Source: Mycobacterium phage prophiT46-2
Sequence record: OQ417970.1
Length of the DNA stretch: 64,000 bases
Direction: 5' to 3' (one strand)
A program made the position numbers and the translations under genes. Below, piece by piece: positions 1-64,000 of this stretch (positions are counted from its first letter, which is position 1; the number at the start of each line of letters is the position of its first letter). The notes under the pieces are model-generated. The model did not search any database and was not told the DNA's origin. It saw only the letters and a program-made list of their open reading frames with translations.

Positions 1-28
1 AGGGGTTCGATTCCCCTTAGCTCCACCA
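1..28 (+). tRNA. 3' end of a tRNA gene (T-arm, acceptor 3' strand, discriminator, CCA); 5' part lies outside the window; probable phage attachment (attL) region
   Basis: AGGGG-TTCGATT-CCCCT T-stem/loop with the canonical GGTTCGATTCC motif, then 7-nt acceptor strand TAGCTCC, discriminator A and CCA; immediately followed by an integrase gene. Confidence 0.7.
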
Positions 29-95
29 CTTGACCTGGTAAAACAGGTCCTGAAAAAAAGTTTCAACAAGTTTTTCAACGCATGGCCGGTCTACG

Positions 96-1229
96 ATGTC
101 GACCATGGCATCGGTCCGCAAGCCTCGCACCCTCAAAGACGGTTCTCAGGTATGGGACGTCAACTTCCGTATCGACGGCCGTCAGTCGTCAACCAGCTGG
201 GACACCCTGAGTGCTGCCGAGGCGTTCAAGGCAGCAGTTGACGCACATGGTGCGGCGCGCGCGTGTGAGCTGTACAGAATTGACCCCAATCCGCGGGCTC
301 GCACCCCATCTGCCGGGATCACTGTTGCCCAATGGGTCAGGCACCATATCGACCACCTGACGGGGCTCGACGGCTACACCATTTACAAGTACGAGGCTTA
401 CCTCAAGAACGACATCGCGCCCATCCTCGGGGATATCCCGATCACTGCACTTTCGGAGGAGGACATGTCGCTGTGGGTTAAGCACCTGGAGGAAACGCCC
501 ACCAAGAAGGGCACGAAGATCTCGCCCAAAACCTTGTCGAACAAGTACGGGTTCTTGTCGGGTTGCCTTAACGCTGCTGTGCCGAAACTCATCCCCCGCA
601 ACCCTGCAGCGGGCCGCAAGCTAAAACGAGCGGGCGGCGATGAAGACGATGATCACGACATCCAGATGCTCACGCATGAGCAGTTCGACCTCTTGCAGAA
701 CTCGACCACCGAATACTGGCGCGAGCTTCAGGAGTTCCTTGTCGCGTCTGGATGCCGGTGGAGTGAGGCCACTGCCTTGCAGCCGGCCGAACACATCGAC
801 AAGCGCAAGGGAACGGTCAAGATTCGGCAGGCGTGGAAGTATTCACCAGACAAGGGCTATTACCTTGGGCCCCCGAAGTCGAGACGCTCGCGGCGCGAAA
901 TCGACGTCCCCGACCACATCCTCTCGCGAGTGGACTTCTCAGAAGAGTGGATGTTCCGTAATCGCGCTGGGGGCCCTATCCGGTATCACGGATACCTCGA
1001 TCGGGTCTGGAACCCAGCTGTTGCGCGAGCAGGGCTGGTTCCGCGGCCGACACCGCACGATCTGCGCCACACGTGCGCTTCTTGGCTGCTGCTGGCGGGA
1101 GTGCCGATCACTGTGGTGTCGCGCCATCTGGGTCACGAGAACATCCAAACCACTGTTGATACATACGGAGACGTTGATCGGGCCAGTAGCAGGGCTGTCG
1201 CCGACATCATGGGTAAGACTCTCCGCTGA
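96..1229 (+). CDS. int: tyrosine integrase (phage integrase family)
   Basis: 377-aa ORF adjacent to the tRNA 3' end; C-terminal catalytic region HDLRHTCASWLL ... LGHENIQTTVDTYGDV typical of tyrosine recombinases (R-H-R-Y). Confidence 0.9.
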   Translation: MSTMASVRKPRTLKDGSQVWDVNFRIDGRQSSTSWDTLSAAEAFKAAVDAHGAARACELYRIDPNPRARTPSAGITVAQWVRHHIDHLTGLDGYTIYKYEAYLKNDIAPILGDIPITALSEEDMSLWVKHLEETPTKKGTKISPKTLSNKYGFLSGCLNAAVPKLIPRNPAAGRKLKRAGGDEDDDHDIQMLTHEQFDLLQNSTTEYWRELQEFLVASGCRWSEATALQPAEHIDKRKGTVKIRQAWKYSPDKGYYLGPPKSRRSRREIDVPDHILSRVDFSEEWMFRNRAGGPIRYHGYLDRVWNPAVARAGLVPRPTPHDLRHTCASWLLLAGVPITVVSRHLGHENIQTTVDTYGDVDRASSRAVADIMGKTLR

Positions 1230-1343
1230 GACCAGATCGTTACCTTAATTCAAGGTTTTCGGCCGGGTGACGGGGTGTAACGTTTTGTTCACTCCGGGGT
1301 GTGTCTAACTTTCAATTCCTTTACTTCGCAAAGGTTTTCACTG

Positions 1344-2078
1344 ATGCCTGCTGCTTTAGTCGCGTTTACCCTTGTCACGGTCTGTTGGTCTCTGTGGATC
1401 AGGCGTATGACGTGGACTCGCCATATGGAGGTCGCCGCTACCCTCAACATTGCGTTGCAGGGTGCGGCGATTTTTCTTATGTCCCCGTTGGCATCTCGAA
1501 CACTCGGGGTTTGGTTGCACGCGCCGACCGGGTGCTGGAATCTTGAGGATCTGATCGGCCATGATTGTTATGTTGTTGCGGCATCGGCGTTTTGCTATCA
1601 CATGATTATCCGGCTTGACCAGGAGCAGCTGAAACGCCGCTTCAAACTTCACGTTGAACTCCCCGCGACCCTTTGCTTACCGATCATGCTGGCACTCTTC
1701 ACTATCGGCAACAGTGCCAAGGTCTATAACGATGACTTCTTTCGCGTTGTTGCGGACGTGTCGCTAACCGCTTACTGGATCGTGCTCTGCGGAACGCTGA
1801 TGTACCTGCTGGGATACAGCATCTACTCGCTGATACCGATGTGGCGGGACCGGCCGGCGATCCGTGGGCTGTGTGGGTCCTACATGTTGGCCGCAGGGTT
1901 CGGCGTGGCCGCGTGCGTGGTCAGGATCGCGACGACATTCCTACCGCCCGAAATGCAAGACACCGCAGCGACTTCCCTGCCCGTGTGGTTCCTCGCGTGC
2001 TGCTGCGGATTGGGGTTCGCCGCGATCTCGGCTCATTCGTGGCTGGAGAAGAACCGCCTCACGGGGCGGGTGTATTAG
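1344..2078 (+). CDS. polytopic membrane protein of unknown function (candidate lysogen-expressed exclusion/defence factor); alternative start 1299
   Basis: About 245 aa with at least 6 hydrophobic helices (VAFTLVTVCWSLWI, IALQGAAIFLM, LCLPIMLALFTI, YWIVLCGTLMYLLGY, LAAGFGVAACVV, VWFLACCCGLGFAAI); sits between int and the repressor gene; no family recognised. Confidence 0.55.
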   Translation: MPAALVAFTLVTVCWSLWIRRMTWTRHMEVAATLNIALQGAAIFLMSPLASRTLGVWLHAPTGCWNLEDLIGHDCYVVAASAFCYHMIIRLDQEQLKRRFKLHVELPATLCLPIMLALFTIGNSAKVYNDDFFRVVADVSLTAYWIVLCGTLMYLLGYSIYSLIPMWRDRPAIRGLCGSYMLAAGFGVAACVVRIATTFLPPEMQDTAATSLPVWFLACCCGLGFAAISAHSWLEKNRLTGRVY

Positions 2079-2436
2079 GTCCGAACGTATCGGGGTGGAC
2101 AGGCGCGCGCTTGGTCGTCTTGGCAGGCCGCGCCTTAGTCTTTGTGCGGCCCTGGACTTTTGGGGCTTCTGAGCCCTCCACGAGGCGCTTCTGCAGCTCC
2201 GTCGCTAATTCCGTGGTGGTGATGCGGGAAATGTCGGGCCGGACAGAAACTTCACCAAGATCCTCGGGCCCGATAACTCCTGCGGCGGCGAGCGCTTCGA
2301 GGGTCACCAGGCCGAAGGCTTTGGCGAACTGAACCACCTTGTTGGGGTCGGGGCGTGATTGGCTCTCGCCCTTGATCCAGTTGGAGATCGTGTTGGCGCT
2401 AAGTCCGGCACGATTCCCGGCGGCCTCGTAGGTCAT
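2059..2436 (-). CDS. XRE-family HTH repressor (cI-like immunity repressor); longer alternative start at 2652
   Basis: HTH segment MTYEAAGNRAGLSANTISNWIKGESQSRPDPNKVVQFAKAFGL; ATG at 2436-2434 preceded by AAAGGA SD; the upstream 2437-2652 is full of palindromes, arguing it is the non-coding operator region; basic C-terminal tail. Confidence 0.65.
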   Translation of the reverse strand: MTYEAAGNRAGLSANTISNWIKGESQSRPDPNKVVQFAKAFGLVTLEALAAAGVIGPEDLGEVSVRPDISRITTTELATELQKRLVEGSEAPKVQGRTKTKARPAKTTKRAPVHPDTFGPNTPAP

Positions 2437-2760
2437 TCCTTTTGCTGCCGCCTCGACGAACGTAGACCACCGGGCGGCGTCGAAGTGTCCGTTCACGTTG
2501 CGAACTGTAATGCATTGCGTTGCGTCCACGCAACAAATTCGGCAAAGTTCACCGCCGTACCGCAACGCATTGCGTTTCGTAAACGCGCACGTTGCAGGCG
2601 GCGCTAGCCCAGCGTAGGCGCCATTCCTGCCATCAAAATGCCGTTGCGGCAACGCAACAAGGTGCGCGACACGCGGACGAAACGCGTTGCGTTTGATACC
2701 GCAACGCTCTACGGTTCACATCACAACAGAAACGCAATGCGATTCGGAAGTGGGCGCCGT
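2437..2760. promoter_or_regulatory. divergent immunity-region promoter/operator array: at least five imperfect palindromes built on the half-site (A)ACGCA / TGCGT(T)
   Basis: GTTGCGT-CC-ACGCAAC (2519-2534), AACGCA-T-TGCGTT (2564-2576), CGTTGC-G-GCAACG (2642-2654), AAACGC-GTT-GCGTTT (2680-2694), CGCA-A-TGCG (2733-2741), all between the divergent repressor and cro-like genes. Confidence 0.6.
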
Positions 2761-2994
2761 ATGGCAATCAGGTTCAAACGTCAGGGCCTCGACCTCATGC
2801 GTAAGCACAACGGGGGAGATCCCGGCGATATGCAGTTCGCTCGGGACATCGGCATGGACCGCGTCACGGTTTATCGCGTGCTCAATGGGCACGCAGATCC
2901 AGGCATCAAGTTCATCAACGGCGTTCTGAACGCGTACGGCGCTAAGCGGTTCAACGAGTTTTTCGAGGCAATCCCGGACGAGGCCGCATCGTGA
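2761..2994 (+). CDS. Cro-like HTH DNA-binding protein (alternative longer start 2638)
   Basis: Divergent from the repressor; HTH segment DMQFARDIGMDRVTVYRVLNG; 77 aa from the ATG at 2761. Confidence 0.55.
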   Translation: MAIRFKRQGLDLMRKHNGGDPGDMQFARDIGMDRVTVYRVLNGHADPGIKFINGVLNAYGAKRFNEFFEAIPDEAAS

Positions 2995-3281
2995 GCGACC
3001 GTATCGAGACATTCTCGTTGGCCCAGGTGGTGGCTGACGTGCTGCCCGAGGAATGGACCGATGGTGAGCGCTGGTTGCGGCGACGACTGAATCGCGGCGA
3101 GATCGAGGGCTACAAGGTTGGCCGCGAGTGGCGCTTCACGAAAGCCCAAGTTGATGCGCTGATCGCGCACTTCACTAACGCCAAAACGGAGGTGGCCGCG
3201 CCAGAGGAAGAGACCGAGTCCGAGGCGCCGCTGGCGCTGGGTCTCTCCGCGCGATCACGTCGACGGCTGGTGAACGCATGA
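2991..3281 (+). CDS. xis: excisionase-like / MerR-type HTH DNA-binding protein
   Basis: N-terminal FSLAQVVADVLPEEW ... RRRLNRGEIEGYKVGREWRFTKAQVDALI resembles the Xis/HTH_17 family; ATGA-type overlap with the upstream gene. Confidence 0.5.
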   Translation: MSDRIETFSLAQVVADVLPEEWTDGERWLRRRLNRGEIEGYKVGREWRFTKAQVDALIAHFTNAKTEVAAPEEETESEAPLALGLSARSRRRLVNA

Positions 3282-3655
3282 CCGCCCGCCCGGAAACGCT
3301 CGAGGCAGCATTGGCGGAACTCGACCGCGTGAGCGCCGACCGCGATCGGCTGCTGCAGAAGTTGGACGACGAGCCGGATTCAAAGAAGCTCATCCGCGAT
3401 CTTGCAGACCTGATTCGGAGCCATTACAACGCCGCCAGTACCAGTGGTCAGCGTGCCCTGGTCCTGAATCTTGGGCAACTGCTGCGGCAGTCCGGCGCGC
3501 TGGTCGATGCGTTGACGACTGAGCTGCAGCACTACGTGTCCGCTGAGTTCGCGGCGCCGTATGAGCGTGACGAACTGCAGGAGCGAATCGCCGAGTTGTC
3601 CGACGAGATCGCGGACCTGCGGACGCGCGAGTGCGCAAGGTCGGTGATCTTGTGA
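3278..3655 (+). CDS. hypothetical protein (coiled-coil)
   Basis: 125-aa ORF, GC3-rich codon usage, start overlaps the previous stop. Confidence 0.5.
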   Translation: MTARPETLEAALAELDRVSADRDRLLQKLDDEPDSKKLIRDLADLIRSHYNAASTSGQRALVLNLGQLLRQSGALVDALTTELQHYVSAEFAAPYERDELQERIAELSDEIADLRTRECARSVIL

Positions 3656-4122
3656 TCGCCGCCGATAGCGCACTGGGAATCGTATTCGGGCTGGCTGCCG
3701 AGTTCCTGCGTGGTGCAGCGGCTTCCGTCGCGACGGTATGCCAGCGGCTTGCCGAGCAGCGCTCGGAGCCGCCGAAGCTGCTGGCTGCTGCGCCTGATGA
3801 AAACCCGCTCATGGACTTGGTTGACGCCGAGGTTCATTGCCCGGATTGCAACTGCCCCACCGTCTGTGGGTGCGGACGCGAGCTGTACATGGAGCGCGCG
3901 AATACGGATGGGCTTCCGATGTGGTTCCACCGTGACGACGATTCACCGATCACTCAGCGGTGCGCGGACATTCGGGACAGCCTGGCAGATGCACCGGTCT
4001 CACACACCGATCTTGCCGCGTGCATCACCAGGGTCTGGGTCGGGGGAACTCACCTCGGATACATCTGGGGCGATCCCATCGCCAGCGCTCTGCTGGCGGA
4101 TTACCGCATCACCAAGAAGTAA
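3631..4122 (+). CDS. hypothetical protein with a Cys cluster (HCPDCNCPTVCGCG)
   Basis: 163-aa ORF in the early operon; possible zinc-binding motif. Confidence 0.45.
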   Translation: MRKVGDLVIAADSALGIVFGLAAEFLRGAAASVATVCQRLAEQRSEPPKLLAAAPDENPLMDLVDAEVHCPDCNCPTVCGCGRELYMERANTDGLPMWFHRDDDSPITQRCADIRDSLADAPVSHTDLAACITRVWVGGTHLGYIWGDPIASALLADYRITKK

Positions 4123-4152
4123 GCCCCGCTGCTGGAACAGCGGGGCCAGGCA

Positions 4153-4464
4153 ATGGATCACAACGGAGAGAGGAACCCAATGCCAACCATGGAGTCTACC
4201 CACGAGATCAAGGAACGCGAGGACGGTGCTCTGGTCGCGTACGTCGAGCGGGCGCTGGGGCCGAGTCAGGTGGGTGTTGCGATGCCACATCCTGCCGGTG
4301 ACGGATGGCTGACGATCCTGTGGGACGAGAAGGCCCAGAGTGCGGAATTCACGGCGCACGCTGCCGGTTCACGTTGCGACGAGAAGGCGCGGGAAGCCGC
4401 CCGCCAGCTGCTCGAATTTCACGCCGCAATCATCGCGCGTCTTGTTGCGGCGGTGGAGAAGTGA
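4153..4464 (+). CDS. hypothetical protein
   Basis: 103-aa ORF with SD-like GGAGAGAGG upstream. Confidence 0.45.
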   Translation: MDHNGERNPMPTMESTHEIKEREDGALVAYVERALGPSQVGVAMPHPAGDGWLTILWDEKAQSAEFTAHAAGSRCDEKAREAARQLLEFHAAIIARLVAAVEK

Positions 4465-4850
4465 GCGCCACGGCAGTGCGGCGCGTTCTGATCGGGATGC
4501 TCACGGGCGCGGTGCTGGCAATGGCTGCGGTCGGGTACGCCCAGCGCGCGCATGCCGCACCGAACGACGGCTGCGAGACAGTGAGCTGGGGCATGTTCGG
4601 CAGCCAGTTGCGAACGATCTGCGACGGCCCGAAACGCCCTGACGGCAGCTGGATTCGGGAGCGCCGGATTTGGACGGCCGCCGGATGGGTGCGGGGCAGC
4701 ACCTACTGCGGCTACTACTCGTGCACTCGCAGCGAGGGCTACTACCGCCAGGAAAGCACGCAGGGCTACGAGAAGTACCTGGTGTTCGACTACAACGTGG
4801 TTCCCGGTGAGCCGGATTGGCTGCCGGCTGGAACGGTGGTCGTCCGGTGA
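4461..4850 (+). CDS. small secreted Cys/Tyr-rich protein (signal peptide)
   Basis: GTG 4461 overlapping the upstream stop (GTGA); N-terminal RRVLIGMLTGAVLAMAAVGYAQRAHA signal-like segment; 6 Cys in the mature part. Confidence 0.45.
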   Translation: MSATAVRRVLIGMLTGAVLAMAAVGYAQRAHAAPNDGCETVSWGMFGSQLRTICDGPKRPDGSWIRERRIWTAAGWVRGSTYCGYYSCTRSEGYYRQESTQGYEKYLVFDYNVVPGEPDWLPAGTVVVR

Positions 4851-5104
4851 CGGCGCTGCAGCCGGTTTGGACACCGGACGATTTCGATGACACCTGCGCT
4901 GCGGTGGCTCTGCAGGAGCCGGTGATGCTGCCGGTGCAGAACCGGGCGCAACTGCTGGACAAGGTGTTGGCGGAGCTGCAGATCGAGGTCGAGCGCCCCT
5001 CTGTGGTGCCGCCCGCGACCAGGGGACGTCGGTACCGAGGGCAGCACCGCGCCAACAAGTTGCGCCTGACCGTTGCGGATCTTCGGGACGGCGGTGCCCG
5101 ATGA
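4847..5104 (+). CDS. hypothetical protein
   Basis: GTGA overlap with the previous gene; alternative ATG at 4817. Confidence 0.4.
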   Translation: MTALQPVWTPDDFDDTCAAVALQEPVMLPVQNRAQLLDKVLAELQIEVERPSVVPPATRGRRYRGQHRANKLRLTVADLRDGGAR

Positions 5105-5388
5105 GCGGGGAACCTATTGGCGAGGTTGAACTCAGCAGCGGCGCCGTCTACGTCTGGGTCAGCTTGGACTCGGGCAAGACGATCATGCGTATCAGCGACC
5201 GGCATGGCCGAAGTGATGCCGGGGCATTGAGGCCGGACGAGATCGCGCAAGTCGTTGAGCTGCTGGAGCGGGCTCGGCAGGTTGCGCCTGCAATCCTGGC
5301 CGCTCACAAGGTGCGCCAGCGCGCCGTCATGACTGCCGAAGCCACGTACGAGCGGATCGTGGCGAGAGCAGTAGGCGGTGCTCGGTGA
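5101..5388 (+). CDS. hypothetical protein
   Basis: ATGA overlap; 95 aa. Confidence 0.45.
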   Translation: MSGEPIGEVELSSGAVYVWVSLDSGKTIMRISDRHGRSDAGALRPDEIAQVVELLERARQVAPAILAAHKVRQRAVMTAEATYERIVARAVGGAR

Positions 5389-5657
5389 GGCGGCCAGGGG
5401 TGGATCAGTCGTACGAAACCGACCTCGATCGTGTGGCTGAGGATGCGCTCGACCTTGTCGAAAGGCTTCGTGAGGACGATCCACGCCGGGTGTTTGAGCA
5501 GCTTCGGCTCCTGGCAGAGCTGCACCCGGCCAAGTATGCGCAGATCACTATGACGCTCGCGGCGTTCGTCAATCCCGACGAGGGCACGGTTGCGTTACAG
5601 CGCCGGGTCGACGCCATCGCAGAAAACCGCGCTCGCCTCTCGGTGTTGGCGTCATGA
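5385..5657 (+). CDS. hypothetical protein
   Basis: GTGA overlap; 90 aa. Confidence 0.4.
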   Translation: MRRPGVDQSYETDLDRVAEDALDLVERLREDDPRRVFEQLRLLAELHPAKYAQITMTLAAFVNPDEGTVALQRRVDAIAENRARLSVLAS

Positions 5658-5839
5658 CGCGCGCACTGGCGGTCGCCGCCTGGGTGTTCGGGCTGGTGGC
5701 GTGGGCCGCACTCGTCATGTTCTGCATCGAACTGTTTGCGGTCGCCCTGTTGCTTTGCGCCGCATCGATCTTGCTGTGGGGTCTCCGGCTTTACCCGGAC
5801 CCTGCCGACCGATCAGAAGAGACAGGGGTGAACCGGTGA
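5654..5839 (+). CDS. small membrane protein (1-2 TM)
   Basis: ATGA overlap; hydrophobic WVFGLVAWAALVMFCIELFAVALLLCAASILLWGL. Confidence 0.4.
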   Translation: MTRALAVAAWVFGLVAWAALVMFCIELFAVALLLCAASILLWGLRLYPDPADRSEETGVNR

Positions 5840-5991
5840 TGGCGTACGAGTACGAGGCCGAGGAGTGGCGCGCTGCCACGCACACGATGACGGAAATGGA
5901 GCGCGCCGCAGCGGATGTCGCGCGGCGCGGAGCGCTCGGCATGGCCGGTGACCGCACGGACGCTCTCGACGAAGTGGGGAGCTACCAGTGA
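5839..5991 (+). CDS. small hypothetical protein (50 aa)
   Basis: ATG overlapping the upstream TGA; ends with an ATGA-type overlap into the exonuclease gene. Confidence 0.3.
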   Translation: MAYEYEAEEWRAATHTMTEMERAAADVARRGALGMAGDRTDALDEVGSYQ

Positions 5992-6995
5992 CCGATACTC
6001 CTTTTTGGGCCAACTATGCCGAGCTGGCTGGTGACTACAAGGATCGTGACGAGTGGCTTGAGTTGCGGCGCACTGGTATCGGTTCGTCGGACTGCTCAGC
6101 AGTTCTTGGGATGGGCAAGTACGGTTCGCCGTTCTCCGTGTGGGTGGAGAAGACAGGCCGAGCCCGCCCGGAGGACGAGACCGAGGCGATGATGTGGGGC
6201 ACGCTGCTGGAGCCCGTGATCCGCGAGGAGCTGGCCCGCCGCCTCAACGTGGAAATCCTTGAGTGCAAGACGCTGCGGTCGCTGGTGCGGCCCTGGCAGC
6301 TGTACAACCCGGACGGTCTGATCCTCTCGCTCAACGCCCTCGTAGAGATCAAAAATGCGTCGGCATGGCTGGCATCTGACTGGGAAGACCAGGTGCCAGA
6401 TCACGCGGAACTGCAGGTGCAGCACGGGATGGCGGTCACGGGCGCTGACGGGGCTTACGTGGCCGGCCTGGTGGGTGGAAATCGGTTGCGCTGGGAGTAC
6501 ATCCCGCGTGACGAGGACCTGATCGCCACGATCAATCAGGCCGAGCAGCACCTATGGGAGACATACATCATCCCCGATGTCGCACCCCCGATCGACGGCT
6601 CGGACGCAACCGCGGAGGCCATCGCCGCACGCTGGCCGCGGCAGCCGGGAGTGGAGCTAATCGCAGAAGACCCCGCCTCGGTGGCCGATGCCGTCTCGGC
6701 CTATCGCTGCGCCCTCACGCAGGAGAAGGCGTCGAAGGTGGCCAAAGCAGAAGCGGTGAACCGGTTAGCCGCGCTGCTGCAGGGCGCTGACGTGCTCACA
6801 GATGAGGTGGGCAACAAGTTGGTTGCACTCAAACGAGGCCAGTTCCGAGAGAAGGAATTCCGCGCTGAGGAGCCTGACGCGGACCTGTGGCTCCACAAGG
6901 TCGAGGTCGTCGACCGTGACCTCCTCAAGTCCGAAAACCCCGAGCTATATCGGCGTTTTCAATCCACATCCATCTACATACCGAAAGGGAAATAA
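5988..6995 (+). CDS. YqaJ-like viral recombinase exonuclease (RecE/lambda-Exo-like PD-(D/E)XK)
   Basis: N-terminal YqaJ-like segment GIGSSDCSAVLGMGKYGSPFSVWVEKTG ... WGTLLEPVIREEL; immediately upstream of a RecT gene. Confidence 0.8.
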   Translation: MTDTPFWANYAELAGDYKDRDEWLELRRTGIGSSDCSAVLGMGKYGSPFSVWVEKTGRARPEDETEAMMWGTLLEPVIREELARRLNVEILECKTLRSLVRPWQLYNPDGLILSLNALVEIKNASAWLASDWEDQVPDHAELQVQHGMAVTGADGAYVAGLVGGNRLRWEYIPRDEDLIATINQAEQHLWETYIIPDVAPPIDGSDATAEAIAARWPRQPGVELIAEDPASVADAVSAYRCALTQEKASKVAKAEAVNRLAALLQGADVLTDEVGNKLVALKRGQFREKEFRAEEPDADLWLHKVEVVDRDLLKSENPELYRRFQSTSIYIPKGK

Positions 6996-7000
6996 CCACC

Positions 7001-8053
7001 ATGGCAAGAGATCTGGCACGACGCGCACAACAGTCGGTCGCCCAGCAGGGTGGCGGAGAGTCGCTACAGACCCAGCTCGCGAAGATGGAGACGCAGTTTC
7101 AGCGGGCCATGCCGCGAGGAGTGGAAGCCGTACAGCTGATCCGCGACGTGATGACGTGTGTGAAGCAGACTCCGAAGCTGGCGGAGTGCGACCCGGTATC
7201 GGTGTTGGGATCGGCGATGACATGCGCACAGCTAGGTTTGCGTCCGGGTGTGGGCGCATTGGGCCACGCGTGGATTTTGCCATTCTGGGACAGCAAGACT
7301 CGCGGCCAAAAGGCCCAACTGATCATCGGCTACAAGGGCTATGTCGAGCTCGGTCACCGCTCCGAGCAGATCGCCTCACTGCACTCGCGGATTGTGTACA
7401 GCAACGATCAGTTCGAGGTCGAATACGGTGCGGCCGAGGATAAATGGGTGCACCGCCCGAACCTGGACGGCCCGCGTGGTGATGCCCGCCTGTTCTACGC
7501 GGTTGGTCGTCTAGCCAACGGCGGTTACTCGCTGACCGATCCGATGACGGTCGCGGACATGGAGGAACATCGAGACAAGTTCGCCATGGCCAAGACCCGC
7601 GAAGGCAAGATCATCGGTCCGTGGTCGGATCATTTCGACGCCATGGGCAAAAAGACGATGCTGTTGCGGCTGATGGCGTTGATGCCGAAGTCGACGGAGA
7701 TTCAGCGGGCCATCGACAACGACGGCAGTGTGCGCCTGGATCTTTCTGAGGGTGCGATCGACAGCCCGACCCATATCGACGGTGAGGTTGTCGGTGAGCC
7801 GGTGGACGAACCGACACCCGAGCGGGAGTCAATCGATGTTCGCGGCCCAGTCGAGGACGTCCTGATGGCGACGGGTCAGCAGCTGACTCGGTTGGCGCAG
7901 ATCCGGAAAGAGCAGGGCTTCGGCGGTGACGATTCCGGCTGGTTCGACTACGTGCTGTCGGCTACCCAGGCGCAGGTCAGCCGAGACCAGGACCTGACCG
8001 AGGAACAGGCTCAGTCGTTGATCGACCTGTTCAACGAGGACGTGAAGAAGTGA
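7001..8053 (+). CDS. recT: RecT-family single-strand annealing recombinase
   Basis: 350 aa; RecT-like core (LGLRPGVGALGHAWILPFWDSKTRGQKAQLIIGYKGY); paired with the upstream exonuclease as in RecET / Che9c gp60-gp61-type modules. Confidence 0.8.
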   Translation: MARDLARRAQQSVAQQGGGESLQTQLAKMETQFQRAMPRGVEAVQLIRDVMTCVKQTPKLAECDPVSVLGSAMTCAQLGLRPGVGALGHAWILPFWDSKTRGQKAQLIIGYKGYVELGHRSEQIASLHSRIVYSNDQFEVEYGAAEDKWVHRPNLDGPRGDARLFYAVGRLANGGYSLTDPMTVADMEEHRDKFAMAKTREGKIIGPWSDHFDAMGKKTMLLRLMALMPKSTEIQRAIDNDGSVRLDLSEGAIDSPTHIDGEVVGEPVDEPTPERESIDVRGPVEDVLMATGQQLTRLAQIRKEQGFGGDDSGWFDYVLSATQAQVSRDQDLTEEQAQSLIDLFNEDVKK

Positions 8054-8463
8054 GCGCCACATTCACTGCGGTCGGCACATTCACCGTCATCTACTGCGGG
8101 CACGAGGGCTGCGGAGTTCCGTTCGCGCTCCATGATGAATTCATCCGTCAGCGCCGAGAGGACCACAAGACGTGGTACTGCCCGAACGGCCACCCGCGGT
8201 ACTACCCGCGTGAGAACGAGACCGAGAAGGCCAAGGCGGCGGTCAGACGGTTGGAGCGGCAGCTGGCCAACCGGGACGAGGATCTGCGCGCAGCCAAGGT
8301 TGCGCACGCGGTCACAAAGGGCAAGTTGACGAAGACCCGCAACCGCATCGCCAAGGGCGTATGCCCCTGCTGTAACAGGTCATTCGTCAACCTCGGCAAG
8401 CACATGGCAGGCCAGCACCCGGACTTCGGTGCCGCTGAAAACGCCGGCACCACAACTCGATAA
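8050..8463 (+). CDS. zinc-ribbon protein
   Basis: CGHEGCG ... WYCPNGH ... CPCCNRSF Cys/His clusters; 137 aa. Confidence 0.5.
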   Translation: MSATFTAVGTFTVIYCGHEGCGVPFALHDEFIRQRREDHKTWYCPNGHPRYYPRENETEKAKAAVRRLERQLANRDEDLRAAKVAHAVTKGKLTKTRNRIAKGVCPCCNRSFVNLGKHMAGQHPDFGAAENAGTTTR

Positions 8464-8489
8464 CCATCCTCGGAAGGAACACACCAATC

Positions 8490-8948
8490 ATGTCTGTGAC
8501 ATTCAACCGTGCCCAACTGATCAACGTCGCCAACTCTGCGCTCGCCGCGCATGAACGCGCTCGGGTCGACTACATCAAAGCGTGCGATAAGTACCGCGCC
8601 GACCACGCCCGTCAGCACGATAACACCGCCAAACTCCGAGTTGTCCGCGACTGGCTCACGGCCCAGCTGAAGAAGGGCGGCCCGATCGCAGAGCCCGGCA
8701 GCGACATTCTGGGCGGCGGAAACTTCCGCGGCCTGTTCTACACCCCACCAGGCAACTACGACGTCCGTAACTCGGTGGCCGAGCCGGACGGGCTGCTCTC
8801 GCCGGCACAGGCCATTGAGACACGGTCGCTACTCAAGGTGCTGGAGGCCGCTACCGGCGACACGGTGAGCGCCGCCGAGCTGAAGCTACTGGGACTCAAG
8901 AACCTTCAGCCGGTGTTCGCCGCCGCGGCTCGGGAGGCAGGCAAGTGA
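8490..8948 (+). CDS. hypothetical protein
   Basis: 152-aa ORF with SD GGAAGGAACACACC upstream. Confidence 0.5.
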   Translation: MSVTFNRAQLINVANSALAAHERARVDYIKACDKYRADHARQHDNTAKLRVVRDWLTAQLKKGGPIAEPGSDILGGGNFRGLFYTPPGNYDVRNSVAEPDGLLSPAQAIETRSLLKVLEAATGDTVSAAELKLLGLKNLQPVFAAAAREAGK

Positions 8949-10015
8949 GTATCACCGTGGCAACGAAGAAACTGATCGAAGTCCTGACCGACGCGCTTGC
9001 GGTGAGCAATGGGACTGGTGGAGGTGTTCACCTCACCACTACCCGCGGGCCGTGGCGCGAGGAACCCGGGGACGTGGATCTACTGGTTGCGACATCGACC
9101 ACCAAGAACGTCCTTGGGCATACCTGGATTCCGGTCGACGGCCGGATCGACCCGATGGTGTGGCCCTGCCAGTCGGTGAAAGACGTGTTGACGCTGTGCA
9201 AGTCGTGGCTGAAGGGCGACGAACACACCGTCGATATCGATCTGGAATTGGCCGACCCGCCCGAGAACAAGAAGGACGACGGGCACCCCGGGTGGACTAT
9301 CAAGCTGACCGAGACTCCAGCACTGTTCGACTCGGACAACACCATTAAGTTCCACGCGCACCACGGTTCTCGGTTCCCCCTCGAACTGGTCAGTCGGATT
9401 CGGACAGGCCGGTTCCCGGCGAGAGACGACTACGAGGAGGTGCCGCTGACACTGTGGTCGGCTGCGGTGTTGTCGCCGCTGGTGAAGGTCGCTAAACGCC
9501 GAAACATGCAGATCCAAATGTTCCGCTCGCCGGAACGACGGCTACAGCTCGTGCAGATCGGCGACACCTGGATCGGTGCGGCCACCCCCGGCGTACCCCT
9601 GCCAGGAGACCCGACCGACGAGCCGAGCATCGAACCGGTACTGGGCGCAGAAGACGACCTCGTTGCCGCGTTGAAGGAGATGAAGCGCAGCGGCATCACC
9701 GTCTCAGTCGAGAGCCCGCAAGGCATGCTCGGGGAGGTCGTGGCTGACGCGGCCGACAAGTTGGCCGGCGGCGCCGGCTCGCGGGAGCTGCTGCGGCAGG
9801 CCGTGGAGCTGATAACCACCACACAATTCGTGTCGGCCGCCAACCTGCAGCGCAAGCTCAACGTCGGATTCGCAAAGGCTGAATGGATTCTCGCCGAGCT
9901 GACCGCGGCAGGAATCGTGACAGCGGCCGAGGGCACCAGCGCACGTAAGGCGCTGTTCGGGCCCGCCCAGGTGGCCGACGCACTCAAGGCGCTCGGGAAT
10001 GTGAGCGAGCAGTGA
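8945..10015 (+). CDS. hypothetical protein with a C-terminal FtsK-gamma-like winged-helix; N-terminus weakly reminiscent of a beta-clamp (DnaN) fold
   Basis: C-terminal ELLRQAVELITTTQFVSAANLQRKLNVGFAKAEWILAELTAAGIV resembles FtsK gamma (DNA-binding); N-terminal KKLIEVLTDALAVSNGTGGGVHLTTT. Confidence 0.45.
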   Translation: MSITVATKKLIEVLTDALAVSNGTGGGVHLTTTRGPWREEPGDVDLLVATSTTKNVLGHTWIPVDGRIDPMVWPCQSVKDVLTLCKSWLKGDEHTVDIDLELADPPENKKDDGHPGWTIKLTETPALFDSDNTIKFHAHHGSRFPLELVSRIRTGRFPARDDYEEVPLTLWSAAVLSPLVKVAKRRNMQIQMFRSPERRLQLVQIGDTWIGAATPGVPLPGDPTDEPSIEPVLGAEDDLVAALKEMKRSGITVSVESPQGMLGEVVADAADKLAGGAGSRELLRQAVELITTTQFVSAANLQRKLNVGFAKAEWILAELTAAGIVTAAEGTSARKALFGPAQVADALKALGNVSEQ

Positions 10016-10443
10016 CGACGCCGACGCTGCTGAACACCTCGGATGTGGTGTTCTTCGTTCCGGGTAAGCCCGCCCCGCAGGGCAGCAAGAGACATGTCGG
10101 CCGAGGGGTCCTCGTCGAATCGTCGAAAGAGGTTGGCCCGTGGCGCGAACGGGTCGCGCTGGTGGCGCACGGGGCGATGGCGGGCCGCCCAATGTTCGAC
10201 GGGCCGGTGTCGGTCACGCTGCAATTCGTCCTGCCCAGGCCGAAATCAGCGCCCAAGACCCGCACACCGGCGGCCACCAAACGGCCCGACCTCGACAAAC
10301 TGGAACGCGCGATCCTCGACGCCCTCACAGATGTGTGCTTCGCCGACGACTCGCAGGTGGTGAGCCTGTCCGGCTACAAGCGGATAGCCGAGCTGGGGGA
10401 GACGGCAGGCGTCGAGGTCCGCGTAGAGGGCTTCGGATTATGA
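10012..10443 (+). CDS. rusA: RusA-family Holliday junction resolvase
   Basis: PDLDKLERAILDALTDVCFADDSQVV matches the RusA catalytic region; 143 aa. Confidence 0.8.
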   Translation: MTTPTLLNTSDVVFFVPGKPAPQGSKRHVGRGVLVESSKEVGPWRERVALVAHGAMAGRPMFDGPVSVTLQFVLPRPKSAPKTRTPAATKRPDLDKLERAILDALTDVCFADDSQVVSLSGYKRIAELGETAGVEVRVEGFGL

Positions 10444-10685
10444 GCCTGAGGTGGCGCGGACACAGCGAGATCATCGGTGCCCTTGTCGCGGTCGGGCTGC
10501 GCGGCACCTACATGGTTCAGAGCGTCGGCCGCGAATGGGTCCTGCAGGGTGTTGGGCACGACGGCCTGCCCATGCTGGCATTGCCCGCGGAGGGTAAGGC
10601 GTTCGCCGCGTTGCATACCGCGCAGCTGTACGCCATCGAGCTCGAGCGCAAGGGTGCCGTCGAATCCCAGGCGAGTGGGTGCTGA
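10440..10685 (+). CDS. hypothetical protein
   Basis: ATGA overlap with rusA; 81 aa. Confidence 0.4.
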   Translation: MSLRWRGHSEIIGALVAVGLRGTYMVQSVGREWVLQGVGHDGLPMLALPAEGKAFAALHTAQLYAIELERKGAVESQASGC

Positions 10686-10963
10686 CGATGAGCGTTCACT
10701 CAACGGGCGCCGATGCCGAGCCCGCCCGTTACGACGGCGGCATGAGGAACGTGCTGGAAGCGATCGACCGCGGCGCAGTGCTCGGCATCCTCGGCGCAGC
10801 CGACACCGCGCTGGCCACCAAGCAGCTCGCCGAGCGACAGGGAAAGGCGCTTGAGGAGATTCGCGGAGTGGCTGAGTACTGGCGAGATAACCCGCACTTT
10901 GGTCTAGAGATTCAGCAAGGCGCACGCCGAATCCTTCGCGCGATCGACGAGGCAGGTGCGTGA
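10679..10963 (+). CDS. hypothetical protein
   Basis: 94-aa ORF overlapping the neighbouring stop and start codons. Confidence 0.45.
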   Translation: MLTMSVHSTGADAEPARYDGGMRNVLEAIDRGAVLGILGAADTALATKQLAERQGKALEEIRGVAEYWRDNPHFGLEIQQGARRILRAIDEAGA

Positions 10964-12210
10964 TGCTGGCACCCAGGATCGGATCACTCTTCTCCGGCGC
11001 CGGTGGCCTCGACCTGGCCGTTGAGCATGTCGCTGGCGGCCGCACGGTGTGGCATTGCGAGGCCGACCCGGATGCCTCGAGAGTGCTTGCCGCCCATTGG
11101 CCGGGCGTGCCGAACCTCGGAGACATCACCGCCGTTGATTGGTCGGCAGTCGAGCCCGTAGACGTGCTGTGCGGCGGGTTTCCTTGCCAGGACGTGTCCG
11201 CGGCGGGCCGTCGCGCCGGTATCGCATCGGGCACAAGGTCGGGGCTCTGGCTGGAGTACGCCGAGGCAATCAATCAACTGCGACCACGACTGGTGGTCAT
11301 CGAGAACGTCAGGGGGCTACTCAGTGGCTACGCCCATCGCGCAATGGAACCCGGCCCGGATGATCTGGGAGACCGATCAAGCCGACCTCTTCTGCGAGCA
11401 GCGGGAGCCGTACTCGGAGACCTGGCCGACCTCGGGTACGACGCGCAATGGACAACTGTTGCCGCTTCCGAAGTCGGGGCACCGCACCGCCGCGAACGGG
11501 TCTTCATTGTTGCCCACCCCGCGGGCAGCGGCCGACCGAACCAGCAGAAGCGCGGCAATGCGCCGAGATTCGATGTCATCGCCGAGCCTGGCGCAGGCGA
11601 TCGAGATAGCGCGCGGGGAGCTACCGCGGGAATTCACCAGCTGGAACGAAGTGCCCGCGAGCTGGCAGCCGTAGATCTATTGCCGACTCCGACGGCCAGC
11701 CGATACGGAAGCAACCAGTCTCCGAGCCCCGGCGTAGCGGTGCGTCCAGGCCTGGACTCGATCGCAGACCTGTTGCCAACGCCTAATGCCAGTGACGCGA
11801 CCGGTGGCGGACAGACGCCCGACAAACGCGAGGGGCATTCTCGCCAGCTGATCGATTACGCACTCCTGAACGGCACGCCACAGTGGGGCAAGTATGAGCC
11901 CGCGATCAGGCGTTGGGAAGCCATCACCCGCGAGGCGCCCACACCGACGGAGCCTGGAGCCAGGGGAAATCCGCGCCTGGCCGCCGCGTTCTCTGAGTGG
12001 ATGATGGGCTGGCCGATCGGATGGGTTACACGAGTAGGCATCTCACACCCCGAGCGTCCCGGGATGCTCAAGAACGGCGTGGCACGTGACCATGCTACTG
12101 CTGCGCTGAGTCGATCCGCCATGCTGCGCATCATCGGCAACGGGGTGGTACCCCAGCAGGCGGTCGCGGCACTGCAATGGCTGCTCAGCGTTTGCGAGGT
12201 GGCCGCGTGA
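10960..12210 (+). CDS. dcm: DNA (cytosine-5)-methyltransferase
   Basis: Motif I FSGAGGLD, motif IV GGFPCQDVS, motif VI VIENVRGL; 416 aa. Confidence 0.85.
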   Translation: MMLAPRIGSLFSGAGGLDLAVEHVAGGRTVWHCEADPDASRVLAAHWPGVPNLGDITAVDWSAVEPVDVLCGGFPCQDVSAAGRRAGIASGTRSGLWLEYAEAINQLRPRLVVIENVRGLLSGYAHRAMEPGPDDLGDRSSRPLLRAAGAVLGDLADLGYDAQWTTVAASEVGAPHRRERVFIVAHPAGSGRPNQQKRGNAPRFDVIAEPGAGDRDSARGATAGIHQLERSARELAAVDLLPTPTASRYGSNQSPSPGVAVRPGLDSIADLLPTPNASDATGGGQTPDKREGHSRQLIDYALLNGTPQWGKYEPAIRRWEAITREAPTPTEPGARGNPRLAAAFSEWMMGWPIGWVTRVGISHPERPGMLKNGVARDHATAALSRSAMLRIIGNGVVPQQAVAALQWLLSVCEVAA

Positions 12211-12337
12211 CCCACTTGGACAGCAGTTCGCGGATTACCTCCGACACGCCGCCGTCGCGGCCTTCAAGGTCAGCTTTGTCTTGCGCTGCGCGCCATAATT
12301 CGTCGTCGATGCGCAGGCTGCGTAGCGGGCTAGGCAT
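12188..12337 (-). CDS. small ribbon-helix-helix-like protein (about 50 aa); longer alternative 12185..12442
   Basis: MPSPLRSLRIDDELWRAAQDKADLEGRDGGVSEVIRELL resembles RHH/CopG-type DNA-binding or antitoxin proteins; 8-nt overlap with the upstream - strand ORF. Confidence 0.35.
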
Positions 12338-12551
12338 TGGTTTCGAACGATTCGCCAGCGTAGATCGCAGCCCACCTACCGTCGGGTTGCGTAACAGCGA
12401 GCATGAGTCCACCTCGATTGATGGGGTGCTCAGTGATGGCACCGACGATCTTTGTGCCCGAGGCGGTTACATACGTGGCGGACGTGCCGATGAGATCGGC
12501 GCGGTAGGTGTTGTCGGTCGCCAGTTTGTACTCGTCAATCGTGATCTTCAC
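12333..12551 (-). CDS. small hypothetical protein (73 aa) from GTG 12551; ATG 12641 alternative would run through the palindrome
   Basis: - strand ORF starting 8 bp downstream of the perfect palindrome at 12559-12582; no recognisable family. Confidence 0.3.
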
Positions 12552-12558
12552 GAGCCGA

Positions 12559-12582
12559 GTGTATATACAGCTGTATATACAC
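12559..12582. promoter_or_regulatory. perfect 24-bp palindrome GTGTATATACAGCTGTATATACAC (AT-rich; candidate bidirectional promoter/operator)
   Basis: Exact inverted repeat with TGTATATAC extended -10-like elements on both strands, between the - strand small genes and the + strand Dam gene (ATG 12602). Confidence 0.6.
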
Positions 12583-12601
12583 GTCAAGGGGTGGTTGCCT
12601 G

Positions 12602-13456
12602 ATGACCCCACCCCCCATGGCCTATTTCGGCGGTAAGACACGCCTTGCTCGCCGGATCGCTGATCTGCTTCCCCGGCATGGCCACTACGTCGAACCGTTC
12701 GCGGGAGGCCTCTCCGTGCTGCTGGCCAAGAAGCCCAGTCGCATGGAAACGGTCAACGACCTAGACGACAGGCTGATGACGTTCTGGCGAGTACTCCGCG
12801 ACAAACCAGAGCAGCTGGCTCGCGCATGCGCCCTTACTCCGCATAGCCGTGCGGAGTACTCAACCGCCCGCGACGCCGATCTCGACACTATCGAGGACGA
12901 CGTCGAGCGGGCCCGCCTGATCTGGGTACAGATCGCCGAAGGCCGCGGCGGCACGCTGCTCCGACAGACGGGCTGGCGCTACTACGTCAACCCAAGCCAG
13001 AACTCAACCGGGATGCCCGGCTACCTCAGTGCGTACGTGGACCGGATGGCTGCGGCTGCCGAGCGGTTGCAACGTGTCAGCCTGGAGTCTCGGCCGGCGC
13101 TCGAAATCATCGAAAAGTACGGCGCCCATTCGAAATGCTGCCTGTACGTGGACCCGCCGTACCTCGCGACCACGCGCAGCACGTCCGGCGGCGGCAACGG
13201 CTACCGCATCGACATGCCGGCACGCGCCGAGCATGTAGAGCTGCTGCGTGCGCTGACGGGGTGCCAGGCATCCGTGGTGCTGTCCGGCTACCCCTCCGAG
13301 CTGTACGACGAGGCGCTTCGGGGCTGGGACCGCATCGAGATACCCCACATGACTGGACAAGGAAGCGGTGCCAATCAAGGCCGGACAGAGGTGATTTGGT
13401 CAAACCGCCCGCTGCTACAGCAGATGACCATCGGGTATCACGAGGCCGGTGAATGA
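12602..13456 (+). CDS. dam: DNA adenine (N6) methyltransferase, Dam/D12 class
   Basis: EPFAGGLSV (FxGxG) and DPPY motifs; 284 aa. Confidence 0.85.
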   Translation: MTPPPMAYFGGKTRLARRIADLLPRHGHYVEPFAGGLSVLLAKKPSRMETVNDLDDRLMTFWRVLRDKPEQLARACALTPHSRAEYSTARDADLDTIEDDVERARLIWVQIAEGRGGTLLRQTGWRYYVNPSQNSTGMPGYLSAYVDRMAAAAERLQRVSLESRPALEIIEKYGAHSKCCLYVDPPYLATTRSTSGGGNGYRIDMPARAEHVELLRALTGCQASVVLSGYPSELYDEALRGWDRIEIPHMTGQGSGANQGRTEVIWSNRPLLQQMTIGYHEAGE

Positions 13457-13584
13457 GCGACAACCTGATCTGCATCTGCGGCGATCACTTCTCGCAGCAC
13501 GTCGGCGACATCAACCCCAAGTCGCTTCTGTCCGACTGCCCCGGATTCGAAGCCGACCCGAAAGCGAACGGAGACAACCAATGA
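13453..13584 (+). CDS. small Cys-containing protein (43 aa)
   Basis: ATGA overlaps at both ends (with dam and with the next gene); MSDNLICICGDHFSQH ... DCPGF. Confidence 0.3.
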   Translation: MSDNLICICGDHFSQHVGDINPKSLLSDCPGFEADPKANGDNQ

Positions 13585-13844
13585 GCGATCCCTTGTTCAC
13601 TGCTGCCAAGCTGCTCGAATCGCACGGATATGCGGTCGTGGAGCTGCCGAAGCCGGTTGGGGTCAACGGCACTGACAACATCGTGTGGCTGAGTGACCCG
13701 TACATCGAGCAGGAATTCAACGGCGACATAACCATTTCCGACAGGCTGGGTATCGACGCCGACGAGCTGGAGGATGTCGCCGCCGCGCTGCTCGCCGCTA
13801 GCCGCCGGCACCAGGAGGAGGCGCGGCTATGGGGTGTCGGATGA
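13581..13844 (+). CDS. hypothetical protein
   Basis: 87 aa from ATG 13581; the longer ORF annotation 13449.. is in a region overlapping dam. Confidence 0.45.
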   Translation: MSDPLFTAAKLLESHGYAVVELPKPVGVNGTDNIVWLSDPYIEQEFNGDITISDRLGIDADELEDVAAALLAASRRHQEEARLWGVG

Positions 13845-14995
13845 GTAACGGCACCTCAATATCTGAGCCCGCTATCCGGGTCCTGTCTCTCGGGGCGGGT
13901 GTCCAGTCGACGGTGTTGGCGCTCATGGCGTGCGACGGCACGCTGCCTGGTCTGGATGCTGCGGTGTTCGCCGATACCGGGTGGGAACCGCCCGCGGTCT
14001 ATGAGCAGGTGGATCGGCTCGCCGCCGAGCTTGCCCGCGTTGATATCCCGCTGCACCGGGTCTCATCCGGCAACCTGCGGGCCGACACCCTCGACCCGGA
14101 AGCGCGATTCGTTTCGGTGCCATGGTTCACCTTGGCGCCCAAGGCTACCGAGGTGCCTGTTTATGGCGTATGCGCACCCTGCGGCGGCTCCGGCCGTGGA
14201 CCATCTGACGAGCCTGATTCATGTTCGGTGTGCGGTGGCGACGGCCGTGGGTCGATCGTGGGCACCAGGCTAGCCACTGCCACTGAACGGCACGGCATGG
14301 GGCGCCGCCAGTGCACCAGCGAGTACAAGCTCAAGCCGATCAAGGTGAAGGTGCGCGAGCTGCTGGGCTACCCGCACCCGACACCGGTGCCGCGTGATGT
14401 GTTCGCAGAGCAGTGGATCGGGTTCTCCACTGATGAGATCCACCGGGTACGCGACCGGCTGGACGTGAACTACTCCCGGCCGCGTTACCCGCTGCTGGAG
14501 CTGGGTATGTCCCGCAAGGACTGCCAGCGCTGGCTGGAGCGCGCGGGGTGGGGACACACCGCCAAGAGCGCCTGCATTGGGTGCCCGTTCCACGGCAATG
14601 CCCAGTGGCGGTACATGTACGAGCGGCGCGACATCTGCGCGACGTGCGGCCACGCCCGTGACGACCACTGGCGCGGGTTCGACGAACCGAAGGCGTGCGC
14701 GCATCTGTACAACCGGGACCAGCCCGAAGCGCCTGCCGATCTGTGCATGTGTAAGCGGTTCCACTCCCTCTGGGATGACGCGGTCGATTTCGATCGCCGT
14801 ATCCGCAAGGGCGGCGCCTCGGCCAACCCACTCGACGGCGAGGCGTTCCTGCACCGCTCACGAGTTCCGTTGGACCTGGCACCAATCGACCGCGTGACAC
14901 GTGCCGAGTACGCCGACATGCAGCTCGACCTATTCGAGGACGGCGACCCGGACGGCTGCTCGCCCTACGGCTGCCGCAGCGGCGAGGTGGCGTGA
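13829..14995 (+). CDS. phosphoadenosine-phosphosulfate reductase-like (PP-loop) Cys-rich enzyme, phage type; possible DNA or nucleotide modification role
   Basis: N-terminal PP-loop-like RVLSLGAGVQSTVLALMA; several Cys clusters (CAPCGGSG, CSVCGGDG, CIGCPFHG, CATCGH, CMCKRFH) as in DndC/PAPS-reductase-like Fe-S proteins. Confidence 0.6.
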   Translation: MGCRMSNGTSISEPAIRVLSLGAGVQSTVLALMACDGTLPGLDAAVFADTGWEPPAVYEQVDRLAAELARVDIPLHRVSSGNLRADTLDPEARFVSVPWFTLAPKATEVPVYGVCAPCGGSGRGPSDEPDSCSVCGGDGRGSIVGTRLATATERHGMGRRQCTSEYKLKPIKVKVRELLGYPHPTPVPRDVFAEQWIGFSTDEIHRVRDRLDVNYSRPRYPLLELGMSRKDCQRWLERAGWGHTAKSACIGCPFHGNAQWRYMYERRDICATCGHARDDHWRGFDEPKACAHLYNRDQPEAPADLCMCKRFHSLWDDAVDFDRRIRKGGASANPLDGEAFLHRSRVPLDLAPIDRVTRAEYADMQLDLFEDGDPDGCSPYGCRSGEVA

Positions 14996-15435
14996 TGGCT
15001 GTGCGTAAGTACATCTACCGCGTGGTTGTCGACGAGTGGCCGACCAAGGACGGCATGCCCTTCATAGACCAAGACTGGCGCTGGTGGGAGCAGATCGTCG
15101 ACTACTTCCACAACCCCGAGGGTGATGACCCGTCGCCCGCCTGGCTGCCCGATATCACCGGGTACCTGGAAGACCCGGGTGACGAATGGACGCCGGCGGG
15201 TTGGGGTAACAAGCCGCGATTCACCCGCCTTGTGTGCGAACCCGGAGACGAGCCCGACTACCCGAATGGATATCGGGGCTACGACGACCAGCCCGTGATC
15301 GCCGTGCCGATCGCTCCTGCCCGCCGGTTCATGCAACGGGCCCAGCCGGACGCGGCGGCAAAACAGCTGCGCGAGTGGGGATGCAAGGCACACGTGGAAC
15401 GCGCTGCCCTTGGTGATTGGGAGGAGGTGGCGTAA
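14992..15435 (+). CDS. hypothetical protein (Trp/Asp-rich)
   Basis: 147-aa ORF, ATGA overlap. Confidence 0.5.
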   Translation: MMAVRKYIYRVVVDEWPTKDGMPFIDQDWRWWEQIVDYFHNPEGDDPSPAWLPDITGYLEDPGDEWTPAGWGNKPRFTRLVCEPGDEPDYPNGYRGYDDQPVIAVPIAPARRFMQRAQPDAAAKQLREWGCKAHVERAALGDWEEVA

Positions 15436-15773
15436 TGCCCATACGTCCCGAGAACCGCGATCGCTACCCCAAGGACTGGCCTGAGATCTCGCGCCGCATC
15501 CGGTTCGAGCGCGCGCAAGGCCGCTGTGAGTGCGAGGGCGAGTGCCTGCGCGGTACACACCTCGACCGCTGCCCGAACGTCAACGGGCAGCCCGCCTACG
15601 GCACCGGCAGCCGCGTCGTGCTCACCGAGGACTGCCGGGATGAGAACCTGCGCGCGATGTGCCAGGGGTGCCACCTGCACTACGACCTAGAGCACCACGC
15701 GCAGACGCGCCAGCGGGCCCGCACGGCAGCTCTTGAGGCACAGATGGATTCGATGTTCGAGGGAGTGCAGTGA
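15435..15773 (+). CDS. HNH endonuclease
   Basis: CECEGEC ... CQGCHLHYD HNH-type zinc/His motif; start at ATG 15435 (the ORF track starts 15417). Confidence 0.65.
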   Translation: MPIRPENRDRYPKDWPEISRRIRFERAQGRCECEGECLRGTHLDRCPNVNGQPAYGTGSRVVLTEDCRDENLRAMCQGCHLHYDLEHHAQTRQRARTAALEAQMDSMFEGVQ

Positions 15774-16207
15774 TACCGGCCAATACTCCGTGCAAGTGGT
15801 GCGACACTCCACTCTCCGACTGCGACGGCGCGCGGCCCAGCCGGAAGTGCTGCCCGGACTGCCGACACCACAAGCGCATCCAGCGCAAGCGCACCGCGGG
15901 CTGGCGGATGCCAGAAGGCGCCATCTACGTCGGGCGGCCGAGCCAGTGGGGCAACCCGTACGTTGCGGGCCCAGGTCGCCCACGAATGCCATGGCTGCCA
16001 GAGGGGACCGTTCTGACCGTTGAGCAGACCGTCGCCTGCTATGCCGACATGGTTCGCGGCGGTGGCCCGAACATCAACGGCGATAGGTGGCTTACATCGC
16101 AAGTCGGTGTAATTCGCTACCTCCTGGCCGGGCATGACCTCGTGTGCTGGTGCCCGCTCGATCAGCCGTGCCATGCCGACGTGTTGCTTGAGCTGGCCAA
16201 TGGCTGA
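15770..16207 (+). CDS. DUF4326-like protein
   Basis: YVGRPSQWGNPY ... CWCPLDQPCHADVLLEL, a pattern seen in DUF4326 phage proteins. Confidence 0.5.
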   Translation: MIPANTPCKWCDTPLSDCDGARPSRKCCPDCRHHKRIQRKRTAGWRMPEGAIYVGRPSQWGNPYVAGPGRPRMPWLPEGTVLTVEQTVACYADMVRGGGPNINGDRWLTSQVGVIRYLLAGHDLVCWCPLDQPCHADVLLELANG

Positions 16208-16340
16208 GCTGCCGCGGGTGCTGTTCACGTATGCCGAATGCCGCGCGCTGGGCCGCTGCACGTACTGCGGTTGGCACCCACCCACGCAGGGCCACCACCC
16301 GAATTGCCCACGCCCACAGAAACGGAAGGGACGTCGATGA
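16203..16340 (+). CDS. small Cys-rich protein (45 aa)
   Basis: ATGA overlaps on both sides; CRALGRCTYCGWH. Confidence 0.3.
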   Translation, partial: AELPRVLFTYAECRALGRCTYCGWHPPTQGHHPNCPRPQKRKGRR

Positions 16341-16630
16341 GTCGGAACTGGCAGGCCCGCGCTGTGTGCCGGGACGAAGACCCCGAGCTGTTCTTCCCTG
16401 ACCCGTCCGACACCGTGACTGCGCGGGCAGCCCAGAGGGTGTGCGCCAAATGTCCTGTGAGGCCGCAGTGCCGGGCCGCCGCCAGCGCGAGACGCGAACC
16501 GTACGGGATCTGGGGCGGCGTCAACCGCGAGCTGGACGCGGACAGGCGACGACGATCCGCCTTTTCACCCCCGACGAATGAAATCAGCACACCGCCCACC
16601 ACCCCGACCACCGCAGAGGCAGCACAGTGA
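16337..16630 (+). CDS. whiB: WhiB-family transcription factor
   Basis: Four Cys (C-x-C ... CAKCPVRPQC) and the GIWGG turn typical of WhiB (Wbl) proteins. Confidence 0.75.
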   Translation: MSRNWQARAVCRDEDPELFFPDPSDTVTARAAQRVCAKCPVRPQCRAAASARREPYGIWGGVNRELDADRRRRSAFSPPTNEISTPPTTPTTAEAAQ

Positions 16631-17760
16631 CGACCCGCGAGTACGCCAAAAACCTGTTCGCCCAATGGTCCGACGACGACTTCTGCAACCAACCGATCTT
16701 CGACAAGCTGTTCTTCCAGGTCCTCAACGGGCAGCGCGCCGTCAATGCCGCCGGCATCCAGCCGATCAACTTCACCCGCTGGCGCAAGGCCATGCGCGAC
16801 GGCGAACACCTGCCCGCCGTGCGCGATCTGCAGGCTGCGCTGGTGCGCATGGAGCGCCGCGGTTTCGTGTTCACCGACGAGGACACGGGGGAGGTGCTGG
16901 TGCGGTCCCGGATCCGCCGCGACGAACTGGACAAGCAGCCCACCATGTTCCTGGCGGCGCTGCGCCTCCTGGCCGTCATCGACTCACCCAAGTTCGCCGC
17001 CGTGCTCGCCGACGAGCTCGACCGTATGGACGTCCCGGAGGTGAAGGGGGACAAGGACTACGCCAAGCGTCTGCGCGACTCCCTCAATGACACCCATAGG
17101 GCCGCCCGCCTACACCTCAAGACCCTGGCCGACGGATACCCGCAGCCGTTCCCCGAACCGTTCGACGGACTCACCGAGGGACCCTCCCAGGGACCCACCC
17201 CTAGACCCTCTACGGGCCCCTCCGAAGGACCCACCTCGGGAGGGTCTACGGGACCCACCCCGCGACCTGGGGAAACAGGACCCACCCCGGGACCCTCCCC
17301 GAGACCCACCCAGGGACCCTCGGGTTCTGGTTCAGGTTCAGGTTCTCTCACCTTGGTAACTACTCAAGTGGGGGGTACGCGTGCGCGCGCACACGAGACC
17401 GCCGAACCCACACCAGCACCAGACGAACCCCCCACACGATGCAAAGCCCACCGCGACTACCCCGACGCCATCGAGGACAACTGCGGCCCCTGCGCCAACT
17501 TCCGCAAGGCACACGAACGCTGGACCGAACACCAAACACGCGCCCAAGCCCAAGCCAGGGCCGACGCCCTCCACCAAGCCGCCCAACTCCGCGCCCACGC
17601 CATCGCCACCTGCGACCTCTGCGACCCAGACGGCTACCTCCCCGGCACCAGCACCGTCTGCAACCACAACCCCACCCAAGCCGAAACCAACGCCCGCGGA
17701 CGCCAACTCGTCCACGCCGCACTCCGCAGCCGAACCCAGCAGGAGACCGACGATGCGTGA
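16627..17760 (+). CDS. hypothetical early protein with a central (G/S)PTPRP low-complexity repeat linker and a C-terminal Cys motif
   Basis: 377 aa; repeats GPTPRPSTGPSEGPTSGGSTGPTPRPGETGPTPGPSPRPTQGPSGSGSGSGS encoded by DNA tandem repeats around 17160-17340; C-terminal CDLCDPDGYLPGTSTVCNH. Confidence 0.55.
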   Translation: MTTREYAKNLFAQWSDDDFCNQPIFDKLFFQVLNGQRAVNAAGIQPINFTRWRKAMRDGEHLPAVRDLQAALVRMERRGFVFTDEDTGEVLVRSRIRRDELDKQPTMFLAALRLLAVIDSPKFAAVLADELDRMDVPEVKGDKDYAKRLRDSLNDTHRAARLHLKTLADGYPQPFPEPFDGLTEGPSQGPTPRPSTGPSEGPTSGGSTGPTPRPGETGPTPGPSPRPTQGPSGSGSGSGSLTLVTTQVGGTRARAHETAEPTPAPDEPPTRCKAHRDYPDAIEDNCGPCANFRKAHERWTEHQTRAQAQARADALHQAAQLRAHAIATCDLCDPDGYLPGTSTVCNHNPTQAETNARGRQLVHAALRSRTQQETDDA

Positions 17761-18037
17761 CCCCTACGACCCCTGGGCCGACGAACGCACACAAGCCCAA
17801 CCCGACCTCACCGACATCGCCCAAGCCGAAGCCATAAGCGCCTGCCAGCTCTGCGACACCCACGGCCACCGAGATGGACTCCCATGCCGCCACATCGACC
17901 ACGCCGCAGCCGCCAAACGAGGACTCGCCACCATCCGCGCCCAAATGGGCTGGAACACCCCCACAGGCACAACCACCCCACAAACCAGCCAAAAACCGCC
18001 CCACGACGCCACCAGCAGCCAAAAAACACGCCTGTAA
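17753..18037 (+). CDS. small protein carrying a second copy of the CxLCDxxG ... C..H motif
   Basis: ATG 17753 overlapping the upstream stop; CQLCDTHGHRDGLPCRHIDH. Confidence 0.4.
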   Translation: MRDPYDPWADERTQAQPDLTDIAQAEAISACQLCDTHGHRDGLPCRHIDHAAAAKRGLATIRAQMGWNTPTGTTTPQTSQKPPHDATSSQKTRL

Positions 18038-18123
18038 CTCACCCCCACCACCCAAAAACCCCGAACCATCAACCATCCAGCCCAAACCCCAGCCAGCACC
18101 CCCAACAAAGAAAATCCACCACC

Positions 18124-18612
18124 ATGCCGCCAGTCATGAACCGCCAAGGCTCAAACCAACGCGCCGAAAAAGCCTGGCAGCTCCACATCGCCGGACGCAC
18201 ATGGCGCGAAGTCGCCGAGGTCACAGGCTTCAAATCGCCCCAATCGGCCCAGAAAGCCGCCATGGCATGGCTCAAGAAGAACCCGCCGTCCACCCTCGAA
18301 ATCGCGCGCCGCGCGAACGGTGACGGCATCCGCCAGGTTCGCGGAATGCTGATGGAGACCATGGCGAAGGCCAAGGCCAAGGGGGAGCACCGCACCGTTT
18401 CTGAGCTGGGCCGCGCCGTGCTCGACAGCTACGAGAAGGAGGCGAAGCTGTGGGGTCTGTTCGTCGTTGTGCCTGAGGAAGTCAACGTGAACGTTACGAC
18501 CGCTGTGGCGGTGCTGGAGCGAGCGGAGGCCGAGCTACTGGCACTGGCTGCGGCCGGCCAGCCCGCGATCTCGGCGCAGCCCGTCATCGACGCCGAGGTG
18601 GTCGAGCCGTGA
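18124..18612 (+). CDS. HTH DNA-binding protein (possible small-terminase-like or regulator)
   Basis: AWQLHIAGRTWREVAEVTGFKSPQSAQKAA HTH-like segment; 162 aa. Confidence 0.45.
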   Translation: MPPVMNRQGSNQRAEKAWQLHIAGRTWREVAEVTGFKSPQSAQKAAMAWLKKNPPSTLEIARRANGDGIRQVRGMLMETMAKAKAKGEHRTVSELGRAVLDSYEKEAKLWGLFVVVPEEVNVNVTTAVAVLERAEAELLALAAAGQPAISAQPVIDAEVVEP

Positions 18613-18953
18613 CCGCCCCGACCGAGCCCGTGCAGGACGCGATCAAGGCGGCGATGTTGGTCGCCAAGGATGTGGCTGAGGGACGGCTGGACCCGGCCGC
18701 GTTGAACGCCGCGGTGGTGGCCGAGTGCCGCGAGCTGTTCGCGTTCGTCGCCGGCCAGGGAGATCCGTTGTGGGACATCCACGTCGAGGTGACCCGCCAG
18801 GTGCTCGCCCTCGATGGCATCCCGGTCGACGAGCTGGCCGAGTGGCTGGCCGTGACACGCCGCGCGCAGGGCGTCGAAGCGCCGGCCGATTCGTGGATGG
18901 CGCGCGTACTGGAGCAGCTGGCCGACGAGGACGACGAGGCCGAGCCAGTCTAA
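18609..18953 (+). CDS. hypothetical acidic protein
   Basis: 114 aa; GTGA overlap. Confidence 0.5.
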   Translation: MTAPTEPVQDAIKAAMLVAKDVAEGRLDPAALNAAVVAECRELFAFVAGQGDPLWDIHVEVTRQVLALDGIPVDELAEWLAVTRRAQGVEAPADSWMARVLEQLADEDDEAEPV

Positions 18954-18984
18954 CTGGGGTATACCCGTGCCAAACAGATTGAAG

Positions 18985-19070
18985 AATCGGCGATATCAGC
19001 GGTGAAATGCGTAAATACAGTCTAACAAGAGTGGTTGACTAATTGTTAGACAAGGTTCTAATGTGGTCTA
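18985..19070. promoter_or_regulatory. AT-rich promoter with overlapping inverted repeats: TTGACT-18bp-TAATGT, IR GTCTAACAA/TTGTTAGAC (19011-19042), IR GGTTCTA/TAGAACC (19045-19066)
   Basis: About 140-bp low-GC intergenic region directly upstream of the 19097 operon; palindromes overlap the -35/-10-like hexamers. Confidence 0.55.
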
Positions 19071-19096
19071 GAACCTAGTTAGAAACGGAGAACTTC

Positions 19097-19336
19097 ATGA
19101 CCACCGCCACGAAAACCACCGGATACCTCACCAGCTTCACGACGACCTACCAGATCGAAGGCGTCACCGAAGCCCAGGCCGCACGGATCGCCGCCGCTGT
19201 CCAAACCGCCCTCCAGGGCGCTCTCACCGACCTCGCCAACGAAGAGGCCACCACTGCCGCCACGGCAAACGCCAGAGTGCTCGCGGTCCGCGTGGAGCGC
19301 CACGGTGCGCTGGTCGAGGAATACGAGGCCCGATGA
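19097..19336 (+). CDS. hypothetical protein (Thr/Ala-rich)
   Basis: 79 aa, SD GGAG 15 nt upstream. Confidence 0.5.
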   Translation: MTTATKTTGYLTSFTTTYQIEGVTEAQAARIAAAVQTALQGALTDLANEEATTAATANARVLAVRVERHGALVEEYEAR

Positions 19337-19698
19337 GCGCCAGCGACAAGCTGCAAGCCGCGATCAATACCCGCACCACGCCGCAACTGCTGTCCTACAT
19401 GGCCCACCTCGAGACCATGACCGCCACGTCAGAGACCCGCCTCCTCGGCGCCCTAATCGCCGACACCATCACCGAACGGGAGGGCATCGACGACGCCCTG
19501 GATGACGTGTTCGCAGACGAGACGTTCACCGGCACCTACCTCGACGCGATCCGTATCGCGCTGACCGACCGACGAGTCAAGCACCGGCACAGCGGCGCCG
19601 AAGGCATGTTGCTCAACGACCGTCACCGGCCCATCGCGCTCGTCCACTGGGACGGCGACCCACTACCCACCTGGGCCGACTGGTCCGACCTCGTATAA
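19333..19698 (+). CDS. hypothetical protein
   Basis: 121 aa, ATGA overlap. Confidence 0.5.
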   Translation: MSASDKLQAAINTRTTPQLLSYMAHLETMTATSETRLLGALIADTITEREGIDDALDDVFADETFTGTYLDAIRIALTDRRVKHRHSGAEGMLLNDRHRPIALVHWDGDPLPTWADWSDLV

Positions 19699-19720
19699 CC
19701 CACCCACCGAAAGGAAATCA

Positions 19721-19939
19721 ATGCTCACCGTTGCTCAACGCGCCCTGTTCGGCGTCGGCCTGCTCGTCGGGGCTGCCCTCGGAATCCCCGCGGGCACCGT
19801 GATGGCGGCCAGCGTGTCGGCCGAACTACTCACGGCCTGCGCCGAGGAAGACGGCAACCCCGACGGTCAGCCCTGCACATGGACGGACCCCGACACGGGC
19901 CGCGCGTTCTTCGTTGACTCCGCCAACTACCGAGGATGA
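19721..19939 (+). CDS. small secreted/membrane protein
   Basis: N-terminal hydrophobic LFGVGLLVGAALGIPAGTVMAASV; 72 aa. Confidence 0.45.
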   Translation: MLTVAQRALFGVGLLVGAALGIPAGTVMAASVSAELLTACAEEDGNPDGQPCTWTDPDTGRAFFVDSANYRG

Positions 19940-19946
19940 TGTCCCG

Positions 19947-20153
19947 ATGAGCGATCACAGCTCGCCGCAAGCCGCTCCCACCGAGGGGGCGGCTTCGCCG
20001 CGTTTCATGCGCCAGCTGGTCATTTGCCATCCAGAAATCTGGGCCGCGCTTGAACGGTGGGCCGCCGACCACGCCTCGGTGTTCTTCGAGATCCCCACGG
20101 GCGCTGACGGCATCCCGACGTACGGCTTCGGCGTTCGACTGGAGCAGCCATGA
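19947..20153 (+). CDS. hypothetical protein (alternative start 19914)
   Basis: ORF ending with an ATGA overlap into the recombinase gene. Confidence 0.4.
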   Translation: MSDHSSPQAAPTEGAASPRFMRQLVICHPEIWAALERWAADHASVFFEIPTGADGIPTYGFGVRLEQP

Positions 20154-20716
20154 CGGGGCAGCAGGTCGGCTACGTCCGGGTGTCGACCCTCGATCAGAAC
20201 ACCGAACGTCAGCTCGACGGCATCGAGGTTGATAAGCGGTTCGAGGACAAGGCCAGCGGCAAGGACACCGCCAGGCCGGCGCTCACCGAGGCGCTCGGTT
20301 ACGTACGTGAGGGCGACACTCTGGTGGTTCACTCGATGGATCGGCTGGCGCGGTCGCTGGAGGATCTACGGCGCACTGTGCGGGAGTTGACCGCTCGGGG
20401 TGTGCGGGTCCACTTCGTCAAGGAGAATCTGACGTTCACGGGCGACGATTCGCCGATGTCCACGCTGCTGCTGTCGATGCTGGGCGCGGTGGCTGAGTTC
20501 GAGCGTTCGATGATCCGGGAGCGACAGCGTGAAGGCATCGAACTCGCGAAAGCCAAGGGCGTGTACAAGGGCCGCAAGCCGGCGCTGACGGATGAGCAGA
20601 CCGCCGCGGTGTTGGAGCGGCTGGCCGGCGGCGAGCACCCAGCCGATTTAGCGCGCGAGTTCGGGGTATCGCGGGCGACGGTCTACAACGTACGGGCACG
20701 AGCTTTGGAGAGCTAG
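20150..20716 (+). CDS. small serine recombinase (resolvase/invertase family) with C-terminal HTH
   Basis: GYVRVSTLDQNTERQ catalytic-serine motif, resolvase core, C-terminal HTH LAREFGVSRATVYNV; 188 aa. Confidence 0.85.
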   Translation: MTGQQVGYVRVSTLDQNTERQLDGIEVDKRFEDKASGKDTARPALTEALGYVREGDTLVVHSMDRLARSLEDLRRTVRELTARGVRVHFVKENLTFTGDDSPMSTLLLSMLGAVAEFERSMIRERQREGIELAKAKGVYKGRKPALTDEQTAAVLERLAGGEHPADLAREFGVSRATVYNVRARALES

Positions 20717-20991
20717 ATGGCAGGCGGTTGGTGGAGGGCCTCGACGCGCTCCCATTTAGCGCCTACCCTCTGCGCGCCTGGCGGATGCCCTTCGTCGGTG
20801 GTCAGCAATACCCACTTTCCCCGCGGGAGAAAGTATGACCGCTGGGCAGCTTGGTCCCAGATTCCGAGGACGCCGCCGGGCAGGATGGCGAATGCGTCGT
20901 CGTTGTTGTAATCCTCGAACGGTTCGGCACCGTCTTGAGGGTCGGGTGCAGCGAACGTTGAACCCACGGGGTACGTCACTCTGAAGCTCAT
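20713..20991 (-). CDS. hypothetical protein
   Basis: 92-aa - strand ORF convergent with the recombinase; unusual orientation, could be spurious. Confidence 0.3.
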   Translation of the reverse strand: MSFRVTYPVGSTFAAPDPQDGAEPFEDYNNDDAFAILPGGVLGIWDQAAQRSYFLPRGKWVLLTTDEGHPPGAQRVGAKWERVEALHQPPAI

Positions 20992-21061
20992 GCGCTGACC
21001 TTAGCTGGGGACGTTACGATTCGCTCCGCCGTGGCGGCTCCGCACTAGTTACGCTGAGCGT

Positions 21062-21640
21062 GTGACTACGAACTATACCCAGGCGACGGTGACTTTCTCA
21101 GACGGCCGCACGCGTGAATTCACCGCCGTGGAGGTGCTTGACAACCAGACGCTGGTGGCCTCTGTTCGTCGTGAGATCACTCCGACTCCGCCCGCGGGTG
21201 CGGACCCGGCGCAGTGCAAGTGGGAGGGGGCCCCGGCGGTGGTCGTCGACATGGAGCATTTCGCGGCGCATGAATGGCGCTCAATTTCCCAGCCGCCTAA
21301 GTCCGTTCTTTGCGCGGTGGTGCGTGACGCGAAAAATTCGTCCAAGGTGTTGTCGCTTCATGTGGTGGAGTCGAGCGTTGGACATGACACGGACGTGCCC
21401 GATCTGATGCGCGCTTGGCTGGTGGATCGCGACCATAATTTCCATGCCTATTACGGGAACATCCGTGACGAGAGGTTTGAGCGCACCGGTCTGGTGCCGG
21501 CGGGGCGCGAGAAGGCACTCGCTGCCGGCTATCTGATCAAGGGTGTGGGGCGTGATGAGGTGCGAAAGGTGAAGTTCTCGTTGGAGACTCCGACGAAGGA
21601 AGAGCCGCAACCTCTTCAGGGTTTCAAGTTCAACGCCTAG
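21062..21640 (+). CDS. hypothetical protein
   Basis: 192-aa ORF; no motif recognised. Confidence 0.5.
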   Translation: MTTNYTQATVTFSDGRTREFTAVEVLDNQTLVASVRREITPTPPAGADPAQCKWEGAPAVVVDMEHFAAHEWRSISQPPKSVLCAVVRDAKNSSKVLSLHVVESSVGHDTDVPDLMRAWLVDRDHNFHAYYGNIRDERFERTGLVPAGREKALAAGYLIKGVGRDEVRKVKFSLETPTKEEPQPLQGFKFNA

Positions 21641-21751
21641 TCGTCGACGAGTGATGTGTCCGGCGAGTTTTCGAGTTTTGATCTTGTTACTCGGGAACAG
21701 CGGCTAACGTTACGCAGCCCCGGCAGGGAGCTGGGGGGAGAGGGGTGATGG

Positions 21752-21904
21752 ATGCCTGATAGCGATCTGACGAAAGAGACTCGGCAGGCGTTGTTGTCGG
21801 CGATCAAGGAAATGGCTCCGAATGCGACGGCATCGGGATTGCATGAATTGGCCTCGGCGTTCGCCTTGACAGTTGGTGCATATCCTCAGCAGTTGCCGGG
21901 GTAA
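21752..21904 (+). CDS. possible small ORF (50 aa)
   Basis: ATG preceded by the G-rich SD-like GGGGGGAGAGGGG; followed by the perfect hairpin at 21913-21955. Confidence 0.2.
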   Translation: MPDSDLTKETRQALLSAIKEMAPNATASGLHELASAFALTVGAYPQQLPG

Positions 21905-21912
21905 GTCCTAAC

Positions 21913-21955
21913 GATCGCGAGCGGCGCAAGAGGATTCGTTGGCCGCTCGCGATCC
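21913..21955. other. perfect 13-bp inverted repeat GATCGCGAGCGGC / GCCGCTCGCGATC with 17-nt loop (hairpin or protein-binding site)
   Basis: Exact inverted repeat read directly from the sequence, located between the small ORF and the secreted Q/P-rich protein gene. Confidence 0.5.
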
Positions 21956-22087
21956 TTATCCGAGGAGTAAGCGGCCACGTGAAGTGCGTCAGCAAGGCTA
22001 CCTTTTCGCAGGTCGCGCCCAGTTCGGTGGCAAAGAATCAAGATTGTTTTCTAGATCAGCTTTCACCCCAGCTCAGCGTGCTTTACA

Positions 22088-23542
22088 GTGTTCCCCATGG
22101 TCTCCGGGGACATCGATTCAGGCAACCATTACAAGGCATACTGGTGCCGTGTACTGCAACACCAGCCCAACAAGCCGGTAGTTCAGCGCGCACGTCAGCG
22201 CGTCCGTGCCGCACTGGTCGCGGTCGCAGTCCTCGCGGTTGGGGCTGGCACGGTTCAGGTCGCGACACTGCACACGGCGCCGGGCAGTGGCTTCTCCACG
22301 CTGGCGACGGTGGGCGCGGAACCGACCGGCCCGCCGGGACCGACCGGCGGCATGACCGACGGCGGGGGCTCTCAGTTCCAGCCTCCAGCGCAACCGCCGT
22401 CAATGCCGGACTACCAGGGTGGCAACAACTTACCGCCTCTGGATCAGAACTCGGGCATCTCAATTTACAATTCCGGCAATCCGCAAGCACCGCAGCAGGT
22501 TCCGGGTCAGCAGGGCGGGCAGCAGCCGCAGCAGAGCTGGGATCAGCCCGCGCACGGAACCCAGATGCCCAATTACTCCACGGCGCCGGGGTACACCCAG
22601 GGGCCGGGAAAGCCGAACCCTGATTATCAAGCGCCGCAGCAGAGTTCACCGCAGCAGGGTCAGCAGTCCCCGCAGCAAGGGCAGCAGCAGTCTCCGCAAC
22701 AGAATCAAGAGCAGCAGCAGAACCAGCCGGAGCAACAGCAGCAGGAGCAGCAGGACCAGGGTGATCAGCAGCGGCAGCAGCGCTGCGAGGCGATGTCGCA
22801 ACAGTTGGACCAGATCACCGAGACCGCCGGGCAGGTCGCCGATGTTGTTCAGCAGGTCGGTGATGCGGCCGAGGTCGTGCTGCCCAAGGGCGGTGGTGGA
22901 TCGCTGGGCCCTGACGGTGAACGTTCGCCGGGCCGCGTACCAGTTCAACCGCTCGAGTGTGGTGACTGCCCGCCAGATCGGAAGCCACAGAATCCGTTCT
23001 GCAAGCTCTTCCCCAATGCAGGCGTCAAGCAGACGTGCGAGGGCTTCATCGACGACTGGATGGAGAACTTCAAAGACTCATGCGAGCCCGGCAAGCCGAA
23101 TTGCAAGGGCAAGGTTCCGATCTGCTATCCACGAGACGTGACCAATCCTTCCGACGCCATGAAGAAGAGTATGCAAGATTATATTGACGGCGGAAATAAA
23201 CTCATCAGGGATAATGAAAAACTCGGTGGTCAAGTCATCAAACGTTCAACCAACGGTTTGAGCGGCAGACGTGAGGCCGATAAAAAGCTGGCCAATTTGA
23301 GATATGGCGAGAAAGCGTTTGACGGTAAGGCGTACGGTCATATACCGGACCTGACATGGATGGGAACAATCCTTGATGAACGTGATGTCATTCCGTTCGA
23401 CAAGGACCTCAATTCCTCTATAGGCGGTCAGTCCAATAGATTCAAGACCGATTTTCAAGCTACAGAGTTTGTCGTCGGGTACTGGGGCTCCGTGGTCGGT
23501 TCCAAGAACACGCAATGCCTCGCGCCCGAGGCGGTCGCGTGA
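22088..23542 (+). CDS. secreted Gln/Pro-rich protein with a Cys-rich middle region and a low-GC C-terminal domain of unknown function (candidate secreted effector or polymorphic toxin)
   Basis: Signal-like RARQRVRAALVAVAVLAVGAGTVQVATLHTA; long Q/P low-complexity tract (CAG-rich DNA 22600-22800); 10 Cys between 22780 and 23130; the last third of the gene drops to roughly 40-50% GC. Confidence 0.6.
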   Translation: MFPMVSGDIDSGNHYKAYWCRVLQHQPNKPVVQRARQRVRAALVAVAVLAVGAGTVQVATLHTAPGSGFSTLATVGAEPTGPPGPTGGMTDGGGSQFQPPAQPPSMPDYQGGNNLPPLDQNSGISIYNSGNPQAPQQVPGQQGGQQPQQSWDQPAHGTQMPNYSTAPGYTQGPGKPNPDYQAPQQSSPQQGQQSPQQGQQQSPQQNQEQQQNQPEQQQQEQQDQGDQQRQQRCEAMSQQLDQITETAGQVADVVQQVGDAAEVVLPKGGGGSLGPDGERSPGRVPVQPLECGDCPPDRKPQNPFCKLFPNAGVKQTCEGFIDDWMENFKDSCEPGKPNCKGKVPICYPRDVTNPSDAMKKSMQDYIDGGNKLIRDNEKLGGQVIKRSTNGLSGRREADKKLANLRYGEKAFDGKAYGHIPDLTWMGTILDERDVIPFDKDLNSSIGGQSNRFKTDFQATEFVVGYWGSVVGSKNTQCLAPEAVA

Positions 23543-23544
23543 AA

Positions 23545-24060
23545 ATCATGCCTTCAATCAGAGAGAAACTAGGTGGACGCACACGCTTCGCCGCTGTCGC
23601 GCTGGCCTGGGTAGCAACGATTGCCATCGCATCACTGGTGACCTACGTTCTGTGTATGCAGCACCCGAGTGCCACATCCGAGAAATACGACGCTGAAGTT
23701 CGTGCGGTGATCGAGGAGTACATCGACGCCATAAACAGGAGTGATCTTGCGCGTATCGAAGCTCTTTCGACCGGCACGGCAGAAGAGCAGCTAAACCCGC
23801 AATTCAAGGGTGGATACGTCCGCATTATGGCACTAAAGATTGAAGACCACGGCCCGATGCATATTCACGATTTCAGCATTCTGGCACGGGGCGACCTTGT
23901 CTATGATGCGCTCGTCTATACCGAGTTCGAGGACCAGAAAAACCCGAAACCCGAAGACATCTACTACTACACCGGGTCACGAGTTCGGTACAGCATGTAC
24001 AGGCTCAACGGACAATGGAAAGTCATGAGTGTCGAGACATTCAGGGCCGACGCCAAGTGA
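23545..24060 (+). CDS. membrane-anchored NTF2/SnoaL-like protein (low-GC gene; candidate immunity or accessory partner)
   Basis: N-terminal TM FAAVALAWVATIAIASLVTYVLC; NTF2-like pattern (IEEYIDAINRSDLARIEAL ... YRLNGQWKV); AT-rich relative to the surrounding genome. Confidence 0.5.
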   Translation: MMPSIREKLGGRTRFAAVALAWVATIAIASLVTYVLCMQHPSATSEKYDAEVRAVIEEYIDAINRSDLARIEALSTGTAEEQLNPQFKGGYVRIMALKIEDHGPMHIHDFSILARGDLVYDALVYTEFEDQKNPKPEDIYYYTGSRVRYSMYRLNGQWKVMSVETFRADAK

Positions 24061-24605
24061 ACCGAGCCAGCAGCACCGTGATTGTGGGGATAGCGGTTTC
24101 CGTGCTGACGCTGCCGGGCTGCCAGAGCGCCCAGCCGGCAGAGCCTCCCGGACCTAACTACGCGAAGATTCCTGGACAGTTCCCCGAACCCGCGACCACG
24201 ACGACAGCGGGAGCAGAGGACGCCCCGGTGGGCTCATGCGTCAAGATCACCGGGAAACGTACAAACGCGGAAATGGCGCTCACCAAGTGCGAATCCCCCG
24301 ACGCCACACACCGCATCGTTCAGAGGGTCGTAGAGCCCAAAGACTGTGTCCGCGACGTCGATCGGCGCTACTACCGAAACACCTCAGCTGGCGAATGGAC
24401 CGCATGCCTGGACCTGTACTGGGCCAACCCCGGCTGCCTGAGCATCACCGACGAAGCCACCCGCGCAGTCCCATGCAACGACACCACAGCTCCAAACCGA
24501 TTCCGCGCTACCAAACTGGTAGTCGGCGTATCGAATGGCGACATGTGCAAGGGATATGCACATCCGGTGCGTCGGTTCACTATCTGTACGGAAATGCAGA
24601 AGTAG
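24015..24605 (+). CDS. lipoprotein (lipobox LTLPGC); alternative start GTG 24078
   Basis: VIVGIAVSVLTLPGCQSAQ signal peptide plus lipobox; 8 Cys in the mature part. Confidence 0.55.
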   Translation: MESHECRDIQGRRQVNRASSTVIVGIAVSVLTLPGCQSAQPAEPPGPNYAKIPGQFPEPATTTTAGAEDAPVGSCVKITGKRTNAEMALTKCESPDATHRIVQRVVEPKDCVRDVDRRYYRNTSAGEWTACLDLYWANPGCLSITDEATRAVPCNDTTAPNRFRATKLVVGVSNGDMCKGYAHPVRRFTICTEMQK

Positions 24606-24838
24606 GGCGGCTTGGTCGTCAAACTGCTGAGCTTCGCTCGGGTGCTGTTTATTGTGGTGTGGGTGGTCGAAACGGGGCTGTGGCTGTTCACAGATACTTC
24701 ATTGTGGAGTGTTAACCAGTACCTGTTTCCGGCACTCATGCTGTGGGTTATCGCTGATGCCACCGTGAAAGCCGCGCGGTCGCAATAAGAGCCCTCGCTA
24801 CGAGATCCGTTTCATCGTCTGCTGCCAGACTGCGGCGC

Positions 24839-26065
24839 GTGCCCGAATACACGCAGCTTGCCGTCGATGACCTGCACACCTTCAAAGGCAACCCGCGCCG
24901 CGGCGATGTCAGCCAGATCGCCGTTTCGTTGACCAAGCACGGCCAGTACCGGCCGCTCGTGGTGAACCGGGGCAGCCAAACCGGCCGCCGTAACGAGGTG
25001 CTGGCCGGCAACCACACGTTGATGGCTGCACGATCGCTCGGCTGGAGCACGATTGATGTCGGGATCGTGGATGTCGATGAGGACACCGCGCGCTCGATCG
25101 TGGCGGCCGATAATCGGCTGGCCGACCTGGGCGAGTACGACACCTCGGACCTGTATCAGCTGTTGTCGTCGATCGAGGACCTGGGCGGAACCGGTTACGG
25201 GCTCGAGGATTTGTTGGCGATGGAGCGCGATCTTTTCCCGCCGGAGCCGCTGACCGATCCAGATGATGTTCCGCCGGCACCGGAGTCGCCGGTGTCGCGC
25301 CCGGGGCAGTTGTGGTCGTTGGGGGAGCATCGGCTGCTGGTCGGATCGGCGACGGATTTGGAGGGTGTGCGGGTGCTGTGTGGTGATGTGCAGCCGGATT
25401 GCGTCTGGACGGACCCGCCTTACGGCGTGGACTATGTGGGGAAGACGAAGGCTGCGCTGCGGATCCAAAACGACGTGACTGGTGGGCTTTTCGAGCTGCT
25501 GAAGGCGGCGTTCGATGTGTTGGCCGCGGTGGCGCGGCCGGGCGCCCCGGTGTACGTGGCTCACGCCGACACCGAGCGCACAACGTTCGAGTCCGCGATG
25601 GAGAGCGCCGGGCTGCAAGTGCGTCAGAACCTGGTGTGGGTGAAGAACATGATGGCCCTTGGCCGTTCGGACTACCAGTATCGGCACGAGCCCATCCTGT
25701 ACGGGTTCGTCCCGGGCGGCGAGGGCCGATTGGGACGCGGTGGTGATCGCTGGTTCGGCGACAACAAGTCCACCACGGTGTTTGAGGTGGATAAGCCTGC
25801 CCGCAACGCCGAACACCCGACGATGAAGCCCGTGGCGTTGATCGACGCGATGCTGGCCAACAGCCTGCGGCCAGGTGGTGTGGTGCTGGATCCGTTCTCG
25901 GGTTCGGGTAGCACGCTGATCGCAGCGCATGGCCGCCAGTCCCGGTGCTTCGGTGTGGAATTGGATCCTCGGTATGCCGATGTGATTCTGCGACGGTTCG
26001 AGGAGCACACGGGCATCGTTCCAGAGCTCGACAGTGTCCCGGTGTCGTTCGCGGGCGCAGCCTGA
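24839..26065 (+). CDS. ParB-like nuclease domain fused to a DNA N6/N4 methyltransferase
   Basis: N-terminal ParB/Srx-like segment (FKGNPRRGD ... LAGNHTLMAA); methyltransferase motifs DPPYG (IV) then DPFSGSGST (I), i.e. beta-class order. Confidence 0.8.
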   Translation: MPEYTQLAVDDLHTFKGNPRRGDVSQIAVSLTKHGQYRPLVVNRGSQTGRRNEVLAGNHTLMAARSLGWSTIDVGIVDVDEDTARSIVAADNRLADLGEYDTSDLYQLLSSIEDLGGTGYGLEDLLAMERDLFPPEPLTDPDDVPPAPESPVSRPGQLWSLGEHRLLVGSATDLEGVRVLCGDVQPDCVWTDPPYGVDYVGKTKAALRIQNDVTGGLFELLKAAFDVLAAVARPGAPVYVAHADTERTTFESAMESAGLQVRQNLVWVKNMMALGRSDYQYRHEPILYGFVPGGEGRLGRGGDRWFGDNKSTTVFEVDKPARNAEHPTMKPVALIDAMLANSLRPGGVVLDPFSGSGSTLIAAHGRQSRCFGVELDPRYADVILRRFEEHTGIVPELDSVPVSFAGAA

Positions 26066-26069
26066 CCTC

Positions 26070-27599
26070 ATGTCCGCTGTGTTGAGTCTGGCGGCTGCTC
26101 GGTATGTGCGGGTGGCACGCGCCCGTCGACGGCCGGGGAGCCCCGCTGAGTTGGCGCGCCGTCTCGACACGAAGTTCCGTGTGACACCGACGATCCGGCT
26201 GCTGTCGGACCTCGCGGTGCGATCGGTCAGGGAGCCGGATCAGCGAGATGTTGTCAGCACTCCGCCGCGGACGGGGAAGTCGCAGTCGCTGGCGATCTGG
26301 ACGCCCGCCTGGGCGTTGGGCGAAAACCCGGATCTGAAGATTGTGATCGTGTCGTACTCGGATGAGTTGGCGCAGACGCATTCTCGTGAGGTCCGCAAGA
26401 TCATCAACGAGCACGCCGAGTTCCTGGGATACCGGCTGGCGCGCGATAAGACGTCGGTGGGTCAGTGGCGGGTGGAGGGCCACGAGGGCGGGGTGCTGGC
26501 CACCGGTATCAACTCGGGTGTGACGGGTTTCGGCGCCGACCTGATGATCATCGATGACCCCGTCAAGGATGCGGCGGAAGCCGACTCGAAGGCGCATCGG
26601 CGGCGCGTGCTCAACGAGTACCAATCGACGTTGTCGACGCGTGTGCATCCGGGCGGCTCCGTCGTGGTGGTGATGACGCGCTGGCATGAGGAAGACTTGG
26701 CCGGGGCGCTGTTGAAGCAGGAGCCGGACCGGTGGCGGCGCACCAACATCCCCGCCGTCTCGGACCCGAAGATCCCCGACGCGCTCTGTCGGCCTGCTGG
26801 TGTGGCGATGATCAGCGCGTTGGGATTCACGGCCGAGCATTTCGCGGCGACACGGCGCACCGTGGGGGAGCGGGTGTGGTTCGCACTGTATTGCGGAGAG
26901 CCCACGGCACCAGCCGGCGGGCTGGTCAAGCAGAAGTGGTTGGACGATGGGCGGCTCCTACTCGCACCGTCGCGGCCGGTGTTCACTGTGGTGGCGGTAG
27001 ACCCGTCCGATAGCGGGTCGGGCGACTCGTGCGGTCTGGTCGCGACGTCGCTCACAGGGCAGGGCGTGGTGGCGTTGATCGCGGACAAGTCCAAGCCGAT
27101 GACATCGGACGAGTGGGCGCGTGAGTCAGTGCGGTTGGCGATCGATGTAGGTGCCAGCGAGATCGCGGTGGAAGGGTTCGCGGCCCGCGAGACCTACACG
27201 CGGGTGGTCAAGGAAGCGATCACCCGTGCCGAGGAGAACGGCGCACTGAACCGGCCGATCACGGTGTCGTCGTGGCCGCCGAAGGGCCGACCGCGCGTGG
27301 GGGATGCAGTGGCACGATCGGCCGCGCTGTTGCAGGCATTGGAGGTCGGGACGTGCCGCCTGGCCGGGCATTTCCCCGAGTTCGAAACAAAGGCGGTCGC
27401 GTGGCAGGCCGGACAGCACCAGCCGGACAACCTGGCGGCGTTAGTGATTGGGCACGATGTCTGCGTGCACTCGGCCGGGTTGGAGTGGGACATCTCAGCG
27501 CCGCTGGTCGACGGCGCACTCGGCCCGACTGCTCGCACTGCTGGCCCCACTGGTTCGGTAGTGGACCTCACCGATTGGATGTCACGCCGGATCGGCTGA
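26070..27599 (+). CDS. terL: terminase large subunit
   Basis: Walker A PPRTGKS, Walker B LMIIDDP, C-terminal nuclease region; ATG 26070 just after the upstream stop. Confidence 0.85.
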   Translation: MSAVLSLAAARYVRVARARRRPGSPAELARRLDTKFRVTPTIRLLSDLAVRSVREPDQRDVVSTPPRTGKSQSLAIWTPAWALGENPDLKIVIVSYSDELAQTHSREVRKIINEHAEFLGYRLARDKTSVGQWRVEGHEGGVLATGINSGVTGFGADLMIIDDPVKDAAEADSKAHRRRVLNEYQSTLSTRVHPGGSVVVVMTRWHEEDLAGALLKQEPDRWRRTNIPAVSDPKIPDALCRPAGVAMISALGFTAEHFAATRRTVGERVWFALYCGEPTAPAGGLVKQKWLDDGRLLLAPSRPVFTVVAVDPSDSGSGDSCGLVATSLTGQGVVALIADKSKPMTSDEWARESVRLAIDVGASEIAVEGFAARETYTRVVKEAITRAEENGALNRPITVSSWPPKGRPRVGDAVARSAALLQALEVGTCRLAGHFPEFETKAVAWQAGQHQPDNLAALVIGHDVCVHSAGLEWDISAPLVDGALGPTARTAGPTGSVVDLTDWMSRRIG

Positions 27600-27639
27600 A
27601 GTTCCTGGCCCTGAGGGTTGACCGTGAGATGCTCGTGGC

Positions 27640-27948
27640 GTGGATGCGGACAACACGGAGAAGGTTGCAGTACAGGATCTGGTCGAGGGAGATGTGGTTC
27701 TGCATCCCGAGCGCCAGATGTGGATGCGAGTCATCGGTATCTTCGACGGACCGGAGACCGTTCACCGGTATGAGCAGGGCAAGGAACCAACTGAGACACG
27801 CAGGTTGCACCGGCAGCTCAAGCTGGACCCGATCCACCGCCTAGAGGTCGAAACGCCAACGCCGTTCTACCTCGACTACCGAGACGCGGGTGTATTGGAG
27901 CTGATAACCCGATGGAAGGGCGGTGACCTGCCGTCGCAGCAGTTCTGA
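27640..27948 (+). CDS. hypothetical protein
   Basis: 102-aa ORF. Confidence 0.4.
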   Translation: MDADNTEKVAVQDLVEGDVVLHPERQMWMRVIGIFDGPETVHRYEQGKEPTETRRLHRQLKLDPIHRLEVETPTPFYLDYRDAGVLELITRWKGGDLPSQQF

Positions 27949-27957
27949 CTCGTCACC

Positions 27958-28233
27958 GTGCGGGCGTACGTTCCTGGCATGGCCTCGGAAACCATCGATG
28001 AACGTTTGGCAGCTCTGCCGGATGCGGCGCTGGGCTTCGCGCTCGGTGTACGGGTGGGTAGTCCGCAGTCAGTCGCGAACGTCGGGCAGGTTTCGACGCT
28101 GATCGTCGAGTTGCAACGCCGCGGTGTGTACCAGGACATGCTGGCAGTATTGGATCCTGAGTTGGCGGCACGGATCGAGTTATTGGACAGCGCCGATCGC
28201 GGCCAACGCTGGGCCCGCACTGGGCACAGGTGA
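27958..28233 (+). CDS. hypothetical protein
   Basis: 91-aa ORF. Confidence 0.35.
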   Translation: MRAYVPGMASETIDERLAALPDAALGFALGVRVGSPQSVANVGQVSTLIVELQRRGVYQDMLAVLDPELAARIELLDSADRGQRWARTGHR

Positions 28234-28246
28234 GAGGAGTACTCCG

Positions 28247-28516
28247 TTGAGCACGTTCCATATCGACGTCTATCCGGTTGGAGTCCTGGAAGCTTGGCAG
28301 CACAGGCGAATTCCCGGGAAACTCGGCCAGTGTTGGCGCTACCTGCTCTACCAGGCTCGGCGTCGTAATTGGCGGGCGATCCGAAATTCGTTCGGCGGTT
28401 ACCACGCCGAACTGAGCGCAAGCGAGTTCGCAACCCGCTGCGGACATGGTTGGTCGAAGCGGCGTGCGATGACGGACTTGATCCGTATCGTCGCGCTCGA
28501 CGCCGTCCACCTATGA
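28247..28516 (+). CDS. hypothetical protein (TTG start after GAGGAG SD)
   Basis: SD GAGGAG 9 nt upstream of the TTG; the longer ATG 28124 version overlaps the previous gene extensively. Confidence 0.3.
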   Translation: MSTFHIDVYPVGVLEAWQHRRIPGKLGQCWRYLLYQARRRNWRAIRNSFGGYHAELSASEFATRCGHGWSKRRAMTDLIRIVALDAVHL

Positions 28517-28579
28517 CCCAGATCACCTGCAACGTAACGGTTTAGGTCTTCGGCGCGTTCTCGCTGGGCTGCTGGTGGT

Positions 28580-29158
28580 GTGTGGGCTTACCGTGACGCT
28601 TGTGTGGTCGATGAACTCGATTCCGGTGGGCGCGGTTTGACGACGCCAGAGCGGTGGGAGCCCGATACACAGATGGTTGCGGCGGTGCTTTCGTCCCCGA
28701 AATCGTTCCGCAAGATGACCGAGATGTGCGATCAGGACCGAGCCTGGCTCGTCGCTGGACTCACGGCCGCGGGTATGACGGCCCAAGACATCGCTGCTCG
28801 AACTGGCTGCAGCTTGCGCCTCATCCGTGCGATCCGCGCCGAGGACATGACGCAGGCGTTCGTGGTCGCGCAGCGGGAGGCGCGCGAGGTCAGCGACGAA
28901 CTGCGTTTGGAGCGTATCGAACTCACGGCCACCCGACACGAGGCGGATCAGTCCAAGGCCGAAGCAGCGCGTCTGCGCACGCAGATAGATCAGCTTATCG
29001 ATGCCCACCTGGCTGGCACGCTCACGTTGTTCCGTTGCGGGCACGCGCAAGTCAAGTACAACGTGTACGAGCATGGCGGACGCAAGTTCTGCCGCGAATG
29101 TGCGCGACTACGCAAGCAGGAGCAGCGTAAATCTAAGCGTTTAGCTGCGGTGTCCTAA
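28580..29158 (+). CDS. HTH / coiled-coil / C-terminal zinc-ribbon protein
   Basis: MTAQDIAARTGCSLRLIRAI HTH-like segment; central coiled coil; C-terminal CGHAQ ... CRECARLRK. Confidence 0.45.
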   Translation: MWAYRDACVVDELDSGGRGLTTPERWEPDTQMVAAVLSSPKSFRKMTEMCDQDRAWLVAGLTAAGMTAQDIAARTGCSLRLIRAIRAEDMTQAFVVAQREAREVSDELRLERIELTATRHEADQSKAEAARLRTQIDQLIDAHLAGTLTLFRCGHAQVKYNVYEHGGRKFCRECARLRKQEQRKSKRLAAVS

Positions 29159-29195
29159 TTCTGTAGGACAGTTTCAGCGGGATAGGTTTCACCCC

Positions 29196-29642
29196 TTGGC
29201 CTTAGCGTCGGCGATCATGAACACCGGCCTCGGACTCACCGTTCTGATCCTCATCATCTACGTGCTCGCTGTGATGCGACTCGTGCGGCTGATCAACTAC
29301 GACACCATCCTGGATCCTGTGCGGCTGTGGATCGCTCACCGCGCGAATCTGGCGATGATCGCCGCCGATGAGGCGCGAACGGCCGGCCATCCGGTCACCG
29401 CGCAATCGCACACCCGCCGGATGGCGCGCTGGAACCTGCTGGCCGAATTCCTCGGATGCCCCTGGTGCGTGGGGTTTTGGCTTGCGCTGGCCGCCGCGGT
29501 GGCGCCAGTGCATATCATCGGCTGGCCGTGGTGGGCTGTCTTCGGTGTGGCGTTGGCGTGTTCGTATGTCGTCGGGCTGGCCGCGCCGCTGACGGCCGAC
29601 GAAATGGAGATCGTCAGCGGCGACGCGGACGCCGGCCAGTAA
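29196..29642 (+). CDS. membrane protein (DUF1360-like)
   Basis: Hydrophobic N-terminus LTVLILIIYVLAVMRLVRLINYDTILDP and CPWCVGFWLALAAAV resemble DUF1360 membrane proteins. Confidence 0.5.
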   Translation: MALASAIMNTGLGLTVLILIIYVLAVMRLVRLINYDTILDPVRLWIAHRANLAMIAADEARTAGHPVTAQSHTRRMARWNLLAEFLGCPWCVGFWLALAAAVAPVHIIGWPWWAVFGVALACSYVVGLAAPLTADEMEIVSGDADAGQ

Positions 29643-29669
29643 ACACCCTGCACAGTTACCGTCTGCGAC

Positions 29670-31571
29670 GTGGCCGCCCCAGACTTGCGTGTTGTTCGAC
29701 GCCGTAGAGGCGACGCGTTGACGGCCTCTGCGCCGCGCGCCCTGATCGCAGCGAGCACCCCTGTAACCAACTCGGCCCAGATCTTCCAGGCCGGATCGGT
29801 CGGCCGTCGGAGCAACTGGCAGGCTGAAGCTTGGGAGCTGTACCGGGCAGTCGGAGAGCTGCGCTACTACGTTGGATGGCGGGCCAACTCATGCTCACGA
29901 GTCCGATTCGTGGCCTCCGAAATCGACGCCGACAGCGGTGAGCCAACCGGAAGTATCGCTGAGGACAACCGTGAGGGACAACGGGTCACCGAGATCGTCC
30001 GCAAGATCGCCGGCGGCAGGCTAGGGCAGGCGCAGCTGACTCGACGGGCCGCCGAATCGTTGACGGTCCCGGGTGAGCTGTGGATCGCGATCCTGATGCG
30101 GACCGAGGGCACCGGCCAAAACCAGAGGCAGGTGGCCAAGTGGTATGCGGTCACGCGCAGAGAGATTGAACAAGGCCCGCGAAGCAACACCGTGACGATC
30201 AAGCTGCCTGACGGCACGAAGCACGTGTTCGATCAGAGCAAGGGCGACGGCATGTTCCGGGTGTGGAACCCCGACGCCGAAGACGCGTCGCTGCCTGACT
30301 CGCCTGTGCAGGCGTGCTTGGACTCTCTGCGCGAGATCGTGCGCACCACGAAAAAGATCAAGAACGCGGACAACTCGCGCCTGCTGAACAACGGTCTGCT
30401 GTTCGTGCCGTCGGAAGCGACATTGCCCGATCAGCAGTCGCCGGTGGCGGCCGATAAACCCGGCGACTCGGCTCCGCAGCTGCAACAGGGCCGCCGAGTC
30501 GCAGCTTCTCTGCAGCAGATGATCGTTCAGGTCGCCGAGACCGCGTCCAAGGACGAGAACAGCATGGCTGCCTTGGTCCCGATTGTCGCGGCTGTGCCTG
30601 GCGATCACCTAGCGAAGATCAACCATCTTGAGTTCGGCAAGGACGTTACCGACACGGCGCTGAACACTCGGGAGAAGGCGATCGCCCGGCTAGCGACGGG
30701 GTTGGACATGTCCCGGGAGCGGCTGCTGGGTCTGAGTACTGGAAACCATTGGTCCGCATGGGCTATCGATGATCAGGACGTGCAGGTGCACATCAAGCCC
30801 GTCATGGAAATCATCTGTCATGCGATCTACGAGTCGGTTCTTCGCGGGATGTTGATTGATGAGGGAATCGACCCTGACAAATACATTCTCTGGTACGACG
30901 CATCGGCCCTGACGTCCGATCCGGATCTGACCGACGAGACGAAGGACGCGTTCGAGAAGGGCGCGGTTACAAGCGAATACCTGGTACGGACCTATGGGAT
31001 TCCTGATGACGCAATGTATGACTTCACCAGTTTGGAGGGCTGGCAGCAGTGGGCGCAGGACAGGGTGAGTCAAGATCCCACGCTGCTGCGTGAACTGCTG
31101 CCGCTACTGGACAGTTCGGTGCAGGGCATCGAGTTCCCTGAGCCCGTTGCAGCGCTGCCACCCGGACAAGACGGCGGGGAAGATGACGCGTCGGGTGCTG
31201 AGCAGCAGCAGGAACCGGACACCGAGGACGACGGCAGCGGTGTGCAGGCCAGCGCGCGGGCCAACGTGGAACTTGCGGTGGTGGATCTGATGGTGGGCCG
31301 CGCTCTCGAGTTGGCCGGCAAGCGGCGCGTCCGTACGAATGATCGTGAGCAGCACGCGCGGCTCAAGGGCATCCCGACGCACGAATATCACCGGTACATG
31401 GGCCCGGTTGATGAGCCGGAGGTGTCGCGGCTTATCAAGGGATGGGACAGCATCATGAGCGAGTCGGCGTTGTCGCGGTTGGGTATTGACCCCGATCGGG
31501 TGCGGGCCGCAGTAGCGCGGGCTGCACGTAAAGAACTGACATCGCAGGTCATCGACGGACAGGTCGGCTGA
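29670..31571 (+). CDS. portal protein (true start may be downstream of 29670)
   Basis: 633-aa ORF placed between terminase and a MuF-like morphogenesis gene; size and position typical of portal. Confidence 0.6.
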   Translation: MAAPDLRVVRRRRGDALTASAPRALIAASTPVTNSAQIFQAGSVGRRSNWQAEAWELYRAVGELRYYVGWRANSCSRVRFVASEIDADSGEPTGSIAEDNREGQRVTEIVRKIAGGRLGQAQLTRRAAESLTVPGELWIAILMRTEGTGQNQRQVAKWYAVTRREIEQGPRSNTVTIKLPDGTKHVFDQSKGDGMFRVWNPDAEDASLPDSPVQACLDSLREIVRTTKKIKNADNSRLLNNGLLFVPSEATLPDQQSPVAADKPGDSAPQLQQGRRVAASLQQMIVQVAETASKDENSMAALVPIVAAVPGDHLAKINHLEFGKDVTDTALNTREKAIARLATGLDMSRERLLGLSTGNHWSAWAIDDQDVQVHIKPVMEIICHAIYESVLRGMLIDEGIDPDKYILWYDASALTSDPDLTDETKDAFEKGAVTSEYLVRTYGIPDDAMYDFTSLEGWQQWAQDRVSQDPTLLRELLPLLDSSVQGIEFPEPVAALPPGQDGGEDDASGAEQQQEPDTEDDGSGVQASARANVELAVVDLMVGRALELAGKRRVRTNDREQHARLKGIPTHEYHRYMGPVDEPEVSRLIKGWDSIMSESALSRLGIDPDRVRAAVARAARKELTSQVIDGQVG

Positions 31572-31738
31572 TGGCTCGCATCGACAAGACGCACCCCGGC
31601 AAGGTCGTTGCCTACGAAGGCGAGGTGAACGCGAGCTACTACATCGAGAGCCGTCGGGTAATTGTCGTGGCCGATTCTGGCAGCTTCGCCGACGTATTGG
31701 CCGCAGTGACGGCTCTCAGGGACGAGGTGTGCTGATGG
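31571..31738 (+). CDS. small hypothetical protein (55 aa)
   Basis: ATGA overlap with the portal stop and with the next gene. Confidence 0.35.
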
Positions 31739-32127
31739 ACATCGCATCCGCGATTGCGCTGGCAGGGCTCGCGCACATGGTGGGGGACTATGTCATTCAG
31801 TCCGATTGGATGGCCCAGGAGAAGACAAAACGCTGGTGGCCCGCTATCGCGCACGCGGTGACCTATGGGTTGCCGTTCGTGTTCGTCGCGCAGTCGGCGC
31901 TTGCGATGCTGGTGATTGTTGGTACGCATGCGGTGATCGACCGTTATCGGCTGGCGCGGCATGTGGTGTGGTTCAAGAATCAGTTGGCGCCGCGGGCGTT
32001 CCGGCCGCTCCACACCGCGACAGGGCACGGTGCTGATCGCCCCGATTGGCTTGCGGTGTGGCTGCTCATTATCGCGGACAACGTGATTCACATGCTGATC
32101 AACGTCGCGTCGGTGGTGTGGCTCTGA
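31735..32127 (+). CDS. membrane protein (DUF3307-like)
   Basis: HMVGDYVIQSDWMAQEKTKRWW ... 3-4 TM segments. Confidence 0.5.
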   Translation: MDIASAIALAGLAHMVGDYVIQSDWMAQEKTKRWWPAIAHAVTYGLPFVFVAQSALAMLVIVGTHAVIDRYRLARHVVWFKNQLAPRAFRPLHTATGHGADRPDWLAVWLLIIADNVIHMLINVASVVWL

Positions 32128-34484
32128 TGTGGCCTGAGCGTGGTGAGGCGCTGTCCCGGACGATCGAGGCCGAGGCGGCGATCAGCGACCTGTACGCGGA
32201 GACGTTGCGGCGCTGGGCACCGGAGGCGCGCGCCGCGGTGCTGCCCGCTCTGACCGCCGCAGCTGCGTTACCCCCGGACCCTGACGCCGTCGCGCAGACC
32301 CAGAGCATGTGGGACCAGCACTCCGAAGCCATTATCGTGACTGGCCTCGGCATCTTGTGGGCGGCGTCGGTGTACGAAGCCACGATCGGCCTGGGCGGCG
32401 CGGTCGTCGACGTGGTCGTGCCCGACCTCGACACCGTGGTGCTGGCCATCGTGCTCGGCTCGCTGCTCATGTCCGGCAAGGAAATCGCTGCCGCCGTCGC
32501 CCATGTCGAAGCTAACCCGGCGCTCGCCGCTGCGCGCGATGACTTCCTGGCCAGCCGCCGCGACAATATCGCGGCTACACCCGCGATGGTGCGCGCCAAG
32601 ATGGAAGCCGCGCTCGCCGAGCCGACGCTGACCTTGTCAGTGAGCCCCGAGGACCGGCCGGAGGTGTTGCGCGCCAGGGCGGCCGAAGTCCTGGAGCCAT
32701 CGTCGAACGAAATGCGTGACCTGGCCCGCGAGCGTGGGTACCAGGCCGCCGATGTGCTCAACAACGCGGTTGTCGCCGCTGCGGCGCAGTCGGAAGAGTC
32801 CGCAGGGCTGGAGAAGACGTGGATCTGCACTCTCGATGGCAAGACCCGGCCGACGCACTGGGCCGCTGACGGGCAGCGAGTGCCGCTCAAGGGCCACTTC
32901 ACCGTTGGCGGTGAGCAGCTGTTTGTCCCGGGCGATATGTCTGCGTCGCCTGCGGAGTGGAAGAACTGCCGGTGCCGCGTCGGCATTCTCGCGGCCGGCG
33001 AGGAGCTGCCGGACGAGGTTGATCGGCACACTGAGCGGCTGGACGGTCGGGATTCGGTGGCAGTCAACCGTGATGGGCGCACCCAGGCAGAGGAAATTGA
33101 GCGCCGAGACAAGGCGGGCAATGTGCGTGCCCGCGACGACGAGGACGGTATCGGGCGCGTGGCGTCCGGCGGCTGGGTCGCATCGAGTGAACAGGAGTAC
33201 GAAATGGCTGAAGACACAGAGACCTATTTGACGTTTACCGACGCGCTATTCGCGGTGACCGGTACTCCGACGTCGGATGGTCGGATGCTTGCAGCCGACA
33301 TCGAGTTGACGTTCCGCGACACCCCTATGCCGTTGCAGTGGTGCGAGAAAATGGAAGGCGGCCACTACGGGTCAGTCACAGTCGGCGTCATCGAGGCGAT
33401 CCGGTTCAAAGACGGCGAGGTTCGTGCGGACGGCTACATGCTCAACAACGACAACGCCATCAAAGCGATCGACCTAGTGAGTCATGGTGTGTGCAATCCG
33501 TCCGTCGATCTGGGTGATGTCACGATGATCGCCACGTACCAAGACGGCACAGTAGTGACAGAGGAAAACTACGACCCTGACCGCGAGATATTCGCCACTA
33601 CAACGGCTGCCGAAGTACTCGCCACCACCATCGTGGCTATCCCGGCATTCGGGCAGACAAGGTTTGCCCTGAACGCCGAACGCGAGGCGCGCGACAAGGC
33701 ACTGGTAGCGTCGATGGCCGCGAAATTCCAACCACGCGTGTACGCCCCGGTCTTGTTCTCCGACCCCGGGCTCGCTGGACCCACTCCGCTGTCGATCGAC
33801 CCCGAAACGGGGCGGATCTTCGGACATGTAGCCACCTTCAATGAAAAGCATCGTTCCGTTGGCCTCGGGCATATCTCGCCTCCGCGGTCGCACACCGGGT
33901 ATGCACATTTTCACTCGTCGCCGCCGGTGCGCCTTTCCGATGGCACTGAACTATCGGTGGGTCGGCTGACCGTGGGCATCGGACACGCACCGGTGTCTGG
34001 AGTGAGCAACGCCGAAGCTCAGGCGCACTACGACAACGCCGAGGCGTGCTTTGCGCTCGTACGAGCCGGAGAAGACGCCCACGGCATCTGGGTGTCGGGT
34101 GTCGCAGCTCCGTGGGCGACACCGGCCAAGATCGAGATGGGCTTGGCCGCGCCCTTGTCCGGCGACTGGCGCCCATACGGCGGAAACCTCGAACTCGTTG
34201 CCGTGCTGGCAGTCAACACACCAGGATTCCTGTGCCGCAGAACAACCGACTCACAAGGCAACCCGTTGTCGTTGGTGGCTTCCATGTCGCCGCGCCCGGG
34301 AGCGCCCGGCACTACAGCGCTGTCTCGCGATGACATCAAGGCTGCCGTAACCGAAGCTTTGGCCGAATCCGCCCATGCTGCCAAGCGGGCCGCGCTGCTC
34401 ACGCGTGCGACATTGGCCGTTGGGGATCCGCCGCCGGAGCCATCGCCGGCTGAGCGGATGAGCCAACTGCTGGAGCGTGCCTGA
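32127..34484 (+). CDS. head morphogenesis protein (Mu F / SPP1 gp7-like domain) with a long C-terminal extension, possibly a fused prohead protease
   Basis: WICTLDGKTRPTHWAADGQRVPLKGHFTVGGEQLFVPGDMSASPAEWKNCRCRV matches the MuF-like domain; 786 aa from ATG 32127. Confidence 0.65.
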   Translation: MWPERGEALSRTIEAEAAISDLYAETLRRWAPEARAAVLPALTAAAALPPDPDAVAQTQSMWDQHSEAIIVTGLGILWAASVYEATIGLGGAVVDVVVPDLDTVVLAIVLGSLLMSGKEIAAAVAHVEANPALAAARDDFLASRRDNIAATPAMVRAKMEAALAEPTLTLSVSPEDRPEVLRARAAEVLEPSSNEMRDLARERGYQAADVLNNAVVAAAAQSEESAGLEKTWICTLDGKTRPTHWAADGQRVPLKGHFTVGGEQLFVPGDMSASPAEWKNCRCRVGILAAGEELPDEVDRHTERLDGRDSVAVNRDGRTQAEEIERRDKAGNVRARDDEDGIGRVASGGWVASSEQEYEMAEDTETYLTFTDALFAVTGTPTSDGRMLAADIELTFRDTPMPLQWCEKMEGGHYGSVTVGVIEAIRFKDGEVRADGYMLNNDNAIKAIDLVSHGVCNPSVDLGDVTMIATYQDGTVVTEENYDPDREIFATTTAAEVLATTIVAIPAFGQTRFALNAEREARDKALVASMAAKFQPRVYAPVLFSDPGLAGPTPLSIDPETGRIFGHVATFNEKHRSVGLGHISPPRSHTGYAHFHSSPPVRLSDGTELSVGRLTVGIGHAPVSGVSNAEAQAHYDNAEACFALVRAGEDAHGIWVSGVAAPWATPAKIEMGLAAPLSGDWRPYGGNLELVAVLAVNTPGFLCRRTTDSQGNPLSLVASMSPRPGAPGTTALSRDDIKAAVTEALAESAHAAKRAALLTRATLAVGDPPPEPSPAERMSQLLERA

Positions 34485-34861
34485 TGGGGTGCGGATGCCG
34501 CAGGGGCACACGCGCCGGTTCGGTCACGTCTTCCGGTGCGACGGTGCAGAGTTTCGAATACACCGCGCCAGATAAGACGGTCACTTCGTTCCTGACGCTC
34601 ATTGAGGCCAAGAAGGAACAACGCCGAAATGGTGGCGGCACCATCAAGCTCATCACCAGCTGAGTTTCTTAAAGGCTGTTAACCGCAGAGGGATTCCCGC
34701 AGGTCTTTGACCTGCGGGTTTCTCTTTTGGCGGCTGCTACTCGAAAAGCGTGTGCACGCACCGTCTCTACGTTCTGCGGCCAAGAGAGTTCCTGTCATGC
34801 GCTATGTGCCGGGGAGCGATCGAACAGACCGAGAGTTTCACTCTGAGAACAGGAGCACGCA

Positions 34862-36646
34862 GTGAAGTTCGACAAGCTGCCCGATCCGCTGCCCGCCACC
34901 GTCGCCGAGCTCAACGAGCTGGCTGCCACTGTGACAGCGGAGATCCGGGTATTCCAGGCCCGCGCCGCCGCCAACGACGAGTTCAGCGCTGAGGAGACTG
35001 AGCGTTTCGAGTACCTGCTCGACAGCCGCGACAAGGTTGTCACCGAGCGCGATTCGATCGCCGCCGCCGATCAGGCACAGACCGAGAACCTCAACGCCCT
35101 ACTCGACCGCGCGAATGCCGCGACCGAGAAGCCCGAGCCCAAGCCGGCAGCCGACACCGCGACAGACAATGAGGCAGCCCCCGCAGACGGTGACGGTGGT
35201 GCTGCAGCGGAAGTGGTAGCAGAGGCCGAAGCCGCCACCGCGGCAGCTGCCCAGGAATCGGAAACCGTCACCGCTGCCGCAGATTCGAGCCGCCAGGTCG
35301 AGTTCGCGGGCACAGTCCGCAACAGTGATATCCCCTCCGACACCCCCAGCGGTGAGAAGCCCAAGGGCTGGGACATGCTGCAGTCCGCACCCAAGTACGC
35401 CGAGTTCGGCACCGAAAAGGTCGGTTTCGCCGAGATCGCTCAGTCGATCGCCTCTGTAAGCGCAGGGTCCGTCTCGGGCCGTCAGCGCACCGGCACCAGC
35501 CCTGACGGCAACTACGCGACCCAGGCGATCGCACGCCTGACGCGGCCTACTCCGGAGATTCCGGCGCCCGCCAATGAGCACGAGGCGCTCGCGGTTCTGG
35601 ATGCCATCGGCCGCGACATCCCAGGCCACGGCCCGGCGAACGCGAAGGGCCTGGTCGCTGCTGGTGGTTGGTGCGCCCCCTCGCAGCAGGTCTACACCTT
35701 CTGCGGTGTCCCCGAGGCGTCCAATCTGCTGTCGCTGCCGGACTTCCCGTTCGACTTCTCCCGCGGCGGTGTCCGCGTCCCGATCAGCCCCGACGTGTCG
35801 GCGCTACTGGACAACCTGTGGCACTTCACCGAAGCCGAACTCGAAGCCGTCAACGCCCAGGGCGATCCGACCGCGGTCAAGAAGCTCATCGAGTTGCCGT
35901 GCCCGGACGAGTTCCTCGAGTGGCGCCTGGAGGCGATCGGTTGGGCCGCCAAGGCCGGCATCTTGATGCGCCAAGCCTGGCCCGAGGCGATCGAGAACGC
36001 ATTGCAGCAGATCCAGGTCGCCCACCAGCACCGCGTCTCGCAGATCTCCATCGGCAAGATGGTCGCTGGATCGGGCACTCCGATCGCGGTTCCTGCCGGG
36101 TCGGTGCTGGGAGCAACCAGTGGCGTTCTCAATGGACTTGCGCTGCAGGCGTCGAACCTTCGGTACAACAAGGGGCTCGCAGACAACGCCACCATCGAAG
36201 GCGTTGCGCCCGTGTGGTTCCGCGAAGTGCTGCGAGCAGACCTTGCGCTGCGTGAGGGCAAGGAATTCCTGGCCGTCACCAACGCGGAGATCGACAACTG
36301 GTTGGCGGTCCGCGACATCTACCTGCAGTACGTGGTGGATTGGCAGACCCGCGGCGCGGGCCAGCCCGGCAACATGGCCACGGTGGTGTACCCGGCCACG
36401 GTCGACGTGATGCTGTATCCGGCCGGCACCTGGTTCCGAACCATGAACAACGTCATCACCTTGGGTGTGCAGTACCCGCTGCAGCAGTTGCAGCTCAACC
36501 AGTACACCCACGTGTTCACCGAGGACTCGCTGCAGGTGGGCAAGCGTTGCGACCAGTCGATCATCGTGCGACTGCCGATCTGCGTGTCCGGTGCTATCGG
36601 CGCCCGTCAGACCGTGGCGTGCAACACGCCGCCTGCGACTCCGTAG
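34862..36646 (+). CDS. putative major capsid protein (HK97-like fold) with a long N-terminal coiled-coil scaffolding/delta domain
   Basis: N-terminal about 190 aa Ala/Glu-rich coiled coil followed by about 400 aa globular part; follows portal and MuF/protease. Confidence 0.5.
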   Translation: MKFDKLPDPLPATVAELNELAATVTAEIRVFQARAAANDEFSAEETERFEYLLDSRDKVVTERDSIAAADQAQTENLNALLDRANAATEKPEPKPAADTATDNEAAPADGDGGAAAEVVAEAEAATAAAAQESETVTAAADSSRQVEFAGTVRNSDIPSDTPSGEKPKGWDMLQSAPKYAEFGTEKVGFAEIAQSIASVSAGSVSGRQRTGTSPDGNYATQAIARLTRPTPEIPAPANEHEALAVLDAIGRDIPGHGPANAKGLVAAGGWCAPSQQVYTFCGVPEASNLLSLPDFPFDFSRGGVRVPISPDVSALLDNLWHFTEAELEAVNAQGDPTAVKKLIELPCPDEFLEWRLEAIGWAAKAGILMRQAWPEAIENALQQIQVAHQHRVSQISIGKMVAGSGTPIAVPAGSVLGATSGVLNGLALQASNLRYNKGLADNATIEGVAPVWFREVLRADLALREGKEFLAVTNAEIDNWLAVRDIYLQYVVDWQTRGAGQPGNMATVVYPATVDVMLYPAGTWFRTMNNVITLGVQYPLQQLQLNQYTHVFTEDSLQVGKRCDQSIIVRLPICVSGAIGARQTVACNTPPATP

Positions 36647-36742
36647 CGGAGCCCGGCGAATCGCATTGGACGAGGCGGGCGGACGTGAACAACCGAGGCA
36701 TTCACGTCCGCCCGCCTTCCCGGCAGAGAGGAATCGCGCCAC

Positions 36743-37516
36743 ATGACCGCAGCACTATCCCCGGTGCAGTTTGACGCACCGTTGGTCAACCCGGCACCCA
36801 ACGGGCTCGTCGCTGCCACCCAGTGGGTCGACGAGAGCGGACCGCTGCGCTGGCTGCCGTCCGGTGTCGAGTTCCGGGTCTTCAACTACGGCGGCGGCAC
36901 CCAGTTCGGCGTCTGGAGCGCACCATGGAACGCCACCGAGTCTGAGCTCAAACCAGCCGACGTCAAAAAGGGTGAGCGTCCTGCCTTCCCAGATGCGTTC
37001 ATTGCGCAGACCACGTACGCATCTGACGACTGCAGCCTGCTCAAGCGGAGCCGCGATGAGATCCGGGTCCGGGCACAGCAAGTACACCGCGTGCTGGAGC
37101 CTATCCAGACAGAGAAGACGCTCGCGGCCCGCATGCTGCTCGATGCCGGGACGCCCGCGGCTAAGACGGGAATCGTGGCAGCTATCGGCGCCATCGAGGG
37201 GCTGATCGCGGACACCGGCACCGTCGGGGTCATTCACGCGTCGGCGGAGTTGGCCGCCCCTGCCGCACAGGCGAATCTGATCCGCTACAACAACGGCCGG
37301 CTGGTTTCACCGCTGGGTAACACCTGGGTGTTCGGCGGCGGCTACGTCTCGGCGCTAGGCGCCAAGCTGATCGCCACCAGCCCTACCTACGGATGGCGCG
37401 GACCAGTGGCGCTGCGCGAGGCGCCGAGCCTGCAGCACAACGAATTCAAGGCCATCGCCGAACGGTCGCTGGTCGTCGGATATGAGGCGCTGATCGGCGC
37501 CGTGAACATCACGTAG
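36743..37516 (+). CDS. virion structural protein (unknown role)
   Basis: 257 aa in the head module. Confidence 0.4.
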   Translation: MTAALSPVQFDAPLVNPAPNGLVAATQWVDESGPLRWLPSGVEFRVFNYGGGTQFGVWSAPWNATESELKPADVKKGERPAFPDAFIAQTTYASDDCSLLKRSRDEIRVRAQQVHRVLEPIQTEKTLAARMLLDAGTPAAKTGIVAAIGAIEGLIADTGTVGVIHASAELAAPAAQANLIRYNNGRLVSPLGNTWVFGGGYVSALGAKLIATSPTYGWRGPVALREAPSLQHNEFKAIAERSLVVGYEALIGAVNIT

Positions 37517-37521
37517 AAGGG

Positions 37522-38067
37522 TTGGACGTCATGCCTGCTGGTGTGGAAGTTGTGGTCAAGGAAGGCTTCGCCACCATCGATTTCGTCGACGGGACGCTGC
37601 GCGGCCCCGGATTGGCCAAACTGCTGGAAGTCGGCACACCGCCCGAGGCCATCGAGAAACTGACCCGCGAGGGCCCGCGCGCCGTCTACGTAGTGCCGGA
37701 AGGCAATGCGCGCGAGGCCGGCCTGCTCGACGAAGTGGACGCCGATGACCACAACGATGGCCCACCGCCAGCAGGAATGACCGACGAGACCACAGGCGAC
37801 GACGGTTCGGGCGCGGCCTTACCGCTCGCTGAACCGGTTTCGACCGACGCCGAAGGTACAGCCATCGGCGACCCCACCCAGGAGCCGCTTCCTACAGGTG
37901 ATTTCGTGCCGAAGCCTTGGCCAGAGGGCGATCCTGAGCTGGACTGGAAGCGTCCGCAGCTCGATGCCTACGCCGCGTCCAAGGGTCTGGACACCAAGGA
38001 GCTGCCCAACAAGGAAGCAGTGTTCGCGGCCATCGCCAAGCACGCTTCAGAGGCGATGAACTCGTGA
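37522..38067 (+). CDS. hypothetical protein (acidic, low-complexity middle)
   Basis: 181 aa. Confidence 0.45.
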   Translation: MDVMPAGVEVVVKEGFATIDFVDGTLRGPGLAKLLEVGTPPEAIEKLTREGPRAVYVVPEGNAREAGLLDEVDADDHNDGPPPAGMTDETTGDDGSGAALPLAEPVSTDAEGTAIGDPTQEPLPTGDFVPKPWPEGDPELDWKRPQLDAYAASKGLDTKELPNKEAVFAAIAKHASEAMNS

Positions 38068-38327
38068 GCGATCTGTTTACCCGGGAGTTCTGGAAGGACG
38101 CGGTGGAGCGCACCGTTAGTTCTGCGGCACAAGGGTTCCTTGTAGGTGGCGGTCTCGGTGTTGGTGCCGAAGCTACGCAATCTGTTGACGCCCGGTACTT
38201 TCCGTGGCTGGCCGCGGCCAGCGTCGCGGGCGGTATGGCTGCGGCGAGCTTCGCCAAGTGCCTCGCCGCAGTGCGTGTCGGCGAGCGTGGGACTGCCTCA
38301 CTACATCGGCGAAGGTCATTCGAGTGA
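38064..38327 (+). CDS. hypothetical protein
   Basis: GTGA overlap; 87 aa. Confidence 0.4.
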   Translation: MSDLFTREFWKDAVERTVSSAAQGFLVGGGLGVGAEATQSVDARYFPWLAAASVAGGMAAASFAKCLAAVRVGERGTASLHRRRSFE

Positions 38328-38575
38328 GCCCAGACCAGATCCAGGCCATTGGCGGAGTCATCGTCGCCATCCTGACCGCCTGGCAGGGGCTGACCACGCG
38401 ACGCGTCCGGAATCTCGAAACCCATGTGAAGGCCGTCGAAACCGAACGAGACAAGCTCAGCTCCAAACTGCGCGTTGCTGTCCGTTATATCCGTGAGTGG
38501 ATGGAGTGGGCGCGCCAACACGCGCCCGGCAAGCCAACTCCGGTGGTCCCGGCCGAGTTACGCGAAGAGATCTGA
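38324..38575 (+). CDS. small protein with one TM and a coiled coil
   Basis: GTGA overlap; IQAIGGVIVAILTAWQGL. Confidence 0.35.
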   Translation: MSPDQIQAIGGVIVAILTAWQGLTTRRVRNLETHVKAVETERDKLSSKLRVAVRYIREWMEWARQHAPGKPTPVVPAELREEI

Positions 38576-38662
38576 TGCACCCCGCCCTTTTACTGTTCGC
38601 CGCAGCCTCGGAAAACGTAATGGACCGGCGCGAAGCGCCTGATAGCAGGAGGAAGCCAGCAC

Positions 38663-39721
38663 ATGGCATTCGCAGTCGTTAAGGGCTATGCGCTCCGCGT
38701 GACCAAGGTGGATTCGTGCGGTCTGCCCATCCAGGGCAACGCGAACCGCATCGTCACCGAGGGATTCATTCGGGTCAACCTGGACCCGAATATGAAGGAA
38801 GCCAACGAGATCACCCAAGAGAACGCCGCGGGCAAGGAGTGCATCAGTGATCGCACCCCGGCCGAACGCCGTTGGTGGAACACCGAACTTCAGCTGTGCG
38901 GCGTTGACCCGGACCTGTGGTCGCTGATCCTCTTATGGGCGCGGGTGCTTGACTACAACGGTGACCCGATCGGCGTGATCGATAGCAAGTCCGTCGATGA
39001 CAAGTCGGGCGTCATGTTCGAGATCTGGACTGGCGGCCAGGGCGACGACGACTGCCCCGAGCCGCTGGATGACTCGATCTTCTCCGCGGCGGCGTCCGGA
39101 CGCCAATACGGCTACCTCGCTTTTGCGGGCAATGAGTTCGTGTCGGGCGCAATTCCTGTTGGCGCCGAAGCGTCGAACTTCACCTTGACGGGTCGCACGA
39201 TCGCGCCGAAGCGGTGGGGACGGGGCCCGTACAACGTGGCTGCGATCGACCCCGCCGGCACACCGGGGCGTCTGCTGGTTCCCATGTACAGCAAGCCCTC
39301 GGACAACCACCTGATCCTGTTCCGGACCCCGGTGCCGCCGCCGGCGCCCACCGAGGGTGCGTGCGAGCTGGCGGTGCAGTCGATCTTCACCGGTCCGGGT
39401 AAGGCGTACTTCGGTGTGGACGCCGCTGATGTGGCTCCGCCGCAGCCGATCTGCAACGCCAAGAAGTACACCGTCGCGGTCACAGGCACCGGTAACTGGA
39501 AGGCCAAGGTCGGCACTGAGCCGACCGCCGACATCGCGGCCACCGCGCTGCCCGCGGCGGTGCAGTCGGCGATCGAGGCTCTGCCCTACGTCGAGGTGGG
39601 CCAGGTCCAGGTGTCCGGTACGGCCGGCAGCTACACCGTGAAGCTCGACCCGGCTCTGGGTGCGCTCAGTGCCGACAGCACGGGCCTGACTGGTGGTGCT
39701 GCCACCGTCACACCGGTATAG
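38663..39721 (+). CDS. major virion structural protein with a C-terminal Ig-like segment (major tail subunit or capsid-associated)
   Basis: Strong SD GCAGGAGGAAGCC; 352 aa; C-terminal TVAVTGTGNWKAKVG ... YTVKLDPALG resembles Big/Ig-like domains common in major tail or decoration proteins. Confidence 0.5.
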   Translation: MAFAVVKGYALRVTKVDSCGLPIQGNANRIVTEGFIRVNLDPNMKEANEITQENAAGKECISDRTPAERRWWNTELQLCGVDPDLWSLILLWARVLDYNGDPIGVIDSKSVDDKSGVMFEIWTGGQGDDDCPEPLDDSIFSAAASGRQYGYLAFAGNEFVSGAIPVGAEASNFTLTGRTIAPKRWGRGPYNVAAIDPAGTPGRLLVPMYSKPSDNHLILFRTPVPPPAPTEGACELAVQSIFTGPGKAYFGVDAADVAPPQPICNAKKYTVAVTGTGNWKAKVGTEPTADIAATALPAAVQSAIEALPYVEVGQVQVSGTAGSYTVKLDPALGALSADSTGLTGGAATVTPV

Positions 39722-39807
39722 GGGAGCAGGCGAGCGAAACGCCCGGGGTGTCACGGCCCCCGGGCGTTTCGTCTTTTGTAAGCACCCCTGACTCTTACCG
39801 TGTGCCC

Positions 39808-40551
39808 ATGTCTTGCGATTGGCCGATCGACCGGAGCTGTCTGCCGCCGCTGCCCGAACTCGGCACCAGCCCGACTGCGGAGGAACAAGCGGCCCACAAT
39901 CTGGAACTGGTGCGGCGCAGCAACGCCGAAGACATTGCCGTGCACGTGCTGTGGGCGCTGTCCGGCCGCCAGTTCGGCGCCTGCGCGACCACAGCGCGGC
40001 CGTGCCGTTCATACGGGCAGGGATTCGGGTACAGCTCGACCGTTCTGACACTCGATGCCGGCCAATGGGTGAACTGGCCGTGTGGCTGTATCGGGGGCTG
40101 CTCGGTCACGGGCCCGCGGGTAGTGCATCTGCCGGGCCCGGTCGCGTCGATCACTGACGTGAGGATCGACGGCGCGGTGCTCAATGAGTCCGAGTACCAG
40201 TTGGAGGGAAACGCCCTGTACCGCAAGAACGGTGCATGGCCTAGCCAAGATCTCGGCAGGCCGCTCGGGGAGCCCGGAACCTGGTCGGTGACCTACGCAC
40301 GCGGCAACCCCGTACCAGCTGGCGTCGACAAACTGGTGGGCCAACTGGCCCGCGAATTTGTTGCCGCCTGCGATGACGAAGACACATGCCGCCTGCCGCG
40401 CACCGTGGTGGCCACCACCCGCCGCGGTGTGAGCCACGAATTCGATCCGACGAAGATCCTCGCCGTCGGCAAGACGGGGCTAAGCGAGGTGGACCTGTGG
40501 CTGTCCGCGGTCAATCCGCATCGACTCCAGCAGGCACCGGAGGTGCTGTGA
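39808..40551 (+). CDS. head-to-tail connector/adaptor-like protein
   Basis: MSCDWPIDRSCLPPLPELG N-terminus; position between the major structural gene and the neck genes. Confidence 0.4.
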   Translation: MSCDWPIDRSCLPPLPELGTSPTAEEQAAHNLELVRRSNAEDIAVHVLWALSGRQFGACATTARPCRSYGQGFGYSSTVLTLDAGQWVNWPCGCIGGCSVTGPRVVHLPGPVASITDVRIDGAVLNESEYQLEGNALYRKNGAWPSQDLGRPLGEPGTWSVTYARGNPVPAGVDKLVGQLAREFVAACDDEDTCRLPRTVVATTRRGVSHEFDPTKILAVGKTGLSEVDLWLSAVNPHRLQQAPEVL

Positions 40552-41090
40552 ATCCCCATGATCCAGCCTCCGACATCGTCAACGAGTTCATCAACGCGAT
40601 GAAAAAGGCCTTCAACCCAACAGATTCGGTCCAACCGCCGCTCGGTGGCGGCTCCAAGGATGTGCGGTTCTTCGCCGGCGACGGGCCGCTGCCGCTGTCC
40701 GTTTGGGATCCCGAGCACGGGCCGGCGGCGGGCTGCAAAGAGCCGCTGCTCTGGGTGCGGGTGGATCGCCGATACCGTAGCCGGCGCAGTGATTTTCCTG
40801 CCGCCTACGTTGCCGCCCGGGATTGCAAGACCGCTGATGTGGTGCGGGCACTGGCGGTCGAGATCGGTATCGCACGGTGCGCGGACATGTCCGCCAAACC
40901 GAAGTGGCCGGTGCTCGAATCGGAGGCCGAGATCAGCCTGGATGACTCGTTCCGGATCGAAACGGCGTTGTGTCTGGCGGCCACCGCGCTGACGAAGCCC
41001 GATCGTGCAGTAGCCACCGATACCATCGCGCCGCAAGGGCCCGAGGGCGGGCTGATCGCGTGGACCGGTATGGCCTACGTGTCGCTATGA
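40548..41090 (+). CDS. structural (neck/connector) protein
   Basis: GTGA overlap; 180 aa. Confidence 0.4.
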   Translation: MNPHDPASDIVNEFINAMKKAFNPTDSVQPPLGGGSKDVRFFAGDGPLPLSVWDPEHGPAAGCKEPLLWVRVDRRYRSRRSDFPAAYVAARDCKTADVVRALAVEIGIARCADMSAKPKWPVLESEAEISLDDSFRIETALCLAATALTKPDRAVATDTIAPQGPEGGLIAWTGMAYVSL

Positions 41091-41103
41091 GAGAGGGTGC
41101 GCT

Positions 41104-41451
41104 GTGGGGCATTACGTCACGATCGAGGGAAGCCTGACCCCGACCACGGTTCTGGCGCGGGGTGTGCGCAAGACAGTGGCCGTCACCGACGAGGTCCGCA
41201 AGCTGGTGCAGATCGGTGGCGCCGTCGTGGTGGACGGCAGCCTCGAGGAACCTGCAGTCCCCGGCGATGAGGCCAGCAGCGAAAGCACTTCGCAAGCTGA
41301 GACAGCGGACGAAACCGAGCCGGATGCCGCTTCCGATAGCCCGCACACCGAGGCCGACACGGAGACCTCGGCCAAGCGTGTTCGCGGCGCACGCCGGTCG
41401 CCGGCCGCCGACTCGGACGCACCGCAGACGCAGCCTGATGGCACGAGTTAG
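41104..41451 (+). CDS. hypothetical structural protein
   Basis: 115 aa, acidic C-terminus. Confidence 0.35.
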   Translation: MGHYVTIEGSLTPTTVLARGVRKTVAVTDEVRKLVQIGGAVVVDGSLEEPAVPGDEASSESTSQAETADETEPDAASDSPHTEADTETSAKRVRGARRSPAADSDAPQTQPDGTS

Positions 41452-41842
41452 GGGGCGCTTCGAGCTTCACGAACGAGAGCTCAACGACCAGACCCGGTCT
41501 TTCGGCCGGCGCCGGATGGCGTCCCTGCAGCGCCGTATCGCCAACCAGGCACGCGTCGATGCCCCCGTTCGCACCGGCAACCTCGGCCGCCAGGTCAACG
41601 AGGGACACATCGGTTTCACCGGCCCCCGAACGATTTCCGGCAGCGTCGGCAACAACGCCCGCTACGCGCTATACGTCCACGAGGGCTCGCGTCCTCACCT
41701 CATCCGGCCACGCAACGCCAAAGCGCTGCGGTTCCAGATAGGCGGACGCACGGTGTTCGCAAAGCTGGTGCACCACCCGGGAACGAAGGCGCGACCATTT
41801 CTGCGCAACGCCGGAATGCGAGTGGCATCGCGGGAACGCTGA
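41438..41842 (+). CDS. HK97 gp10-like tail-component / neck protein
   Basis: NARYALYVHEGSRPHLIRP ... VFAKLVHHPGTKARPFL matches the HK97-gp10-like family pattern. Confidence 0.6.
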   Translation: MARVRGRFELHERELNDQTRSFGRRRMASLQRRIANQARVDAPVRTGNLGRQVNEGHIGFTGPRTISGSVGNNARYALYVHEGSRPHLIRPRNAKALRFQIGGRTVFAKLVHHPGTKARPFLRNAGMRVASRER

Positions 41843-41859
41843 CCAACTATTCACTGCGA

Positions 41860-42408
41860 GTGAATCGTTCGCCTGCACCCCTGCTCGGCACGCTACGCGC
41901 CATGACCACACCCGCCTCGGAACCCATCCAGCCGCCCGCCCCTGCACCGGCCGAACCGGCAGCAGCCGGCGCCATCGAACAAGACGTCATCGCGCCTAAT
42001 ACGCAGGTAGTCACTGAACCAGCTGCCCACGGTGATGCGTTGCCAGCGGTCCGGGCCAGTACCGAGGTAGCGACGCCCAGCGGGTGGCCGCACGAGTTCC
42101 TGGAGTTCAGCGGCGACAAGCTCGAAATCAGGGTGCCCACACCACAGGCCATGTCGGCGTTATCGCTGGGAATGGGCAAGTACGTTCCGGCGAAGATGAA
42201 GAACGAGATCAGCGGCCTGTTCATCGCACGGCATCTGTCGGAAGACACCTACGAGCACGTCTACTCGCGGTTGATGAACCCGGACGACACCGGATACAAC
42301 GCCAACACCATCGGGGAGCTGATCGGCGCGCTGCTCAACGAAGGTGTCGCGCAATTCGAAAAGGTATCGAAGGCGCCGGAAGCGGTGAACAGCGAGTCCG
42401 AGAAGTAG
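41860..42408 (+). CDS. tail protein immediately upstream of the tape measure (tail assembly chaperone or small major tail subunit)
   Basis: 182 aa, Pro/Ala-rich N-terminus; no frameshift partner evident. Confidence 0.4.
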   Translation: MNRSPAPLLGTLRAMTTPASEPIQPPAPAPAEPAAAGAIEQDVIAPNTQVVTEPAAHGDALPAVRASTEVATPSGWPHEFLEFSGDKLEIRVPTPQAMSALSLGMGKYVPAKMKNEISGLFIARHLSEDTYEHVYSRLMNPDDTGYNANTIGELIGALLNEGVAQFEKVSKAPEAVNSESEK

Positions 42409-42433
42409 CACCCCACCTCGCTAGCTTGAGCCG

Positions 42434-45400
42434 GTGACCACGCCCGTCGGCTCGATTCGTCTTGATCTGTCGATCGACGGTTCGGACCTTGACGACGAGA
42501 TCACTGCTGCTGTGCAAAAGCACATGGGGCCCGCCATGGCGAGGCTTCAAGCGCAGCTTGATCGAATCGAGCGTGAGTATGTCGAGGCCGCGCGTGCTGC
42601 TGAGAAGTCCTCCGCCAAGCAGACAGCGGCAGCCAGGGCCGTTGCCGAAGCGGTCGAGGACATCGGTGACGAGCACACCAAGTCGGCAGCCAAAGCGCGT
42701 GCTGGCGAGAGCGTTTCGACACGGTCGATCAACGCGACCACCCGGGCCATCCAGAAACAGACAGCAGCGTGGGAAGCGAACACGGCGGCGCGGATCGCTG
42801 CGGCAGCTGCACCGACCCCGGCCGGACCACCGCCAGGCGGCGGTAGCCGCGGTGGGGGAGGCGGCGGCTCTGGCGGCGGTGTCAGATGGCATGGCGGCAG
42901 GGGAGGTTTCCTTTCCAGCCCCGTGGGATTGAATGCGATTTCACTCGGTGTCGGCAGCCTTCCGGCCGCGACCACGGCCGTCGTCAACCTCACCGGGGCA
43001 CTGCAGCAGCTCGTCCAGGTCGGATTCGTCGTACCTGGCGTCATCGGCGGCATGGTCTCGTCGGTCGGCACCGCGGTGTTGGGGTTCCACGGCCTGTCCG
43101 ACGCGGTGAAGGCATCGTGGGAGGCCGCGAAGTCGGGCGACCCGAAGGACATCAAGAAAGCTGCCGAGGCAATGCAGGGCCTTGCCCCGGCGGTCCAGGG
43201 CGTCGTCAAGGCCATAGTTTCCGCGCGCCCTCAGCTGGAGCATCTACAGCGCGACATCGTGGCGCAGAACATGTTCGAAGGCGTCGATCAGAGCATCACC
43301 GAACTGACCGACAAATCGATACCCACCTTGGAGAAGGGCCTCGGCGGCATCTCGAAGGCATGGAACGCCACGTTCAAGGAACTGAGCCGAGTCGGCGGCC
43401 TGGACTCCTCGCAGTCAATCTTGGACAAGCTGTTCGGCAACACCGCCGACGCGCAGAACCGCGCCAACGCGGCGATCGAACCGCTGATCCACGGTTTCGG
43501 CACACTGACCGCCGAGGGCAGCGACTTCCTGCCGCGCATCGCCGACGGGTTGACCGCTGTCACAAAGCGATTCGACAACTGGATCACCCGGTCGGTGGAG
43601 AACGGCAACCTCGACAAATGGATCACCGAAGGCATCGAGGGTGCCGACCATCTGGGCAACACACTGCTGAACATCGGCAAGATCATCGCCTCGATCACCA
43701 AAGCCGCTGGCGGCGACGGCGGTCTGTTGTCCGCGCTCGACGGCGGGTCCGGCGCGCTGGCTGACTTCCTGGCATCGGACAAGGGCCAAGAGAAGCTGAT
43801 CAAATTCTTCACCGAGGGACGCGAGCAGATCAAGCAGTGGATGCCGATCCTGGGCAACGTCGCCTCGCTCCTGGGTGATGTTTACGACGGCATGAAGCAG
43901 TGGACCGCGGTGCTGCTACCGATCCTCAAAATGGTTACCGACCTTCTCAACTCGATGCCAGGCGGCATCTCCGGTGTCGTCACAGCATTCCTGGCGTGGA
44001 GAACGATCTCCGGCATTACCTCGGTTCTGTCCGGGATAAACAGCATCGGGTCGGCCCTGGACGGTTTACCTGGGAAAGCAGGGACAGCGGCAGGGGGAAT
44101 CAACAAGGCGCTGGCAGGTCTGGGCATCGGCGCGGCGGCATTCCAGATCGGCGGCGGCTTGATCAACTCGGATTCGGGGTTGCAGCAGGCCGGAGGGTTC
44201 GCCGCCAACATCGGTGGCGGTGCTCTCGCCGGTGGCCTGATGGGCGGTCCGTGGGGTGCTGCGCTCGGCGCCATGATTGGTGCCGGTGTGTCGTTGTTCG
44301 AGCTGTCTCGCAAGCGCCTGGAGGAAGGCAAAGCCGAGTGGGACAAGTCGTGGCAGGAGCACCATGACAACCCGCCGCCGCCGGTTATCTCCCCCAGCGG
44401 CATCGACCTCAAGACGATGCTTCCGGTCGACCGTGGGCCGTCGCTGTCGCAAGGCATGCTCGCGCAGATTCAGGCCGGGAAACTTCCGGGGTACAGCATC
44501 GGCCCGAACGGCGCGGTGATCGGTCCCGACGGTCAACCACTGCCCGGCCTGAACCTGGGCGGCGTGACGCCGTACACCCCCTCGTTCCCGCTACCAACGC
44601 TCCCGCCCCCTGCGCCGCCTGCACCGAAAGAACTGACCACGTTCCTGCCGATACCCGGCGCGACGGGGCAAAACGTCCCCGCCCCGCAAGGAACCAACCT
44701 CGGTCAGTTGATCGGCGCCGGTGCGTTGCCCGAGGTACAGGCCAACGTCCAGAAGTTGGCATCGGACATCCAGGCACTGCCCGAGGGTGAGGTCAAGATC
44801 AAAGACCCGTCGCCCGAGGTGATGAAAAACCTTGAGTCCCTGGATGTCCAGATCACCAAGGTCTCGGAGAACGAGATCCAGGTCAAGGCCAACACCAGTG
44901 CGGCACAGGCCCAGGTCGAAGCGTTCATCCTCAAGTACAAGCAGCAGACGATCACCATGATGATCCAGGCGCAGGGAATGACTCCCGTGGTGCCTCCTGG
45001 CCGCGCCGACGGCGGCGTGCTGCCCGGTTGGTCTCCCGGTGTCGACAACATGCTGGTACCGATGTCCGGCGGCGAGGGCGTACTCATCCCCGAGGCTGTG
45101 CGCGGCCTGGGTGGGGCCGCAGCCATTTACGCCATCAACAGCCGGTTCCGTAGCGGCCTGTCCCGCAGGGGATACGCGGACGGCGGCGTGGTCGGTGCGG
45201 TGGCAGGTATTCCTGGCGTGGATGACAACACCGAACTCGGGGTGCTGCGACAAATCCGAGACCTGTTGGCAGGCAAGGGCGGCGGCCCGCTGCCCGCGAC
45301 CTCGGATGCCATCAAGTCCATCGCCTCCGACGGCGTCGCGTCGGCCACCGGCAATTCGCCGGCAAGGATGGGGCCATTCGGCACACCGATCAAGGCGCGC

Positions 45401-48025
45401 AATCCCGGCTACGAGGCCGCCGCGGCGGCGATTCAAGCGCTGGGAGGCGACCCGGCGAAGTGGATTGGCGAAGACCCGAGCACCTACCTGCCGCGCGGCA
45501 TCGGCGGAATCGGTGGTGTGGGTGCCGGCGGATACGCGCAGTACGCGGCGCTGCTGTCAAAGTTCGCCAAGAGCGGCAACCTGACAGCCGAACTCGTCGG
45601 TGCTGGTCTGGACGCCAATGACCCGGTCATCCGGGCGATCACCACCGCGCGGAACAAGAAACGGGGCGCGCTTGGAGACGACGCTATCGCCGCGCTGGTT
45701 GAGCAGATCATCGGCGGCGGCGGATACACCGGCTCCCTGAACTCGAGTAACAGCGCGCTGATCAGCTCGTTGCAGACGTTCCGTGAGAAGCTCGGCAGGG
45801 GAGCGGTTCCCAGCGGAACCGCAATCGCGGCGCTCCAGGCAGGCGGCGGCCCGAAGGGCTCCAAGGCAGGGCTGCAGCCAGGCGCAAACCAGCTGTGGGA
45901 CTTCATCGCCACCAACTTCCCCGAGGTCCGCGAGATAGGGGGAGTGCGCCAGGACGCTATCTCTGACCACCCGAGCGGCCGCGCATTGGACATCATGGTC
46001 GGCCAAAACAAGGAACTCGGCGACCGTATCAACGCAGCGTTGCGCGCCAACTACATTGCGCTGGGCCTGGACTCGACTATCTGGCGCGACAAGTGGGAAG
46101 ACTTCAACGGCAACAGCTCCACCGTCGCTGGACATCAGGACCACATCCACGCCAAGGTCGCCGCCGGCGCGGCGACGGACATGCCCGGATTGCAGATGCC
46201 AGGCGGTGCCCGCGGTCTGGTCGGCATGGGCAGCGGCGTGGTCCCGGTCTACGTGACCAATTTCGACGGCCAAATGCGCGGCATGGGCGACCAAATGCTT
46301 GGTGCGCTGTCGCAGTCGAGTGGACTTGCCGCGTCGAACGTCGCAGGCGACGTGATGAGCGCGGTCGCCGGGCTCGGCCAGGAGCCCTGGAACAAGAAGA
46401 ACGCCACCTACACCGAGCTCAATCAGCTCGTCAAGGAACGCAACCCGCTGGCGCTCGCCAAAGCCATGGGCCTGAGTGTCGAGGACTTCACCCGCGCCGG
46501 CGGCGACGCAGGAGAACTCACCACCAACGACGGCAAGGCTTTCGACGCCAACGGACGCATGTTCTCCGACACAGGCGCCTTACTTGACCGGACATTCACC
46601 AGCGTCAACGCCCAACTCAACGCCATGCGTGAACAGCTCGTCGATGTCATCGAGCAGACCAACGCCAAACTCAACGAGGAAGCGCTGGAGCCGGTCGTCA
46701 AGGCAGGTGTGCAATCGGCCCTGGAGAGCTTGAAGGACAGCGTGAGCGGGCAGATCGGTACCGCCCTGGGGCAGGCGGCTGCACCGCCGATCGCCGATGC
46801 GGTCCGCAGCGCGATCCCAGCCGACGGCGGCGGTGGGGGCGCTGCAGCAGGCATCGGCGGCAACATCGCTGGCGCACTCTTCGCCACCGGCGGCCCAGTG
46901 TATGGCGGCATCCCGGGCAAGGATTCCGTTCCGGCGCTGCTCATGCCGAACGAACACGTGCTCACCACCGACGACGTAGCCCGCATGGGCGGTCATGCTG
47001 GTGTCTACGCGTTCCGGGCCGCCCTTGCCCGCCACGGTGGTGTGCGCGGGTTCGCCACCGGCGGCGGAGTCAACGTCAACGACACGGTGGGCGCGGAATT
47101 CTTTGGCGTATCGCAGATCCCGATCCTGGGCGCCATCGTCAACCTGCTGGTTCGTGTGCTGCTACGGGTGCTGGGTGTTGAAATTGAGGCCCGAGACACC
47201 CTCAATGAGATGACCGACGAGTTCCGCCAGTTCCGCGGCGACTTCGAAGCATTCGATGCCAGCGGACGCCTGATGAACGACACCTCCGCGCTCGTCGACC
47301 GCTCATCCACCAGCGAGGAAGAAGCGGCACAGGAACGCATCCGGATCCTCAAGATAGTGATCGAGGCGCTGATCAAATACATCATCGAGAAGGTCATCGT
47401 GCCGATCGCGAAAGCCGTTGCCAACGCCGCGATCCAAGCGGGAGCATCGGCGGCCGGCGCCGCGGTCAACACCCAAGCACCGGGCGCCGGCGGCATTGTG
47501 TCCGCTCTCATCAGCTCAGGCGGGCAGGCGGGCGTGGACATCATCGCCGAGATCGGTAGCCAGCTCGCCGTCGAGGCGGCAGGGGTGATCATCGACATGC
47601 TGGGCGAAGGGCTGCAAAGCTACTTCCCGGACATCGTCAATGCCATCTTCGGTGGCGGGCTGCTGGAGAACCTGATCGCCGCACCGATCACCGCGGCGCT
47701 CGAAATTCCGCTGGCCATCATCGGTGCACTCAGCGGCGGCTTGACGGGTCTGTTCGCGCCGTTGCTGGCCATCCTGGGTGGTGGATCATTCGATCAGGGC
47801 GGCCTCGCGCGCGGTGTCGGCATGATGCCCAAGGCGACGATCCGGCCCGAGCGTGTCCTATCGCCGCAACAGACCATCCTCTTCGATCGCATGATCGCCG
47901 CGCTGGAACGCAACCCTGGCGGCGCCAGCGGCAACCCCACGTATGTGACCGCGCAGATCAACGTCGAGGGCGGCCCACGAGCGGGCGAGAACGTCCGCGC
48001 CGGACTGTTGGAGCTGATGAGCTGA
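42434..48025 (+). CDS. tail tape measure protein with an embedded LAS/M15-type zinc peptidase signature
   Basis: 1863 aa, Ala/Gly-rich with long helical regions; SDHPSGRALD (SxHxxGxAxD) at about 45950-45990 and HQDHIH (HxH) at about 46135-46152. Confidence 0.9.
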   Translation: MTTPVGSIRLDLSIDGSDLDDEITAAVQKHMGPAMARLQAQLDRIEREYVEAARAAEKSSAKQTAAARAVAEAVEDIGDEHTKSAAKARAGESVSTRSINATTRAIQKQTAAWEANTAARIAAAAAPTPAGPPPGGGSRGGGGGGSGGGVRWHGGRGGFLSSPVGLNAISLGVGSLPAATTAVVNLTGALQQLVQVGFVVPGVIGGMVSSVGTAVLGFHGLSDAVKASWEAAKSGDPKDIKKAAEAMQGLAPAVQGVVKAIVSARPQLEHLQRDIVAQNMFEGVDQSITELTDKSIPTLEKGLGGISKAWNATFKELSRVGGLDSSQSILDKLFGNTADAQNRANAAIEPLIHGFGTLTAEGSDFLPRIADGLTAVTKRFDNWITRSVENGNLDKWITEGIEGADHLGNTLLNIGKIIASITKAAGGDGGLLSALDGGSGALADFLASDKGQEKLIKFFTEGREQIKQWMPILGNVASLLGDVYDGMKQWTAVLLPILKMVTDLLNSMPGGISGVVTAFLAWRTISGITSVLSGINSIGSALDGLPGKAGTAAGGINKALAGLGIGAAAFQIGGGLINSDSGLQQAGGFAANIGGGALAGGLMGGPWGAALGAMIGAGVSLFELSRKRLEEGKAEWDKSWQEHHDNPPPPVISPSGIDLKTMLPVDRGPSLSQGMLAQIQAGKLPGYSIGPNGAVIGPDGQPLPGLNLGGVTPYTPSFPLPTLPPPAPPAPKELTTFLPIPGATGQNVPAPQGTNLGQLIGAGALPEVQANVQKLASDIQALPEGEVKIKDPSPEVMKNLESLDVQITKVSENEIQVKANTSAAQAQVEAFILKYKQQTITMMIQAQGMTPVVPPGRADGGVLPGWSPGVDNMLVPMSGGEGVLIPEAVRGLGGAAAIYAINSRFRSGLSRRGYADGGVVGAVAGIPGVDDNTELGVLRQIRDLLAGKGGGPLPATSDAIKSIASDGVASATGNSPARMGPFGTPIKARNPGYEAAAAAIQALGGDPAKWIGEDPSTYLPRGIGGIGGVGAGGYAQYAALLSKFAKSGNLTAELVGAGLDANDPVIRAITTARNKKRGALGDDAIAALVEQIIGGGGYTGSLNSSNSALISSLQTFREKLGRGAVPSGTAIAALQAGGGPKGSKAGLQPGANQLWDFIATNFPEVREIGGVRQDAISDHPSGRALDIMVGQNKELGDRINAALRANYIALGLDSTIWRDKWEDFNGNSSTVAGHQDHIHAKVAAGAATDMPGLQMPGGARGLVGMGSGVVPVYVTNFDGQMRGMGDQMLGALSQSSGLAASNVAGDVMSAVAGLGQEPWNKKNATYTELNQLVKERNPLALAKAMGLSVEDFTRAGGDAGELTTNDGKAFDANGRMFSDTGALLDRTFTSVNAQLNAMREQLVDVIEQTNAKLNEEALEPVVKAGVQSALESLKDSVSGQIGTALGQAAAPPIADAVRSAIPADGGGGGAAAGIGGNIAGALFATGGPVYGGIPGKDSVPALLMPNEHVLTTDDVARMGGHAGVYAFRAALARHGGVRGFATGGGVNVNDTVGAEFFGVSQIPILGAIVNLLVRVLLRVLGVEIEARDTLNEMTDEFRQFRGDFEAFDASGRLMNDTSALVDRSSTSEEEAAQERIRILKIVIEALIKYIIEKVIVPIAKAVANAAIQAGASAAGAAVNTQAPGAGGIVSALISSGGQAGVDIIAEIGSQLAVEAAGVIIDMLGEGLQSYFPDIVNAIFGGGLLENLIAAPITAALEIPLAIIGALSGGLTGLFAPLLAILGGGSFDQGGLARGVGMMPKATIRPERVLSPQQTILFDRMIAALERNPGGASGNPTYVTAQINVEGGPRAGENVRAGLLELMS

Positions 48026-49461
48026 TGGCCTACCGCGGATACTTCACCCTCAACGGCGTGGAGATCGCCAACAGCTCCCGGGTGATCGCGCACCTGGGCC
48101 AGGATGTGCCAACCAGCGACATCGGTGTCTTTGGCGACGACCCGAGCACCGACTGCGCGCTCATCGAATCCACCGAATTTCCGGGGTTCTACGAAATCCC
48201 CGACAGCTCCACCGAAGTGAGCCCCGGCCTGCTCACGCCGCCCAACGGTGCCCGCCGGCTGGGGCCCGGCCTGTTTGAGATCAACGGGACGTGCTGGGGT
48301 CCGATCGCGTTCTGCGGGTCGTGCTCCACAATCGTCACCTACGATGATTCGTGGCCAGGTCTTCGAGAATTCCTGGGCGACAACATCTATCGCCCCGAGC
48401 TGGCACCGTGGTACAGCACCGAACTGCCCGAATCCACAGAGTTCGGCGGCGTGTGGGTGATGAAAGTCGACGGCCTGGGAGCAACACCGGTAGAACGGCC
48501 CATCACCCAGATGACCGGATCAGGGGCCGCGGCCGGCCCGCATCGAGACCTGTCACGCACCCTCACGTTCGAGGCGCTGATGATCGCCTGCACTCACGCT
48601 GGCGTCGAGTTTGGCATGGACTGGTTGTCCTGCATCCTGCGGGACACCATCGACGACAGCACCAGCGTTTTGCGTTATCTTGCTGCCAGCCCAGCGCATT
48701 CGGGCGTCGATCCGGCATCGTTGGTGCGTGAGGTGCATGGCGTTGTCTTGACCAAAGAGCCGCGGATCATCTCCGAATACAACACCCAGGCCGGCCAGCA
48801 TCACCAAGCCAACCTGTATCGCATCAGCTGGGAAATGACGGTGCTCTCGCCCTACGCCTACCTGCCGCAGGTAAGGGTGCCGGTCGACTGGGACGAGATC
48901 ACCAGGCAGCCGGTCAACTGGGTTCACGCTGCCGACTGCGAAAAGCCTTCCACCTGTTCGGACATGCCGGTGCTGTTCTCCGCCGACTGCGTGCCCGAGG
49001 AGATCGCGATCCTGGACACTCCGCCGCCGGTGTGCGGCGGGTGCCTGCCAGTCGGCGAGATCGACAAGTACAGCTTCCGTATCCCCACCATGGATTACGC
49101 GTTCCGCTGCCGGGACACCGCGGTCAGTATCGCGATCCGTAACCTCGGCGAGACTCCGTTGACGCTGCAAGCATTCCTGCGGGTATGCGGCACCGATGTG
49201 CGCTGCGAAGACAACCGATTCCCGCTGCAGGTATCGGGTCTGCCACCACTGACAGAGCTGGTCCTCGATGGCATCTCGGGGCGCTACTGGGCCATCTATG
49301 ACGAACGCAAGCACCGCGCCGTCGGGATCGTCGGCACCCCCAACGGCGCGCCCTGGCGGCCACCACGTATCGACCGCGAAACATGCTGGGATTTCATCGT
49401 TCAAACAGCTAGCACCTCGGAATTCGAGGTCGTGATGACACTCATCGATCGGGAGCCGTGA
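48025..49461 (+). CDS. minor tail protein (distal tail/baseplate candidate)
   Basis: 478 aa directly after the tape measure with an ATGA overlap. Confidence 0.65.
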   Translation: MAYRGYFTLNGVEIANSSRVIAHLGQDVPTSDIGVFGDDPSTDCALIESTEFPGFYEIPDSSTEVSPGLLTPPNGARRLGPGLFEINGTCWGPIAFCGSCSTIVTYDDSWPGLREFLGDNIYRPELAPWYSTELPESTEFGGVWVMKVDGLGATPVERPITQMTGSGAAAGPHRDLSRTLTFEALMIACTHAGVEFGMDWLSCILRDTIDDSTSVLRYLAASPAHSGVDPASLVREVHGVVLTKEPRIISEYNTQAGQHHQANLYRISWEMTVLSPYAYLPQVRVPVDWDEITRQPVNWVHAADCEKPSTCSDMPVLFSADCVPEEIAILDTPPPVCGGCLPVGEIDKYSFRIPTMDYAFRCRDTAVSIAIRNLGETPLTLQAFLRVCGTDVRCEDNRFPLQVSGLPPLTELVLDGISGRYWAIYDERKHRAVGIVGTPNGAPWRPPRIDRETCWDFIVQTASTSEFEVVMTLIDREP

Positions 49462-49464
49462 GCC

Positions 49465-50502
49465 GTGCCGGTCATCAGCTCTGAACAGATCGTGTCGCTG
49501 CGCACCGCCAGCGGCAAACAGCTCGACCAATTCCTGGCCACGCATCAGGAGTCGTTGAAATGGACCCGCGAGCAGCGACAAGTATCGGTGCTGGAAATGA
49601 CCGTGCCGAGCGTGATCGACGCCGGCCGCATGGACATAACACCGTGGCTGCACTGGGTCGATGTGTTCGACGCTCAGGGCCGCGTGTTGTACTGGTCAGG
49701 ACCGATCCAGCGGGTCTCAGCCAGCCGCTCACGAACCTCCATTTCCGCGCGGGATATGTCGGCGTTGATGACCCGGACGCGCTGCCCGTTGACGAAAAAC
49801 TGGGATGCAGCCGACCCCTCGAAGATCGCGGGCGAGCTGTGGGCCGCGATGATCGCCCACCACGGACTGAACACTCGAGCCATCGAACGCGTGGACCCGC
49901 GCGGCGACCACTTCGATTTCGAGGCTATCGCCGACGAGCAGATGATGAGTGCGACGTTCGATCGGCTCGTCGGGCTGGGGCTGCACTGGACAGTCGTCGG
50001 CGGTGTGCCCATTCTGGGCCCGGCCCAGCTGAAATCGATTGTGGCGCTCGGCGAAGACGACTTCACGGGCGGGGAGTTCTCACTCGTGCGTGATGGCAGC
50101 CAGACCTACAACGATGTTCTGCTGCGCGGCGGCGACAACCTGGCTCGCGCCAGCGTCCCCATGGGCGGCCTGCGGTTGCAGACGATCAACAACATCGACG
50201 ACATGTTCGGCGTTTCCAACGTCGACCGCGCAGCCAAGCAATACGTGCGCTACACCGGGGCCATCAAAGACACCTTGGTGCTCTCTGACGGTGCCGTGCT
50301 GCATCCTGATGCTCCGTTGGACATTTCGCAGCTGATCCCGTCAGTGCGGTTCAACGTCGAAGCACTGGGGGTGCTGCAACTGATGGAACTGCAGAACGTC
50401 ACAGTCACCGGTGACGGAGCCGTGGCTGTCACGCTGGCTTCGGTAAACGACGACCTGCCGGAACTGGTGGAGATCGCCCAGAAAGGGGCGGTGACACAGT
50501 GA
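49465..50502 (+). CDS. minor tail protein
   Basis: 345 aa. Confidence 0.6.
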   Translation: MPVISSEQIVSLRTASGKQLDQFLATHQESLKWTREQRQVSVLEMTVPSVIDAGRMDITPWLHWVDVFDAQGRVLYWSGPIQRVSASRSRTSISARDMSALMTRTRCPLTKNWDAADPSKIAGELWAAMIAHHGLNTRAIERVDPRGDHFDFEAIADEQMMSATFDRLVGLGLHWTVVGGVPILGPAQLKSIVALGEDDFTGGEFSLVRDGSQTYNDVLLRGGDNLARASVPMGGLRLQTINNIDDMFGVSNVDRAAKQYVRYTGAIKDTLVLSDGAVLHPDAPLDISQLIPSVRFNVEALGVLQLMELQNVTVTGDGAVAVTLASVNDDLPELVEIAQKGAVTQ

Positions 50503-52865
50503 GTCGAGTTCCGGGCCAAGCGCCGCGCACCGATCAGGAGTGGACACGCGATGTGGCGCAGCGGCTTTCAGCGCTCGAAAATCCGCGGACAATCCGGGTA
50601 GGGAAGTGGGTTCTGTCCGCGGTCGCCGGCCCACTGATGGCGACCAGCCCCGGTGAAGTGCTCGAAGTCGGTCAGGAACCGGAACCTGTATCGGTTGATT
50701 TGAGTCAGCGCGGTAGCCAGGTCTCTGAGCAGGAGATCGCCGAGGCCGTCACGGGCGGCAATGGTAAGACGTTCACCTCGATCACCGACTGGTTGACGGC
50801 GAAATGGTCGGAGCTCTCGAGCACGACGACGAATGCGAACACTGGGCTCGGGAACTGGACGTCATGGCTGACCGGGGGTTCGTGGGCCAACGTCGGTGCC
50901 GCGGTGTCCGATTTCTTGAGCACCAAGAGCACCGCGGCGACAGCGGGGACCAATGCGGCTACGGGGCTGGGCAATTGGACATCGTGGCTCAGCGGTGGAT
51001 CGTGGGCGAGTATTGCGGCGTCTGTTGCTGATTTCCTGGGGACGAAATCGACGGCGAACACCGCGGGCACGAATGCCGCAACCGCGATGGCTGACGCCAG
51101 CGCCGCCTCGTCGGCGGCCAGTGCCGCGCAGACCAGCATCCAGGGCACGATCGATGCCGGTATCAACGCGATCCGCAACACCCCTGGCGTGGCCGGTCAG
51201 GCGGTCGAGGGTTGGGCCGAGGCGCTGGCTTCGATCCCGACCCAGCTGTACAACCAGTTTGGCGGCAACAATGTGCCCCGGGCGTCCCAGGAGCAGGCCA
51301 ACGCGGCGATGGCCGCGCTGGTCAATACCGTCAATTCTCAAGGCGCGGCGATCAATGCGCTGCAAAACATCCTCTCCGATGTCGGCGGGTTCAACGCCTC
51401 GATCACGTTCCGGCCCGCGGAAACCACGGTGTTCACCGGTCCGGGCACCGCGCCGTGGGCACCCCCGGCATGGGCGGCAGGCGGGTACGGAGAGTATGTG
51501 ATCGCCCCGGCCGCCGGTGGTGGCGGTTGCGGTGAGGGCGGCACGGGCGCCAGCGGCGCGGGCGGTTACCCCGGAGGGTGGGCCACCGGCACTTTCCCCA
51601 TCGAGGCTGGGGCGTATTCGATCTTCGCCGGGGGCGGCGGTCTGGGCGGGCAGAACGAGGGCCTGGGCTTCGGCGATAACGGCAGCGCTGGTGATACCTC
51701 GACGATCACCAGCCCCACCGGCGCACCGGTGGCCTCGGCGGCGGGCGGCGCCGGCGGTGAGGGTGCGCGGCGCGGCGGCAGCGGGCAGAACGGTAAAACC
51801 ATCAATCCCCAAATCTTGTCGGCGTTCGGGGATACCTTCACCGCCGGGTCCGGGGGCACCGGCAACGCAGGTGCCGGTGGTGTGGCCGGTGGCGGTGCCG
51901 GCGGCAGCGGCGGGGCGTTCGGCAACTACACCAAGGGCGGTCTGGGCGGGCCGGCCAAGATCTGGATGCGCGCCCGCGCACCGATCCCGCCGCAGTTCAC
52001 GGCCATGGGCACCCTGATCTTGCCGACGTTCAAACTCAACACCGGGGTCGCCCAAACCGATTCGATGACCGCGGCCGGACAGTGGCGCACCATCGCGCCC
52101 GGCGGGGCCGCCGGCGGCTACATGCTGATCATCCGCGCCAACACTGGTTTCACCGATTACGTCTATCTGCGGATCTGGGATGTCTCCGGTGTCACCCACT
52201 ACGAGCTGGGCCGCGTGGCCTCCGGGGCCAAGTCCGCGTGGAAGACCGGCACGGTCGGGGCGGCGATCCCGTTCAACGCCTTCACTCTGACCTCCGATAC
52301 CGCCCGCACCTTCACTGTCGGGGTCAACGGCACCGCGTTCGACTCCTACAACGACTCAGGTGCCACCTCCCTGATGGGCGCGGCCTACCGCAGCGGCGGC
52401 TGGGCATCCTCGGATCCGGCGCTGCCCGGCTCGATGTCCCAGTTCGCGTTCCTGGACACCGGCACCCCCGCCCGCATCGTCTCGGGCACCATCGCGACCG
52501 CCCAAGGCACCAACAGCACCGCCGCCTACGTGGATCTGGCCACCCCCGGGCCCTCGGTCACCCTGAACGTGCCGGCCAGCGGTGAAGTCACTATCGATGT
52601 GTCGGCCGCGTACTCCTCGGGCGGGGCCGCCGCACAAACCGGCTACATGGGCTGTGCGCTGTCGGGCGCCAACACCCGCGCCGCAACCGATGCCACCGCC
52701 GCCTACGGGCGCACCGTCACCGCCGGACTGTTCGGCACCGTGGCGCGCCGCATCCACCTCACCGGCCTGACCCCCGGCACCACCACGTTCAAAGCCGTCT
52801 ACAAAACCAGCACCAGCACCGCAACATTCTCCGACCGCCACATCATCGTCGAACCCAAACCCTAA
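50499..52865 (+). CDS. Gly-rich minor tail protein (fibre/host-recognition candidate)
   Basis: 788 aa with extended Gly-rich stretches (GGGGCGEGGTGASGAGGYPGG, GGAGGSGGAFG), typical of actinophage minor tail proteins. Confidence 0.7.
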   Translation: MSRVPGQAPRTDQEWTRDVAQRLSALENPRTIRVGKWVLSAVAGPLMATSPGEVLEVGQEPEPVSVDLSQRGSQVSEQEIAEAVTGGNGKTFTSITDWLTAKWSELSSTTTNANTGLGNWTSWLTGGSWANVGAAVSDFLSTKSTAATAGTNAATGLGNWTSWLSGGSWASIAASVADFLGTKSTANTAGTNAATAMADASAASSAASAAQTSIQGTIDAGINAIRNTPGVAGQAVEGWAEALASIPTQLYNQFGGNNVPRASQEQANAAMAALVNTVNSQGAAINALQNILSDVGGFNASITFRPAETTVFTGPGTAPWAPPAWAAGGYGEYVIAPAAGGGGCGEGGTGASGAGGYPGGWATGTFPIEAGAYSIFAGGGGLGGQNEGLGFGDNGSAGDTSTITSPTGAPVASAAGGAGGEGARRGGSGQNGKTINPQILSAFGDTFTAGSGGTGNAGAGGVAGGGAGGSGGAFGNYTKGGLGGPAKIWMRARAPIPPQFTAMGTLILPTFKLNTGVAQTDSMTAAGQWRTIAPGGAAGGYMLIIRANTGFTDYVYLRIWDVSGVTHYELGRVASGAKSAWKTGTVGAAIPFNAFTLTSDTARTFTVGVNGTAFDSYNDSGATSLMGAAYRSGGWASSDPALPGSMSQFAFLDTGTPARIVSGTIATAQGTNSTAAYVDLATPGPSVTLNVPASGEVTIDVSAAYSSGGAAAQTGYMGCALSGANTRAATDATAAYGRTVTAGLFGTVARRIHLTGLTPGTTTFKAVYKTSTSTATFSDRHIIVEPKP

Positions 52866-52896
52866 AAGTCATCACCGCGAAAGGCACAGAGAGATC

Positions 52897-53208
52897 ATGG
52901 GATTCACCAACGCCACACCGCTGAAACAGACCACTTATCAGGCCATGTACTTCGACGGCACACCACAAAGCGCCGCGCAGACCTTGATGATGATCGACTC
53001 GCTGCTGACCGCCCGCAAGCTGCACTACGGCATCATCCACGGTTCCCAAGAAGTCGAAAACCCCACCGCTTGGCGTATCCAACTCGCGCGCCGCGACGGC
53101 TCAGCCGAACTCATCGCCATCGCCGACCGCTGGATCGTCGTTTCCTCGACCGGCCAAGTCCGAGTACTCACTCCCGCCGACTACCGCGCCGAATTCGCCG
53201 TTGAGTGA
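52897..53208 (+). CDS. hypothetical protein
   Basis: 103 aa, good SD AAAGGCACAGAGAG. Confidence 0.5.
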   Translation: MGFTNATPLKQTTYQAMYFDGTPQSAAQTLMMIDSLLTARKLHYGIIHGSQEVENPTAWRIQLARRDGSAELIAIADRWIVVSSTGQVRVLTPADYRAEFAVE

Positions 53209-53468
53209 CCGGCGCGGGCACCGCTGCTCGCTACCCTGCCGCCATGGACGGATACCTGCGCGGTTCGGTGAAGACCCACCCCGACTATCCCGAGAACCCG
53301 ACCATCGCGCTGCGCAGCGTGTTTGACGACGACGATGCCACCGGCTGCACCTCGTGGCTGGTCGTTTCGGCGAGTTCTGGGGCGCTTTATCGCACGGAGT
53401 CGTTCGTCGCCGACTGGCCCGACGCAGACGGGCTGACGTTGACGACCACGCTCACCCCAGCTCCGTAG
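53205..53468 (+). CDS. hypothetical protein
   Basis: 87 aa. Confidence 0.4.
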   Translation: MTGAGTAARYPAAMDGYLRGSVKTHPDYPENPTIALRSVFDDDDATGCTSWLVVSASSGALYRTESFVADWPDADGLTLTTTLTPAP

Positions 53469-53478
53469 CCTCACGGTC

Positions 53479-54120
53479 GTGCCGATCACGGAGTACACCG
53501 AGCCGAACGTCTGCATCGGGGAGAACCTCACCACCGATGCGGCCGGTCAACTCCGGCTCCAACCCTGGGCGCTAGTACGCCCCGTTGTCGACATCCGGGC
53601 ACTCTCCGGTGGTGACGGTTCGATCATCGCGCCGCTGATCGCCCTGCCCGGCAAGCTGCTGATCGACCAGAAAGCGTCCTGGCGCAACGATTCCCCGCTA
53701 CCGCAGATGGTGCTGATCCGCGTCACGCGCGGCCCGCGGTCGTGGCTCACGTCGAACCCGAACGCTATCCAATTCCGCGACCGATGGACGACTGCGATCG
53801 ACGCCGACGCCGCCATGCCGGTGACCACCGGTATCTACAACTCCCAGTGCGGATCGGCCTGGGACTTGGGAACGAACAGCGTCGCCGAGCCCAACCCCGG
53901 CAGGCAGTGGCGATGGGCCGACGCCAACAGCATGGACGAATGGGTGGGCCCGATCGATCCAGGGGCAACGCTCAACCTCTGGTACCGCTGCTATGTGTGG
54001 ACCCCGCCGCCGTGGTCGAACAACGCGAACAAGAATCAGCCGCAGCACGAGGCCCGCGCGAACTGGACGCGCATTGAAATGCGAGCCTTCCCGCAACAGG
54101 GGAATGTGGTGACCGGATGA
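53479..54120 (+). CDS. minor tail protein
   Basis: 213 aa. Confidence 0.5.
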   Translation: MPITEYTEPNVCIGENLTTDAAGQLRLQPWALVRPVVDIRALSGGDGSIIAPLIALPGKLLIDQKASWRNDSPLPQMVLIRVTRGPRSWLTSNPNAIQFRDRWTTAIDADAAMPVTTGIYNSQCGSAWDLGTNSVAEPNPGRQWRWADANSMDEWVGPIDPGATLNLWYRCYVWTPPPWSNNANKNQPQHEARANWTRIEMRAFPQQGNVVTG

Positions 54121-54716
54121 GCATCAAGGTGTGCACCTCGGAGTACATGCTCTCCACCGTCAACGGGCTCGACATGAGGCGAAACTGGTTCCCCAGCATC
54201 GTCGCTGAGCGATTCCTGCAGTCCAAGAAGGACGGGCAGATCAGCCGATCACCCGACCCGGTGACGATGATCGACGGCGATCTGACGTACTTCAACAACA
54301 CCCCAGACCCGGTGTACATCACCGTGCAAGTCATCCGGGCTCCCCGCAGCATCGTTGCCCAAAACCCTGGCACCGTAGTGATTCACGACGCCTGGTCCTG
54401 GGCTGTTGGCACGTCGCCCACAGCTGACTTTCCGTCGGTGATCCAGGACTCATTCGGCGGCAGGGGGCAGGTGGACCGACCCGAAAACGCTGCGGACAAG
54501 CTGCTGTTCGGACGGTTCTTCGCAGACGGAGACAGCTCCCAAGCCTGGGTCAACGTCGGCCAACTCGACGCCCAGCAATCCCTGCACTTCCGATACCTGG
54601 CCGCTGTCCAAACCCCAGGCGTATGGACCACCCCTTCAGAGTTCGAGCCGCGCTGGGAAGCACAAGCCCGCTGGACTCGACTGCTGGCGTTCGCGATGCC
54701 GATTGGTTCGGCATGA
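54117..54716 (+). CDS. minor tail protein
   Basis: 199 aa, ATGA overlap. Confidence 0.5.
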   Translation: MSIKVCTSEYMLSTVNGLDMRRNWFPSIVAERFLQSKKDGQISRSPDPVTMIDGDLTYFNNTPDPVYITVQVIRAPRSIVAQNPGTVVIHDAWSWAVGTSPTADFPSVIQDSFGGRGQVDRPENAADKLLFGRFFADGDSSQAWVNVGQLDAQQSLHFRYLAAVQTPGVWTTPSEFEPRWEAQARWTRLLAFAMPIGSA

Positions 54717-55993
54717 GCGAGCACTTCGCGATCGTCGGCGACGCCATCGCGCCGCAGCCCTGGATGCAGATGCGCCACCTCAAAGGCGCCGAAGTACCTT
54801 CGGTGTCAAAGTCTTACGACACATCCGGTGGCGGAAACAAGAACGACGCAGTCCACGCGATCGTGGTGTCCTGGACGAACAACACCCCGATTCCGCAGTC
54901 GGTCTACGGCATGGTGACTCGGGAGGGCGCCCAGGTGACGCTGCAGGCACGATCTCGCGGCTACCTGCTCACCCTCCACGGCCGCGATATCACCGCAACC
55001 GCGGCGGTGCCGACATCGTGGGACATGGCCGAGGTCAGCAAGTTCGGTATCGGCGGCGACATCGGCAAGGGCGGAATCCTGGCTCTCGGCACTGGATTCG
55101 GGGTCAGCGAGATCCGGCAGAACTCAGCCAGCATCCCGTTGATGCCGCACTGGACCGGCTGGAGCATCGTGGCACCCGGGCAGACGTTCCATGGCCGGGT
55201 CGAGGTGCGGTTCCGGACGGACTTCTGGGAGAACACCTCGATCGACGGCGGCGACCAAAACACCGAATCGGGCTTCATCTCCGGCGGCACCCGCCTGGAT
55301 CTCTACGCCACCCCGGTCATCGGCGAGCCACCTGTCTTGTCGACCCCCACGGTTGTCGGGATAGAGCACTCGGTGAACAACACCTTCCACACCGACGTCG
55401 ATGTGCCCGCGGGCACTGCCTTAGGCGACATGCTTATTGCGGTGGTATCCAACCAGTTCGGGCTCATCAGCGACATCAAGCCCGAGCAGACCGGCTGGAC
55501 ACAGGTCCACGCCCGCGACGGCGGCTGGGAAGACGCCCACATGAAGGTGTACGTACGGGCCGCCAAAGCCACCGAACCGGCCTCCTACACGTTCGGCAAC
55601 GGCATACTGGCTGAGTCCATCGCACACCTGATCACCGTGCGCGGCGCCAACCCGCTGCTCGATGAGGGCTGGCAGTTCGCATCATCGCTACGCAAGAGAT
55701 GGTGGGAACGCTACGACGGCCATATCTGCCCATCGATCGACCGCGCCGGACAACTGCTGCTGTTGGTGTCCTACATCCCGCACAACGCGCTCCAAACCAC
55801 ACTCACGCAGACCGTGCCGGCCGGGACGACGGAACTGGAGAACGTAGACGGGAACCTGGCATGCAGCGCGGTGGCCGCACTGCCGAACCCGCCGCGGCCG
55901 ACAGGGGAACGCACGTTCGTCGCGTCGGAGGAACCGTCCTGGGCCGGCCGCTCCATCACGGCATCGATCCTGGTGCCCGGCAAGTTCCAGTAG
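54713..55993 (+). CDS. minor tail protein
   Basis: 426 aa from ATG 54713 overlapping the upstream stop. Confidence 0.55.
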   Translation: MSEHFAIVGDAIAPQPWMQMRHLKGAEVPSVSKSYDTSGGGNKNDAVHAIVVSWTNNTPIPQSVYGMVTREGAQVTLQARSRGYLLTLHGRDITATAAVPTSWDMAEVSKFGIGGDIGKGGILALGTGFGVSEIRQNSASIPLMPHWTGWSIVAPGQTFHGRVEVRFRTDFWENTSIDGGDQNTESGFISGGTRLDLYATPVIGEPPVLSTPTVVGIEHSVNNTFHTDVDVPAGTALGDMLIAVVSNQFGLISDIKPEQTGWTQVHARDGGWEDAHMKVYVRAAKATEPASYTFGNGILAESIAHLITVRGANPLLDEGWQFASSLRKRWWERYDGHICPSIDRAGQLLLLVSYIPHNALQTTLTQTVPAGTTELENVDGNLACSAVAALPNPPRPTGERTFVASEEPSWAGRSITASILVPGKFQ

Positions 55994-56012
55994 TTGCGCC
56001 TCGGAGGTTCAC

Positions 56013-56363
56013 ATGTACGACCCGCCAGACAGTTTCGACGACATGCTCGGTGACGCGGACCTGGCCCCGCAGACGGGCCCGTTCGTCCCGCTCGAAGTCC
56101 CCGGTGTCGGGGTCGTCAGGGCGCGCCGGCCGATGCCCAACGCCGTGCCGGTGCTGGCCATGTCGGTGAACGCCAAGATCGATGTTGTCGAGAAACAGGG
56201 CTACCTGACCTTGTTCCTGCAGAATCACCTGGAATCCGGCGAGCACGAACGCATCTTGGTCACCATGATGGGCGGCGAACTGCCGGCCGACAGCATGGGC
56301 AGAGTTGCCCGCGCGATAGCGACATGGGGCACGGCCCGCCCTACCTTGCCGTCATCACGCTAA
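56013..56363 (+). CDS. hypothetical protein
   Basis: 116 aa. Confidence 0.5.
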   Translation: MYDPPDSFDDMLGDADLAPQTGPFVPLEVPGVGVVRARRPMPNAVPVLAMSVNAKIDVVEKQGYLTLFLQNHLESGEHERILVTMMGGELPADSMGRVARAIATWGTARPTLPSSR

Positions 56364-56368
56364 GTGTG

Positions 56369-56695
56369 ATGGCGGCTACTCACTGGCGGGCGATTCGGAC
56401 CCGAATGCGGGGCGACGGCATCGCTGATCCGATGCGGCAGTTGCCGCACATGCACGCACTGATCGACGAAGCCGAGAAGGTGTGGCTGGAAGCCCTGCAC
56501 ACCGGCAACGAGGAAAAGGACAAGCACGAGCGCGAGCAGCTACTGGACCGGCTGTATGCGCCGACCACAGACGACGCCGAGACGCTGAACGGCGACGGAT
56601 ACCAAGCCAAACGCACGCCGCCGCCCGGGTTTGAAGATCCGGCCGAGGTCGAGGCCAACTTCGATGCGGTCGCGCGGGCTTTCGGCGGCCGGTAG
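56369..56695 (+). CDS. hypothetical protein
   Basis: 108 aa from ATG 56369. Confidence 0.4.
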   Translation: MAATHWRAIRTRMRGDGIADPMRQLPHMHALIDEAEKVWLEALHTGNEEKDKHEREQLLDRLYAPTTDDAETLNGDGYQAKRTPPPGFEDPAEVEANFDAVARAFGGR

Positions 56696-56724
56696 TTGCA
56701 CGCCGCCGCCTTAGCCTGCCCGGC

Positions 56725-57138
56725 ATGGCGAAGGTGGTCCCGTATCTCGACACGTCGGCCCCGCGCGGCCAGCGCCTCGCACCGGAGATGCGTGAGGAGA
56801 TCGCCGAAGTCGCGCCGTCGACCCTGAACGATGGCGCGGTCAAGACAGCGAAGCTGGCCGAAGGAGCAGTCACCGAACTGAAACTGGCTGCCGGAGCGGT
56901 TACTTCTCCCAAGATCGCGTCGAAGGGCGTCAAGGCCGTCAACATCGACGACGCTGCCGTTGGCACACCCCAGCTGGCCGCTGGTGCTGTCACCGCAGCC
57001 AAGGCCGGCGTCGGTGTTGTAACCGCCCACGACAGCGCAGGCAACGCCATCAAGCTCGACGCAGTGCCCATGACCTCGACCGACTACACAGCGCTGACGA
57101 CCAAAGAACCCAACGTCCTCTACCTGCTGAGCGACTGA
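56725..57138 (+). CDS. minor tail protein with short A-x-G-A-V-T-x-x-K-x-A tandem repeats
   Basis: KTAKLAEGAVTELKLAAGAVTSPKIASKGVKAV ... LAAGAVTAAKAGVGVVTA. Confidence 0.5.
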   Translation: MAKVVPYLDTSAPRGQRLAPEMREEIAEVAPSTLNDGAVKTAKLAEGAVTELKLAAGAVTSPKIASKGVKAVNIDDAAVGTPQLAAGAVTAAKAGVGVVTAHDSAGNAIKLDAVPMTSTDYTALTTKEPNVLYLLSD

Positions 57139-57836
57139 TGCCCGGTATCTACCTCGGCGGCACCGCTATCAAGGCAATGATGCTCGGCGAGAAGGCCATC
57201 ACCCGTGCATATCTCGGCGAAACCCTGGTGTGGTCAGCGAACCGGATCCGCGACGACTTCAACCGCGCTGACGGCGATCTCGGCGTCAACTGGGTGATCA
57301 GCCCCAGTATCGACGGCTATAAGCCCAGTGTGGTCGGCAATGTGTGTCGCCTCGGAGTGCCGGACGGGCTGCTCTCGCTGCAGCTGAACGGCGCTCACGC
57401 CCGCTACGTCGCCGCGCTGGATCGCGACGACGGCTATGTGGAGTTCCGCATCGGCAGCCAGGGATCAGGGCCGAGCCTGACCGGTGACCTGTGTAGAACC
57501 ACGGTACTGGCGCGCGGGTCCAACAATGCTGCCACCGGTGGCGTTGGCGTGCAAATGGATTCATCGACACTGCGGATCGTGCGGAGGGCCGGGGTGGACA
57601 CTGTGGTCAAGACGATCGGCACATTCGGCGCTGGCGATGTCATCCGGCACAACTTCGTCGGGAACGTACACACGTTCCGCCGCAACGGCAGCCTGCTCGA
57701 AGAGTGGAACGACGAGAACGCCACCGCCCCCAAGGGAACAGGAAACCGGTCGCTGATCATCTCCGTGCAGGGCTCCAAGGATCTCTTGGGGCCACGCAGG
57801 TTTGGCCCGGCCATTGACTACGTGGAGATGGGCTGA
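57138..57836 (+). CDS. minor tail protein
   Basis: 232 aa. Confidence 0.5.
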   Translation: MPGIYLGGTAIKAMMLGEKAITRAYLGETLVWSANRIRDDFNRADGDLGVNWVISPSIDGYKPSVVGNVCRLGVPDGLLSLQLNGAHARYVAALDRDDGYVEFRIGSQGSGPSLTGDLCRTTVLARGSNNAATGGVGVQMDSSTLRIVRRAGVDTVVKTIGTFGAGDVIRHNFVGNVHTFRRNGSLLEEWNDENATAPKGTGNRSLIISVQGSKDLLGPRRFGPAIDYVEMG

Positions 57837-57994
57837 TGTCGGCCCAGTCCTTCGCGCAGCTCGTCAAGTATCCGCTGTTCTACATCGCGCTGGCCGGGGT
57901 CTCGTTCCGGATTGGTTGGTGTGCAGCCCATTACGTCAGTGACCGCATGGACAACTTTGATCCAGATATCGGTAAGGGGAAGTACGGATGGTGA
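57836..57994 (+). CDS. small membrane protein (holin-like candidate, 52 aa, 1 TM)
   Basis: YPLFYIALAGVSFRIGWCAA hydrophobic segment; located just upstream of the lysis genes. Confidence 0.3.
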   Translation: MSAQSFAQLVKYPLFYIALAGVSFRIGWCAAHYVSDRMDNFDPDIGKGKYGW

Positions 57995-58275
57995 TCAAGG
58001 CCCGGATAGCTCAGTGGCGCGAGGAGTTGTTCGACAGCATCGGCAAGCAATGCGCGGCGGTGGTCCGTGAGCTGTTGACGAAGTTCCTCAACGATTTCCG
58101 GCAGGATGCGCGCGCCGAGGTCGCCGCGGTCGCGCGCAAGGCCGACGAATCGGTCGACAAGCTCACCGACGCCATCCCCGGCACCCTCGACGACCGCCTG
58201 TTCGACGGCAGGTTCGGTCAACTGCTGCAACATCTTGAACAGCTGGTCCCGCTCTTCGGTGGTGGCAGCCGATGA
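57988..58275 (+). CDS. hypothetical protein
   Basis: 95 aa. Confidence 0.45.
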   Translation: MVIKARIAQWREELFDSIGKQCAAVVRELLTKFLNDFRQDARAEVAAVARKADESVDKLTDAIPGTLDDRLFDGRFGQLLQHLEQLVPLFGGGSR

Positions 58276-59810
58276 GCTTCGTATGGTTCCGGCCCGACGG
58301 CCCGCTGCGCAGCCGCGAGCAAATCGCCTGCGAAGTACACGCCGTATCACTGGCACGTGGTCTTGACGAGCTCGCCACCGTTTTGGCGCTCATGTGCATC
58401 GACGTCGAGGTCGGCGCCGAAGACGACAACGGGGAGCGGCAGTGGTGGTGCCCGTGGAACGCAGCAGACCCGCAAACCGAGCAGTTCGACCACGACTCGC
58501 AATCCAACGATGCTCTCTCGTCGGGCTATTTCCAGCAGCAGGTCTCACGTCCTGGTGCGCCAGGGCGTCCCTGGGGCTGGGGCGGCCTGTTCGGCGACCT
58601 CAACGGTGCCAGGAAACGCATGACCCTGGCCGACTCCGCGGACATGTTCCTTGCCGCGCTGCCCGACGACTACGGGCGCGCTGCCGGAAACCCAGCCGTG
58701 GCAGGGCAGGTCGTGCAGCAGGTCCAGAAGTCGGCGTTCCCGGATCGGTATGCGCAGCGTTGGGGCGAAGCATGGTCGGTGCTGCGTCGCGCGCTGGCAG
58801 GCGGGCCCGTTGATCCGTCCGTGCCGACAACCCCGGATGTGCTGACACCGGCACCCGGCTTCCGCGGAGACCCATACTGGCTGGCCGATGTGCTGCGCGC
58901 CGAGGGGCTGCGCGTTTTCGAGATGGACGGCTGGAAAGACCGCGGAGAAGGCGACCAAGGCGTGCTGTGGGGCGCGGTGTTCCATCACACCGGCAACGCT
59001 AACGAGACCCCGGAAGGGATCGCATTCCATCCGACGCTGGGGCTGGCCGCGCACCTGCTGATCCGGCCCAACGGCGATGTATGGGTCTGCGGTATCGGCA
59101 AGGCCAACCATGCCGGTGTCGGGTCATGGCCCGGGATTCCCACCGACAACGCCAACCCGGTGACGATCGGGATAGAGGTCGCGATCCTGCCGCAGGAGAA
59201 CGCCCCACACCGGACCGGCTGGCCGTCAGTGCAATACGAGGCCACGGTCAAGGCATTCGCAGCGATCCTACGCAAGCTCGCCCAGACGGCGAAACGCGCT
59301 ATCTCCCACAAGGAATGGGCACAACTCGGCCCCGCCGGGGTGCGGCAGGGCAAGTGGGACCCCGGCGCTATCGACATGAACATCTTCCGCACCGACGTCC
59401 AGAGACAAATCGACACCCGCACCACAGGAGGTTTCCTTATGGCCCTGACCGACTCCGAACAGCGCGAGATCCTGGATTACGTTCGCGCGCAGAACGCGCC
59501 GATCCCGTCAGCTTCGCCGCTACGGCACCTCGGCGAAGGCAACGTGAACACCCGCGCCAACCTGGCGCGCGCCATCGACGCCAACCAGCACGTGACGGCA
59601 GTAGTCACCCTGGCCAAGGAAGGTCACACACCGTCCATCGCGCTGCTCTGGGAGGTATCGACCGCGGCCGACAACCCGGGCAAGTACCCGGACCGGCAGG
59701 AAGACGCCAAGCTCGCCAAGACGCTGCTGGCCAGCATCAGCAAGACCAAGAAGGCCGTCGCCGCCGAGGACATCGAAGCGTGGCTCGACGCCGAGAAGGC
59801 TGCCGCATGA
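58272..59810 (+). CDS. lysA: endolysin Lysin A (N-terminal peptidase-like domain plus N-acetylmuramoyl-L-alanine amidase / PGRP domain)
   Basis: Amidase_2-like core GVLWGAVFHHTGNANETPEG ... NHAGVGSW; 512 aa; ATGA overlaps. Confidence 0.8.
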   Translation: MSFVWFRPDGPLRSREQIACEVHAVSLARGLDELATVLALMCIDVEVGAEDDNGERQWWCPWNAADPQTEQFDHDSQSNDALSSGYFQQQVSRPGAPGRPWGWGGLFGDLNGARKRMTLADSADMFLAALPDDYGRAAGNPAVAGQVVQQVQKSAFPDRYAQRWGEAWSVLRRALAGGPVDPSVPTTPDVLTPAPGFRGDPYWLADVLRAEGLRVFEMDGWKDRGEGDQGVLWGAVFHHTGNANETPEGIAFHPTLGLAAHLLIRPNGDVWVCGIGKANHAGVGSWPGIPTDNANPVTIGIEVAILPQENAPHRTGWPSVQYEATVKAFAAILRKLAQTAKRAISHKEWAQLGPAGVRQGKWDPGAIDMNIFRTDVQRQIDTRTTGGFLMALTDSEQREILDYVRAQNAPIPSASPLRHLGEGNVNTRANLARAIDANQHVTAVVTLAKEGHTPSIALLWEVSTAADNPGKYPDRQEDAKLAKTLLASISKTKKAVAAEDIEAWLDAEKAAA

Positions 59811-60973
59811 ACGGTTCTGACGGGAAGTGGATCGGCTACGGGGAGGGTGATGAATCCGACGCGGTGATACCGATCGAACGCCGGCTGTTGCTCGCCTATC
59901 CGAAGAACAGCCGCGCTATCGAACACGGCGTCATCTTGGACCGCAAGTACACCGCGGCCACCAAGGCTTCGGTCATCGACATCACCACGTTCATGAACAA
60001 CGACCCCGGCGAATTGGAGCGTCTGCAGCGCATGGGGATCGCCACCCCACTGCGCAGTGATGGCGTGGCGAACCTCGACGTGCGCAAGGCCATCGGCGCC
60101 TACGTCGAAGCCCCTGCCAACCCGGCGCCGTCCGTGTACCCGATCCAGGGCGTGTGGGCTGATTCGCGGGCGTTTCTGAATCCGCCGACAGCGCATAGTT
60201 TCGTCAAGGCCACCAACGATTTCCGTGACGAGGCGATGCGCCTGTACCGGCCGATGGCGGGCACTCCGATCTGGCTTATCGGCTACAGCATGGGCGGGGT
60301 ATCGGTGCAGAAGTTCCTGGCCGCGCTCCCGCCCGAATGGCGCGAATACGTCGTCGGCGTGACCACATTCGGCGACCCGGCGATGCCCGCCGAAGGCAGC
60401 CTCAATGGAAATGATCCGGGGGAGGGGATCTCCAAAACTCCTCAGCCCTCCTGGGTGTGGGATCGCTACTGGTCCTATTCGATCGACGGCGACTGGTACC
60501 CGCGTGCCCGCGGCCTGCTGTTCCTGTTGTACGAGCTGCTGACTCGCGCAGAGCTGACCTTGGATTTCGCCAGCTATCTGTTCACCGTGTTCCCGAAACA
60601 GGCGTTCCAGCAGCTACTCGGGACCGCGCCGAGCGGCGACCCACTGCATGGAGTGTTGAAGGGCCTGGCCGGACTGATGACGTCGGGGCCTGCGAATGTG
60701 TTTGGCGCGCTACTCAATCCGCTGCAACTGTTCGCGATCCTGCCCGACCTGGTGCGCCTGCTATTCGACGCCATCAAGTTCATCGCCACCGGCGCACACG
60801 GCAAGTACGGGGACCCGGCCTATGCGCTGTGGGATGGCATGACAGCGGTCGACCACGCAGTGAAGACCATCCGACAGCAAGCGCCGGAAGGCTGCACACT
60901 GTTCCTGCTGCCGGGTACATGGGACGTATGGAACCACGGATTCCAGTTCGATGTTGCGGCTCAGCTCCAGTAG
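59807..60973 (+). CDS. lysB: Lysin B (mycolylarabinogalactan esterase; serine esterase / cutinase-like)
   Basis: GYSMGGVSV (GxSxG) nucleophile motif; directly downstream of lysA as in mycobacteriophages. Confidence 0.75.
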   Translation: MNGSDGKWIGYGEGDESDAVIPIERRLLLAYPKNSRAIEHGVILDRKYTAATKASVIDITTFMNNDPGELERLQRMGIATPLRSDGVANLDVRKAIGAYVEAPANPAPSVYPIQGVWADSRAFLNPPTAHSFVKATNDFRDEAMRLYRPMAGTPIWLIGYSMGGVSVQKFLAALPPEWREYVVGVTTFGDPAMPAEGSLNGNDPGEGISKTPQPSWVWDRYWSYSIDGDWYPRARGLLFLLYELLTRAELTLDFASYLFTVFPKQAFQQLLGTAPSGDPLHGVLKGLAGLMTSGPANVFGALLNPLQLFAILPDLVRLLFDAIKFIATGAHGKYGDPAYALWDGMTAVDHAVKTIRQQAPEGCTLFLLPGTWDVWNHGFQFDVAAQLQ

Positions 60974-61051
60974 TGCCACGGCTCCGCACGAGCGGAGCAG
61001 GCAGGGCCTTCGCTCGCTGTCAGCCCGACCGCCGAACCCCCGCCCCGACTC

Positions 61052-61210
61052 CTAGTTCATATGGTGGAGCTTGAACCCGATATCCGCGACTGCTTCTGCC
61101 AGCTTCTCGATCGCCTCAGCCATATAGCGCTCGTATTGGTTGTCGGCCGCCACCTTCGCCGAGGCCGCCAATTGTTGGGCGGTCTTGGCGTTGTTGCGTG
61201 AGGTAGCCAT
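61052..61210 (-). CDS. small helical protein (52 aa)
   Basis: ATG 61210 preceded by GGAGAATC SD on the - strand; MATSRNNAKTAQQLAASAKVAADNQYERYMAEAIEKLAEAVADIGFKLHHMN. Confidence 0.35.
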   Translation of the reverse strand: MATSRNNAKTAQQLAASAKVAADNQYERYMAEAIEKLAEAVADIGFKLHHMN

Positions 61211-61229
61211 GATTCTCCTACTCGGGGTT

Positions 61230-61535
61230 TTAGGGGTAGATGTGGTACTGGGGTTGCCCGAGCGGAGTCGGGGGAAACTCGTTCGGATCGACGGGGTAGC
61301 AGCGGCCCGTCGACGGCACCCAGCCGCTGACCTGACCGTACTGGCCGAATATCGGACCAGACGCGGAGCTAAAGCAGCGGTCCCATGTCCCGTCGGCCTT
61401 GATCGGCCCGTCGCAGTACTGCGCAAACGGTCCTGTCTCGCATCCCGCGCTGGCCGACGGGGCAGACCCGACGCCAGCGCCGGCGGCGATGAGAGTGGCA
61501 GCGACTGCCAAGTAGATTCGCCCCGGCTTGAACAT
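61230..61535 (-). CDS. small secreted Cys-containing protein
   Basis: Signal peptide MFKPGRIYLAVAATLIAAGAGVGSAPSASAG; 4 Cys. Confidence 0.5.
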   Translation of the reverse strand: MFKPGRIYLAVAATLIAAGAGVGSAPSASAGCETGPFAQYCDGPIKADGTWDRCFSSASGPIFGQYGQVSGWVPSTGRCYPVDPNEFPPTPLGQPQYHIYP

Positions 61536-61618
61536 GGCTGGATTCCCCCTCTGCGTGATGTTGAGGGGACTTTACAAGATCACGCCCAGGTCAGAAGTGG
61601 TAACCGCTGTGTACAGGT

Positions 61619-62353
61619 CTAATGCGGGACTTCGTCAAGCCCGTTTTCGCGCAGTGTGGCGGTCATAGCCTCCACGACCCGCTCCGCGGGCCAATCATCT
61701 GGCGCGGAAATCAGTGTGCCCCCGGCCAGTTCGGTAGCGGTGAGCCGGTCGACAAGATGGTTGATTTCCCCAACTTCGTCGCTGATCCACGTGCGGTAGC
61801 CGACGCCGATCTTCCAGTTTCCGCGACGAGCGAGCTGCCTGACGGGATCGTCTGTGAGAACCAACATCGCGGGCTCCCACGCCTGAGTAACCGCTCGACA
61901 GACCGCGTCGCCGTCGGCGCTCGTGAGCGCTCCTGTATACATCTCGCGCAACTCGATATTGAGGCGACGCCGCGGAAGGCGAGTACCCACCGCCGGATAC
62001 CCCGCCGCGATCCATGCTCGCAGCCGAACTCGCGAGCTGGCACCCGATACCACAAAGGAGTATCCCTCATTTGGCAAGATGTCGCCGATCTCTTCCGATG
62101 CGCCGACCAGCTCGCGCACTGGGTTGCTCCGCACGATGCCCGCCAGTACGTCCAGGGAGCCGGCCCACTCTTGACCTTCGGTTAGTCGCCATTCTGAAAT
62201 ATCGAAGGCCGCTCCAAACTGGCTGAGCAAGGCGTCTGTGTGCGCGGCAATCCACTCTGGAGATTCACCACACCCCACCCAGACCGCGCGGGCATTCGCA
62301 TCCCGGCCGCCCCATACGGGCGTTGTGGTTGTTGTGGTGTTCATGGTGGCCAT
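61619..62353 (-). CDS. candidate immunity protein for the upstream toxin
   Basis: 244-aa cytoplasmic protein encoded 4 bp downstream of the toxin stop on the same strand. Confidence 0.45.
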   Translation of the reverse strand: MATMNTTTTTTPVWGGRDANARAVWVGCGESPEWIAAHTDALLSQFGAAFDISEWRLTEGQEWAGSLDVLAGIVRSNPVRELVGASEEIGDILPNEGYSFVVSGASSRVRLRAWIAAGYPAVGTRLPRRRLNIELREMYTGALTSADGDAVCRAVTQAWEPAMLVLTDDPVRQLARRGNWKIGVGYRTWISDEVGEINHLVDRLTATELAGGTLISAPDDWPAERVVEAMTATLRENGLDEVPH

Positions 62354-62356
62354 ATC

Positions 62357-64000
62357 TTAGTTCCCCTGCGGTGCCGTGGGTGTGTAGATGACTTCAACTC
62401 CATCGATGTCGTTGTCGATGAACAGCTTTCGTAATGCAAAGGCCCCATAAGGGTCGGAAACGTGCCACTCCAACCTTGCGTCAGGTGGCAGCGCGGCCAA
62501 CTGTCTGTCGACCTGTTCGAGCGCCTTCATCGCCCGCCCGGTCCAGTACGTGCTATCAGGCGCGAACGCCATGCCCCGAAAGCCGTCTTTCGCTTCGAGA
62601 AAGACTTCTTGCGGGCCGCGATGAGTGTGCCCATCGAAGGCGACGGGCGCTCCCGTATCGGGGTCATGCTGTACCCACTCGGGCAGTGCCCCGCTAGGTG
62701 TTCGTTCAACTCCGCCGATCTGCTCCTGGTATGGCATCCAGTCTTTGTCGAAGTTGTGGTTGATGTGTTTCCAACCGGGCTCGGTATCGCCCTTGCTCCA
62801 AGTGGGCTCGGGGGTGCCAGGTGGCCAGCCGCCGGGGTGGTGCGGATCGCCCGAGGTGTAGTGCCGACCGGCGCTCGGATCGAAAGCGTCAGGCGTGGGT
62901 GGGTGATGTTGGGGCGGCGGGGGCGGTGAGTGATCTGGAGGCGGGGCCGGGTGGTCGACAGCTGGCGGCGAGTGATCGGCCACCGGGCCGGGATGGGCGC
63001 TCGGAGGATCGACGGATGTGTGCGCTGCCGAGGGCGCGTCGTGGGGAAGCCCTGGCGTGTCGGGCAGACCACCGCGACCAGCAACGGACGCGTCCTCCAG
63101 TCCTATCCGGCCGAAGGCGCCCTCGCCGCCTAATGGCACCGTCGTCCCGGCTATGGCCGCGTCGACCGTGGTCTTGCCGATGTTTTCGGGGATCTTCTCA
63201 GGATGCTGGTACGAGGTGACGGCCTGGTCGATTACGTTCTTGGCGTCTTCGGCCATCGCAGCACCGGGGAACAGTGTGCGTTCGATCTGGTGCTCGAGGC
63301 CCTTTGCGCTGTTCGTCCATGATTCGGCGAACTTGTCGGCGCCGTTAAGGCCCGCCTTGCTTTTGACCTCGTCGATCGTTCCGTCGATGCGGTCGTTGGC
63401 GCCTTTGAGGAACTGTTTGGCCACGCCAGAGCCGAAGCCGTCCTGCGGTTTGGCAGCGCCGGGCATCTTGTCGAGCGCCCCGATCGTCCCGGTGAGGCTG
63501 CCCGCCTTGCTGGGGTCGATGGTCAACTTGTCGCCCGCGCTAGGTGTCTTCGGGTACCACTCCTTGTAATCAGCCACCGCCGCGGTGCTTGCGGGTTTGG
63601 TGTCGCCCGCACCGGCGATGTCCTGTATGCCCTCAACAATCCCGTGGGGCTTGCCGCTGGCCGCGGTCGCCGTGGACAAGCCCTCGCCCGGTGTCGGGTG
63701 CACGGCGTCGCGCAGAATCTTGCGGCCATCGACCAGTGCGGTTTTGGGGTTGATGCAGCCGGTGATCTTCTGGGCTATGGCGTCGGCCTGGGCCTTGAGG
63801 GTTTGACAGCCCTTGTCCCACTGGGCGACATACCCTTTGACTTGGCGCTCAATATCGGCCACATGTTCGCGGTTGCGGGATATCGACTCATCGCTCTCGC
63901 CCTCGGCGGGGTGGTAGGCCATGTTGTAGTTCTGGTCGATCGAGACACCCTGGTCCTTGTGTGCCAGCACGCTCTCGATGAGACGTTGGCCATTGACCAG
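62357..64000 (-). CDS. polymorphic-toxin-like secreted protein, C-terminal part (gene start lies beyond the window end)
   Basis: Long Ala/Gly-rich helical region, His/Pro-rich linker (HSPPAVDHPAPPPDHSPPPPPQHHPPTPD), then a about 200-aa globular C-terminal domain; located at the prophage end after the lysis genes. Confidence 0.5.
   Translation of the reverse strand: MVNGQRLIESVLAHKDQGVSIDQNYNMAYHPAEGESDESISRNREHVADIERQVKGYVAQWDKGCQTLKAQADAIAQKITGCINPKTALVDGRKILRDAVHPTPGEGLSTATAASGKPHGIVEGIQDIAGAGDTKPASTAAVADYKEWYPKTPSAGDKLTIDPSKAGSLTGTIGALDKMPGAAKPQDGFGSGVAKQFLKGANDRIDGTIDEVKSKAGLNGADKFAESWTNSAKGLEHQIERTLFPGAAMAEDAKNVIDQAVTSYQHPEKIPENIGKTTVDAAIAGTTVPLGGEGAFGRIGLEDASVAGRGGLPDTPGLPHDAPSAAHTSVDPPSAHPGPVADHSPPAVDHPAPPPDHSPPPPPQHHPPTPDAFDPSAGRHYTSGDPHHPGGWPPGTPEPTWSKGDTEPGWKHINHNFDKDWMPYQEQIGGVERTPSGALPEWVQHDPDTGAPVAFDGHTHRGPQEVFLEAKDGFRGMAFAPDSTYWTGRAMKALEQVDRQLAALPPDARLEWHVSDPYGAFALRKLFIDNDIDGVEVIYTPTAPQGN

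Follow-up and report, generated by a model that had tools for sequence, protein, structure and literature searches.

A predicted Tn21/Tn1721-type res/resolvase module in the Mycobacterium abscessus prophage prophiT46-2

The recombinase gene and its predicted operon

The window analysed here is a stretch of 64,000 nt from prophiT46-2 (sequence record OQ417970.1), a Cluster MabL prophage of Mycobacterium abscessus. At 20150-20716 (+), it carries the gene for a small serine recombinase of the Tn21/Tn1721 TnpR type (resolvase), 188 amino acids long and with an ATG start. The gene is the fifth and last in a run of five co-directional open reading frames (ORFs) that are tightly spaced or overlapping. 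ORF 1 (19097-19336 (+); 79 aa; phrog_34838, E = 6e-39) is preceded by the ribosome binding site GGAGAA (19087-19092 (+)) and overlaps by 4 nt with ORF 2 (19333-19698 (+); 121 aa; phrog_28577, E = 6e-71); neither has an assigned function and both are found in most MabL relatives. ORF 3 (19721-19939 (+); 72 aa), with a hydrophobic N-terminus and weak PHROG matches (E = 8e-8), lies within a segment of ~450 bp that is missing from most relatives. ORF 4 (19947-20153 (+); 68 aa) has no match in PHROG or Pfam; its stop codon overlaps the start codon of the recombinase gene (ATGA), and a counterpart of the stretch 20007-20146 in the ORF 4 region is absent from the related loci compared. An independent gene caller predicted the same five ORFs (79, 121, 72, 68 and 188 aa) on the public assembly, and a convergent ORF (20713-20991 (-)) terminates the run.

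We infer that the five ORFs constitute a single operon, the promoter of which would be located in the AT-rich intergenic region where the run starts. The original prediction had placed the recombinase gene at the end of such a five-gene block, next to low-GC cargo and in a prophage that also has a tyrosine integrase, and all of this is borne out: the integrase is encoded at 96-1229 (Phage_integrase, E = 4.7e-21), at the left end of the prophage, and the GC content is 0.52 at 23-24 kb, downstream of the recombinase gene, versus about 0.64 elsewhere.

The protein was originally assigned to the resolvase/invertase family of small serine recombinases, with which its domain structure agrees: a catalytic N-terminal domain (Pfam Resolvase PF00239; residues 6-138; E = 2.1e-38) is followed by a C-terminal helix-turn-helix (Pfam HTH_7 PF02796; residues 141-181; E = 3.4e-9), both above cut-off, in a polypeptide of 188 aa (the class spans about 180-210 aa). 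The catalytic residues are complete (Y8-V-R10-V-S12, D64-R65-L-A-R68 and E118-R119) and invariant in an alignment across six homologues. Identity is 63% with Tn1721 TnpR over the full length and up to 67.8% with TnpR-type recombinases of proteobacterial plasmids; the matches to Tn21/Tn1721/Tn501-type TnpR proteins span at least 95% of the recombinase. The closest non-phage homologues (69-73% identity) are recombinases of Nocardia and Tsukamurella plasmids. In 11 comparisons with relatives, dN/dS ranged between 0.03 and 0.17: the gene is under strong purifying selection.

Sequence comparison with solved structures (PDB) ranked Gin (100 bits) and Sin (99 bits) above the resolvases of Tn3 (88 bits) and gamma-delta (about 87 bits), but such a comparison cannot tell a resolvase from an invertase. 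The best PHROG, phrog_125, is labelled "DNA invertase". With the invertase equivalog NF009949 (the Mpi invertase model), the protein scores 56.4 bits versus a cut-off of 272. Homologues occur in 492 records of the phage collection, where Ralstonia phages form the largest group (98 of 492). We take the recombinase to be a transposon-type (Tn21/Tn1721-like) resolvase, predicted to be functional, with its catalytic motif whole.

A predicted res site with three subsites

Non-phage homologues from Proteobacteria to Nocardia have a conserved three-subsite res upstream of the gene. We built a canonical res profile of 121 model positions from 60 non-phage res sites, iterated from 8 sequences. The first profile (the 8 sequences) matched site I alone in the window (E = 0.47 and 1.1, not significant by itself). 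With the 60-site profile, the best match in the window is 18948-19075 (+), covering model positions 1-109 of 121; its significance is modest (E = 0.0095). We also shuffled the AT-rich segment 5000 times with its dinucleotide composition kept; the best shuffle scored 5.0 bits, as compared to 11.0 bits for the actual match. The same profile matches in about 20 phage-type loci, where the corresponding position lies 270-2200 bp ahead of the gene, with E-values down to 4e-6. In the reciprocal direction, a phage-type profile searched against 2.1 Mb of non-phage loci matched only a bridging form with a five-turn distance between sites I and II (L117). The original prediction had found recombination sites not to be obvious and had described 18985-19070 as an AT-rich operator/promoter. 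A promoter is indeed predicted there, but profile, shuffles and conservation identify the flagged region itself as a probable res: we interpret 18948-19086 as a diverged Tn21/Tn1721-type res with three subsites, the boundaries of which were set by alignment and dyad symmetry.

Site I (18948-18975 (+); GTCTAACTGGGGTA|TACCCGTGCCAAAC), the predicted crossover site, is an imperfect dyad of 28 bp with AT as its central dinucleotide. The ORF upstream (18609-18953) has its stop codon within the six leading bases of this site, GTCTAA. The site can be aligned with site I of Tn1721, Tn21-family and Nocardia plasmid res, and it is invariant or nearly so across 20 distinct phage-type sites. The adjacent spacer (18976-19019 (+); 44 bp) is kept in length and not in sequence: the alignment of phage-type sites has almost no conserved columns there. 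Site II (19020-19051 (+); GTCTAACAAGAGTGGTTGACTAATTGTTAGAC), a predicted accessory subsite, is an inverted repeat of 32 bp that aligns with the canonical GTCAGAATAGAGTC...TTTCTTGAC; its ends are kept in all phage-type sites, and its motif occurs once in the window. Site III, also accessory (about 19065-19086 (+); GGTCTAGAACCTAGTTAGAAAC; approximate boundaries), aligns with the canonical ggtcttagAtttcatcctgACAc and is conserved among phage-type sites. The centres of sites II and III are about 40 bp apart, as compared to about 41 bp in Tn1721.

Sites I and II lie 74 bp (about 7.0 helical turns) apart from centre to centre, both in the prophage and in 16 of the 18 distinct sites where the distance could be measured (the other two, L005 and L114, have one extra bp). 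In Tn1721, this distance is 53.5 bp (about 5.1 turns), so that the phage-type spacing exceeds it by exactly two turns. Functional spacings of four to seven turns have been reported, with helical phasing being important (PMC12217951).

The res sites of Tn21, Tn1721 and Tn501 (Tn3 family), which measure about 120 bp, are colinear with that of the prophage, with three dyad-symmetric subsites, on the strand of the gene. They share the site I pattern GTC...TGGGGTAtACCC...GAC and the site II pattern GTC..A.AGAGT....TTG.T.GAC. The prophage differs in the outer half-site bases (GTCTAA versus GTCAGA in the Tn21/Tn1721 type) and in the place of the site: whereas the transposon res abuts the gene, that of the prophage is located 1.06 kb upstream of it, in the same orientation, with four small ORFs in between. 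The prophage sequence would be a variant of the cognate res of the Tn21/Tn1721 subgroup, one with a seven-turn spacing and at a distance from its gene. Further, the prophage module has no transposase and, in a non-exhaustive search, showed no transposon ends, and its replicon is a temperate actinophage. The closest non-phage modules, uncharacterised, are those of Nocardia and Tsukamurella plasmids (pNF2, pPE-7 and others), which consist of a stand-alone res and resolvase in theta-type replicons, with no adjacent transposase; their res is canonical, five-turn and directly upstream of the gene (profile E-values of 1e-28 to 1e-32).

The operon promoter would be located inside res. A -35-like TTGACT (19035-19040 (+)) lies within site II, and 18 nt past it, in the spacer between sites II and III, we predict a -10 hexamer of the TANNNT type, TAATGT (19059-19064 (+)). 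TANNNT is retained in 20 out of 20 distinct phage-type sites, while its inner bases vary (TAATGT, TAATCT, TACTGT, TAGTCT, TAACGT), and TTGAC is likewise conserved across these 20 sites. A generic sigma-70 scan did not call this promoter; hence, it is conservation alone that points to it.

Neither a second site I, II or III nor a second full-profile match was found on either strand of the window. The 18-nt core of site I occurs in 18 of 2.9 million viral contigs, all 18 of which also encode the recombinase and carry one copy of the site each. In some relatives, the profile matched a second time, 4-5.6 kb downstream of the recombinase gene (L001:9473-9519; L095:10187-10234). We judged these matches coincidental, since they comprise only the right half of site I and lie within the coding sequence of a lipoprotein signal peptide; they have neither the left half nor the central TA and are absent from the window. 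We also considered an operator that recurs across the genome, as the stoperators of cluster A phages do, but neither GTCTAACAA nor TCTAGAACC is enriched in the rest of the window.

Cargo and replication genes around the module

The gene order is constant in all phage-type loci: initiator, DNA-binding protein, a 114-aa ORF, res, variable ORFs (2-4 passengers) and resolvase. Other genes also intervene between res and resolvase in five non-phage loci (L011, L019, L039, L118 and L119). DNA downstream of the recombinase gene is hypervariable among relatives and the cargo cassette differs: the res-resolvase pair is retained beside entirely different cargo in T49-1 and GD88-1, and it also occurs in M. 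smegmatis phages. Conversely, prophi79-1, an unrelated prophage, has the same cassette but no recombinase gene up to 5 kb away from it.

The RepA-like initiator that adjoins the res module belongs to phrog_3171 (E = 4e-103). Its family occurs in 101 phage records, of which only seven carry a close recombinase homologue and at most about 19 (10 Mycobacterium records and fewer than 10 Gordonia records) could carry any homologue. Most phages with this initiator lack the resolvase, and multimer resolution is, therefore, not obligate in that replication module. The linkage between initiator and resolvase is one-way. We found no literature on the phages Sejanus and Mask, and two papers on MabL prophages do not mention the resolvase.

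Proposed resolution of genome multimers and alternative roles

We consider it probable that 18948-20716 is a transposase-free resolution module of the Tn21/Tn1721 type that resolves genome multimers or tandem prophages and autoregulates its operon. Dimers of the 188-aa resolvase would bind the three subsites of the single res. Their occupancy would repress the five-ORF operon, as in the autoregulation of Tn3-family elements, because sites II and III flank or overlap the predicted promoter. Recombination would require two directly repeated res copies on one supercoiled molecule. As a single prophage has one res, the likely substrates are circular dimers or multimers of the phage genome, which could arise when the phage replicates in theta mode from the neighbouring RepA-like initiator module, or through homologous recombination; arrays of tandem prophages would be further substrates. 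Site I would be cut at its central AT, and a 180-degree rotation of subunits followed by religation would then yield monomers.

This proposal is consistent with a single res and a resolvase beside an initiator module, in a replicon without a linked transposase. Sin-type resolvases serve theta-replicating plasmids (PMC9943657). A closer parallel in function is Salmonella genomic island 1 (SGI1), which combines a tyrosine integrase with a Tn3-like three-subsite res and a small serine resolvase that has been demonstrated to remove tandem multimers rapidly (PMC12217951). SGI1 is an integrative mobilisable element of a gammaproteobacterium and not a phage, its resolvase belongs to a different subgroup, nearer to those of Tn3, gamma-delta and ISXc5, and its res abuts the gene, unlike that of the prophage; moreover, its function was shown experimentally, whereas that of the prophage module is deduced from sequence. 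Several observations count against the proposal: the match of the window to the canonical res profile is of modest significance, and the reciprocal search recovered a single locus; res and the gene are 1.06 kb apart; the seven-turn spacing lies at the limit of the range reported to be functional; most phages with the initiator do without the resolvase; and phages that package from concatemers have no obvious need for monomer circles. In lysogens of a MabL relative, RNA-seq showed a mostly silent prophage (PMC8092301), so that the resolvase could act on tandem prophages only upon induction or if its expression is leaky.

The three-subsite res could instead now serve mainly as an operator, at which the resolvase represses an operon of small ORFs located where the early genes meet the cargo; recombination would then be rare or vestigial. 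Resolvases of the Tn3 family, such as those of Tn3 and gamma-delta, are autorepressors; the predicted promoter elements, conserved in the 20 distinct sites, are situated inside or between sites II and III; and the operon includes the variable passenger ORFs between res and resolvase. We nevertheless think such a primarily regulatory role unlikely: the most strictly conserved block is site I, including the region of its central dinucleotide, which lies 60 bp upstream of the promoter without an obvious regulatory role; the conserved length between sites I and II is relevant to synapsis and not to repression; and the gene shows both strong purifying selection and invariant catalytic residues. Less likely again is that res acts as a hot spot of exchange between related phages or prophages, where the resolvase would exchange the arms to the left and right of site I in heterodimers, or between MabL prophages resident in the same cell, and so create local mosaicism. 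Homology breakpoints do occur at the left edge of site I: the alignment with T48-1-type relatives falls from 97.6% identity to 89.4% at 18943/18944, one combination of site I and spacer is found next to at least four different left flanks, and a single left flank is paired with at least four different spacers. Phage mosaicism in general, however, typically has its breakpoints at gene boundaries, other relatives (L101 among them) are colinear at 97.6% across res and break at 19699-20154 instead, and the four-gamete configuration was not found; three-subsite resolvases, moreover, disfavour intermolecular recombination (PMC9943657). More doubtful still is the bolder version in which action at site I is a programmed exchange of modules among MabL-type phages, the replication/early arm against the cargo/structural arm, with the seven-turn res and the passenger ORFs as adaptations to the life cycle.

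The original prediction had considered a remnant of a mobile element that delivered the cassette, and a switch that inverts or deletes the cassette or upstream genes, with phase variation in lysogens. Decay of a Tn3-family or other element that brought in the low-GC cassette seems very unlikely to us. The nearest relatives of the pair are Tn3-family TnpR proteins and their res, and the downstream DNA is hypervariable, but the dN/dS values are incompatible with decay, and tblastn of Tn1721 TnpA against the window left no trace of a transposase (best E = 3.6). There is no large ORF with a transposase domain near the recombinase gene, and a non-exhaustive search saw neither Tn3-type terminal inverted repeats (38 bp in that family) nor target-site duplications around res, resolvase or cassette in the relatives. 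Comparison with relatives that lack the cassette pulls the two components apart: the module accompanies other cargo in T49-1, GD88-1 and the M. smegmatis phages, and the cassette does without a recombinase in prophi79-1. An ancient plasmid or transposon origin of the res-resolvase pair, a separate claim, is plausible.

Inversion or deletion is highly improbable, even if the protein family includes invertases, Gin is the best match in the PDB and phrog_125 bears an invertase label. Gin of Mu, Cin of P1 and Hin are of the same superfamily and size as the recombinase and are the best-scoring solved structures, but each of them recombines two inverted sites of 26 bp, with the help of an enhancer bound by Fis and without accessory subsites, whereas the prophage has one three-subsite site with no partner in either orientation in 64 kb. 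The missing partner already largely refutes the idea. The inverted-repeat search that had been suggested returned, for 18500-25500, only short inverted or direct pairs of low identity, as expected by chance, none of which bracket the recombinase gene, the cassette or any other segment convincingly. The recombinase shares 63-67% identity with bona fide TnpR resolvases and scores far below the cut-off of the invertase model. The three-subsite architecture disfavours inversion (PMC9943657), and the MabL prophages are largely silent in lysogeny (PMC8092301).

Least probable of all is a second system for integration and excision, with the small serine recombinase as the integrase. One is reportedly the integrase of the Ralstonia phage phiRSM, and Ralstonia phages are the largest group amongst the homologues. 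One MabL relative uses a different attB and a serine integrase (PMC9934374, Table 2). Nonetheless, prophiT46-2 has its own tyrosine integrase at its left end, accessory subsites are typical of resolution systems, and the exact protein is encoded well away from both ends of an integrated prophage, in a contig of 586 kb.

The original interpretation is, in all, partly supported. With a Tn21/Tn1721-like resolvase and a res of its own, the system most likely serves the ordinary separation of genome copies and not the switching or delivery of a cassette. This does not overturn current understanding. It removes the idea of a phase-variable cassette of secreted proteins, and it provides a concrete candidate mechanism and a defined DNA site for a gene that is annotated generically in MabL prophages and M. 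smegmatis phages ("DNA recombinase", "resolvase/DNA invertase-like"). For the engineering and therapeutic use of M. abscessus phages, the module is probably deletable or reusable, and the compact res (about 140 bp) could, with the 188-aa resolvase, be developed into a tool for site-specific deletion that is native to mycobacteria. If its activity is confirmed, prophiT46-2 would be a temperate, integrating actinophage with a multimer-resolution system of the transposon/plasmid type beside its replication module, in parallel to SGI1.

The recombinase gene and its neighbours

The window holds a Mycobacterium abscessus prophage of the Cluster MabL type; closest to it among phage records are prophiT48-1, prophiT36-1, prophiT49-1, prophiGD88-1 and prophiGD43A-6, which are assigned to that cluster (PMC8092301, PMC9934374) and encode recombinases with 96–98% protein identity to the one studied here. 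An NCBI assembly has the identical protein within a contig of 586 kb, and the prophage is thus chromosomally integrated. In the M. smegmatis phages Sejanus and Mask, the homologue is 86% identical and the local gene order matches. GenBank labels the gene “DNA recombinase” or “resolvase/DNA invertase-like serine recombinase”; the word “resolvase” is absent from the two descriptive MabL papers (PMC8092301 and PMC9934374), and we found no description in the literature of a recombination site for this recombinase.

The original prediction of a small serine recombinase, last in a five-gene operon of a prophage with a tyrosine integrase (present at 96–1229), was borne out. The genuine ORF at 20150–20716 (+) encodes a 188-aa protein with a full-length catalytic Resolvase domain (Pfam PF00239, E = 2.1e-38) and a C-terminal HTH_7 domain (PF02796, E = 3.4e-9). 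The serine-recombinase signature is complete (Y8-V-R10-V-S12, D64-R65-L-A-R68, E118-R119), and its residues are unchanged in an alignment with Tn1721 TnpR, i.e., the resolvase of that transposon, and five phage homologues. Five co-directional ORFs (19097–19336, 19333–19698, 19721–19939, 19947–20153 and 20150–20716, all +) overlap or are spaced by a few bases; an independent gene caller yielded the same five (79, 121, 72, 68 and 188 aa) in the public assembly with the identical protein. As had been noted, GC content drops downstream of the recombinase.

A convergent ORF (20713–20991, −) closes the run, its stop overlapping the recombinase stop TAG (20714–20716) in a CTAG palindrome; it specifies 92 aa versus 203 aa in prophiGD88-1, so that the window copy may be truncated. 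Most MabL relatives lack the ~450 bp (19700–20149) that here separate the conserved 121-aa ORF from the recombinase and hold two small ORFs (72 and 68 aa), and 20007–20146 has no counterpart among the related loci compared.

Selection maintains the recombinase gene: dN/dS is 0.03–0.17, with dS up to 0.87 (Nei–Gojobori, versus eleven relatives), and in divergent phages the recombinase has 84–89% amino acid identity versus 33–67% for neighbour genes. Its nearest homologues outside mycobacteria are Nocardia and Tsukamurella plasmid recombinases (69–73% identity), followed by thousands of proteobacterial Tn21/Tn1721/Tn501-type TnpR resolvases, with 63% identity to Tn1721 TnpR and up to 67.8% on proteobacterial plasmids. 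None of the NCBIfam equivalogs reached its cut-off (invertase model NF009949: 56 bits; cut-off 272), and sequence scores against solved structures were non-discriminating (Gin, 100 bits; Sin, 99 bits; Tn3 and gamma-delta resolvase, ~87 bits), so that the class assignment rests on the high TnpR identity and an upstream res, which together suggest a resolvase.

A predicted three-subsite res upstream of the gene

Upstream of the gene, Tn1721, Tn21-family transposons and Nocardia plasmids have a conserved stretch of ~125 bp that comprises three dyad-symmetric blocks, and the AT-rich intergenic region of the window is colinear with it in alignment. Site I is predicted at 18948–18975 (GTCTAACTGGGGTA followed by TACCCGTGCCAAAC), site II at 19020–19051 (GTCTAACAAGAGTGGTTGACTAATTGTTAGAC) and site III at ~19065–19086 (GGTCTAGAACCTAGTTAGAAAC).

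The canonical-res profiles with which we tested the window were built without any phage sequence. With the first, made from eight sites, the sole matches in the 128,000 nt searched were to site I (E = 0.47 and 1.1). We then scanned 131 loci with recombinase homologues: nearly all non-phage loci carry a canonical res, mostly abutting the gene, but 0.5–3.7 kb upstream of it in L011, L019, L039, L118 and L119. The best window match of the iterated profile (60 non-phage sites) was 18948–19075 (+), covering model positions 1–109 of 121 (E = 0.0095); when the AT-rich segment was shuffled 5000 times with dinucleotides preserved, no score reached its 11.0 bits, the best being 5.0. In around 20 loci of the window's phage type, the divergent L005, L110, L112 and L114 among them, the same profile matches at the corresponding position, 270–2200 bp upstream and on the strand of the gene (E down to 4e-6). 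Recombination sites had been called not obvious by eye; the very AT-rich region that was flagged as operator/promoter is, by its sequence, a three-subsite res. The first six bases of site I, GTCTAA (18948–18953), contain the stop codon of the upstream ORF, and in relatives with other upstream genes (prophiT48-1 gp35; L105/L108) the ORF likewise ends in GTCTAA.

All three blocks are conserved over 20 distinct phage-type sites, while the 44 bp that separate site I from site II have hardly any sequence constraint but a fixed length. The centre-to-centre distance is 74 bp, i.e., 7.0 helical turns, in 16 of the 18 measurable distinct sites and 75 bp in the other two. This is exactly two turns longer than in Tn1721 (53.5 bp), whereas the II–III distance is unchanged (~40 versus 41 bp). 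Distances of four to seven turns between sites I and II occur, and helical phasing matters (PMC12217951). A metagenomic viral contig, L117, is by its sequence a bridging form: sites II and III resemble those of the phages, site I can still be recognised, and the spacing is five turns. Of 2.9 million viral contigs, 18 contain the invariant 18-nt core of site I, and each of these 18 has the recombinase and exactly one core copy. Such an architecture seems to behave like a functional res.

A −35 (TTGACT, 19035–19040) is predicted in the centre of site II and a −10 of the TANNNT type (TAATGT, 19059–19064) between sites II and III. Both elements are kept over the 20 phage-type sites, even with differing inner bases; a generic sigma-70 scan made no call there, so that this embedded promoter is predicted from conservation. 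In Tn3-family elements, resolvase bound at res represses an embedded promoter, and occupancy of sites II and III would be expected to do so here.

Partner sites, cargo and mosaic boundaries

With profiles of the full phage-type res or of each subsite, no second res was found on either strand of the 64-kb window; short res motifs are not dispersed within it, and a repeat search around the gene and cassette gave no credible inverted or direct pair. Inversion or phase variation of the low-GC cassette downstream is therefore unsupported. ACCCTAACCGGATGTCAG, a right-half match to canonical site I (L001:9473–9519 and L095:10187–10234), lies inside the lipoprotein signal-peptide coding region in several MabL relatives, 4–5.6 kb downstream of the recombinase and in direct orientation; lacking the left half and central TA, and absent from the window, it was judged coincidental. 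Elsewhere, the 93.7-kb metagenomic viral contig L118 (IMGVR_UViG_3300046810_000166) has two canonical Tn21-type res matches in inverted orientation (2188–2303, +, E = 2e-20; 11051–11165, −, E = 1.6e-10), ~8.7 kb apart and bracketing the recombinase gene at 6001; this stretch could be an invertible or composite segment.

The proposal that the recombinase is the remnant of a mobile element that delivered the cassette fared no better, given its low dN/dS and the best tblastn match of the Tn1721 transposase TnpA on the window (E = 3.6). Each relative has different DNA in the interval from the recombinase to the N6/N4 methylase-terminase block, and the cargo is independent of the recombinase. Moreover, the unrelated prophage prophi79-1 carries the three-gene cassette (~21996–24605) as its genes 69–71, at 84% nucleotide identity and with no recombinase within 5 kb; the cassette is thus a mobile “moron” common to different prophage clusters. 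Of its three products, none with a Pfam match, one is 484 aa long and includes a Q/P-rich region, the second (181 aa) has a hydrophobic segment at its N-terminus, and the third is a lipoprotein (lipobox LPGC). The prophage encodes three DNA methyltransferases: C5-cytosine (10960–12210), D12/Dam (12602–13456) and N6/N4 (24839–26065), the last joined to a ParB_N domain and encoded immediately before the terminase.

Homology with relatives breaks recurrently at 18943–18948 (the left edge of site I), ~19105, ~19699, 20150±4, 20703 or ~20992, and 24580–24810. The same site I is abutted by several different left flanks, and several different spacers go with one and the same left flank, as would be compatible with the res being an exchange point between related phages; yet other relatives are colinear through res and break elsewhere, and phages in general show gene-boundary mosaicism, which leaves such exchange improbable.

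A putative multimer resolution system

Three-subsite resolvases are efficient only on direct-repeat res on one supercoiled molecule, inverted, intermolecular or relaxed substrates reacting at least 1000-fold more slowly (PMC9943657). As each genome has a single res, substrates must hold two genome copies; circular genome dimers from theta-type replication or homologous recombination would qualify, as would tandem prophage arrays. The fixed neighbour order (initiator, DNA-binding protein, 114-aa ORF, res, variable ORFs, resolvase) fits a multimer-resolution role. Functionally, the nearest precedent is SGI1, an integrating element that has a tyrosine integrase as well as a Tn3-like res/resolvase, the latter clearing tandem multimers (PMC12217951). 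Strong compositional asymmetry of the strands at 17000–18000 (GC skew −0.29, AT skew +0.44) falls where the RepA-like initiator (16627–17760) has a low-complexity linker rich in Pro/Thr/Gly/Ser, which yields long spurious ORFs in other frames.

In a lysogen of a MabL relative, RNA-seq found the prophage mostly silent (PMC8092301), so that resolvase activity is likelier during infection or induction. Among 101 phage records with this initiator family, only seven have a close recombinase homologue and at most ~19 can also hold a homologue (10 Mycobacterium, <10 Gordonia); the resolution system is thus accessory. The module has two variant features, the 7-turn I–II spacing and the passenger ORFs between res and gene. 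Judged from its sequence, it is a Tn21/Tn1721-type res/resolvase without transposase in a temperate actinophage, the role of which would most likely be the resolution of molecules with two genome copies.

Follow-up and report, generated by a model that had tools for sequence, protein, structure and literature searches.

A predicted polymorphic toxin operon of non-ESX type in the M. abscessus prophage prophiT46-2

Three genes, which we call A, B, and C, lie between the early genes and the methylase/terminase genes of the M. abscessus prophage prophiT46-2 (Table 1). By "the window" we mean the whole stretch of DNA that was analysed, which is 64,000 nt long. The three genes are translationally coupled, and besides B and C, the neighbours of gene A are small hypothetical ORFs. 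The open reading frames listed in an earlier note, which was made from the sequence alone, exist as given there, but alignments of homologues changed two of the starts. Gene B most likely begins with the GTG at 23539 (in GTGA, which overlaps the stop codon of A by 4 nt), or else with the ATG at 23548. Gene C begins with the GTG at 24057, also with a 4-nt overlap with the preceding stop codon, and not at 24015. A scan for promoters and terminators found nothing above chance: there was no promoter-like site, and there was one weak hairpin (24627-24641).

Table 1. Features of the A-B-C locus, in window coordinates
Feature	Position	Strand	Basis or remark
Gene A, putative 484-aa exported polymorphic toxin	22088..23542	+	identical to prophiT46-2 gp46, WJJ56240.1
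Signal/anchor helix of A (aa 41-61)	22208..22270	+	hydropathy peak 2.13 at aa 41-59
Q/P/G-rich stalk of A (aa 62-232), conserved N-terminal body	22271..22783	+	composition, stalk HMM
Junction (aa 233-338): Cys233, helix, GGGG motif, Cys-rich pre-toxin segment (CGDC)	22784..23101	+	alignments
C-terminal toxin domain or tip (aa ~339-480), predicted ββα-type DNase	23102..23527	+	
Gene B, membrane-anchored NTF2-like protein, candidate cognate immunity protein	23539..24060	+	profiles, co-occurrence
Gene C, LppU-family lipoprotein, conserved last gene of the module	24057..24605	+	NCBIfam, alignment
Low-GC segment (toxin tip and gene B)	22991..24040	.	GC 0.521 vs 0.644 in the rest of the window (likelihood change-point fit)

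Direct searches of Pfam, PHROG, and NCBIfam gave no functional name for gene A. It matches PHROG 30921 over its full length and PHROG 35557 in its N-terminal part only, and all of these PHROG families are classified as "unknown." The signal/anchor helix is preceded by an arginine-rich segment (RR in most homologues and R-V-R in this allele, according to an alignment of the N-termini). A Pfam search found no WXG100 domain in gene A, which also rules out our idea that one was hidden in the 40-aa N-terminal extension. With a hydrophobic helix and no WXG100 match, the earlier suggestion of an export signal other than WXG holds up, and export is presumably by Sec or Tat. Across 170 aa, the stalk contains 47 Q, 27 P, and 24 G, and its end is marked by the conserved Cys233 (in QQRC), which is one of 10 cysteines in the protein. 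A word-indexed protein search with the stalk as the query returned only short fragments. Similarity to other alleles of A stops within the junction, at around aa 297-300.

The earlier note described a low-GC cassette on a GC-rich background, with 38-50% GC. The segment in Table 1 is indeed the most extreme GC dip in the window. The lowest 900-bp interval starts at 23101 and has a GC content of 0.518, which is about 4.6 standard deviations below the window mean (mean 0.642, sd 0.027). Within the segment, 60-nt intervals range from 0.38 to 0.67, which reproduces the low single values in the note, but the average is 52% and not around 40%. Just five 60-nt intervals in the entire window have a GC content under 0.45, and two of the five are at 23161-23191. 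GC at third codon positions (GC3) in gene A falls from 0.72-0.84 in codons 1-250 to 0.50-0.54 in codons 351-450, so the drop does begin inside the gene for the secreted protein, as was claimed (at about codon 300). GC3 is 0.63 in gene B and 0.70 in gene C, as compared to 0.80-0.82 in the flanking resolvase, methylase, and terminase genes. (A strong GC/AT skew at 17-18 kb was considered as part of the cassette and rejected, as it is due to the Pro/Thr-rich coding sequence there.) The dip in the tip and in the downstream gene recurs in nearly all of the related loci that we examined; the exception is the tip of locus L008.

The syntenic prophage prophiT48-1 has 84% nucleotide similarity to prophiT46-2 up to 22977 and no similarity from 22978 to 24173. 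Similarity resumes at 70% in the 3' half of gene C, and it is 94.5% from 24583 onward. The edges of this divergent region and of the low-GC segment therefore show that the compositional and recombinational boundaries coincide.

The C-terminus of gene A is exchanged across a family of related loci. In a family alignment, a conserved N-terminal stalk of ~235 aa is followed by unrelated C-termini. Our stalk HMM found 45 loci, of which 29 encode the putative nuclease tip that is described below and 16 encode other tips, in at least 7 groups. Among the prophages T46-2, T48-1, and 79-1, the stalks are 92-97% identical while the C-terminal domains are 40-68% identical; for T46-2 and T48-1, the values are 92% for the stalk, 40% for the tip, and 45% for gene B. 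A conserved trafficking part with alternative C-terminal domains is what is expected of polymorphic toxins in the sense of Zhang and Aravind. The swap of the C-terminal domain that the earlier note proposed is real across the family, but the tip of T48-1 is not an unrelated domain: it belongs to the same domain family, as an allele that has diverged to 37-40% identity. Within cluster MabL, the same syntenic slot encodes a nuclease tip in T46-2 and T48-1 and a Gly-rich hydrophobic tip followed by a 76-aa membrane protein in T49-1. New specificities arise by recombination just past the stalk, which exchanges a low-GC unit of the tip and its partner gene.

The earlier note could not name the tip. 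We find that it is a distant relative of the Ntox15/Tde DNases (PF15604) with, in its predicted structure, a NucB-like fold. A word-indexed protein search with the tip gave no matches, and an exhaustive search with phmmer found 43 relatives, about 38 of which have the domain at the C-terminus. As the earlier note had advised, we looked among these relatives for other trafficking domains, and we found fusions to RHS (P0027, P0037), DUF4280/PAAR-like (P0034, P0046), and Hint (P0052) domains, as well as a WXG100+PT-TG protein whose gene is followed by a SUKH immunity gene. Five residues are invariant in 35 tip sequences: H418 (23339-23341), P420, D421, W424, and N442 (23411-23413). The single match to the tip among PDB sequences is the Ntox15 protein 8fzz, with both motifs aligned, and H418-I-P-D421 aligns to the HNPD of 8fzz and of 20 PF15604 proteins. 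When we compared the alignment of the tips to these 20 proteins with hhalign, the probability was 90.5% (E = 1.4e-6, 64 columns). Weak matches to PF15604 were found in 3 of the 35 tip relatives (best E = 1.2e-3); the protein from the window has no match at the gathering score of this family and is below every Pfam threshold. In Pfam searches, neither the tip nor its relatives matched the DNase_NucA_NucB model.

AlphaFold gave a poor model of the tip from the single sequence (pLDDT 36.9), so we used an alignment-based AF2 model instead (pLDDT 94.1). In this model, the histidine is at the end of a strand and the asparagine is in the next helix, which gives a ββα fold with structural similarity to NucB. 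NucB is also the best structural match, with just 15% identity in the structural alignment. The earlier note would have counted a match to a structural phage protein against its reading. Foldseek found no match to the tip among viral predicted structures, which means that the tip does not belong to the known structural proteins of phages. Tde needs the HxxD motif for its Mg-dependent DNase activity (PMC4096383, PMC10470768), and we predict from these motifs and the model that the tip is a metal-dependent DNase.

The tip resembles two groups of nucleases. Like Ntox15/Tde proteins (A. tumefaciens Tde1 and the Tde/Tdi systems of Bacteroidales and Bacillota), it has H-x-P-D and, ~20 residues on, (I/L)N-S-S-I-G-x-Q; a protein of this family is its top PDB match both by sequence and by Foldseek; and both are C-terminal tips of polymorphic toxins, with relatives of this tip paired with SUKH immunity proteins just as Ntox15 is (PMC3482391). 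But the PD(X)3GG motif, which is 100% conserved in Tde (PMC13556189), is absent: the tip family has PD-x-x-W-x-G (PDLTWMG in the window), and the first glycine is not conserved. The fold may differ as well: the tip model is α+β, has a clear ββα unit, and resembles NucB most, while Tde1 has been described as largely α-helical and as dissimilar to the nucleases known so far (PMC10470768). Delivery would be by a signal peptide and a stalk instead of by a type VI secretion system (T6SS), and the partner is NTF2-like instead of Tdi. The tip shares a "GH ... N" signature with NucA/NucB and the Tox-NucA clade (HNH/EndoVII fold), and the recorded partners of Tox-NucA, Imm-NTF2 and SUKH (PMC3482391), are both of the partner types in the tip family. 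It differs from NucA/NucB in that it does not match DNase_NucA_NucB, its partner does not match Imm-NTF2, and the structural identity is low.

Gene B encodes a transmembrane helix (~23587-23655) and then an NTF2-like domain (~23686-24057). The top 23 matches of its profile in the PDB are all NTF2-fold proteins (best E = 1.2e-3). It has weak matches to DUF4864/DUF4440 in Pfam and to Rv0361_Cterm in NCBIfam (4.8e-6, below the model's cutoff), so these three comparisons agree with the earlier NTF2-like assignment. Neither Imm-NTF2 nor Imm-NTF2-2 is among its Pfam matches at E ≤ 1. The homologue in T48-1 was annotated as an oxidoreductase, which we reject. The annotated start of that homologue omits a 5' extension that encodes the transmembrane helix.

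Gene B accompanies the nuclease tip in 29 of 29 stalk loci and other tips in 0 of 16. The identity of the tips correlates with the identity of B (r = 0.87, from related loci that are not independent), and both are decoupled from the identity of the stalk. This bears out the idea of a co-acquired downstream gene. NTF2-fold immunity proteins are a known class of partners for NucA-type toxins (PMC3482391). Since B is directly downstream of the tip and co-varies with it, B is the candidate for the immunity protein, and we predict that it neutralises the cognate tip. A stalk with alternative C-termini and a co-varying downstream gene also fits the polymorphic toxin/immunity architecture that the earlier note suggested.

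The predicted topology of B, with a positive N-terminus and then the transmembrane helix, would place the NTF2 domain outside of the cytoplasm. This would be unusual for immunity to a DNase, because the target of a DNase is cytoplasmic. (A relative of B at locus L004 lacks the helix.) The location would suit an inhibitor that works outside the cytoplasm, and NucB, the best structural match for the tip, is a secreted nuclease that degrades biofilms. We considered whether A is a surface-bound or secreted nuclease, similar to NucB or EndA, that acts on extracellular DNA (in biofilms, in NETs, or for scavenging of nucleotides) as a virulence factor acquired by lysogenic conversion, with B as a periplasm-facing inhibitor until release. 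In streptococci, secreted DNases that are encoded by prophages are classic conversion factors, and NucA/Nin of B. subtilis are a membrane nuclease and its inhibitor. But the same stalk and lipoprotein also carry Gly-rich hydrophobic tips, β-rich tips, and further tips that are not nucleases, and each of these comes with a small partner gene of its own. This is a signature of toxin/immunity diversification and not of a housekeeping nuclease. Also, relatives of the tip are attached to delivery modules of the RHS, PAAR-like, and WXG100 types, with SUKH immunity genes. We therefore consider this explanation to be improbable.

Gene C scores 42.3 bits against the LppU-family model NF049863 (cutoff 25) and 96 bits against the equivalog model NF049864 (cutoff 135). 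As the latter score is below the cutoff, C is not an LppU equivalog. It has an LPGC lipobox (24111-24122) and 8 further conserved cysteines. Gene C has no match in Pfam; the homologue in T48-1 was annotated as LpqN, which we reject because there is no Pfam match and NCBIfam indicates LppU. We found homologues of C in 17 phage records, 14 genome loci, and 21 IMG/VR loci; in a plasmid collection, there were none except for one weak match from Nocardia. A stalk protein is upstream of the C homologue in all of the loci that we fetched except for L025 and L048 (which is truncated).

The earlier note was right about the lipobox, but it viewed this lipoprotein as a superinfection-exclusion product, and C is not a stand-alone gene of that kind. 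It follows the stalk toxin with nearly every type of tip, and at non-phage loci as well, so it is a shared component and not an add-on. Nor are B and C likely to be a spanin-like pair of a transmembrane protein and a lipoprotein: they are outside the lysis cassette, copies of the module exist at loci without the window's methylase/terminase synteny, and mycobacteriophages use LysB.

A broader role in prophage defence, with an envelope nuclease and a lipoprotein that act against incoming phage DNA by blocking or degrading it, or that modify the receptor or the envelope, would suit a prophage-borne module with membrane and lipoprotein components that is outside the structural and lysis genes. 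The authors of a survey of prophages name viral defence among the possible roles of prophage toxins (PMC10654092). But some copies of the module are in chromosomal loci without the methylase/terminase synteny, often after a gene for an MspA-type porin and a gene for a 429-aa secreted protein; prophiT46-2 itself has neither of these two genes. The lipoprotein is retained irrespective of the tip, tips that resemble pore-formers are at odds with degradation of DNA, and phage DNA that is being injected is usually protected inside the tail channel. We consider a role in defence to be very unlikely.

We think it likely that A-B-C is a single operon for a polymorphic toxin system that is exported without the ESX/WXG100 route. 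It appears, from the comparisons of sequences above, to be a real toxin-immunity module, and we did not find this non-ESX type described in the literature. In this operon, A would cross the cytoplasmic membrane via its N-terminal signal/anchor helix (by Sec or Tat). The disordered Q/P-rich stalk of ~170 residues would carry the disulfide-stabilised C-terminal domain outward through the envelope. The tip would be a metal-dependent DNase of the Ntox15/Tde-NucB kind, with His418 and Asp421 (GHIPD) and Asn442 (LNSSIGGQ) as the predicted catalytic residues. B would be a membrane-tethered NTF2-like neutraliser that travels and diverges with the tip. C most likely would help the toxin to reach, cross, or leave the mycomembrane, similarly to the release lipoprotein of colicins. 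The lysogen probably gains an edge over non-immune relatives, with host cells or extracellular DNA as alternative targets. Two difficulties for this scenario are that a folded toxin would have to cross the mycomembrane and enter the target cell, and that B is expected to be extracytoplasmic.

The known PEST cassettes (phage-encoded ESX-secreted polymorphic toxins) are prophage-borne in the same hosts and also encode a toxin with a variable C-terminus (including Ntox15 and other nucleases) and a downstream immunity gene (PMC8092301, PMC10654092). ProphiT46-2 itself probably carries one of these as well, since a Tox-REase-5 polymorphic toxin is encoded separately at 62357-63970, at the opposite end of the prophage. 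In contrast to PEST toxins, A has neither a WXG100 domain nor a partner gene of the WXG100 type, and A-B-C has a hydrophobic signal/anchor, a Q/P-rich stalk, and a trailing LppU-family lipoprotein. Also, it is in the middle of the genome before the methylase/terminase genes, instead of next to an attachment junction.

In the CpnT/TNT-IFT system of M. tuberculosis, an exported toxin with a C-terminal toxic domain has a dedicated antitoxin and a link to an outer-membrane channel. A-B-C likewise is a predicted exported mycobacterial toxin with a partner and a link to an outer-membrane channel, and CpnT/TNT has been cited as a comparison for prophage toxins (PMC10654092). But the N-terminal domain of CpnT itself forms the channel and is ESX-dependent, while the N-terminus of A is a low-complexity stalk and the candidate channel is a separate MspA-type porin, encoded at chromosomal loci only.

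If A resembles CpnT/TNT or the ESX-secreted prophage toxins in its target as well, it might be released in macrophages and damage host DNA. M. abscessus is an intracellular pathogen; a host-directed role for prophage polymorphic toxins has been considered (PMC8092301, PMC10654092); and an effector of the Ntox15 family is reported to kill fungi (PMC9973263). But we see no sequence sign of eukaryotic targeting, and a partner gene that is specific to the tip argues for a bacterial target. Also, the family extends beyond M. abscessus, to genomes that are labelled only as Mycobacterium, Mycolicibacterium, or Mycobacteroides sp. and to one metagenome-assembled genome. A host-directed effector thus seems very unlikely to us.

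Colicin E operons encode a modular toxin with a C-terminal nuclease, then a specific immunity gene, and finally a lipoprotein gene that is independent of the type of toxin. A-B-C shares the gene order and the logic of these operons, although there is no sequence relationship, C is far larger than the release proteins (~160 aa when mature, with 8 Cys), A has its own export signal, and the immunity candidate B is membrane-anchored. From this likeness, we infer that C could have a role in release. More speculatively, the stalk toxins, the LppU-family lipoprotein, the MspA-type porin, and the 429-aa protein might form an unrecognised, ESX-independent route of delivery across the mycomembrane, comparable to contact-dependent inhibition or to colicin release. 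The unfolded Q/P-rich stalk would thread a dedicated porin, the lipoprotein would be an assembly or release factor, and the prophages would bring only the toxin, immunity, and lipoprotein genes and use the porins of the host. We view this route as a tentative and rather unlikely proposal.

The prophages of M. abscessus are currently being catalogued, both with phage therapy in mind and to learn how they affect virulence, and the toxins described so far depend on ESX/WXG100 (PEST1-3). A-B-C would be a second, signal-peptide type of polymorphic toxin, and we found copies of it in at least 17 deposited records of prophages and in 21 prophage contigs from IMG/VR. In the deposited records, its genes are annotated as "hypothetical" or "membrane protein," and therefore toxin inventories of M. 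abscessus strains are incomplete. The tip defines a clade of putative GHxPD nucleases that current Pfam and NCBIfam models miss and that is also found on RHS, PAAR-like, Hint, and WXG100 toxins from other phyla. The pairing of an apparently periplasm-facing immunity candidate with a DNase-like toxin is unexpected and would be informative either way. Finally, how proteins pass through the mycobacterial outer membrane is an open problem, and stalk toxins that are repeatedly linked to an MspA-type porin gene and a lipoprotein may provide a genetically tractable handle on it.

The product of gene A, the first gene of the cassette, is identical to gp46 of prophiT46-2, a prophage of M. abscessus strain T46 that belongs to cluster MabL and is 65,252 bp long (PMC9934374). 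Its Arg-rich N-terminus is followed by a hydrophobic helix (aa 41-61) and by a 170-aa stretch rich in Gln (47 residues), Pro (27), and Gly (24), which we call the stalk. A junction comprising a conserved cysteine (Cys233, in QQRC), a GGGG-bearing helix, and a Cys-rich segment that includes CGDC leads to a C-terminal globular domain, the tip. In the gene B product, a positively charged N-terminus and a single transmembrane (TM) helix precede a domain of about 125 aa. The gene C product is a lipoprotein that has the lipobox LPGC and eight more conserved cysteines. In related phages, these genes are labelled in GenBank as "hypothetical," "oxidoreductase," or "lipoprotein LpqN." At the likeliest starts of gene B (GTG 23539; ATG 23548 is the alternative) and gene C (GTG 24057), each gene overlaps the preceding one by 4 nt, which points to translational coupling of all three in a single operon. 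No promoter above chance emerged from a consensus scan, nor did the weak hairpin 3' of gene C exceed chance.

Coordinates of the cassette, its surroundings, and features at related loci
Feature	Record	Position	Strand	Remarks
AT-rich spots	prophiT46-2	1-60; 18991-19050		Only 60-nt windows below 45% GC outside the cassette; probably intergenic or regulatory
Strand asymmetry	prophiT46-2	17001-18000		Strong (GC skew -0.29, AT skew +0.44); overlaps Pro/Thr/Gly-rich low-complexity coding sequence (ORF 16627-17760 and neighbours)
Serine recombinase	prophiT46-2	20150-20716		One flank of the cassette, with small early-region genes
Gene A	prophiT46-2	22088-23542	+	484 aa
Low-GC block	prophiT46-2	22991-24040		Two-state likelihood fit
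Gene B	prophiT46-2	23539-24060	+	
Gene C	prophiT46-2	24057-24605	+	
Hydrophobic ORF	prophiT46-2	24612-24788		58 aa, directly after gene C; in backbone 94.5% identical to prophiT48-1, which has an annotated 49-aa hypothetical gene there; not part of the exchangeable cassette
ParB-N/DNA methylase	prophiT46-2	24839-26065		Other flank; ParB N-terminal domain fused to N6/N4 DNA methylase, directly upstream of and overlapping the terminase gene; 96% conserved in prophiT48-1 and prophiT49-1
Large terminase	prophiT46-2	26034-27599		Other flank
Small secreted CDGP-domain protein	prophiT46-2	61230-61535	-	After Tox-REase-5 toxin
Candidate immunity gene	prophiT46-2	61619-62353	-	244 aa, after Tox-REase-5 toxin
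Tox-REase-5 toxin	prophiT46-2	62357-63970	-	537 aa
Gene 45, "oxidoreductase"	prophiT48-1 (L002)	6261-6809		138 aa; GenBank start omits an in-frame 5' extension with a TM helix; full ORF is 182 aa, an NTF2-like homologue of gene B
Gene 46, "lipoprotein LpqN"	prophiT48-1 (L002)	6793-7386		Fits LppU/SCO3897 models instead
MspA-type porin and ~429-aa genes	L004	1953-3988		Upstream of stalk gene
MspA-type porin and ~429-aa genes	L007/L008	1552-3436		Upstream of stalk gene
MspA-type porin and ~429-aa genes	L016, L017, L018, L021			Upstream of stalk gene
Tip-type nucleases outside the stalk family	L009; L010	528-2101; 3501-5003		Followed by SUKH/SMI1-KNR4 genes, not NTF2-like genes
Stalk-only remnant	L023 (M. 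franklinii)	7545-7838		Adjoins LppU-like gene

The earlier note claimed that GC content drops and that the drop begins inside gene A, and both claims hold. Mean GC is 64.2% in the window, and the lowest-GC 900 bp in all 64 kb starts at 23101 (GC 0.518, about 4.6 standard deviations under the sliding-window mean). The likelihood fit gives a GC of 0.521 for the low-GC block versus 0.644 elsewhere. Third-position GC in gene A falls from 0.72-0.84 over the first 250 codons to 0.50-0.54 at codons 351-450. Genes B and C have values of 0.63 and 0.70, and the resolvase, methylase, and terminase genes on either side reach 0.80-0.82. The hand-counted 38-50% GC was right for the 60-nt samples taken (60-nt windows within the block range from 0.38 to 0.67), but the block averages 52%.

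Nucleotide similarity to the syntenic prophage prophiT48-1 stops at 22977, is weak again from 24174, and is full from 24583, and this gap coincides with the low-GC block. At nearly all related loci examined, tips are mostly 0.48-0.58 GC and partners 0.47-0.55, with stalks at 0.60-0.66; the only exception to the dip in the tip is L008 (0.64). Because the dip in tip and partner recurs in nearly all these loci, it is a trait of the exchangeable unit and not the mark of one recent insertion. One relative (P0016) combines a prophiT46-2-like N-terminus with a prophiT48-1-like tip.

To collect related loci we searched with lipoprotein C, which gave 14 genome loci (from Mycobacteroides, Mycolicibacterium, and Mycobacterium), 17 phage records, and 21 IMG/VR contigs. 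In almost every locus, a stalk protein lies directly upstream of the gene C homologue. The aligned stalk proteins share an N-terminal RR or R-x-R segment (RR in most alleles, R-V-R in prophiT46-2), then a hydrophobic helix, the consensus PTGPPGPTGG...QFQPP...DYQGGNN.PP.DQN.GISIYN, and a Q-rich run up to the conserved cysteine, beyond which the sequences are wholly divergent. The nuclease-type tip described below is present in 29 of 45 stalk loci. The other 16 tips fall into at least seven sequence groups, including several Gly-rich hydrophobic types, one β-rich type, and one "HH" type. In cluster MabL prophages, this position is occupied in prophiT46-2 and prophiT48-1 by diverged alleles of the nuclease tip, and in prophiT49-1 by a hydrophobic tip that comes with a membrane protein of 76 aa. 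The proposed swap of the C-terminal domain is borne out by unrelated tips on the same stalk, but the tip of prophiT48-1 belongs, as an allele, to the same family as that of prophiT46-2. We also note short stalk-only proteins or remnants of about 100-170 aa (P0065 and P0067) in many M. abscessus chromosomes, with one cluster on 285 contigs; these resemble decayed or orphaned toxin genes.

A word-indexed protein search found no relatives of the gene A tip. With aa 286-484 of gene A as query, phmmer run exhaustively against 1.84 billion representatives found 43 (E < 1e-3), about 38 of which carry the domain at their extreme C-terminus. Among these relatives, the domain is fused to RHS repeats and RHS core ends (P0027, P0037, and P0044), the PAAR-like domain DUF4280 (P0034 and P0046), a Hint domain (P0052), and WXG100 with PT-TG (P0049), the last with a SUKH/SMI1-KNR4 immunity gene next downstream. 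Another carrier is a matrixin-like protease (P0040). Given these varied N-terminal carriers, the tip acts like a standard polymorphic-toxin tip.

We conclude that the tip, which the earlier note could not name, is a predicted DNase from an unmodelled Ntox15-related clade with a NucB-like fold. H418, P420, D421, W424, and N442 are invariant across an alignment of 35 domains, and conservation is almost complete at G417, S444, Q448, and several aromatic positions, which gives the motifs GHxPDxxWxG and (L/V)NxS(I/L)GxQ. The only PDB sequence matched by the tip profile was an Ntox15 domain protein (8fzz; weak, E = 0.48), whose HNPDQIAGG and INSSIGSQ align to the two motifs. Three of the 35 relatives gave matches to the Ntox15 family PF15604, all of them below threshold. 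When the tip alignment was compared with a profile of 20 PF15604 proteins, 64 columns spanning both motifs aligned with a probability of 90.5% (E = 1.4e-6). An AlphaFold2 model built from the alignment (pLDDT 94.1, pTM 0.88) has a ββα arrangement, with one strand ending in the histidine, a short second strand, and the asparagine in the next helix. The top two Foldseek hits of this model in the PDB were Tde1 chains, both weak; among viral predicted structures there was no match. These comparisons give the homology and the fold, from which we infer the activity: the Mg-dependent DNase activity of Ntox15/Tde proteins requires the HxxD motif (PMC4096383, PMC10470768). Actinobacterial tips have extra conserved cysteines (C..VC ahead of the domain and one near its end), which fit folding outside the cytoplasm.

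Sequence comparisons show that gene B is paired with the nuclease tip, which makes it the candidate immunity gene. A gene B HMM found a neighboring match for every one of the 29 stalk proteins with a nuclease tip but for none of the 16 with other tips; these have unrelated small proteins downstream (multi-TM proteins for hydrophobic tips). Across related loci, pairwise identity of the tip tracks that of gene B (r = 0.87, a descriptive value rather than a formal test) and is uncoupled from the stalk. For example, prophiT46-2 and prophiT48-1 are 92% identical in the stalk, 40% in the tip, and 45% in gene B, while for 79-1 and GD43A-5 these values are 84%, 91%, and 93%.

The best PDB matches of the gene B profile were all NTF2-fold proteins (best E = 1.2e-3), in agreement with the NTF2-like call, and gene B is weakly similar to DUF4864/DUF4440 and to the Rv0361 family. 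Immunity proteins of the NTF2 fold are a recorded partner class for NucA-type toxins, while SUKH partners are on record for NucA and Ntox15 alike (PMC3482391). These are the two partner types found with the tip domain family, so at least two unrelated folds have been recruited as its partners. The NTF2 domain is predicted to be extracytoplasmic in the gene B versions from prophiT46-2, 79-1, GD43A-5, prophiT48-1 (with its start corrected), L008, and L012-14; the L004 version is without a TM helix. The predicted location would be a puzzle, as immunity to a DNase would be needed in the cytoplasm, unless gene B intercepts re-entering toxin or the enzyme is extracellular.

Gene C scores above the cutoff of the LppU/SCO3897 domain model (42.3 bits versus 25); it fails the LppU equivalog model and has no LpqN signal. 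It follows stalk toxins with any tip, in prophage and chromosomal loci alike, which argues against a separate superinfection-exclusion gene, as had been suggested, and makes it part of the module. Colicin operons have a similar order of toxin, immunity, and tip-independent lipoprotein, so by analogy we favor the view that gene C may serve envelope passage or release. Chromosomal copies of the module at seven distinct genomic loci have, ahead of the stalk gene, genes for an MspA-type porin (PF09203) and a conserved secreted protein of about 429 aa. The latter protein is Cys-rich at its C-terminus and matches no Pfam or NCBIfam family. Both genes are absent from prophiT46-2.

In surveys of M. 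abscessus prophages, the polymorphic toxins described all had WXG100 motifs and were grouped as PEST1-3 by their ESX secretion motif (PMC8092301, PMC10654092). Unlike the PEST toxins, gene A has neither a WXG100 domain nor a WXG100 partner gene, consistent with the non-WXG signal that had been proposed. The Tox-REase-5 protein of prophiT46-2 is a second polymorphic toxin, and its position near the prophage end suggests that it is a candidate ESX-type (PEST) toxin. With the tip nuclease, this would make two nuclease-type toxin systems in one prophage. In the literature that we covered, which is incomplete, we found no paper that ties polymorphic toxins to MspA or LppU in mycobacteria, and we provisionally consider the stalk-toxin module to be undescribed. 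Overall, the earlier observation stands, and the comparisons of stalks, tips, and partners support the core of its interpretation, a polymorphic toxin/immunity architecture, with three details corrected (the name of the tip, the prophiT48-1 allele, and the lipoprotein). We read the module as a polymorphic toxin system whose trafficking part is new and whose predicted nuclease represents an unmodelled clade.
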